Shown: piece by piece, positions 1-64,000 of the stretch | How the letters are laid out: each line of letters starts with the position of its first letter | Position numbering within the stretch: the stretch's first letter is position 1 | Assembly: GCA_037379345.1 (NCBI GenBank) | Contig: CM074511.1 | Coordinates: forward strand, 39,562,862-39,626,861 | Length of the DNA stretch: 64,000 nucleotides | Source of the DNA: Perna viridis | Taxonomy: Eukaryota | Reading direction: 5' to 3' | The notes under the pieces: generated by a model | What the model was told of the DNA's origin: nothing | What the model saw: only the letters and a program-made list of their open reading frames with translations | Databases searched by the model: none | Position numbers and translations under genes: made by a program

Positions 1-129
1 AGATTAACACGGTAATGTTAAATAATTTAAACTTAAAGAAAATAAGTCGGAAATGTATATCTATAACACCTGTCCATAACACTAATCCGACAAACCGTAT
101 TCACCGGCTAAAAACTGGGTTTACCGATC

Positions 130-1086
130 AAGAAGTATGAAAGGGGAATCAAAAGAACCAGGATTCGAACGACAATAAAAAACATAATCCAATGATGTCG
201 ACTAGACAATGGAAATAGACATGATTTACAAGGAACATGAAACAAATCAGAAACAAAAACATAAAGGTAAATAAGTAACCTGGACTCCACTATAAACTGG
301 GAAAGCGTCCATTGCTTTTCTAGGAACACCCGCAGAGGTCCTCATAGAATGTCACGTCCGGGGTAGAATAAAGAGGGAAAGTTAAAGTATGACATGGTGA
401 CCCATTCGGTTCTCATGGTAGAGATAGATACACCATAACGATCAATTGGTTCATGATGACAACCATAAAGCTTTTGTAGTGATGATTTGCTGCAACATAA
501 CCCCGTTGCAGGGCCTTGTTGCAAGTACGGACAAAACTTTCGGCAAGTTGTGATAAGAAAACTTCATGAGAAGGCTAAATGGATGTTGCCAAAAATGAAA
601 GGGAAGTTGGCGATACTGAATGAAAATCATCTCATATGTAGTATAGTTTAGTCATGAGCTTTCCTTTCCATCGATCTTTTTAAGAAAGTCAAGATATAAG
701 GCTGACTTAACAGCGTCTGTGGTGTCCTTTATCTCAAGTTCTATTTGGGAAATGCAATGTATAAAATTCCATAATTCAAAGTCAAAAAGTCATCTATGTA
801 GCGATAACTGAGATCAGATGATCTCAGTTTCCGCTACATAGATGACTTTTTGACAGGAGTAAGGTTAAACTGAGTATGGCGAGTAGTAGTATTAAAACTG
901 AAAATGCTATTATATTCCGATGATAATCTAGCATTGAGAGCTTCCAGATGATCTTGAATCGATACCACTACGAGAGTAGCAAGTGTCGTGGAAGACTGAA
1001 GACACTCTTTAACAGCGTTAAGTATGGAAGTTAATAGTTTCGAAAGTGGCTTGGTAGTATATTTTGTAGATCCAATTTTAAAGCGT
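130..1086 (-). mobile_element. Degenerate Penelope-like (probably Naiad-clade) retroelement RT remnant with 3' tail
   Basis: Minus-strand translations across frameshifts give RFKIGSTKYTTKPLSKLLTSILNAVKE (~1086-1000), YRYIDDFL (~808-783), ELEIKDTTDAVKSALYLD (~752-697) and KSSLQKLYGCHHEPIDRYGVSIS (ORF 342-524). These are RT and thumb motifs of bivalve PLE-type RTs. No endonuclease follows the thumb, consistent with the Naiad domain order. The tail at ~130-340 matches copies at 15565, 20213 and 48604. Confidence 0.7.
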
Positions 1087-1159
1087 TGTTTTTTTTTTTG
1101 TTTTTTTTTATTATTTTTTTTTTTATTAAATCTGGTGGAATTTGGAATCCGATACGCAA

Positions 1160-2115
1160 TTGTCTCCTTGCTATTCTATCTGAACCAAAGGAATCCACAG
1201 TCCCCTTGCTGTTCTGTTTAAACCAAAATAACCCCATTCCCCTTGCTGTTCTGTCTGAACCAAACTAACAAACAGTCTCCTTGCTGTTCTGTCTAAACCA
1301 AACTTACAAAAAATCCCCTTGCTGTTCTGTCAAAACCAAACTAACAAACGGTCCACTTGCTGTTCTGTCTAAACCAAACTTACAAAAAATCCCCTTGCTG
1401 TTCTGTCAAAACCAAACTAACAAACGGTCCACTTGCTGTTCTGTCTACACCAAACGAAGCCACAGTCCCCTTTGCTACCCTGTCTAAACCGAATTAACCC
1501 ACAGTCCTTTGGTTGTTCTGTCTTAACCGAACTAACCAACGGGTTTATATAGGTTTCACTGTATATACTATTAGAAATTTACAAATCCGCTTGCTGTTCT
1601 GTCTAAATCAAACGAATCTACAGTCCCCTTGCTGTTTTGCTTGTCTGTCTAACCGAACTAACCCACAGTCCCCTTGCTGTTTTGTCTAAACCAAACAAAC
1701 CCACAGAACTCTTTGCTCCTCTGTCTAAACCGAACTAACCCACAGTCCCCTTTGCTGTTCTGTCAAAACCGAACTAACCCACAGTCCTCTTTGCTTCTCT
1801 GTCTAAACCAAACTAACCCATAGTCCCTTTGCTTCTCTGTCTAAACCAAACTAACTCACAGTCCAGTCCCCTTTGCTGTTTTGTTAAAACCAAACTAACC
1901 CATAGTCCACTTTGCTTCTCTGTCTAACCAAACTAACTCATAGTCCCCTTTGCTGTTATGTCAAAACCGAACTAACCCGCAGTCCCCTTTGCTTCTCTGT
2001 CTAAACCAAACTAACCCATAGTCACCTTTGCTTCTCTGTCTAAACCAAACTAACCCATAGTCCCCTTTTGCTGTTCTGTCTAAATCGAACGAACCCACAG
2101 TCCCCTTGCTGTTCG
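1160..2115. repeat. Minisatellite, ~40-bp unit (consensus CACAGTCCCCTTGCTGTTCTGTCTAAACCGAACTAACC), ~20+ copies
   Basis: Directly visible diverged tandem array, interrupted at ~1540-1587 by a copy of its own right-hand flank and ending next to GGTTTCACTGTA (MITE-terminus-like). Confidence 0.9.
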
Positions 2116-4836
2116 GGTTTACATAGGTTTCACTGTATATACTATTAGAAATTTACAAATCTCATATTAGCGTGGGCTAATGAAAAGACAATAATTATCA
2201 CTTTTGTTCATTTTAATAGATTTTGCACAATAAAGCAAGTTTATCGAAATCTTATGATGTCGCGTGCCATTGATAATATTTAAACATAAAATTTTAAATT
2301 ATAAAAAAAAATATGTCTATAAGAAAAAGTTCAATATTCATAATACTTTTTTTAGAGAAGTTCAAAATGTCAGTGGTTTCATCTCATCTGTTCTGATCTG
2401 TTTAACATGACTTTACCCTTGAATGATATTTTTCTATCTTTCGTATTCAAAAATGTCCGTCAAATATTGGAAGTAATTATGACGCCATCAGATTTAATGA
2501 AGATGACGTCACATACTAACAATTTGTAGTAGCATTACTAGATATTTTGCGCGACAAAAGAGTTCAGAAACTAAAAACATTAAAATGATCAAAAATGCAA
2601 TTATTAAGTAGCATTTGTAATAATAGTTATTTCCAATTTTTGAACTGACAATATTTTGTGGAGTATCTCACGCGTGTATGTGCTTCGCTGTTTTCCTTCT
2701 TTTTATTATTACTACAGTCGATCATAGATTTGTCCTTACAATATTTTAAATTTCCTAATTTTTGTACCGTTTAGAACAAATGACATGCAAAAATCTATAT
2801 AATAATTACTATCCACTTCAGAAGTTTTACCAAACGCTCCCCCGTATACTTGTACACCTATCTGGCTGATAATCTGTCGAGTCATACTTTAAAATAGTAT
2901 ACGTCTATTTTACGACAGTTAAAGGCATATATCATGCCAATCTTTATACAGATGCAGCGTTCCATGATTTCTATTTTACTAAACGTTTCAGACTTGCCAT
3001 TTGATTTTTTTCATCAACAATAATGTAAACACTTTCCAAATATAAAAAATGGTGATATGTACATGTATCTTTGATCTAAAATATCGTTCACTTCAGATTT
3101 AATAGCCTTGATAAATCTTTTATGAAAGTTGTTTGTATCGGATTATGATTTTATCATAAATGTACGATACATAAGTTTTAGTATACGGGGATGAACATTT
3201 TTTTATACAAGGTGACATGGGAAAGAAATATTTTATTTTGTAAGTAACCATTTGTTGTAAAATTGGAGGAAATCTAATGACAATTCAATCTATACCCAAA
3301 TATCACATCCGAGAAAACCTAGTCAGAAAAAAAGTAAAAACTTCCCTTTTAAAAAAGGTGATACCTTAAATAAATGAGAAAACTGGAATTCACAACAAAA
3401 AAGTAAACAAACGGGGAACACAAACCATGTGTCCCTGTTAAAGTAATGTTCTCTACTTTTCAGTAGATGGATTCCAAATACATTTTAAGAAGGAACAAGA
3501 CCTTCCGGATTTAATTTATTGATCAACGTTCAAATGGAAAGAAAATAAGAGATTCAATTCGATTTTCAACGGTTTTATAGGAAATAGCAAATATTTAATT
3601 ATTTGTGGTTTTCAGTTGGATTATTTAAATATAAAGATTAGTGAGTTTTGAATCAATATGATATTGGTATGAAAAGTTTTAAAACTTTGACTTAAGGATC
3701 AAATGCACATTTCATATATTGGCAATCGTTGCTCTTGTCACATATTTTGATCCCGATGTTTTAAATTGATTGTAAATTATGGAGTGTAACACCAATTATC
3801 TACGTTACCGATAGACCTCATTGTTCATGCTTAAATTTTTGGTGAAGGTTAGCAGGCTGAAATTAGTTAATTCATGTTTTTGGTCTGTTGGGATTTTTAT
3901 GCTTTGTATTGTATTGTTTATATTTTGTGTTGAAGATGTGTATTATTTGTCTCGTCTTTTCTTGTAACATTTTTATACTATTCTTGACATTTGATTTGTT
4001 TTTGAGATGCCTTTCCATATATGTCTAATTAAGGTGTTAATATGTGCATCCTATATACAAATCGCACTTTCAACAGGATTTGGTTTTCTTGTGTTTGCAT
4101 CAGATTTTTCTTCTCAAAAATGTAGTGCAAGTCATGAAACACGTGTACAGCTATCGAAATTGGCAATATATATTTATGATTGGCATTTTTTCGTATTTTA
4201 TTTGTAAGCATTGCTTTTTTCATATTTGAAACTGGAAATTAGTGTAGTCATTTTTTTTTAGGTTCAAGTACTTGTTAGCCAGTAAATATAATAATTTTTG
4301 TATAGAACATTATGTGTAATTATATTTCCATCATTGTTAAGAAGTAAAATTCAGCTATTGTGAAATTTTTCAACTCGAAAATGAAAACCCAATCACAAAT
4401 TTTTAAGGTGTTTTATTTAACTTTTGGTTGTGATCCCTTTACGATATTGTGGGTATTTTTTATCCTTAAACGTGCATACTCTGTCAAGCTAAACCAACCA
4501 AAATGATCTCCTATACAACCATATTAACAAGTGAATAAAAGGTTAGGGATAAGTACTTCCTGCCCGGTTACTATGTGTGTCTATTAGCAAACAAATTATT
4601 TTTTTGCTATTAAGTGGACATAAGGTGCAAAGAAACCAACTACTGTTAAACACCTTAAATTCTTATGATGTTTTTCCGGTATATTTCATGGACAGAGAGA
4701 CATTGAAAATAAAAATGGAACTAAGGCAAACGATAAAGTACAACCAAAATACAAAATGTTTTATATATATATTTGTATTTATAACAATAAGGTAAAACTA
4801 ACAATAGCATATTTTATTAAACGTGTCGTCTTAAGC

Positions 4837-6716
4837 TCACAATTGCAGCAATTGTGAGAGTTCTTTTGCCAGAGTTTTATCATCCATTTTTTGTACTAGT
4901 TTCATTATTTCACGTTGTTTGTCACTGTGTAGTACTTTCGTGTTTTGCAAAAATTTTTCCTGAACATCTCTGTCAGAAAGTGGAAAGCGCCAATGTCCAT
5001 ATGGCGTTAAGCATACTTTTTCGAAAACTTTTCCATAACTTGTCAGAATTGACACTTTTACGTACATTTCTGCAAACGATGGATGATTGTCTTCTGGTGT
5101 TTCAACAACAGTTTTGTTTAAAAGCTTGATTAGCGAATTCCTTTCCCTGGTTTGTTTATGAAATGTTTCTGGCGAGATATGACCATCAAGAAGAGCGGAG
5201 CAGACCGTAAATTGAAAAGAATGTCTTCCTTCGTGTTCGCTTTGTGGTATTGGTCTGTTAATGTATTTTGACTGTGGTGCAGTAATTATTACAGCCTTGA
5301 TATCCTGAAGCGCAAATGTACCTAATTCTTTTCTAATATCTTCACGAACCCCGAGAGCAGCATCTATGCCCCAATGCATCCCTAAATGGCAAGGATACCG
5401 CTTGATTGCAATATCTTGTTCATGGAGAAAAACATTTTCTGTTTCTGTCATTAAATCAATTAACTTGTTTGGGTCGTAGTCCTCGTAATAAGCACCAAAA
5501 CCAGACACCATATCTAATATTTGGTTGTTACCTTCTATTCCTTTTTGGGCCAGGAGAGCTGCCTCAAGACCAAATCGAGCAGATTTAGCGGCATGCAATG
5601 GTTTTGTCATGGTTCCAGCATTAGCCATAGGTGCTCCAGCAAACGAGGCAGCTATAGCTAACGCATGTCTACATTTCCACGGATTCAATCCAAGCAATTT
5701 TGAAGAAGCGGCAGCACTCCCCATGACGCCAACAATGGCAGGTGGATGCAATCTGTAACGAAAATATTACTCTACAGATTATCATTGGTATCAATTTAGG
5801 TTGTTTAGAAAAATAATTGTTGCCTTTATTTATTGTTCCAGTAACCACAAAACTACCTTTTTTGTACTTTTATTTTTTTCAAATTAAAACAGTTCATTTA
5901 GTTTTCAAGTACAGTCTTAGATAGTCAAATTATCATGAAAAGAATATCTAGTCATCAAATAATCACTAGAAACTTATCACATTACCAAAATCCAAATGAG
6001 GTGGCTCATAATTGCTTCGTGGGTTCGTGGGGTTTTAATGTGTGGAATCGATTAATTAAGTGACCCCTGTCAAAAAACCAGAACTTTGAAAATTTTATTC
6101 GGTTTAATAAGGTTTAATTTACATTCAATTTGGGAATTTCAAAAATGTCTGGATTTGACAGATTTTCGGATCTTTCGGGTTTCGCTTCAGACAAATTTCA
6201 CTGCATTTGGTGGACGTTTAGTTAGGTTTTTTAAATTCATGTGTAAACAAAATATAAAAAAACAACGAAAGTTTGTACTAAATGAACAATTCACATGCAT
6301 TTGTTTTACAAAAGTATAGAGTTTCATCACAAGATAAATTCTGTATTTTTGTGTTGTATATGGTAAAGAATACATTTGATATGAAAGACAGTGTAATTGG
6401 TTTAGACAAGAATTTAGGTAATTCAAAAGGTCGACAGCTGTGCAAACAATTTCATCTCTAAAATATTTTGGATTACTTACATGATTAGTCACTAACAATT
6501 AATATTTTTAACATAAGTACGTGAGCATTCAATGCAATTTTGACAAGGAAGTATTTGCACTATGTAAACTACTCTTCGTCTCATCGCATAATTCTTGCAC
6601 CTCGAATTGTATTGTTTTCATCGCATGAGTTTTTGTCAAATTTGCAAGATTATCACAGCAAAAGCGTTCAATAGTCTTTTCAATGATAAATGAATATACT
6701 TAATTAAAACGTTGTT

Positions 6717-6808
<92 letters not shown>

Positions 6809-8420
6809 CAGACTTATGTAGTATTATGTGAATAGATAGTTTTAGCCTTATATGACAACAAGTTTTTTTTTTTAATCAAGAATATTTTCTTATTGTTGAT
6901 GAAAATTTACAAAACGGACGTACACATATTTCGGGAACTTTTTTTTCAACAAAGTGAAAATACCAAAAGACTTCTTGAAAAATACACTTAGTCCTATCTC
7001 TTTGTTTACCTGTTAGGTATATGTTTTGCATTATTCGAGCATCTTAGTAGGGCTCCTTGAATTTGGATGCCGATGTTGAAAGCAACCAACAAATCTTCTA
7101 AGCTAGGCTGATACGATGACGGAAGGGCATCTGCTAAAGCTAAAATTGCCGGTAACACAGGTCCACTTGGGTGCGTGGCGGGATGCCATGTGTCGTCAAA
7201 ATCCATTGTATGGGTGCTAGCTCCATTAAGATATGCAGCAGCAGTTGGGGACATTTTAAACTTGCTTGAACCCCATACAATTGATTGACACTTGTCACTG
7301 ATTCCATTAGTTTCAATTGCGAATTGTCTAAGTGTGTTGGCAATATCTGTTTGAGATCCGATAATGCCGACACCGAGACTGTCCAGAACCATTCTTTTGC
7401 TTCTGTAGATAGCTCTATCAGATAAATTATCAATAGAAAAGTCTGAAATTTGGTCAGACATCAGGGTTGTCAAATCGTTTACTGGGTCGGATAAACCTGT
7501 AACACAAAAAGCTATTCGAAGACGCGAAGTAACAAGACGGTAGATGTCAATATTGCAGTACATATATTTTCTTATAGTAGAAAGCATTTTTTATCGTATC
7601 ATCTGGGAAAAAGATATTTAAATTAAAACCCTAAATAATACTTATACAATACTCTTTTATGTCGCTTTCGTTTACAGATTGCAACTTAGATATCGATTTA
7701 TGTAACATCCATAAATAAATCAGAATGACATAGCTTTATTCTCTAGAAGAACATTAGGTAGAGAAAGAAAACTGGAGATCAAATTTAAAAAATGCTATCG
7801 CTAATAGTATAAGTAGATCGTGATATCCATGAAAGTTGTAAGATACTGTACAAACATGTTTGATATAAAGGCATGAACTGATGGACGAATACAATTAAAT
7901 AACAATTAATACAATTAAAGAACATTGGAACTCTTTAATCATGAAAATCTATCAAAACTATAAAGTTATTCCTTACGTTTTGGTAATGCGTGAGCATATC
8001 GTTTAGGATTCGCTGTTGAAGTTGTTGATTGAAAATTTTTCGTTTTGTTTCCATTGCACGGATCCTTCGGTGGTTGTAATATTCGAATTGCCTTCGTAAG
8101 CTGCTTTCTTGGTATATGTATTTGTATGCTCTATAGAACATTTAGTAATTAACAAAGCATTAAGGAATTAATATATTTTCTTTACGATTTAACTTTTTAA
8201 ACAAAATACTCCTGCCTTTATTGTTTTTATGAGATAGAAATTAAGTAATTTATGTCAACTTGAACGAAATCTTGAAAACATGGAATTGATTTAATTAATT
8301 AATTATTTAATAAAGTAATTAGCAACAAGTATCATTATTTAAAAAAAAATCGGATGTGATATTTAAATACCAGAAAATAATTGTTTCCACTATAAAGTTC
8401 CATAAAAATAGTACCTTCAT
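4837..8420 (-). CDS. ACOD1: Cis-aconitate decarboxylase (IRG1/ACOD1, MmgE/PrpD family), ~520 aa
   Basis: Core exons 7496-7010 and 5752-4837 (AG|gtaaac...ttacag|A) encode RSKRMVLDSLG, HTMDFDDTWHPATHPSG, RLHPP, AGAPMANAGTMTKPLH, KRYPCHL, YINRP, SEHEGRHSFQF and YGHWRFPLS, all matching vertebrate ACOD1. Upstream exons inferred from GT/AG and phase: 8420-8415 (MK) and 8130-7977. An alternative start at ATG 7587 gives 497 aa. Identity is confident; the 5' structure is less so. Confidence 0.92.
6719..6805. repeat. (TG)n microsatellite, ~43 units, in an ACOD1 intron
   Basis: Perfect TG run seen directly. Confidence 0.99.
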
Positions 8421-8494
8421 CGCCAATCTGGTAGGTTTAAACAAATCCTTTTCCACCACTCTTTTGTGTTTATTTATTAATGCTAACGTCTCTA

Positions 8495-8553
8495 TATTTA
8501 TAGGACTATCGTAGTGTCTAACCAATGAAATTTGTCACTGGTTTGGATTTTCC
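8495..8553 (-). promoter_or_regulatory. Putative ACOD1 core promoter: TATA box, CCAAT box, NF-kB-like site
   Basis: Minus-strand TATAAATA at 8502-8495, CCAAT at 8522-8526 and GGATTTTCC at 8545-8553. Order and spacing fit a TSS near 8470 and ATG 8420, with no intervening ATG. Confidence 0.5.
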
Positions 8554-8660
8554 TACTTGATTCGCGGAAACAGAGAATCACAAGATGTATCAGCTACACT
8601 TCATATAATAGAGCGTTTCCGCATTTGTACATATAAATTTTTAATGTTTCGAACGTAGTT

Positions 8661-10912
8661 CTCACTCATACAGTTTTATGATTTACTGAAGATTTTAACC
8701 TATAAAATCTAAGAGCTAAGCTCGCTTTGAAATGCTAAGTTCAAAAACAACGATAAATGTTAACATGGATTAGGAACGTGCCGAAATGTGAGATCTTATG
8801 CTCCAACGGTGCAAAGAGGATAGTGAAGTGAAATACACAATAATCGTATGCTGAGTATAAAACACTTTTGCCTTGCTGCATATTCATTAACCAAGATTTG
8901 TGTTCGATGTTGTACGAAAGAGGCTTGTGCTCCCCCATTAATTTGTATTGATTATTGTATAACCTCAATTGAATGATTTCCGAGGTTTTTCGACATGTTT
9001 GACAAAATGAATGAATGAATGATTGGATTAATTAAGTAATCAATAATCAAATTTAATTTAAAATATTGTCTCCTCCATCAAAATTACGTTTTATAGAACA
9101 ATACCAAAAATCATAACAAACCAGCATATTTACTTTATTTTTTATCAAGATATCACGCCAAACTGAAACAAAATTTGGAGCAAATTAAATAAACAACTTT
9201 TGGATTTGGTAATATAAATATAGTTGACTTAGTGGGAAATAACGTAGATGGTCGAATCTAGGCAGTTATTCAGCGTTAAATGTTATTTTGAACGCTTGAA
9301 ATCTATCTTTTCATACACGACCAATCACACATAATTACAATTTTCAAGAGAACGATCCCATGAACCCGTTCAAAAGAAATCCGGGTAAATGTACAAGGAA
9401 AGTATTTGTTTACATAAAACAAACTTAAGGGAGTAAGATAACACGGAACAGTGCTTGTTATTATTAAATATTGTGTACAATCACCTTTAATTGACTGAAA
9501 ATCATATCTTGTCATGTGATCGTATGTTGTTTTGGTAAGAATGTTTACTTCCGTCATTTCCTATCAACAGTTAATCTCATCATCCATGATCTAATGTAGG
9601 GTAGAAAAATATTTACAAAGTCTCGATCGTAGACTTTTTAAATAGATATGCCGGGTTCACTAATTGTATAACACACTTGTTGATAAATTCTTTTCTACCA
9701 CTGGTTGGTTGTTAAATGAAATTTTAATGATTCATCGTAATTTAAATTCGTGTATTGAAAATAAATATTTTATAAAACCACTCACTCATACAAATTTATG
9801 ATTTACTGAAGTTTTTAACCTATAAAATTTAAGAGCTAAGCTCGCTTTGAAATGCTAAGTTCAAAAACAACGATAAATGCTAACATGGATTAGGGTGGAA
9901 GTAAGAGCTAATATCGTGCCGAAATGCGAGATCTTATGCTCCAACGGTGCAAAGAGGATAGTGAAGTGAAATACACAATAATCGTATGCTGAGTATAAAA
10001 CACTTTTGCCTTGCTGCATATTCATTAACCAAGATTTGTGTTCGATGTTGTACGAAAGAGGCTTGTGCTCCCCAATAATTTGTATTGATGATTGTATTCT
10101 CAATTGAATGCTTTCCGAGGTTTTTCGACATGTTTGACAAAATAAATGAATGATTGGATTAATTAAGTAAATTAATAATCAAATTTAATTTAAAATATTG
10201 TCTCCTCCATCAAAATTAAGTTTTATAGAACAATACCAAAAATCATAACAAACCAGCATATTTACTTTATTTTTTATCAAGATATCACGCCAAACTGAAA
10301 CAAAATTTGGAGCAAATTAAATAAACAACTTTTGGATTTGGTAATATAAATATAGTTGACTTAGTGGGAAATAACGTAGATGGTCGAATCTAGGCAGTTA
10401 TTCAGCGTTAAATGTTATTTTGAACGCTTGAAATCTATCTTTTCATACACGACCAATCACACATAATTACAATTTTCAAGAGAACGATCCCATGAACCCG
10501 TTCAAAAGAAATCCGGGTAAATGTACAAGGAAAGTATTTGTTTATATAAAACAAACTTAAGGGAGTAAGATAACACGGAACAGTGCTTGTTATTATTAAA
10601 TATTGTGTACAATCACCTTTAATTGACTGAAAATCATATCTTGTCATGTGATCTTATGTCGTTTTGGTAAGAATGTTTACTTCCGTCATTTCCTATCAAC
10701 AATTAATCTCATCATCCATGATCTAATGTAGGGTAGAAAAATATTTACAAAGTCTCGATCGTAGACTTTTTAAATAGATATGCCGGGTTCACTAATTGTA
10801 TAACACACTTGTTGATAAATTCTTTTCTACCACTGGTTGGTTGTTAAATGAAATTTTAATGATTCATCGTAATTTAAATTCGTGTATTGAAAATAAATAT
10901 TTTATAAAACCA
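8661..10912. repeat. Recent head-to-tail tandem duplication (8661-9780 and 9781-10912)
   Basis: Both units begin CTCACTCATACA..TTTATGATTTACTGAAG and end TTTATAAAACCA. They are nearly identical, with an ~18-bp indel near 9895-9915. Duplicated spurious ORFs 8741/9861 and 9303/10435 confirm the repeat. Confidence 0.95.
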
Positions 10913-11244
10913 ACTCAAAATAAAAGTAAAAGTTTAAACAACACTGGAAAAAAACAGTCAACGACACTGGTTAGTCCTTCGCGATTATCTCTTGAGATGA
11001 GAGTTGCAACATTTTGTTTCAAATTACCTATTTGTATGACAGTAATGTCAATTTGTAACAAGTTTGTTCAAATACTAAAATCAAGTTCTTATTAACGACT
11101 TGATGTAATTAAATATACAATGAAATTGGGATGTTCATCAAGAATATTACCTCTATCTTTGAAGTCGTTATTAAATCTATTTTGGTTTTGTTTGTAACAT
11201 CATTGTTAAAATTACAGAGAAAAAAAAATGCATGGGATTTTTTA

Positions 11245-11530
11245 TAAATGTCTAAATTGCGTAATCGGAACAACATGTTTCAACAATCCTTCGTACCAGC
11301 AACTCTGAAGTTATGGAACAATTTGTATGCGTCCCATAGAGGGCCCCTTCTTTCGAAGTCTTTAAATTTGATCTTTAAGTTAAATTCAGAACTTGCAAGA
11401 CCTAAACGTTCCAATTCATATCGATATTATTTTATTTTGCAATTTCATTGAAAATTATAAAACTAATTGTGCAAGTTTTAAGTTTGTTTAAAAACTTGTC
11501 AAAGATTCTGGACGCTATGTAATACTGAGG
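11245..11530 (+). mobile_element. CR1/L2-like LINE 3' remnant (copy 1)
   Basis: RNNMFQQSFVPATLKLWNNL resembles the SF.P.T..LWN.L C-terminal motif of CR1/L2 ORF2. Paralogous to 16550-17040. Confidence 0.55.
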
Positions 11531-14523
11531 GAATGAGCATTTTTCATGAAAAGAAAGGCCCGAGGAATGTAAACTGAATCATTATTTAATTTATTTATTT
11601 TGGCTACCCGAGTAATCTATAAAAATCGTTTTTGTTTTAGGTTTTTCCTGTCCTTGTATTTTTTCATGAGAAACAGCGATCAAGTGATATAATTGTTTTC
11701 TTAATCATATATATAGCCAATGACTGGAGCACCGCTATTCTATTATAATTACCTTTGTGAGCACGGTTTGTTGATAAAAAAAATAGTGAGTGGTAATCAC
11801 CCCAAACCTGATCGAGTAGTCATTCAAGAAAAATTGACAACCGAAAAAATCATGTATATTATTGTCATGTGATGTAATGTTTCATGTTCAAGGAAGACTA
11901 TGTTTCATTCTGGATAACTTGTGCCTGGTCGGTCCTAGTGTCGATATTTTGACAATAAATTATATTTAGGCAAAATAGACATATTCATGAACTTTTGTCT
12001 GAAACGTTGTTGGGCTTCCAAGAATATCAGAGTCGACGTCAACTTTATCTTTTGTAGATGGTAAGAGCATTTTAGGCTTTAGGAATTTTTTTTAACTTTA
12101 AATCCATAAAAACGCTTTCCTGTGTGAAAATCTCCCTTGCTCTTCACTGTCTGGCTTGCTATTTTACCCCAAAAATCTTAACCGAAAATGGAGAAAAGTC
12201 TAAATTATGAGTTTTCCCTTAAGTTGGAATACCGTGTTTTGCATCAGTTTGACCACTTTTTTCGACTGCAAACAAGGAAGACAACGCAACAATTTATTTT
12301 TATCGTTTGATTGGGCTTTCTTGTTTCTATTTAAATGGTAGTAAGGGATTTCACCGCTTTTAACTATATGTATATAAGTTTAAATAATAATCTTTCTGTA
12401 GAATAAAAAACCTAAAACGAGCAATGTAGCAATGTCCATTGTTTATGTTCTTTGCTTTAGATGTATTGGAAAGGACATGTTTAAGGTCGCTCTGAATAGC
12501 CCCAACAACTAAAGTAATAACATCCATAGCTACAGAACGATGTAAATCCTTCAAAAACAAACTAAAAAGTAATGTAATAACACAAAGACACATTAATGAC
12601 ACTCATAGCCTGACTACAGGCAGGTGAAAAAAAAAGCGGAAAAAGCGACAGCGGGGTTAACTATTTTCTTTTTCAATGTCTTAACCATTCCGCTTTAACG
12701 CTTATAAGGAATTAACTTAACTACAAACAAATACACACTAGCATTCACCCAATGATACATTCAATTCCATTCACGGAATACTTCCACAACAAACACCATA
12801 TAAACAAATGAGTTATTTATCAAAATAATGGTTTTAGATATTTAAAGATACCTCAAAACACTTTACATAGTGACTAAACCACCAAAACTGCCAGCATCAC
12901 AAATAATTGATCACTACAACCAAAGTGCATTTGATTTGTAGTCGCAATGTCAAGCCAATGTTTAATGTAGTGTAACACCCAATAATGACTTATAGTTTAA
13001 CGTAGAGAAGTGTAATAATGAGTCAATTATCGCTATTAGCGAAAACAAGGTTCAAGTGAAAAAGAATGATCAATTTGAAAAACCGTACCCTTTACGAATA
13101 AATCAATCAAGCAAAATTGATAAATCCATCGGATTTACTTTATATACTATTTCCGCAAGAAACACAAAAAAAATCAATTAATAACCTGCAATTGCTATTA
13201 TTATATTTTTGCATCAACGTGTTTTATCGACGAAAAAATAGCAATGGTTATTTTGTGTTGGTATTTTGTGAAACTGTAGGCAGAGAGGAAAAAGTTCTTT
13301 ATATAAAAAAAAAAATAAAATGGGAATTTTTTAAAAGAAGCCGATATAAATGAAAATTTCATGATGGCATCTAATGGCAGCATCATCCTTAAACCAAGAC
13401 TCATCATCATAAACATGATCATCTCAACTACTACAAATGATAATGAAGAGTAATTCTTAACAAGAAATCGATTTAATTATCAACAAAAACAACATTGTTT
13501 TATAAAGAATATGGCATTCCAATAAGCGAACCTACATTCAAACACAAACTTCGGTCGAATTGGAAAGAAAACACTAATAATTGGGATGTTGACTTAATTG
13601 AAAAAAATAAAAATAAAATATTGTTATGGTGTACAAAACAAGGTAAAGTGAAAACAGTCTTTAGTCGTACATCCAAATTAATTCAGATTTAGAGAAAAAA
13701 ACTGCCCAGACGGAAAAGGAGCGTTATGAAGAAACTAAAAGGGAAACTGGACAATTTTGTTGGTCAGAATCTATTTATTCATTTTCAACCACAACGGGAC
13801 AAATCTATTTCTTTCCATTTATGCTGTACGAAGTATGTGGACTGGGGTCAGAAAAAATATTTATTTTCTAGAGGATGCAGGCAAGAATATTCATTTTCAA
13901 TTTTTGTCAGAACAAGAATATTTATTTCCATAAACTTTAAGCCCCAAGTTATTATCAAATAGTCGTCCCGTACGGTATATGCAGATGATGCAATGATAGG
14001 TTATGACAACAACAAAATAGGTTACTTTCTAATTTAACTATATGCGTTAAAGAATGAACTCGAAATACACCCCCCCCCCAAAAAAAAAAGTTTTCAATGC
14101 ATATTATAAATATGTGATATATTGAGACATTAGGTAAATGAAACTTATATTCACCATGTGGACAAGGAAAGTTTCTTAATTCAGGAATTCGAATTTACAT
14201 TGAACAAGAGCATTAAATTAACACGTTAATAAAAGTCACGGAGACAGCATTGCATAACATGCAAATTCTCTTTGATTACACGAGACGAACAAAAATGCTT
14301 TTTTGTAGAATATAAACAAAAAAGACCTAAAATATCGACTGAATGTGGCATTATTTATGGAGAGGCTAACATAAAATAGGACAAAATCAAGAAATATCGT
14401 CTAAAAGGAACACAAATCAGTCGGCAACTGCATATCGGAGCTTTTAATATTTAGATTTCCAAATTCAAGGGTGTTGAGTCTCCTGCTTTCGGAGGGAGCC
14501 CCCCTATGTTTCCTAAAAAATCT

Positions 14524-14826
14524 ACAATCCCCCGCTTACGAGCCATGTCTCTGACACCGGAAGATATAGCCGCACTCCGAATTTTCTCCCCATTTTGTAA
14601 CCACGTGACTCGTATATTGTCGAATTATAATGGGAGTAACTGAGAAAAACAAGGTATTCATTAACAATTTAATAAAAAATCAACAATCTCCCGCTTACGA
14701 GCCATGTCTTTGACAGGGGAAGATTTAGCCGCACTCCGAATTTTCTCCCCATTTTGTAACCACGTGACTCGTATATTGTCGAATTATAATGGAGTAACTC
14801 AGAAAAACAAGGTATTCATTAACAAT
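14524..14826. repeat. Local direct duplication of ~145 bp (14524-14668 / 14682-14826)
   Basis: ACAATC..CCGCTTACGAGCCATGTC...GGTATTCATTAACAAT occurs twice. Confidence 0.95.
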
Positions 14827-15564
14827 CTGCTGCACATAAGTTATATTTGATGTTTCATCTGCCACATTCAGTGTTAAACCTCACCCCTTTATGAAAATTA
14901 GTACAGTACACCGGATATAGCTTCACAGATGCCCTGTGAATTTTTCACATCCTGTATAGTAGAACCTATAAGCTAACAGAGTGATACATGATTTACAAGA
15001 AATTGGTTATAGGTCTGTGGAGGAGATTGAGTCATTGGATTAAAAACATTGGTGTAACCTAAACCAACAGTTAAAGTTCATCATTTGTTTATAGGAAGAT
15101 GATGAAATCTTGTTTCATATATATATTGTTTAAGGAAAATAAAGCTGATTACTGTCGTAATCATATTGCACATACTTTTAGACAATGGTATCCAGGCTTC
15201 TATCAACGACTGGTTACGATTTAAAAAATGAATTTATATTTGATCGTAACCGGTCATTGATAAAATCATGTGTCTGTATACTAGTAATTGTCTATCGAAT
15301 GTGCATCTTCTGCATTTGCATTAACGTATAGAAAACAAATTGATTCTTCCAGCCTTATTCTTAGCGATGTTGAATGTTGTTTTGTTTATGGTACCACTAT
15401 ATCAAACAACTGAATAATTGTTGCAAGTGAATTAGCTTACTTACATGTTTGTCAAGATACCACACCAAGCAAAAACAAAAATTAAAGTAAAGTAGATAAT
15501 CAACGTTTGGATTTAGTAATAGAAATATCATTGATTTAATGGGAACAACGTAAATGGCCGAACT

Positions 15565-15798
15565 TTGAGCAACTCGGCGGGTGTTTCTAGAAAAGCAGAG
15601 GAGGTTACCGGTGCACCTGGTCCATGTTTCCAGTTTTTAGTGGAGTCCGAGTTGCTCATTTGCTTTTGTTACTTTGTATATATGATTTTAGTTACTCTAT
15701 GTTCTTTGTTGTGTATGTCTGTTTTCCATGTCTGGTCTTCGTCCCTGGATTACATTCTTTTGATTACAGCTATGACCTTGGTTCCCCTGATTACTCTT
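15565..15798 (+). mobile_element. 3' tail fragment of the Penelope-like (Naiad-type) family, inserted into duplicate copy B
   Basis: GCGGGTGTTTCTAGAAAAGCAGAGG...GTGGAGTCCGAGTTGCTCATTT...TTGGTTCCCCTGATTACTCT matches 130-340(-), 20213-20360 and 48604-48790(-). Absent at the paralogous position 10390. Confidence 0.7.
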
Positions 15799-16549
15799 AG
15801 CCAATAATTCAGCGTAAAATGTTATTTCGGTTGCTTGAAATCTATCTTTCCATACACGATCCAGCTAATATTCAATCGAAACAAATCGAAGGTAAATGTA
15901 CAACAAAAGTATTTGTTTATAAAAAAAATAGGGAGGTACATGTAAAGATGACACGGAAATTACTTGTTATTGTTCAATATTGTATACATTACTTTTATAA
16001 CTTTTAAATGACTAATATCATGTCTTGTGACCTTATGTCGTCATGGTAAATATGATTACATACGTCATTTCCTGTCAACAGTTAATTCACAAAAATCTTG
16101 TCATCTATGATCTAGGGTACGCTAGAAAAATAAATTCTTTTATTTAATTGATTCATTGTAACTTAAATTCGTGTATTGAAAATAACTATTTTATAATATC
16201 TACTCAAAACCTCTTGGTAAAAGTGAAGTGGTTTGAACGAAAGTCGAAAAACAGTCAACGGCTGTCATTATCCCTTGAGATGAGAGTTGCAGCATTTTTT
16301 TCAAATTGCCTATTTGCATGACTGTTATGTCAATCTGTATAAGTTTGTTCAAATACTTAAATCAAGTTCTTATTTACGACTTGATGTGATAAAATATAAA
16401 ATGGAATTGGGTTGTTCATCAAGAATAGTTCCTCTATCTTTGAAGTCGTTATTAAATTTAAGTTGGTATTTTCTTTTCGTTATCTTTTGTCAAGACTGTT
16501 TTGGTTTTGTTTGTTTCATCATTGTTAAAATTACAGAAATAATCATTTC

Positions 16550-17040
16550 TTTATAAAATGTCGAAAGGGCAAAGTCCAGATTATCATGTAGATTTATTAC
16601 CACACGTATTTTAGGGACTACTAAAGTAATCGGAACAACTTTACCATTCCTAAGACTAGACTGTCTATTTCTCAACATTTTTGTACCAGCAAATCTGAAG
16701 TTTTTGAACAATTTGGATACGTCACTGAGAGAGCCCCCTTCTTTCGAAGTATTTTGATTTGATTTTTAAGTTAAATATCAACGAGGAAACAATTCCCACT
16801 ACAAAGTGGGGGACCGGTTGCAAAATATAATACACACTAGAATAAGAATTAAGTGTAGTGCCCTTAGAATAACCTCTTCCACAAAACCGACCGCTTTAAT
16901 TCAGAACTTGCAAGACCTGAACATTCCAATTCGTATCGATATTATTCAATTAGGGGATATAAGTAAAAATTATGAAAATAATTGTACAAGTTTTAAGTGT
17001 GTTTAAAAACTTGTCAATGACTCTGAACGCTGTGTAATCT
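16550..17040 (+). mobile_element. CR1/L2-like LINE 3' remnant (copy 2, less deleted)
   Basis: Fragments NRNNFTIPKTRL and GDRLQNIIHTRIRIKCSAL are typical of the CR1/L2 ORF2 C-terminus. Confidence 0.6.
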
Positions 17041-19780
17041 TGGGGAAGTGAGTATTTTTTTCATATAAAGGAACGCCCCAGGAAAGTAAACTGAAGAATT
17101 ATTTTATATTTGTTTAGCTATCCGGGTACTCTATAAAAATCGTTGTTGTTTGGGTTTTCCCCATCCTTGTCTTTTTCATTAGAAAAAGCGATCGAGTCAT
17201 ATAATTGTTTTCTTTATCATATATTTAGCCACTGATTGGAGCACCGCTATTCTGTTATAATTACCTTTGTAATCATCCCAAAGCTGTCCAATATTTTTAA
17301 CCTTAGACAACGATAGAATAACAGTGTTTTGGTAATACCTTCTGAATTACCTGGACAAATGCGTACCCAGAGATTATTACAAGAGGGGCCCCTGACAGGC
17401 TTAAGAAATAGACAGACTCTATCATCGCTCAATGGTTTCCTATATAATCAATTAAATTTTTCAGTCCAAAAGGGGCCCAGGCCCCCTAAGCCCTTTACAT
17501 GTTTCCTCTACTAGCCGATTTTACCATGAATAACAAAATTACATACATGCTATTTATTTAGAAAAACCAAACTGGCACTGGTCTTATTATGGTAACCGTT
17601 TCTATCTAAAACCAAACATCATAGTCCAGCATTATCTAACATCAGAGATATAATCCGGGCGTGGCGAGCGAGTACTCGAATAGTCATTCAAAACAGAACT
17701 GGCGTGTTATGTAAAAAACATGTTTAAGGGAGAATATGTTTTAAGCTGGATAACTTGTGCCTGATCCTAGTGTAGTTGTTTTTACAAAAAAATTACATTT
17801 AAGCCTAATTTGTTGTTGTTGTTTCTTCATTTGTTTTGCAAATCGACTTTTATCGCATACCTTGGATCATGGTCCAAGTAATTGATGAAGTTCGTGTTGG
17901 TTTATTGATGCATGTATTACTGTGGCACTAACTTACATTTGCTCTTATATTGATGGCATGATTTGTATATAAACATGTTTATCAAAGCCATGTCTGAATT
18001 CATGATTTTATGGTAAAACGAAATCTTATAAATATCTCCAATATTTAATGTTGTTTTGTGGACACAATTTTGATGTATGGCCCTATCATTTTTACGGCAT
18101 TCGTGTCACCTCAAATACATTTTCGTGTAACAAGTAAACAAGCATTGCATACAATCTTATATCTCTAGATATCAAATAATTCATATTCATGAAAGCAATT
18201 TTAAGTTTGTGGTCTTAATTTTTCTTCTTTGCAATAACCTATCCTCTATTTAATCATTCTAGACTATAGACTCTATTTTAGATTGGAAAATCCGGAATTG
18301 TTTGGTAATTACATAGCCTTACTGGAAAAAAAATGGTGCCAGAATAAACGTGGTTATAAACTTTTATCTGAAACGTTGTTGGCGTTCCAAGAAGATTACA
18401 ATCTACGCCAACTTTGTTGTTTTTGTTTCGCAAGACAAGGAGGACAACGCACCAACTTATTTTATCGCTTGATCCGGGTTTATCGCTTAACATTTAACAT
18501 ATTCTAATGAATTTTACTTGGGTATTTAACTATTTTAAGTATATGTAGATAAGCTTAACTGTTAATGTTATATTGTGGAAAAAAACCTAAAACGAGCAAT
18601 GTGCATTTTCTAATGTTTTTTTCCTCTAGATACAATGGAATGGAAAAAAATAGTTTCACAGAACTTTGTATTGAACCACCAGTTTTATTATTTTGACGGG
18701 TAGTTGTTAATTGAAAACTCATTTTAAACGACAATGAAGACAACCCAAAAACTTTAGGGATGAACATGAAATAAACATAATTACATATTTCCCTAAAGTA
18801 AAATTAATCCGGAAAATACTTCATAATTGACGTATGAATTTCCGAATGGTGTCCTTAAAATTGACTTCAAAAGTATGTACATTGACAAATTAATGGCAGC
18901 ATAATCAATACTCAAACTGAGGCTCTTATCATCATTGTGATGATGATGATCATCATCATCATGATCTCTACTACAAAGGAAAATTATGAAGAGTTATTCT
19001 TAACAAAAATCAATGCAGTTATCAACAAAAACAACATTGTTTTATAAAATAATTGCTTCATTCATTGGAATAAGCGAACCTAAAATCAGACGCAACATTT
19101 GGTCGAATTGGAAAGAAAAACCCTAATGCTCACCTAATTGATAAAAGGGAAAAAAATAAAATATTGACGTACACTGAAAACAGTCTTTAGTGTGTACACC
19201 AGATTTAAAGAAAAAATGCCAAGAGGGAAAAGGGGCAATGGGAAGAAACTGATGGGCGACCATTTGATTCTGACGGGGCCTGGCAAATTTTGTGGAGTTA
19301 GAATATTTATTTATTTTAAACTACAACGGGACAAAATTATTTATTTCATTTAACGGAAGAGATGTGTGGACTGAGGTCAGAAAATTTATTTATTTTCTAG
19401 GAGGTGTGGGTCAGAATATTCATTATCAACTATTTCTGGACCACAAAGTATCAAATGGTCGACCTCGTACGTTACATGCAGATGATGAAACGATAGGAGT
19501 AAGACAAAAAAATTGTTACTTTTTACTTTAACTATATGCGAAAAAGAATGAATTTCGAAATACACCAAAAAGATAGAGTCAATAAATATAATAAATATGT
19601 GATATATCAAGACAATTGATAAATGACACTTATATTGGAGAAGAACATTTTCTTAATTCAAGATTTCGAAATTACAGTGAACAATATTAAATGTAACACA
19701 TTCATATAAGTTACGTAGACAGCATTGCTTATATCATAATCAATTACTAGTTAGAAAAGCATAACATGCAAATCTCAATG

Positions 19781-19957
19781 NNNNNNNNNNNNNNNNNNNN
19801 NNNNNNNNNNNNNNNNNNNNNNNNNNNNNNNNNNNNNNNNNNNNNNNNNNNNNNNNNNNNNNNNNNNNNNNNNNNNNNNNNNNNNNNNNNNNNNNNNNNN
19901 NNNNNNNNNNNNNNNNNNNNNNNNNNNNNNNNNNNNNNNNNNNNNNNNNNNNNNNNN
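19781..19957. other. Assembly gap (177 N)
   Basis: Run of N. Confidence 1.
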
Positions 19958-20212
19958 TAAGACCTAAAGAATTGACTGAATGTGGCATTATCTACGGAAT
20001 CGCTAACATAAAACATGACAAAGTCAAGAAACATCTTCAACGAGGAACACACTTTTGTTACCATGTGACACGTGTATAGACGTATATAAGAGTAACTCCT
20101 GCACAGATGTTATATTCGCTGTTTCAAAGCTTTATACCTCTGCCACATTCAGTGTTAAACCCCAACCCTTTATGAAAATAAGCACTGTACACCGAATATA
20201 GCTTCACAGACG

Positions 20213-20360
20213 CCCGAGTTGCTCATTTACTTTTGTTACTTTGTATGTATTATTTCAATTACTTTCTTTGTTGTGTTTGTCTGTTTTCCATGTCTGGACT
20301 TTGTCCATGGATTACATCCTTTTGATTTCCGCTAGAATCCTGGTTCCCTTGATTATTCTG
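20213..20360 (+). mobile_element. Short 3' tail fragment of the Penelope-like (Naiad-type) family
   Basis: CCGAGTTGCTCATTTACTTTTGTTAC...TGGTTCCCTTGATTATTCT matches 15647-15798. Confidence 0.7.
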
Positions 20361-23300
20361 TACATGTATTAACGTATAGCGGATAGGAAACAAATTGATT
20401 CTTCCGTCCTTATTCTTAAATATCGTTTTGTTTTATTATACCACCATATCAAACAATTGAATTATTCAAAACAAATGTCACGTGTTTCCTCTTGTCTGCC
20501 ATACCATGTCAAATGTTTGGCTTTATAAAAGCCTTATACATAACTGATTCTTCTCTTTAAATATTAAGTACTTCTCACTAAATCACATGTAAAACTTACA
20601 TATGTTGTGCACAAGTTGTAATTTTGTAATTACGACCATAAAACAAATAAATCATTCAATGCTAGAATACTTTATTAGCTCCAAACTGTAATCGTGTATT
20701 TCCGTATTCATATGTTGAAATGTTTTAATGCTATCACTTATATATTATAAAGATTCGTTATTATATGTTAGGATTGTTTAACCAACACAAGCAGACATGA
20801 CACAAAGTTTGAAGCTATCTGACGAAGTGTATTGCAGACTAAACGAGATAATTAATGTCCATCTAAGTATCATGCAGATGGTAATTTCTAGTATACATTG
20901 TTTAGAATACTTCAGGTATACAAATTGTTTCATAAAACTCTGTCTTGTATCTCTTCTATTAATTACTATTAAAGGGAAAACTCTGAATTCGCCAATTATC
21001 ACGGTCCATTAGAGCTGTTGCTCAAATACCTTTTTACTGGAAGGCTTCACATGAAAAGTTATTGGTCCATTCAATAAGTGAGATTCCTATAAGTACCTTA
21101 CTTGGAAAATAAGAAAATGTGACCTTTTTCGAATAAATCGCTCATATTCCAATCTCGCATGATTCTAAAGTGAACAGCGACTTAAGTACTTCTCTGTCTA
21201 AGAATCATACAAAATGTGTATCAGGAGTGGTACATGAAAACAAACTGCAGAGATTATATTGCATTATGCAAGTGTTTATACCTCATAACCTCCAGAAAGA
21301 ACAATCAATTTGTCTCTTTAAAATATTTTTACGTGTAAAATTAATCGTAAGTTATGACCTCATAGTAAATCAAAGTATTGTGACGTCATAACTTACGACA
21401 AATTTTTACACTTACGATTTTTTGTGACAAGGACCACTGGAACTCTCACATTTTAAGAGTATTTCACGTCGAGGATTGTCTAATGATATAATTAAAACGA
21501 TTATATATCCACTTATCTCGATTTTAAACGAGACCATTAGAAAACAGGTAGCTTCTTTTAGAAATAATAATAAAAATATAAATATTGCGTTATTGGCCAA
21601 GAAAATACCAGTAGATACCAGGAGGTGGACAAATATTCCATAAAATGAACAAATTAGTAATCTCTGTCATATGAATTATAGAGGGGATGAGTATCATTAT
21701 TTTTGTATGACAATGATTAAATAAAATCGCTTAGAGAAATTCAAATATTTAGACCACAGTCATGGTAGAAAAAGTGATAAACACATGACCAACAATTCGT
21801 GCAACATATGGGCTGTCTATTAAAATACATGAAGAAACTGCTCCTATTAGAATCGAAATAAATCACGTCATTTTATCAAATGGAGTTACCGTGATTTATT
21901 TCTCAAATACATATCTAATCTTTATATGGAACTCCAAATTTTATAAAATGTTTGTGTAACATTACAGTATTAACACATTCACACGTGTTTCTTAAACAAA
22001 TTGAAGATAGTTTTCATGGAATGTGTATATTGTTATCATTTGTTTGATCATGTTGTTTTTGTTGCTTTGCTTTGTTTATTTATATTAAGTCTGAGAACCT
22101 CTTGCAACACGTAAAGTGCCGAAGTTGCAATAAACTTGCAATTAAGAAAAAAATATCATTAGTGTATTCTAACATACTGCAGCAGATTCTGGTACTTAAA
22201 GAATTCTTTTTAAAACACGTCTATCATATTACGTAATATTCAAGATTAAATTTATTTTTAGAATGGTGAAACTACATTGTTTTACAACTTTCAGGAAGTT
22301 AGGTGTTGTTATTACTGTTAAACTGTTCACTTTACATAGTTAACTACTATTGGTAGATATTTATATAGGTCGAACTAAGACAGATTTTCAACGACTTTTT
22401 AAAAAGACAAATGAAATGTCCCGGTAACTGCGTCACTCCGTTATCCTTGTCAGTGGTAAATTTTAAAAAGTGGTCGTTACAAGGTCATTTTCGAATAAAA
22501 TTTGTAGAAATGATTTTGATGGTTGGAAGAAGTTCAATTAAACAAATCTTGCTCAAACAATATTTTGATCGGAAGTTAAGTACGTTCATCAAACAACCAG
22601 ATTTACCGCTTTTGGGTGTTTCGACCGCACGGCGACTGTTGTTTCAGTACATTAAAGGGGGATGCTTTAAGCCTTATCAAAACTAGTTTAACCCCACCCA
22701 CCGCAAATTCATATCCACAGTCAGAAAATGTTAGTCATGAATGTGTCTTTGTGTCATTATTATATATTACTGTTGAGTTTGTTTTTGAAGAATTGTCATC
22801 TAGGATTTTATTACTTTGTTGTGTGGGCCTTCCAGAACTTAAAGGTGTGTTCACACTTATTGAAAATAATTTTGTGATCTCTGAAAGTATTTACTATTTT
22901 GTATTATAGATTATACACTGGGCCCAGTGGTGCATTTGCAGTGGTAGATCCATGGGAGTGTGCAAGGGTTGGCATACCCCCCTTTTTATTTGAAAATTTG
23001 TCATTTTCATGTGTAAAATTGACAAAATATGGCAGATACTGTCCTAGCATCCCCCTGGTCTGAGAAACCCTGGCTTGCACCCTAGCTCCGTTTTAAAGTT
23101 ATTTGGTACGTTTTTTTCTACTGATTCGTCATAGCTTCCTTATTTTCACAGATGGTGTACTTTAAGATGTAGGAACTACTTACCCTTCCGAAGCAACTAT
23201 TGACTTTTCTTTCTTTCCTACACGCTTTCCTACTTTTTAAATTCTTTGCAATAGCAGACAAAAGGCATTTTTACTGACAGAAACATTATGGAGTCCAAAG

Positions 23301-25279
23301 TAAGGGTACTTTCTAATATTAAATTGAAAAGACCGATGATACGCCCCTTCAAAATCAATAGACTGTTTTGTCTTTTGTTTTTCGTCAACTCTGTTACTAT
23401 ATAGGGTTAATATACGTAGTATATCATCTTTAAATGGTTTCAACCATGTAATACGTACTTTAAGAGGGCATTCGACTAGTCAAACATTTATAACAACTTG
23501 AATACCCGATCTTCTAAAAATAAAGTAATAAAACTTCTAATCTTTGGTCTTTTTTTAATTATGACTGCTTATCAGCATCAAAGAAAAACTTACTTTTGAT
23601 TAAAAGGCGTGGTTGTACACCAATGAAGACGTTGTCTTTTTATCTACTCCGACGACAAGACGGTTTTGCCTGAGGGTTTGTTTTGCGTCCAAAATTAAAC
23701 AAAAACATTTCAAAAATTTGTTCTACATAAACGGATTCCTCATTTAATTTCAGTTTTTCCATGTATTTTTGTTTTTGTTTTTATTTCGTTTCCAGTATTT
23801 TTATAGTTATGTTATAGATCTGCCTTGCTTTGTTCACATGGGCTTGCTCCCACTATCAAATATGCAGCCCCAGTAACCACGAAAAGGCTGACACTACCGG
23901 TTTCACTAATTAGCGACAAGAACTGTTAAGAAGCGTCTAGAAGTGACATTAACCATAAAGGGGTCTAGAAAAAAATATATATATATACATTCAACTTCGT
24001 CCTCTTACAGGTTACACCTGTTTCATATTATTTTACGAAATTTTAATCTGAGTAATATATGTAGAGTTCGTTATAATTACCTGGAAATATTATTTTCAAA
24101 GAATATATTGAACTACAACATCCTAATTGGAGCACAAGCTTAAACACGATTTCAAATGAAATGGTTAACAAGGATGTCTCAATAAATAAAAACGTATATC
24201 AAGTGTCAGTTTCTGTAAGAAACAGGTAGTGGATGAAACATGGTATAAAAACCACCATTTTGAAAGTTTAATTTGACTTATTGCACCATAGGAATTAAAG
24301 AGAGAAGACAAGATTTTCTATGTCACTCTGGTAAACTGAGTTATAATTTCGTTGAAACGCACTAAAAATGTACATTTCAAGGGTAGATAACTCTGTAAAA
24401 ACTTCATTTTTCTTATATTCTGTTGGAAAATTTCTGAACAAATCCAGTGATGCAGAGATCAAATAATGGTCATTTCAAATAGAGAACGCATTCTTTAGTT
24501 AAATTATATGGTCAGGTCGGTGGGTTTTTGACATGCATATGTACATGTTTTGACATGTATATTGGGGCAACTATTTTGCTGTACCTGTATAGTGTTGTTT
24601 TAGGCCAGCTGCAGCCATCCCAGTGGTATGATGGTTTCTTCGTCGTTCATTGAAGGACACATTTGTTGCCTTGAGCTGACCTTCTTCCTCCAGGTGGGGT
24701 TGACTCTTTGACATATTCACCATATTTATTCTCCTCATGTGTCTCTGATTTTTCCGATTTTGCCTGATTCTTACAAAACCTTGCACTTAAAAGACAATAT
24801 AAAAAAAATACATAACGTATAGTGATTTATGTATTATATATTAATGTACACCTGATAAATGTTATTGTGAAACTTTGTTCCAAGCCTTTTGGGGCGGGTA
24901 TCCTGCAGCAGGGCAGGTGTCAAATCGCTATCTAAAATAATCTACGGATTTTAAACACTTCTATACATACCTATAATAATAAGGTAATACACGGATTCAC
25001 TTTGCTTGTATTTTTAAGAGGTAATAACTTATATAAAAGTTGAATCTAATACAGATGTTTAGACTCTGAGCTAAACTACCAACATGACCATACATGCCCA
25101 GTAGTTATACTTTAATATCATGGATTCTTTCTGTAGTTTGTTGGTTGTTTTTCTCTGTCTTAATCCTTTGATTTATTTATATTGTATATGCATGCTTTTT
25201 CCTTCAGGAGTTCTTGGCCTTGAATAATATTTGGTTCATTAATCAGTTTAACTGAATCGAAAGCACGTCAAGGCTTTCG

Positions 25280-25685
25280 GGCTAGAGACGTAAGAAACTT
25301 GAACAATAAAAATTTGCCCATCGTTTGTTTTATTTTTTGTTCCGATAATAAAAAAAATCAAAATTTCGCTCTTTTAAAAAAAAATATAAGGTAAAACGAA
25401 GGCGACCAACGTCTCTTTCATCGTGTATAGAAACTGTGATAAAACTAAACATGAAGTTGCACGCGTTTTCGTGCTGGGTATATGCTCAATCGTACAAGAA
25501 GATGATATTGGACAGCAGCCAGTATCGCTTACAATACATGCCCAAATCTATATAAAGTCATATACCAAATTTGAAACCAATCTGTCAAGTGGCAGCAGAG
25601 GTTTTCGTGACGAATATCTTAATGGACGGAATTACGAACGGACGGAAATATATCACCCATTCGTTGAGTGAGGGTATCATAATTA
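25280..25685 (+). mobile_element. Pearl/HINE-like non-autonomous element remnant
   Basis: TATACCAAATTTG core, then a GACGG/ACGAACGGACGG microsatellite-like tract and a short terminal stem, as in bivalve pearl/Helentron-associated elements. Left boundary uncertain. Confidence 0.35.
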
Positions 25686-27859
25686 CAGACCTTCGACCTT
25701 CTTAAGTGAATCTTTGATTTTTCCAAAAGAACTGATTGTTTTATTGAAAATAATTAAACAGTTTGTTGAACCCCTACACACTGATTCGATTGTTACAACG
25801 ATTTTATCTTCTATACAATTGTGAAACGCGAGTCAACGGGAAATAACTCATGTTAAATAGAAAATACTTCCTCGTAACTCGTCTGTTCGTTCGTCTGTCA
25901 GATAGTTGTCTACTCGATGCAGCCTTCATTCTTTTCGGAACTAGGGTGAAGTTTTAAGAACCATACAAGCTTGGATGAGATTGATTTTGAGGGATGACAG
26001 TTTTATGGACTAAGTGTCCACTCATTAGATCGCAACCTTTGTAAGTGTGCTCACTAAAGTTCTTCCTTTTTATTCAGTTACGAATGTTTGAATACGATTT
26101 TTTACACACGCGGAAATACAAAAAATGTTATTAAATAGAAACGTATAGCACATATTTTTTTTTATTGTATTAAAACTGATCTATAGAGTTGTATGACCCT
26201 CAAAGACAATTAAAATTGCCAAAATATCCACAATCTAGTTCATATACAGCTACTACCTTGAATTCTATAGTTAAGGTATGTTTTACCTATTTGTAAAACT
26301 GTATCCAGAGCCTTTAGGAAACGAAAATAGCAGGGCCCAGACTTAACACATCCTAATAATAATAATCTTTTACTACACGGCTTTTGAACGCTTCAAGTAT
26401 ACTAAAATAAACTAACAGTAGTTAGAAAATGATACACCGATTTAAGAAAATAATCAGGTCACTTACTCTTAACTGTTTAAAAGTACAAAAGTTCTTGCAA
26501 CAACGCGTGTATCTAAGAATAGTAGGGTCAAACCATGGCGGGTCGTAGACTTTAAATTAAGGGGTCAATGATAGAACTTTTTCGGACGAATAACTTCTAA
26601 AATATCAAGACTCGCGATGCATTTTTTCTATTTCTTGGAGTGAACACTTGTCACACCAAGCCCGATTCTTCCCTTACAAAGTTTATTATATATAGACTTT
26701 TGGGTTTTTTTTTGGAGGGGCAACAGAAAACGTCTAGAATTGGTATCGTTCGAACACACCTCTCTTATACTAGTAATAAAATAACCGCTATTTGGTTTGA
26801 ACAAATATTTTCTGACATTATATATGAATCGGTAATTTCCTTTCTGTTAAGACGTACCAACGCGGGTAGAAGGTTAGATACGACTGTAGTTGAGTGCCTG
26901 TATGTTCTTATCTTTATCTGCATGAATATAAAAAGTCGCGAAATGTATAATCAATTAATTCCATGGAAGCTTCCAATTACGCGCATTTACAATAGTGTAA
27001 TAAACTTCCAAAGAAATAAGCCTATATCTTGCCTTTTATCCACTGCTTATTAAAAATCGAAGCCTTTCTAAAATAAAGAAGATTAATGGTATCAATTTGC
27101 TTTGTGTAGATCCAGTGGCGCACGGTGTTCAATAAGTCTCTGCTATCTGATTCTTGTGTATTGGCTGAGGTTGTTGGAAATTCCAATCGATTAACTAATC
27201 ATTCAATCTGATTCCCTAGATCGTAATTTCAGAACCGATTTCTGGTCATAATTCAAAATCCTACATTTCAAGAGTTTGTACTGACACAGTAATTAATTAA
27301 GGATTGGATTCCTTATTAAGCAAATCGATTTCGAGGTTGGGAGATCAATTATAAAGCGTGGTCAGCAGACGACCATGGAATAAAAAATAAGCAAGCGCTT
27401 TCATCTTTGAAGCAAGGTATGTTTTAATTTATAGAAAATAATGTAGTTTGTATGTGTTCCTTTCCTCTAGATATATTACACATTTTTTTCCCGTTTTGAT
27501 ATGATAATTTCAAAGCTGGGGTGAACTGCTTTACTCTATAAGATGTACTCTATACAATGAACAATAATAAGGAGTAAATACAGATTCATAATATCATGAT
27601 ACACACATGCTTTTATTTACAAAAATGTGGGCTTTTCATGAAATTCAAATTATTTTTGAACAAAAATTGAGTGAAAAATAATTTCATCGAAAACAGAGTA
27701 TTGCAGTGTATTGGGAATCAATGTTGTGATGTCAACTCGTAGGCGTGGTACTGTCATGTTTATAGAATAGTGGTAATGAACTATTTCTTCCTCAACTTAC
27801 AGATGACGTAGGGGAAATTACCTCCAGTGTCTTGAGGTGTCGTTAATTCGACAAATGCC

Positions 27860-28555
27860 ATGTCCGACGGCACAGTCTCTAAAACATTCACTGATGATGG
27901 ATTAGCGACAGAAACTCACGGAGCACCAAATCTACCAAAAGATACAGACCCCGGAAAGTCGAAAAAGAAAATTAGCGGTTGTCCTGTTTATTTTGGAGTA
28001 AAATCTTATCTACATGAATTTTACGATCCAAATTCTTCGGCGAAGGATCCGAATATTTATGAGGATGACGACGTTGCGTTATTGCTGAATCCGAGAGCAA
28101 GAAGACGGAGATGTCCACCCATTTGGTTGAAAGTGTGTATCTGGAGTGGAGCAAACCTGTTGTTGTTTGGTATAGTTGGAATTTTAGTTGGTTATACGGT
28201 TCCTAGAAAATCTCCGGTGACGAAAGTCAGTGAAGACACTAATCTTGGCTATATTGATCACAATGCTGTGTCGTTTAACTCGACTCTGGATTTGTGTAAA
28301 TTAGTTGGTTTGATTTTATTTTGTTCTGGTGGAATCATATTTGCTATGTCACTTCTGTTTCCGAGCTTTTTAACTAGCTACTGTGACGAGGATCCTACGG
28401 AAGATTCAATTCGTATACCCATCGCAGATGAAAAAACGCCGCTTAGCCCTATCGAGATGTCAATCCCCGCTACATCAAAGGTCAAAAACGTTCAGCCGAA
28501 CAGAGTTGCTTTCAAAGATGAAACACCGACAAAAGATGTTCGGTTTCAGGATTGA
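27860..28555 (+). CDS. Neurensin-family two-TM protein (NRSN1/2-like), 231 aa, single coding exon
   Basis: YFGVKSYLHEFYD, WLKVCIWSGANLLLFGIVGILVGYTVPRK and IDHNAVSFNSTLDLCKLVGLILFCSGG parallel neurensin motifs (YGVRSYLHQFYE...FNSALD..KLAG). Probable 5'UTR intron 27417-27802 (AAG|gtatgt...ttacag). AATAAA at 28597-28602. Confidence 0.9.
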   Translation: MSDGTVSKTFTDDGLATETHGAPNLPKDTDPGKSKKKISGCPVYFGVKSYLHEFYDPNSSAKDPNIYEDDDVALLLNPRARRRRCPPIWLKVCIWSGANLLLFGIVGILVGYTVPRKSPVTKVSEDTNLGYIDHNAVSFNSTLDLCKLVGLILFCSGGIIFAMSLLFPSFLTSYCDEDPTEDSIRIPIADEKTPLSPIEMSIPATSKVKNVQPNRVAFKDETPTKDVRFQD

Positions 28556-29063
28556 GATCTGCTTGTTAAGTATTTTTGCTGAATTTTTATCACAAAAATA
28601 AATCTGCATTCCAATGAGTGTGGTTAATCTATTTTTGTCTTTTAAATTTAATGTATAATTTCCTTAATATAGCAGTAAAGCTTAAGAATGACTTTTGAAA
28701 CGATTCCTAACTCGCTCATAAAAACTTTTCTTTAATAATTTGAAACACACAACAATTGCGGACAAAAAGAGTCAATTATTAACTCACTGTTAGATGTAAT
28801 TCAGAAATGAGGGCTTTGAATGGCTTTAATTGTTTGTTAGCAAACTTTTTTAATTATCAGCATACTTTCAGTACCGGACAAGGTCAAACATTTTATTGAA
28901 ATGGAAATATCAGGGTATGTTTGTATGTATCACATCAATATTGGTACGAGATTCTCTTTATTGGCGGCTAAGGTCGTTGAGGTGTAGATGGTCTTGATTT
29001 ACTCTATACAGTGCGTGTATTTTACCTATGTCATCTGAATCGATTCCATTATGTGCAGGATCA

Positions 29064-29203
29064 CATGGGCGGATGAAGGGGGTCTGGGGTTGTAAGCCCA
29101 CTTTAAAAAAAAATCTGATAATTTTGTTAAAATTTGGGGGAAATGTGCAAATTATGGACTGGGAACCCCACTCCTCTTTGACAAATTTCTGCATCTGCCC
29201 TTG
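29064..29203. mobile_element. MITE, ~140 bp
   Basis: TIRs CATGGGCGGATG / CATCTGCCCTTG (2 mismatches), flanked by GGATCA / GGGTCA (6-bp TSD, 1 mismatch). Confidence 0.6.
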
Positions 29204-32200
29204 GGGTCATACTACAGGCACTAGAGAAGGTTATTTTATGTATATGACATAGCAAAAACATGTACTTATTCATTATGTATTAATTTTAAGAAATACATCA
29301 ACCTTTCATTTCTATACCCTGTTTTGAGTAAACAATCTGGAGGAAAATTATTCCGTTGTCTTGTATAATCAAAAGTTGCTTTAAATCAGTATTAAACTTT
29401 TATGATTCTCTGAAAAGTCCCTGGTCCCTTTCAAATGAAGAAAGGCAATAAAATATACCAATTTCATTTACATTATGCTCAATTATCATTGTTGTAAATA
29501 CCTGCCATCAGAATTATATCAAACAAGGGCAAACTGAACTGGACAATTAGATAATCAAGCATAAGTGTGAATTATGAAAATATGCCTTCATGTGCTGTTG
29601 ATCGCCACTACATTACTGATCCCCAAGTTGTAAATGAAAATAAAAACTTGTAGGGTTGTGTTTCTGATTTTGAAGTCCAGAGGGGGGGGGGTCCAGACAT
29701 TTCAAAAAGGAATGTGGGATGGTAGTTCAATCCAAAAGTTTATTAAAATAAAAGGCAAGGCATGCCAAGCCATAATTTGCCCAAATTTTAAAAAAAAAAT
29801 CTAACAATCCAGAATATTGTCAAATTCAAGAAACAGTTATGCAACACTGTTACTACCTAATGACATTAACCACAATGGTAGCATTTGAAAAACATTGTTT
29901 ATGAAAAAAAAACGTTTTTTTTAGTTATACCACTATAACATTAAAAATTGGATCCTTTCTTCCTTAATTGGTAAAAAAAACTATTTAGATTCCAAACTGT
30001 GTCTGTCCCAAAATTCAAAATTCCACAAACTTGAATTCATGTTCAAGTAGTAACAATGTGTAAAAATTGTATTAAGACTTATAAGGCAAATATAAGATAA
30101 AACCAAAAAAAAAGTCTTAAAAAAATGAGAAAAATGGTTAAATTCAAATCCAGTATTCTTTGTTCATTCATAATTAACTTTCAATTTTCTTTCCACTTTA
30201 TTTTCTTAGAAAACATAAAAAATTAAAACATGCAAGCATAACAATAGCATATCACAGTTCAAACTTTCAACAAATTCATTTTATACAATGTTCACTCCAT
30301 CTTCCTCTCCTTTTCTTTCTCTCTATCACTCAAAAAAAATTATACAACCATGAAATCATGTGTGAATAAAATTACAAAACATATTATAAAAAACATCAAA
30401 AATGCAACAAAATAAACAATGTAATTAGAAACATGACATTAATTGTTTTTATCACAGTATCGATTTAATTTGGTGGAATCACCAGTTTATCTCCCCTTGA
30501 ACAATAGATCAATAACTGTTTGTTGAGTGTGAGATAAGCCCTGGGGTTAATAATGTTATGTCATAGAAGGCTTACATAACCTCAAAATTTTTCATTTATA
30601 TAACTATGAATATTTACATAACTTTCAACTTGAACTCACCCAAAAATGGGGAGTGAAGCTCTTTTGAATTCTTCTTGGAATTTGTTTACATTTCTTTTCA
30701 AATATTTAAGGAGTACAATATAACTGTAAATGAACATCATCTTCTTTACTTCATTCACAACAAAAACTTGCTTATAAAAAATCTACACTTACAAAATAAC
30801 AATCTTTCAGACCTTCAAGAATTGTGATATTAAAAAAAAAAATAGAATCATAACAATAAATTCTGAGACTTTAAATACACATTTATTTTCTTTAACTCAG
30901 GTTGTGTAGGAGACAACTTAGACAGCTTTGAACTTTACTTAGAATATCAAATAATACAAAAATCTTTGAAATTGTAACTTCTTTAATGGCAGATAATGGA
31001 GACATTATAAGAACTCTGCCAATAATTCTTGGAAAAACCAATAAGCGAACAAAAAGAAACTAAATGAGATTCCCAGCATAAGCAGTGACAATCCTTGAAC
31101 AGCTGAGAAACAAAAGGAACCTTCATAAAATCAATTCTTATTGACAGAAACTCTCCATGGATAAAATCAATACAGATTTTTTTCTCAATTGAAAGTCACA
31201 AATTTCTATCTTCAATCATGCAATAAATAGAATAATGCCCATCTGACAACAGAAGTATGTAAACAATGAACAGTGTCAAACCTCTGAACCAATATAATTA
31301 TCAATTAAGAAATACACATGGAGAGAATTCAGTGAAACACTGTGTTTGACAATCAATCTAATGGATGCTTTCCCAACTTGTTATTCATTAGTTTAATCAG
31401 TTTCTGGTTCATTATACAAAATAACTAAGATTGAAGCATATTATCATGAAATCACTGCTAGCATGATTATACTGCTATTTTGAATGCTGGCAGTAAACAA
31501 TAGGTTTTTAGAAAGATTTTTTAACTGCTTTACTGAGAAAATGAACTTTTACTTGTTAATCAAATAAAAAAAAAAAAAATAAGTTGCCACAGCTTGACAT
31601 GCCATGGCTGTTTCAAATTTCTACGTTATAGCAGTAGTGGACAGTTATACCCTCCTACGTAAGAGTTTTTCTATCATCATCCAAAGGCAAATATGCTCAA
31701 AGGTTCCCCTTCAGACACAACATGATTTCTGATTAGTGGAATTCACCAACTAGAACTGGTTCTTGCTAAATATTAAATGAACTTTTACTTGTTCATCAAA
31801 TAAAAAATAAATTGGTTGATTTCTGATGAGTGAATATTTCACCAACAAGAATTGTTACTCACTTTATATTAAAGGACAGACAAGGTGTCGAGGTAAAGAC
31901 CTTTCTCACAAGTAGATAAAATACAATGTAAGAGAACCGAGCAATAATGTCATTAATGGCAACAATTAAAAGCATTTTCATTAAAATATATAATGAAACA
32001 AGAAAATTCAGCTAGACAATAAAAAATTATAGCTTGTAAAACTTGTTAATTTTCTTCCATATTGCCCAACTAAATTCCCATAAATCTTTCCAAAATACCT
32101 TGTAGAACTGATGTGAATTTAATCAGTAGAAAATTGCCAAGTATTCCATAAATGTCAGCAAAATGAAATTCGATAACGATGCCTATCATGCAAGAAAGTA

Positions 32201-34064
32201 ATACACCATACCAGAGTGTAGCAAGATCTATTTTTCCACTTCACTTCGATAAATTAATTATAGTGCCAAAAGAAGCTCAGCAAAAAGGCACAAATCGATA
32301 AAACTGCCCACACAAATGAACCATAATATTTACTTTCAAGGTTAAAGCCAAATAATCAATGCTGATCATATTCTATTGGACAAACGATAAAGTTTATTTG
32401 ACAAGCTTTGAATATTTGTCCAGTAGCACTCAATAGATAAATAACAAAAGGGAATCATGATAAACAGTACAAAATGTCAACAAAACATTGTTTAACATTC
32501 ACAGAAAATTTAATTGCATTGTAAAATTCCATAAGGAATCATTTCTTCATAATATGGAAGTTTATAAGAGCAATAAAATCTCCATTATGATAAAATACAC
32601 ACTGTCAGTATATAGGTAACTCTCATTAAGAAGAAATTGTTGCTAAGCAATAGAAGTACAAGGGTAAACTATTATGGAATCTCCACTTGGAAAATTCATA
32701 CTATTTCTTGGAAAATATAATTATTAAAACTGATATATCCATTGAACATTGACCTAGCAGTTATTTTGATACTACATGTATATGTACTAGTATACCATCA
32801 GGCCAAGTAAACATAATCTCTTGGGTCTCAACTCTCAAGCCCTCTCTCATCCCTTTGAATGATGCTTCTTCAGTTCCCCATTTTAATCAAATAAAAACAA
32901 ACGTGATCTCCCTTGTCATTTTTTGGATATCAACAAAATCAAAAAGATCCCATTTCTCTCTTATTGACAGTTCATACAAATGGGCCAAGAACCAAGAAAG
33001 AAGCTTTGTTTGGCCTTACTCAATAGAATTTTACCAAAATGAAACTTTGCAAATACAGAGTAACAAAACATAACAAGGTTTGACTCCACTGAATACTTCT
33101 TTTTATACAATAAGTCCTGCAAATACCTCCTTCAGTTTGATAATACAAGTACAACTTCAATTACTTTAACAAAAACAAAGCAAATTGAAATTAATTTTGA
33201 GTTATACACAGGATGTTAATTAATTTTTGCAATGCAGGTACCTTTGGTTTTGTAGGAGGCACTTTTCATCATTTTCTTTTATAAAAATATATGAAATTTT
33301 ACAATTCAGGAGGTACCTTTCAGTAGCTTAAAAGGGTAAAAGTACCTGGTAGTGGTACTGCCTCTTAATGAAAAGCCTGTTTACACAATCATTAGCTGAA
33401 GGGGGTGGGGTGCGGGGGGTTGGCAGGGCAAGATGAATATTTTAGCAGGACAATAAGAACAAAAACAATGAAGGTGGTAAATATGTCATTCTAATAAAAG
33501 TTTCTCATTATTCAATTTTTTACTTGTTATCATAAGGCCATCATAAAAAAAATTCTAGATACTCATCTAACCTTTTTTTTCAAAATTAGGGGCAGACAGG
33601 AAAGTCTTTTTTTTTCATTTTTATCAGTTAAGTGAAAAATGCTATCAATTAAAAACAACTTTACCTAAATTAAGATATCTAAATAAAATTTTGTCAAAAG
33701 GAGGGGTGTATACATGAAAAATTTGGGTTCAGAGGAGATGGCGATCTATGATATTTGTTGTTTTGGCCTAAATTAATTCAAATTAATACTGTTTAAACAT
33801 GGCTAGCCTCATAGGTCAAGATAAAAGCAAATGATGTTGAAACACTCATGCGGTTTTTCTATTACTTCTAGATTACTACTCATACCAATGATAAACGTAA
33901 TCGCATCAGATGCTGTCAATTCTATATGGTTTGGACCCTTTTTCACACAATATTGGCCATCATAGCTCACTATGACCTAGCAAAACTCTTGGATGGTCCT
34001 TCAGAATGGATAATTGGTCTTTTCATTTTTTACCTCATAAAGTCTAAGTACTAAGGATTGTTGT

Positions 34065-37000
34065 TTATATCCACTTCCCAGCAGCATTGTAAATAAATGA
34101 TTGTTTTCCCATATTTATTGGTCTGTAATGAGCTGAAAATCAATAAGAAAGAAACTGACATTGATAGTAAACAGTCACAAATAATTCCATAACCAACTAT
34201 GTATAACCTTAGTAATGGGTCTGTAAACATTTGATTCATACAAAAATAATTTAGCCAATGTTTTTTTACAACTTCTTCTAAATCACAAAAATAAAATTAT
34301 GCTGAGGATGAATAATGTATATTCAATCTTGTCTGTAACTTTAGAGTCATACACACGTATACAGTATTAAGAAGTACAGTAAATAATTTTCTAGGCAATC
34401 ATCTAATTAATAATAGTTGAATATTATTTTTGCAATATACAAATAATTGTGAAATAATTGCTTGGTTTTCAGACCCTTCTTTACAAGTCTCTATTGGGTA
34501 TGTAAGTCTTGTCATGTGACTCCTTAATTTCACAAGAAAGGGTCCTAGTCTACCATTCAAAAGCATTGAGATTTGTCATTTAGAGAGCGTTGATTTCAGT
34601 GTTAAGGGCAAAAATTTTTTCTGTGTAAAGGTAGTAAGAAAAAACATAAAATAGCAGATTTTGCATTGTTATACAGCGTTTCAAGTACCCGGAAGTAAAC
34701 AATAAATACAGCTCAGTATTCGGTTTTCAATACATTCTGCATCGCAAAATTTCGGTAAAGAAAATGAAACTAGAATGAGACTTAAATACCCTATTGATGG
34801 TACCTGCTTATCCATTCGTATTGCCATATATGGCATCAATCATATAAGTAAAATAAAAATACTTCTCTTGTAACTTCTAACCAATGTCATTGACTACCTT
34901 TCCAAGTCTTGCACTTTTATGTTTAGAAGCAATAAAAAAGCAACCTCAAGGCCTCAACACATTTTGAGGCATTTAAAAAGTACAAAAAAGCCTTAATCCC
35001 CCATTTCTTCATTTGTTTCATAAATAATGGCCTGAGAACCAAATAATTACATTGGAATAGCCTTTTATATATACTTTTTCAAAAGCCTCCACAAATTCTA
35101 ATAAAAGATTTTAGCAAATCAGCAATCAGATGCTGCTACTCAAAAACTGTAATTAATAACATGGCATTTTATTCGTCAATCGTTAAACACCTATGTCGGG
35201 ACAGAAATGATTTAATGGTTCTGATCTGATTCACAAAAAAAAAACAACAACAAATAAAAAATAAGCAAATATAAAATGTATATGTCAGTCCCTAATGAAA
35301 AAGGATAGAATTTGTATATTAAAAAAGTCAATCTTACAAAAATCTTTAAAATGTCAAACTTGATAGAATAAATATGTTTAAGCTTATCATTTTTAGGATT
35401 TATAACTTGATTTTTGTCTAATACACATAGTTCATGAACTACCTGTTCTATTATGGAAGAAAACTTGATTAAAATAATTGTGAAAAGCTGTGCTTAAGCA
35501 GATGGTATACCCGTGTTTAAAGTTCTACAGGTCTACATAAAAAATAGAAAATCAATAAAAAACAAATGATAGTAACTTCATCAAAATGAAAACATGTAAC
35601 CAATCAATTATTTAAGCATGTTACAAGAGTTAAGACTTAGGAACAGACCAACAGGCAGATAGAACTACAGTCGTGTACAAAAAAGGGCTTTAAAAAATAA
35701 CTTAAAACTAAAATTTTGAACTTACCTGGGCCAGGTTGTTCCCCAGGTTGTCCAGATCCTGTCCATCGACTTGTAGTAGAAACAAACGCTGATGATGACA
35801 TGTAATGTTTTGGCTGTCCTTCATAGTTAACTGTTTCATAGCTTCCTGGACCAGGCATTGGAGGAGTATCAGGTAAAGGCATAGCTGGTGCTGATATACA
35901 CAAATAATGCTTTCTCCTAAAAAATAAAGGATGAAATCAGTGCAAATAGGTAAATGCTATTGTATTCTATCAGTGTGTTATCCTTTGTTTATGAAATATA
36001 CTGTAATTCAAAATGTTTATTTTTTTCTTTACTTAGTTTTGCCCCTTGACTTGTGATTTGAATGTGACTTAAACTGCAGTTGTTTTTAATTTACCATCAA
36101 GCATTATGTTGAAATCTATCAAACAAATAAAGAATGCTGCATTTATCAAAGTACTTTGATGCACCAATTTGTCTCTTTAAAAATTAAGCAAGATCTGCAT
36201 TCACTGGCACAATTGTTAACTCTTTATTAATTCAACTAAAATTTCCAAGTTTTTAACTGAATTTTGTATCATCAGAATTTCATAACACTGTAATAATCTT
36301 ACGGGAATAATTGTTTCTTTGCTGGATCAACTGGTTCATTTGGTTTATATGCTCCTGGACCAGGCACCTAAAGAGAAAAAAAAAGAATTCTGAAATTGCT
36401 ACAAACATAAAAAAAAATTACATTTAAAAGATCTACATATAAAAACCAAACTAACTTATTTAGCTTCTTCACATTTCCCTTAATGTTTGAGATATAACTT
36501 TTAAATTTGTTCTACTGTTTTAATATTAATGCTTACTGGTGCAGGATCTGCTTGCATCTGTCTCCTTGATTTAGATTTAAAACTAGATAGAGGAACTTTT
36601 ACACTGTCGTGGAGTAGTGCATCATTGACATCATATTGACCTAAAAAAAAAATCAAAACAATTCTTTGTAAAAAACTTTGTGTGAGTAGTGAAAATTAAT
36701 GAGAGAAGTATGAATTATTCATCATAATATATGCAAAATTAAAGGTTTTTGTTCGTGAGAAATTTTATACATTGTAGAAAGGAAAACAACTGTTACTTAT
36801 GCGTTTTGTATTTATATTCTACCGTGCAAGAACTTCCATTCATGGGTACCAATCTTCCCTGATTTAAGGAAGAAATACTAATTCATGTATTATCAGGTTC
36901 ATGGGTTTAAGAACTCCATCATTTAAATGAATGAAATACATTTCATTTTTGTTGGAAACCAAATTTTGTGGTTTGCAAAACCAACAGTACACACGATAAT

Positions 37001-40000
37001 TAATACTCTGTAAATGATGATACTTTCACAGTTTATAAATTCTATACCATTACCTTAAATAACAATCTTTCATTTAAATAAATTTGATTTTCTTTTCAAT
37101 GACAGAAACATCCTTCAGATTTTCCTAACCTTTCAACTTACCAGGAGCTGGGTTTTTAGCTACATTTCCAACATTAATTGCCTCTCTTTTTGATTGAGAT
37201 TTAAATGCTGCTTCTGCTGCTACATTATTAGTCTTCCCAAATTTAGACTTCAACACCTGTATAAAAGTTTATTACAAGATTCAAGTTAACTGACTTCTTA
37301 AAAAGAACTTTCAGGTAATGACAAAGTTTGTGAGGTTTTCATTAAGCAAACTAAAAACAAATTCTTGGATGTCCCCTTCCAGGTTGCTTTATTACCTTTT
37401 TCAGACATGATCCTTCAAAGCCAACAAAAAAGTGTGGAAATTAGTGAAAACGGAAGTGGTAAAAAAACCAACAAAAAGGTAAAATCCAGATAGGAAAAAG
37501 CAGAATTTATAAAACAGTAGAAAATCATGTGGGATTTTTATAGATACATGTATGTAAATAAACCAAGAAGAAAAAACACATTCCTCTGATTTTGTTCTGT
37601 AAATTAAAATGTAAAAACCTCACAAACACTTTTTGGAAGCAATAAAAATTAAAAATTCTCCTCCCTCCCTCATTAGTTTTCATGAAAATGACCTATGTAC
37701 CAAAAAACTAATTTTGAATATAAAAAAAAAAAATTTTCCCCTTGAAATATCAAGTTAAAATAGTTCTTTTTTAAAATAATACATACATCATATGAATTTG
37801 GTGCTGGCTTCTTTTCCACTTTCTCTGTTGCATGAGCTATAGGTTTATGGAAATTACTACTAGCTTCTGCCTTGTTGAAATCTTTTCTTGCCACAAGCAT
37901 ACTTGGTAAACCATAAGTCCCTGGTCCTGGTGCGGCTGTTATGTAATATTTTATTCCCCTTTTGCTCTGAAAAACACATATACTTTATTCATGTTTATAT
38001 GTCATACATTGGAATCTAGTCTCAAATTCTTTAAAGATGTTTGCTGGTCATTGTCAAACCTTTTTGTCAGGTTTTCGGACTCCTCTGGTTGTATCCATTT
38101 AAAAACATTTTGTTTTTGCCCTGTGACTGCAACTTTTCTTTCCATAATTTCATTAAATACACCTTGAAATGTTATTTGGGAATTTTATTTTCATGAAATC
38201 CTGGTTATTTTTTCAATGGTTCAATAGATAAAACCTATTAAGACATGATCTATGGAAAATCCAGAGAAATCCTTTCTTGCCAAAATTTTAAATCCTTACA
38301 ACTCAAAAACAAGCACACTGACCCATCTTTTTTTTCTCTTATTTTGTTCAACTATGAAAGATCTTAAAAGATTTCACAACCCTCTGAAATTCCTTTTTTA
38401 TTTTAAAATAGAGCAGCGAACATCTTCAAAGACAATTTTAATATTAATTTGTTGGTACATTTATACTTAGAAATTTAAATTTTGAAAAACAGTATACTGC
38501 AGATTTTGTACCTTTGGATGTAAAAAGAAGGACTCGAAATCCTTATATTATCAGATAGTGTGAAACACAGCACGCTTGACCTGTATTTTATGGTTAAATA
38601 CATACCTTAGAAGCAAAACCACCAGTTCCCTTTTTAGAAAAAGAAGCACTGTTGTTATCCATTGTGTGGTGTTTGACATAATTCCCTGGTCCTGGTGCAT
38701 CAGTCTAAATATAAAATAGATATAATAAAAGAAATGTAGATGTTTTTTTTCCCTTTTTTCTGTTTTTATATAGTATATATTTAGAAGAACTAGTTGGGCT
38801 AGTAGTTTTGGATTTGATTGCACATCTGTTGCACGGACAAGTGTATGAAGGTATTTAGGGTGAGTATTGGAATTAGTATTTAAAGTCAGAAACCTAAATG
38901 TTATAGTATGTCAAGGTGCTCACAGTAACTTTGAGGATGTAATGATCTGCTTAGTATATTCATCAGTTTGTAGTTTGATTTATTTATAAAGTTTGGTATT
39001 TTATATTTTATAAAGTAGTTTATGTAAACTGATTATTTTGTTTGGTTTGAATAAAGGTTGTTCGCTATAAAAAATATGAAGTTACTGTGAGCAAACCAAG
39101 CCTAATTTCTGTCTTGTCTCTATTTAAAAGCAATATATGTAGTGTAGAAATAATTTAAATAAGGATGATGAAAGAGGCAGAATTTAAGTTTAAAAACTTT
39201 ATTATTTCATTTAATAAAAGATGACAAATATGTATGGAATTGCACAAATTTGAGAATTTCAAAACAATTTTTATTCAATCCTTTTTTCAAAGATTTAATG
39301 GGTAAAAAAATTATTGAATATTAGTATACCATGTAATTTTTTTTTTCAATATTAAACATCAAAGGTTAGACATATGTAAATAATGAGAATTGAAGCTAAA
39401 GAAAAGCTTTCACACTTCTTGCATGGGGATACAATCAAACTTTTAGTTTACCCCATTATGGCATTTGTGAGCATTCTTTAAGATTTTTGTCTTTCTATTT
39501 AATCAAAAAAGCATAATGCTCCAGATGTAATTTGACAGAGCAGCATGCAGATTTTTTTTATATATCTTACCAATCCTGCATCAAATCGAAAACGTTTAGC
39601 TTGTGACAAAAAGCCTTTTTTATCAGCATTGTCTGTTACGATAGTTTGATATCTACTTGGTATTGATGCAGTGGCAGCAACAATTCCATGACCTTTTTTT
39701 AAAAAAAAAAACTCAATTAATACTACATTTAAGTCACATATTACATGTACTCAGAGCAACTTAATGAAAAGAAACATGTTTACCTTCGATCAATTTTCAA
39801 TTCTATATGAGCTGAAACCCCATCATTTTGAATTTAATGTGCACTTAGATAATATAATGTTGAACATCCATCAATTAATCTTTAAAGAAAGAGATTAACA
39901 GTTGCAGCAAATTTAACATTGGTTCATCAACACTGTAAGTTCAAACAAGCATGCAGGCTTATGGTTCTAAAAAGTATCAACACTATATTGCAAACATGTT

Positions 40001-41251
40001 TTTGAAAACTGAAATCTTCCCGGTAGTGTAAAATAGTGGGGACCGTAATATTTAAGTGAGACAAAAGCCATCTGATTCACTGCATGGTTTAGTAACTACT
40101 GATAACCAATACGTCATTATGTTACATACACTTCACACATGCACTCAGTGATTAAGATAAAGGTAAAGTTGGAGTCAGACAGAACGACCTAAATTGCGAA
40201 CCTTTAGCAAAATAAATCAAATTTATTAACTTGCTACACTACAGGTGGGCACTTTAACACTGGCCTTTTAAGAGAATCATTAATCCACAATTTTTCATAC
40301 GTGAGCTGTATCCTTATAGACATGTGTCTTCACCTATTTTAGTTCGCACTAAATATAAATACATGTACTATCTCTTCAGTGAATCATTGCAGAAAGTGAT
40401 AAATTTTCATTTTTCTTCGTTACTTTGGTACTGATTTTTCCTTTGATTGAAAGTTATTACATACAGCTGCAGACATTTCATGTAGTTTAGGTCAAGAATT
40501 GTTTATCTACATGTATCAAAAAAATATTTCTTTGTATTTGAGTCCAATACACTGTCTTATTTTTATTGTGCTAGAGCTCTGTAAAGAAATGACAGCTTGC
40601 AGATAGGCATTTCACCCCATTCAGATATTTCATTCTGAATCAAAGCCAACCAGTTATCACTCTACAAAATATACCTCATGTGTGACACACACACATGGAA
40701 GAGAAAGAGTAATTTTCAGTTTTAGTCACTAGTGTGACTCATCCTACACTGAAAGTGAGCATCAGGCCTTCTTTAATTTGAAGATAAATTGTATTACAAA
40801 TTTAAAGTTAGTGTTCTCCCTCCATCAAAAGATTGTTGAGGAGGTAGTTCTGAGAACTTACAAGACTATGGAATAAGCTAGTATAGACTTACAGTATTGT
40901 CTAAATGTCTTGTATATTTAGTGATGTGCAAAGGGTTTATTTTTTTTTTATTTTAATTTGACATTAAAGCTAAAATCTTGGATATGTTATTGGGAACTTC
41001 AAGCAAATAATGCTGCATGTATCATTCAATAATTATAGTTGAGTCGAGAGGGCACATTCAAACAGAGAAATAAGTTCAGTGAGTGTCTATTTCAACATGA
41101 CAGGGCTGTATATCTATCGTTATTTTGTCTCTTTGTTTTAAATGATTGATTTCTTTTTGGTACCTTTGTGTAAATGGCCAGAAGGGTTTCTACTATGGAC
41201 CCTCTTTACATAGTCATCATCAATAACTCGAATACTATCGGCGGCAGCCAT
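34065..41251 (-). CDS. STPG1: Sperm-tail PG-rich repeat protein STPG1/MAPO2-like (SHIPPO repeats), 343 aa
   Basis: Nine in-phase GT-AG exons: 41251-41164, 39692-39571, 38704-38606, 37966-37787, 37256-37142, 36640-36537, 36367-36303, 35916-35726, 34132-34065 (1032 nt). Multiple PGPGxY repeats, SFSKKGTG, KHYLCISAP, YMSSSAFVSTTSRW and C-terminal GKQSFIYNAAGKWI match STPG1. Confidence 0.88.
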
Positions 41252-41874
41252 GTTTAAACAATAATAAACAATGTTGCAACAAATAGGAAACAATTCCGCC
41301 AAGTAAAAATATAGTTATTAAACAAAAAAGATGACACTGAACGCAACAACGACATAATTTTTAAAGTTTTAAACAATTCTTTATATGTAAAGCGTTTTCG
41401 GTGACCAAATTATATCCATTAAGAGATCAAATTATATAAAAAAGGAAATTCAGCGTAGTGATCTATATTTCATGTTGCTAGGGGCTGACAAATATATAAT
41501 GGGGAAAATATTGCAATTTTTAAATTTAGAAACATAAAAACAAAATTTAGATCTGCGAAACAAAAATAAAAAAACATCCATTGATATCATTACATAAACA
41601 ATTATTGCCTACTACAAATTGAGTTAATTTAAAATTATGTAATGAAAAAATTCCAGTTACGTAAATGTAAGATTTCGGGCCACACCCCTCAAATGAAATG
41701 GAACGATCTGCTTCATTTTCATTGGGTAAAATATTTCACCGCCAGTTTATGAACAATTTTCGCGGAAAACTTCATTATTGTTTGGCTGTGTGGGACTGGG
41801 ACGAAGGACAAAGGACATTTAACGAAATTTTTATACAGTTTTATCTACATTTAAATTCATTACTAATTGCTAGT
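41252..41874. promoter_or_regulatory. Bidirectional promoter region STPG1 / RRM2
   Basis: Divergent ATGs 623 bp apart. Overlapping inverted E2F-type TTTTCGCGGAAAA at 41757-41769, inverted CCAAT at 41721-41725, RFX X-box-like GTTGCTAGGGG at 41474-41484. Confidence 0.6.
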
Positions 41875-44800
41875 ATGTTGTCCGTTCAGTCACCAAGAAA
41901 ATTACAGGAGAAGATGAAACAAGTGAAGATAAACGACGAAAACGAGGTAAGCTTCAGCAGACGTTTTTGATAATTCTCAACATTTTCTGCCCAAGAAAAG
42001 CGGTTGATGAAAAACGCAATGCAATTATTTACTTTATATTTTTAAACTGAAAGATTATGCACACGATTTTGCGTTGTGCAGTGTACATTAGGGTGAAATG
42101 GTATTAACAGGCGGGATTTCGTGCTTACGAAATCCCGCCTGTTTTTCGTAGATGTCCAGGGTATTAATTTTCGGAATAGGTATAGGTGTTGTATTGTAGC
42201 ATAGTAGAATTTAAATGGTAATAGATCAAAAATTAGTATTAAAACGATTTAAAGATAGTGTTTCATATTAACTGCACCAGTGCAAGGTCTTTTGCCATGG
42301 TGTGATGATAATCGGTCTACCTCACCATTACACTCGAAATTGAGTGAGCTTATATATTATAATTGGTTTCATACTTACATTCTAAACATTTCAGGTACCA
42401 GCAAACAGCCATTCAAATAGAAAACCAAAAGTATTGGGAGACAGCCAAAAGCAGGTACAAGTAACAATTGCTTTGTTTGAACTGCTACTCCTTCGTGTTA
42501 TTTGGTGCATACATGACTATATAAATTTGCTCCATATTAATTGTGTTATACAAACTCTTATATTTGTTGTATCAGAAAAGATACTTTGAACTGTCTATAC
42601 TTTTGCTTTTTTTTTGATTTTGGGAAAGTTTTGTACTTGAAGTAAATTTGAATTGTATGTACAGTATATACTGTAGTTAAAATGAAGAAGCTAAGGTAAT
42701 CAGGACATGAAGCACACTTTAATTTAATTGTTGCTGCCTGTGTTTTAATGCATTACAAAGAACTTAACTCCATTATCATCACATTGTTATAAAATTTTCC
42801 GTTTTTATTCCAGAACATTCTTAACAGTCAACAAAATGAGGTGAGCATCTTTTTTTTTAGAATTACTTTCTAATAACAGTCAACTAAAACTGATTCTTTT
42901 CTAATTTTAACAAACTAAGTCAAATTGCTAAAATTACTTTCGTTGAGAAACAATGTGATCACAAGGAAATTGTATGCATTATTTATGGTCAGTTACTAAT
43001 GACCTCATTTTTCTACAGATTGTCAAACCAATGAAGCCTAATATTCTGAAGAAACGTGAGGAAGAAGAGCCATTGTTGAAGGATAACCCAAGACGATTTG
43101 TTGTCTTCCCCATTGAGTATCATGATATTTGGCAAATGTACAAGAAGGCAGAGGCTTCTTTCTGGACTGCTGAAGAGGTTGATCTGTCGAAAGATTTAGT
43201 GCATTGGGAAGCCCTTAAAGATGAAGAGAGACATTTCATTTCACATGTGCTAGCATTCTTTGCAGCCAGTGATGGCATTGTAAATGAAAATCTGGTATGT
43301 TGATTTAAAATGTTCACATTTGGAATGGTATTACACACCTGTTCAGTGATTATTACTGGTAAATTACAGTGTACTGTAATTTTGTTTCACATTGCTATGT
43401 TATACATTTGTAGATTCACAAAGTGATTCTGAAGTAAATAATATGATAATTGGATTACTCGGATAAATTATTATATTCAAATAAAACTGGAATGATCAAA
43501 TTCAACTCTTTTTCAGGTTGAAAGATTCAGTAAGGAAGTTCAAGCTACAGAAGCCAGGTGTTTCTATGGTTTCCAAATTGCAATGGAGAACATTCATTCT
43601 GAAATGTACAGTTTACTCATCGACACATACATTAAAGATCCAAAGGAAAGGTAAGAAAAGACAACTGAACTTCTAATGAAATTTTTAGTGTTTACAAGTT
43701 TTTGCAAGCTATTATGGTGATGATTTCATACATAATTTGTTAATAATTGTATCAGCCTATTTAATTTTTAAAACCATAAATTTGAATAACTTGACTTGAG
43801 AATCGTAGTAAATGCATCACGATTCTCTTGAATAAAAGGTACATGCAGTGAAGTGGTCTTTGCACCATAACCTACATTTTTGTAACGTTCTGTTTTATTC
43901 TCCATATCTGCAGATTAAACAATGCCCATTTTTGTAAAGCATTCATTCAACAAGTTGTGACCACTGTCCAAAAATTAATTGCTAAAACTTGTTGTTTGCA
44001 GAGATTACCTGTTTAATGCCATTGAAACTATGCCATGTGTAAAGAAGAAGGCTGACTGGGCAATCAAATGGATCAATGAACAGAGTGCATCATATGCTGA
44101 AAGGGTGGTTGCTTTTGCTGCCGTGGAAGGCATCTTTTTCTCAGGTAGCTTTGCTGCCATCTTTTGGTTAAAGAAAAGAGGAATTATGCCAGGACTGACA
44201 TTCAGCAATGAACTTATCAGCAGAGATGAGGTATGTGGCTGTTAGAACCAGACCTTATATCTAAATTTAATTTTCTTCTGCTTAAGACTGTATTATACTG
44301 TTACTTTACCTTTTAAAACCCTGCTACACGTGGAAAGGTATTATGTGATAGCCTCTGAAAAGTTGCATGTCAGTCCGTTCTAAGTGGATTCCAGCTGATT
44401 ACAAGATATTGAAGGATCTGTTCAAATTTCATGTAAATCAAGTTAAATTCCAGTACGATTGGACTATTTACACTAAAGTTTCGGTTATTTTAAGGTGTTT
44501 TTACCCCACCCACTCCAAAAAAAACCAATTGTAACATTGCAGAGTGTTATTTAAATTATATTTAATCTCTCTATTTGAAATGATTAATTTACTTCTAAAT
44601 TTGTGCTTCATTATCTTCTCTTAAAATGAGGACTGGTTGTGAAAAAGAAAATGCTTGTTGAATTATTTTGTCTCGCATAAATACCTGTGTATCACCTTCT
44701 TTGTGTAATGCTGTAAGATAATGACTCTTCCATATTTCAAATACTTATTTTAATATTCAGGGTCTTCACTGTGATTTTGCTTGTCTGATGTACAACCACT

Positions 44801-47212
44801 TAATCAACAAGCCAACACAGGAGAGAGTGTATGAAATCATCAAAGATGCCGTCCAAATAGAACAGGAATTTTTGACAGAAGCGTTACCATGCAATTTAAT
44901 AGGAATGAACTGTACTCTGATGAAACAATACATTGAATTTGTAGCTGATAGACTTCTTGTTGAATTGCACTGTGAAAAGGTAAAAATGTGATTTTTTTTT
45001 TTTGGTTTCTGGTGGTTAGTTACTATCTACAATGTATGTTTAACTTCTCTAATAGTTAATACAATGAAATAAAAAATTTTTCTGCAAAAATATGAAGTGC
45101 ACAGTAATTCAGGGATTGATTTTCCCATTTTTTACCACTTGCTAAAAAAAAAAGCAAATGCTAATTTTTTCTACTTGCTAAAATAAATTGTCATTTGCAA
45201 AATTTTTTAATATGTAGTAATATTAAACAAATACAAAATACAACGACTTGAACAAGCAACTATTGGTAAGGGCCATAAGGGACAGTATTTGGCCTCTTTG
45301 ATTTCTGTCCATTATACCATCAGTGTGTAACAAATGGCCATGACTCTAAACTGTCCAGTGCCTTCCCACTCGTGTCAATTCTCATTAAATGATTTGAAAT
45401 TTCTTCCCCCCCCTTCCCCCATTTCCTAACGGTCCTTAAAGAAGCAGTAACAGCTTGATTAATAACAATGTTATTATCGGGGTGGCTTGTGGTGCCACTA
45501 TCTGCATGATCTAATCCTACTTCTGAGAGTTTCTGTTAGTTATTAAAAAAGGCTGTAATTTATCGACTTATGCTCAGACCCATCGAAACCTGCCGGACCG
45601 TCGGACCTGTCCGGTAAAATTGTCCCGGGTCTGGTAAATACACGTTGCTTGTCGGCCCGGGTGTCCGATGTTTTTTTCTTACGTTAAAAAAGATTTTCTC
45701 AAAACTGAAGTGGTTTTTGTGAATAATAAAACAAGAACGTTTTAATAATTACGTGAATTAGTCTACAGTCTAGCGAGATAGTCAATCAATTTGATTGTAA
45801 ACAATAATATGTAACTTCCGGTTCATTCGCTACACGTCATTTCGTCCTTTGATATATCGTCCCTTCTGTTGTCTCGCTACTCGTTTACATGTGAAACATG
45901 CGGTCATTATATTGTCAAAATAATAATGAAAAAAATAATAAAGTATATTTCTTTTACATCGAAATTGATAAAGATTAATAATTGAACATCTGATAAAACA
46001 AATTTTCATTTGAAATTTTGTTGGGTCGAACTTATTTATGGGTCGAATTTCAATTAGACAGGAAGACTGATTTCCGATTTTTTTGATAATGTACAAGTTA
46101 ACTCAACACTTAACATTGTGGAGAGCCTTTGTGACAAAGACAATGATGATGATTATGAAGACAGTGAATGTTTTGACTATCAAGATGAAATGTTGAATTT
46201 TGAAATGATTATGTTTTGTGCCAGAGATTGAGAATAGATTTTATAATTTAATAACAATACTTTATTTCAAATTTAAAAAATCAACAATATATAATACAAA
46301 GAACTCAAAACAAAGTACACATGTTTCGTTTATGAAGACTCATCAGATACACTCTAGCCAAAATGAATAATGGTGACAAATTAACAAATTCAAGAGCCCA
46401 TACCCAGTAGTTTTAAAATCAGCTTGATAATAAAATGTACTTGGAGATTCCCACCCCCCATCAAAAATGTTAGCGCGTCGATAAATTGTTCAGAGTTTTT
46501 TCGGTCAGACAAATTGTCGTTTGGTCAGACAAGTCATCACCTTGTGTCTGACCGAATGTCGGATGTGCTTAAAAATTTCGATGGGTCTGTATGCTGTAAT
46601 TTATCGACTTATTGACTTTTCAAGGCCGTTTAATTCTCTTGTTTATTAGCCCGGTTAATAGAACACTTTAAGGCAGGATAAATAACCGTCGTATCAAGTG
46701 TTCTAATGATCCAGTTCCTTGAAAGTGAAACTTGGCAATAAAAAAAACACTCGCTAAAATTTGCTGGCATGATGTAGCATCAACTCGCTAAATTGAAATT
46801 CTACTCGCACTTGGCGAGTATTTCCAGTAAAATTTGATCCCTGTAATTTACATCAAAGTGTCATCAAACTTTATGAAAAAAAGGACATTATTGATGTAGG
46901 CTATTTTTGTATTTAGGGTATACCCTGGTACATTTGTTGCATTTCACCATATCTGTTCTTTTTTCGATTACTTGTTTAAAAAACTACATTTTACAACACC
47001 AGCATGATCAATGGGAAGCTATTCAATTGTAATTATGTTTTTTTCTTCTTCAGGTTTACAATGTAGAAAATCCCTTTGACTTCATGGAACAGATCTCATT
47101 GGAAGGAAAAACGAACTTTTTTGAAAAAAGAGTAGGGGAATACCAGAAGATGGGTGTTATGTCTGGAGGAAGTGAAAATAGTCATGCATTTACATTGGAT
47201 GCTGATTTTTAA
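41875..47212 (+). CDS. RRM2: Ribonucleoside-diphosphate reductase small subunit (R2), 391 aa
   Basis: Eight in-phase exons: 41875-41946, 42395-42454, 42814-42840, 43019-43294, 43517-43650, 44002-44230, 44761-44979, 47054-47212 (1176 nt). Motifs [45 protein letters not shown] (radical Tyr), [21 protein letters not shown] and C-terminal FTLDADF. Confidence 0.97.
45575..46589. mobile_element. Non-autonomous hAT-like DNA transposon (inner), perfect 14-bp TIR CAGACCCATCGAAA, 6-bp TSD TATGCT
   Basis: TIRs at 45575-45588 and 46576-46589, TATGCT at 45569-45574 and 46590-46595, subterminal TCGGAC/GTCCG repeats. Confidence 0.85.
46311..46360 (-). ncRNA. Degenerate minimal hammerhead-ribozyme motif
   Basis: Minus strand: AGAGTGTAT-CTGATGA-GTCT-TCAT-AAAC-GAAAC-ATGT-GTA. 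Core boxes CUGAUGA, GAAA and NUH (GUA) are present with a palindromic stem III. Stem II has 1 mismatch and stem I pairs poorly. Confidence 0.45.
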
Positions 47213-48603
47213 TTGCTTTCAAGTGATCTCAGTTTGTTTATTAACTGTTGGAGGTTTATTCTTACTATATTTTTGGTTATAGCTGATTTTATCACAAGTT
47301 TGTTATTAATATCCTGTTGCAAATTTATGATAAGTCGTCAATTTTTTTACATCCAGTTTTATTTTTTATTACATTTCTTTTATCAATTGAGTTAGTATGA
47401 GATATTTTCATTGAACAATTTCGTGCCACTTTTAAGTTTTTACCTAAGAATTTTAATTATTCTTTGTTTTCGTGCATTTGATTTTAAACATGATTTTCTA
47501 GAACTTCTGGAATTTGCCTCTCAGTTTAATATGTGCAATTTTATAGTGCATCACATCATTTGTGTGTAAGATAGCTGTATGGATGTAGTGTTAAATGAAT
47601 GTGTGCTGTTGTGTCTTAAATGTGTCTCTTATACATAGTGTTTTATTTAAGTATTTTGTAATAAAAATATATGAATGACTTAATCTGTCTTTATCTTCAA
47701 TTCTTATTACCAGGTGATTGAAACTGAACATATTTCTTGTAAAATTCTCGTTCTTACCAGGTATTAAATTCATCAAACAAGGTAACAGCTAAAACTGAAG
47801 TATGCAAAGTTAATTTCTGTTTAAAGTGATACTGAAAAATTCTCTGAGTAAAAACTGATATGGTGAAACAAAATGCTGATCCAGGGGTGTAACAAATGAT
47901 AAAAATGTGGGCTGCAAGTGGTCTGTTTTCAGTTTTGGGTCCCCTTGGGGCAAAGGTTTCCATATGATATCAAGCATTCAGAAACTTCATAATATGGTGG
48001 TCATTAGTTGGATACAAATACAAATGTGTGTTTTAATGTTATTTTAGACTTGTCAAAAATTTTGAATAAACATGAGCATTAACAACTTGTACCCCAACTT
48101 ACAAATGGGGGGGGGTCATGAAGTGATGGTTTTAGTTGGGGGCTCTGTACCCTTACCAATATGGATGGTATAGTGTTCATCAAATAATCACAACTTGTAA
48201 TGTTCATACATTACTTTCTGTCAATTTAGTGATGAAGTGCTCAGCAGGTTGAACTCTGTTCACTTTGGCCTTCAATTGGCCCTATATTTCTTTTAAGGTC
48301 CTTTTTTTGCAATGCCCTATAATCACCTTATTTTAGTTTAAAATGGCCTTTTCCCTATGAATTGAAGTTCATTGGTTGAAATTTTTTAAAGTTATTCTCA
48401 AAAACAATTTGGTACCAGGACAGCTTGGTCAGTTTGCAGATCTGTGGTTTTTGAAGATTTCAAGATTTTCCAAAGCTGCCTTTGGTTCCCAGTCGTGTAG
48501 TACAGTCACAAGATCTGATTTAAGTATGCATGATTGATTTGATGTTATTGGCTGAGAGTTTTCATTATAATGCTATGAATAGGTATGTGTATCTACAGTA
48601 TAA

Positions 48604-49090
48604 AAGAGTAATCAAGGGAACCAAGATTCTAGTGGAAATCAAAGAATGTAATTCAGGGACAAAGTCAAAACAAACACAAAGAATAAAGTAACTAAAGTAA
48701 TACAAACTAACAAAAGTAAATGAGCAACTCAGACCACTAAAAATGGAGCATGGATCAGGTGCAATGGAAGGGTAAGCGTCCTCTGCTGAGTTGCTAAAAA
48801 AAGTCGAGTCCTGAAGAGGAAAGGAAAACTGACATGTTGAACAAATCAGTTTTCATGGTGCAGTATGATACATCGTAACAATCCATGAGTTCATGATGAA
48901 GACCATAAATCTTCTGTCAATCTTGCAACAACATAACCCTGTTCCAGAAGCCTAATTACGATGCAAAAAGTCTGCATAGTTACAGGCAAGCTCTGGCATA
49001 AGGTATGAATTGTGACATGAAAACTCCATATGCAGGTGCAAAAGGGATGTTGCCACAGTTGAAAGGAAAGTTCTCAATGAAAAGTCATCA
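48604..49090 (-). mobile_element. Penelope-like (Naiad-type) 5'-truncated copy
   Basis: Minus-strand remnants NFPF..GNIPFAPAYGV..SQFIPYARAC..LEQGYVVARL, followed by the same 3' tail as the other copies. Confidence 0.7.
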
Positions 49091-49279
49091 CGTTTGTCAA
49101 AGTTTGTTCAACAGTTTACGACAAATAAAATTCAGGAAAAATTTAGAAGATTTGCCCTTAAAACCCAATTGTTCTTGAAATTAAGCCCAATAAAAGCCCT
49201 ATTTTTAACCAAAACCCACTTGAAGGACTGCTTGGGGCTTGTCTGGACCCAATACTAGTTTATTGGGACTTGCAGTTCA

Positions 49280-50070
49280 TTTTGGACACAATAAACCACA
49301 AAATTTGAAATTCTAAAACTCCAAAACTGATAATTGACATGGTTAGATAAGCACAATTCAATTTTGTTCAAGCAGCCATATTTTTTCTTGGATAAAAATT
49401 TGTTACGCTCAAGCCCAAGGAACAATCATGTCAATGTCCAGTAGTGTCAAAGGAGAAGTTGTGAAGGAAATAACAATTAAAATAGCGAAATAAAGGGCAA
49501 CAAATCCAACAGATTTACTAAAAAATTTGACCAAAGACAGATCTCATTATGCTGAGCACTTTTACCTAGAACAGAACTTTGCTATTAAAACCTAACATTT
49601 TGAAGATATATGTCAAAAACTTCAGTAAAGTGAAAGAAATTAGCAGTAGACCTATGGACTGAGTCTATGTAAAATCAAGCCGGTCTATGATGAAATTGGC
49701 TAAATTTCCTTTGAAATCTACAATGCAGTCTACATAAAATTATGTTGGTCTTTGTTGACAAAGTTTCTAACACTGCTTCAGTCTGACCTCTATATTTCTA
49801 TTTTTAATAACAGTGGCCATATTTTTTGACAGGTCAAAAATCCCAGCATTATTTTGATGCAGAATATCTAAAGGAACATTCAAAGCAAGTTTAGTTCTAT
49901 TAGGTCAAATAGTGTCAGAGGAGAAGATTTTTGAAAGAAAAACATTAAAAAGCGAAAAAATGTCGAAAAAGGCAATGACTCCAACATGGCTTAAGACATT
50001 AAACTAAAATTTGACCACAAATAGATCTTATCATAATGAACACTTTTACCCAATGTCAGAATTTGGGTGG
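49280..50070 (+). repeat. Interspersed repeat with two diverged ~450-bp internal units (Helentron/HINE-like)
   Basis: GCCATATTTTTT...GTGTCA.AGGAGAAG...AAATTTGACCA..AGATCT..CACTTTTACC occurs at ~49375-49567 and ~49816-50050. Confidence 0.5.
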
Positions 50071-50769
50071 GTGTACCTTGGCCTAAAACCCCAACTAAAG
50101 ACTGGAAAGAAGTAACAAATATATTTTTCATGTTTTATTTGCTCACAAGCATAGTATGGCATAAACTTAATATTATAAGCATTTGAGTAACTCACAACAA
50201 ATAAATAATCTAAGTATCAGCATTTAAAAAAACCAGGCACAACTGAAATATGATGAAACAAATTTAAAAGTAAGACATTTTCCACTCAAATATTTCATTA
50301 GAACAACTCAGCCTTTCTAGTTTGAACAAAAAAAAATAATCTTATAATCACAAGGCAGGCCAATGTAACATTTCTTTGAGGGGTTGGAACGCTGTAATTC
50401 ATAAGGGGCACACCCAGGAGAATTAATTTCATATTTGCCATGCATCCAATTGTGTAAAATATCAGAAATACCACCAACCAAGGTTAAAATATTTCAACCC
50501 CCCACCCCTGGTTCTGCAAGTGCAAAAGGAAAAACAGAAAAAGTTGAAATACAGGTATGAAGATAAAAAAAAATAACAATAAATTTACCAGGTTAGCTGC
50601 CCATCTTTGTTTATTCCTTACACAATACAAAACTAGACAAAGGGATGCCACAACACTCAATTTAACACACTACCGCATAATGTTTGGTTGTCAAAATTCA
50701 TTTACGAGAAGATTGTGGTGTCTGAGAGACACATTTGATGCCTCTGCATGAATTTTCTGACATATATAA

Positions 50770-51207
50770 AAGTCAATTTATACTTTTTAGGAAGGTGACA
50801 AATTTGTGATTAGACCAACTATTCATGCAGATGTCAAATATAGAAAGAAATCAAAACCATAATAATATACACATCTTCAATTCATATATAGTGGTAATCA
50901 TTCTGAAAAGTTTCAACTTCCTAACCTAAATACTGTAGGAGGAGTTATCTGGAATAGACACGTACCCTATTAGCTCAAAATGGTGACAAAATGACTAAGT
51001 CCAACTATCCATGAAAATGTCAAATATTGATAGAAATGAAAACCCTGATACTACGCACATCTTCAATCCATATACGATAATTCTGCAAAGTATCAACTTC
51101 ATACCCTAAATAAAGTAGAAGGAGTCAAGCGGAATATCTATAATATACCTTGAACATGACGAACGGATGGACAGGGGTCAAACTGAACGTTGCAGGGCAT
51201 ATAAAAC
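50770..51207 (+). mobile_element. Pearl/HINE-like element with two ~185-bp tandem core repeats
   Basis: GGTGACAAA...CCAACTAT.CATG...CACATCTTCAAT...TCAACTTC...GTAG.AGGAGT starts at ~50794 and again at ~50982, followed by a GACGAACGGATGGACAG tract and an A-rich end. Confidence 0.55.

Positions 51208-64000: not shown

Follow-up and report, generated by a model that had tools for sequence, protein, structure and literature searches.

Is the putative itaconate-forming enzyme of a bivalve imported into mitochondria by means of an N-terminal extension, and does its gene provide a second N-terminus with another destination? A first-pass annotation of the window (the whole stretch of 64,000 nucleotides from Perna viridis analysed here) had raised both possibilities for an ACOD1/IRG1 gene, proposing hidden upstream exons and an alternative start at ATG 7587. 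We hold it quite probable that this is a single-copy, four-exon paleo-IRG1 gene with one main mRNA, that exons 1 and 2 encode a likely cleavable matrix presequence, and that ATG 7587 is likely unused. The features of the gene are as follows (positions are those of the window).

8502..8495, reverse strand: TATA box TATAAATA, read from the sequence; the exon 1 contigs end some 25-30 nt below it
8475..8415, reverse strand: exon 1, with the first two codons behind a 5' UTR of about 55 nt; the upper end is approximate
8414..8131, reverse strand: intron 1, 284 nt, GT-AG, phase 0
8130..7977, reverse strand: exon 2, 154 nt with ag/gt borders, leader residues 3-53
7976..7497, reverse strand: intron 2, 480 nt, GT-AG, phase 1, separating the leader from the catalytic core
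7496..7010, reverse strand: exon 3, 487 nt, opening the MmgE/PrpD N-terminal domain and carrying D152, T156 and H162
7009..5753, reverse strand: intron 3, 1257 nt, GT-AG, phase 2
5752..4837, reverse strand: exon 4, coding part to the TGA, completing the N-terminal domain and adding the C-terminal domain; carries H218, K266, K333, H338 and Y379

The coding parts of the four exons (8420-8415, 8130-7977, 7496-7010 and 5752-4837, reverse strand), joined by coordinates, encode 520 amino acids without a stop. ATG 8420 has a purine at -3 and is the first ATG of the spliced RNA; translation would start here. A further methionine codon, Met66, is in frame at 7461 in exon 3. The first-pass annotation had placed exons 8420-8415 and 8130-7977 and the acceptor at 7496 correctly, with in-frame splicing (phase 0, then phase 1), and its translation of the leader, including the single acidic residue ahead of the junction, was right as well. 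The exons are real, but they are not newly discovered: the extension is already present in a preprint (bioRxiv 10.1101/2022.06.17.496652) and in the NCBI models of Mytilus, scallop, oyster, abalone and limpet.

The product belongs to the MmgE/PrpD proteins. Both the N-terminal (PF03972) and the C-terminal (PF19305) domain score above the curated Pfam cut-offs. In the PDB, exon 3 matches mouse and human cis-aconitate decarboxylase (CAD) with an E-value of about 1e-42 and exon 4 with one of 1e-85, and the fold of human and mouse ACOD1/IRG1 (PDB 6R6U, 6R6T and 7BR9) is common to both of these coding exons. IDS epimerase matches far more weakly (1e-18 versus 1e-85 for CAD). The best named matches are mollusc CAD-like proteins; the best named one among 861 is Mytilus californianus XP_052074468.1, with 70% identity over exon 4, and other, unnamed proteins reach 78%. 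By E-values and best matches, metazoan IRG1 appears to be a closer relative of the gene than PrpD or IDS epimerase is. The eight active-site residues listed for human CAD (PMC6789909), D93, T97, H103, H159, K207, K272, H277 and Y318, were mapped via lungfish IRG1 (P0048), and all eight are kept, as D152, T156, H162, H218, K266, K333, H338 and Y379. The product of this bivalve immune gene likely makes the antimicrobial metabolite itaconate.

To place the splice joints on transcripts, contigs from 8 of 23 listed runs (7 studies) were examined, all eight from outside the large runs that are likely DNA; none of the 23 is on record as RNA, and 20 of them contain at least half of the query words. 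The contigs cover the exons, pass over the GT-AG introns and have almost nothing in the flanks, which is the pattern of a transcript assembly, and our guess is that the eight runs are RNA. The joint 7977>7496 was found in transcript-type contigs of all eight runs (7 studies), and in five of these runs its shorter side has at least 63 letters. Five of the eight runs (4 studies) have such contigs with the joint 8415>8130; in two of them the shorter side exceeds 31 letters. As to the remaining three, run X6 continues into intron 1, run X12 stops at 8132 and run X7 stops at 8037 in a chimera. A single contig of 1697 bases from run X14 spans exons 1, 2 and 3 and enters exon 4. The intron 3 joint was present in each of the first four runs (4/4), and exon 4 letters were present as loose ends in each of the other four (4/4). 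The upper contig ends are at 8471 (run X14) and 8475 (runs X1 and X3), such ends being no proof of a transcription start. A genome search gave one match to exon 3, and a processed gene copy behind the splice joints is therefore unlikely. No second copy of the 7497-8130 stretch was found in the genome either.

In the deepest runs, all three introns also occur in unspliced form, with a smaller contig depth. By a coarse measure, the depths for intron 2 were 53 versus 405 in run X1, 77 versus 738 in run X3 and 11 versus 274 in run X5. This fits pre-mRNA.

A few minor features of the contigs were noted. The X7 joint at 8037 was considered as an alternative exon and rejected: there is no AG at this position, and the 25 loose letters map 7.9 Mb away. 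The two sides share a stretch of 5 nt, as expected of a template switch. The contig of run X14 has an A>G change at 8081, which would turn Ile19 of the leader into Thr. A homopolymer at 8340 in intron 1 is one base longer in runs X1, X3 and X6. At 8475, the sense-strand 5' end, the contigs of runs X1 and X3 (one study) carry 14-16 non-genomic A residues, likely a library artefact.

The encoded extension has the composition of a presequence. Met1 of human ACOD1 aligns with residue 57, giving an extension of 56 residues; human ACOD1 does start at the catalytic fold, as the first-pass annotation had it, and human and mouse ACOD1 differ in this from the leader-bearing gene described here. The first 30 residues contain 2 Arg, 4 Lys and a single acid (Asp), with a net charge of +5, and none of the 430 internal 30-mers of the same protein matches this charge with one acid. 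The leader has 6 Pro in 54 residues. Its best 11-mer, residues 11-21, has a hydrophobic moment of 0.73 (p=0.069 versus shuffles), and the orthologues range from 0.42 to 0.77. Presequences are described as 20-60 residues long, with R-2, R-3 and R-10 rules for cleavage by MPP, Icp55 and Oct1 (PMC7723863). The leader is N-terminal, basic and acid-poor, and measures 47 residues to the likely cut. This cut would lie in the motif KRYAH at residues 45-49, where Arg46-Tyr47-Ala48 agrees with an R-2, R-3 or R-10 site.

To see this extension in relation to others, 34 of 120 listed homologues were aligned, with isoforms taken from 10 clusters. Five mollusc-type entries whose first residue falls within the core (P0003, P0017, P0018 Pinctada, P0021 Solemya and P0027 Batillaria) are likely 5'-truncated models and do not enter the leader counts. 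In 18 long-form mollusc orthologues the extension exceeds human Met1 by 33-67 residues, with a net charge of +2 to +7 in the first 30. Near its end we recognized a pattern of the form Arg-x-[YFLI]-small/His or Arg-[YF]-[SA]. It occurs in 16 of 23 mollusc sequences, this gene included, versus 2.6 expected from shuffles, a count that is descriptive, the pattern having been written post hoc from the alignment of related and hence not independent species. In 13 molluscs the motif is 39-43 residues ahead of the RSKR anchor. Vertebrate IRG1L-type proteins have it as Arg-x-Leu/Ile-His, 42 residues ahead of the anchor in three of four. The motif is missing in 7 of the 23 (both cephalopods, Physella, three oysters and one Mytilus). 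The cephalopod extensions (P0040, P0035 and P0143) have a basic start, but next to the core they show no processing-like Arg motif. In abalone, RRYAH takes the place of the KRYAH of this gene. The Mytilus proteins (XP_052074468.1, CAC5420205.1 and CAG2238972.1) are 503-514 aa long, with a basic leader and QSTT and RYSA-type motifs. The leader described here is about 10-17 residues longer than theirs, and its motif-to-RSKR distance of 39, versus 32 in Mytilus, is closer to those of scallop, abalone and limpet.

The division between leader and core has a likely counterpart outside the molluscs. Two vertebrate IRG1L loci (L002 and L003) have a phase-1 acceptor within two codons of the intron 2 position, and in one of the two a matching phase-1 donor was read from the sequence; as here, the phase-1 intron is just ahead of the core. 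Since this place is shared, leader and core likely lie on separate exons from molluscs to vertebrates. Vertebrate IRG1L differs in its shorter leader of about 30 residues and in a core divided by more introns. Both loci come from metagenome contigs; they are vertebrate IRG1L genes with introns, hence host DNA.

These properties suggest that the exon 1-2 leader likely sends the enzyme into mitochondria. The basic amphipathic stretch at residues 11-21 would be recognized by TOM/TIM23. MPP would cut at KRY|A, either by the R-2 rule or with Lys at -3 followed by trimming by Icp55, to leave a mature start near Ala48. In the matrix, beside the TCA cycle, the enzyme would decarboxylate cis-aconitate to itaconate after immune induction.

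The extension could instead be translated and serve no matrix import, as a mitochondrial tether or a drifting tail under low constraint. We regard this as unlikely. It would accommodate a leader that is richer in Lys than in Arg and rich in Pro in its middle, with an amphipathicity that does not stand out from shuffles at p=0.069. It would also accommodate the fact that the orthologous extensions are not alignable pairwise and that likeness to most of them is not significant (best p=0.026 among 26 comparisons). However, mitochondrial presequences commonly diverge in sequence. The distance kept between the Arg motif and the core, in 13 molluscs and three vertebrate IRG1L proteins, argues against such a tether or tail. 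So does published work on the family, in which zebrafish IRG1L was located in the matrix, although only about a third of pIRG1 and IRG1L proteins pass TargetP (bioRxiv 10.1101/2022.06.17.496652).

This preprint, as far as its available text goes, names the mollusc and amphioxus homologues paleo-IRG1 (pIRG1) and describes an N-terminal extension as frequent in pIRG1 and IRG1L. The pIRG1 proteins are, like the gene described here, mollusc ACOD1 orthologues with an extension predicted to be a mitochondrial targeting sequence. TargetP finds such a sequence in 34.56% of pIRG1 and IRG1L and in less than 1.59% of IRG1; it is reported to have been lost in vertebrate IRG1. Zebrafish IRG1L makes itaconate in addition to being located in the matrix, and induction by poly(I:C) is reported in oyster hemocytes. 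By this account the leader-bearing form is ancestral and is found in mollusc paleo-IRG1 as well as in vertebrate IRG1L, whereas vertebrate IRG1/ACOD1 is leaderless, and the preprint draws the same contrast to human IRG1 as the first-pass annotation. Oyster has two pIRG1 copies and this genome one. In the accessible part of the preprint, the location assay is on zebrafish IRG1L and on no mollusc protein, the words 'exon' and 'isoform' occur 0 times, and no exon structure is given. The presequence reading of the first-pass annotation is well supported by composition, by the Arg motif of the orthologues and by this family work, but with the preprint and the NCBI models ahead of it, it is not new.

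With the present analysis, a further mollusc paleo-IRG1 has an RNA-backed gene model. The analysis also pins a likely cleavage site common to bivalves, gastropods and vertebrate IRG1L, which makes matrix import of a mollusc protein easy to test. With the central claim already in the preprint and in NCBI models, only a genuine leaderless isoform would be new.

The second N-terminus proposed in the first-pass annotation lies at the 3' end of intron 2:

7604..7497, reverse strand: acceptor-like AG at 7604-7603 and in-frame ATG at 7587

The letters are as had been described. From ATG 7587, 30 open codons lead in frame into exon 3, with a net charge of +4 and 4 Arg. A differently targeted isoform could start here, produced via the acceptor at 7603 or from a promoter in intron 2, and we consider this highly improbable. 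When the intron was shuffled 5000 times, an ATG-led frame of at least 30 codons arose in 1.96% of the shuffles; in the window itself, 22 of 822 acceptor-like site/phase pairs have one. With a net charge of at least +4 added, the rate is 0.5-1%. For a single site such a frame is uncommon (2-3%), which counts for the annotation, but over all the introns of a genome such frames are common. Besides 7603 and the true acceptor, intron 2 contains five further acceptor-like YAG sites of similar pyrimidine content. The 193-aa open reading frame is known in the protein collection only as a product of a gene caller.

The RNA contigs do not show use of this site. None of the eight runs (7 studies) contains a joint into 7602, as far as contigs show; rare variants are lost from contigs, and a minor isoform could escape notice. 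The deepest runs do have contigs with letters of intron 2, as the isoform would have it, but in X1, X3 and X5 a single unbroken contig crosses 7602 with identical letters, TAA included, and all three introns are unspliced in the manner of pre-mRNA. RNA that retains the intron would have 13-18 ATGs above 7587. The reading frame argues in the same direction. Exon 2 spliced to 7602 has 72 codons before it reaches a stop. With exon 1 joined to 7602 the frame would be the same but for one TAA, which lies 3 bases ahead of the ATG and ends translation at 5 codons.

The encoded peptide has no processing motif, a hydrophobic moment that is not distinguished from shuffles (p=0.40) and no likeness to orthologous leaders. 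An apparent likeness to the Mytilus leader was rejected when it failed against shuffles (p 0.77-0.97). Among 18 core-exon open reading frames from other species, none (0/18) extends more than 11 residues above the intron position, versus 29 here, an indirect comparison that reflects the choices of the gene caller. Conservation was judged on these open reading frames because a metagenome scan gave only the two vertebrate IRG1L loci. We found no literature on alternative isoforms of bivalve ACOD1, in a search whose coverage mostly leaves out subscription journals. The proposal of two differently targeted isoforms via ATG 7587 finds no support in the RNA contigs, the reading frame or the relatives, and the second N-terminus is likely a chance open frame in an intron.

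A leaderless form could also start from Met66 (7461), by leaky scanning or from an unseen first exon, and leave part of the enzyme outside the matrix, as in vertebrate ACOD1. The nearest relatives, P0205 and P0165, have an in-frame Met where the core exon begins. In Gigantopelta aegis (P0029, XP_041359144.1) and Octopus bimaculoides (P0141, XP_052831990.1) the NCBI isoforms X2 are without the extension of the corresponding isoforms X1, and make a dual location in other molluscs possible, though these X2 isoforms are predictions. In the spliced mRNA described here, three ATGs precede Met66, the first in a good context, and a start at Met66 would lose nine residues that are alignable with the N-terminal end of human ACOD1. 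The eight runs show no other first exon, the odd joint of run X7 resembling a template switch. A start at Met66 is very unlikely in our view. A broader version of this idea is that molluscs already switch the compartment of itaconate synthesis. The presequence would form an exon module of its own, set off by the intron that vertebrate IRG1L shares, and a condition-specific, leader-skipping transcript (from ATG 7587 or Met66, or as in the X2 isoforms) would make an enzyme outside the matrix, in anticipation of vertebrate ACOD1. We take this to be a long shot, at which only the predicted X2 isoforms hint. One main mRNA with a cleavable leader remains our preferred reading.

The region upstream of the gene contains several features of its own. 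Two consensus matches, TTCCGCGAA and GGAAAATCC, are located at 8569-8545 (reverse strand), 50-70 bases above the TATA box. We take the former to be a STAT-like palindrome and the latter to be NF-kB-like. Just upstream of the IRG1 promoter there is a head-to-tail duplication of 1.12 kb (8661-9784 and 9781-10917, 96% identical), for which a genome search found no dispersed copies. Each copy contains GAAGTGAAA (at 8825 and 9963), which resembles an IRF site. An older local duplication of the upstream region (9130-13500 and 15437-19042) is 77-93% identical in patches; no IRG1 coding remnant was found in it or in 11000-25000, only upstream DNA. Four other open reading frame pieces of the neighbourhood were scanned and gave two blanks, an open reading frame of the neurensin/TMEM74 family at 27860-28552 (forward strand) and an exon of the ribonucleotide reductase small chain at 42959-43300 (forward strand); the neighbours of oyster pIRG1 are VOC, YrdC, 2Fe-oxy, GAT and POZ.
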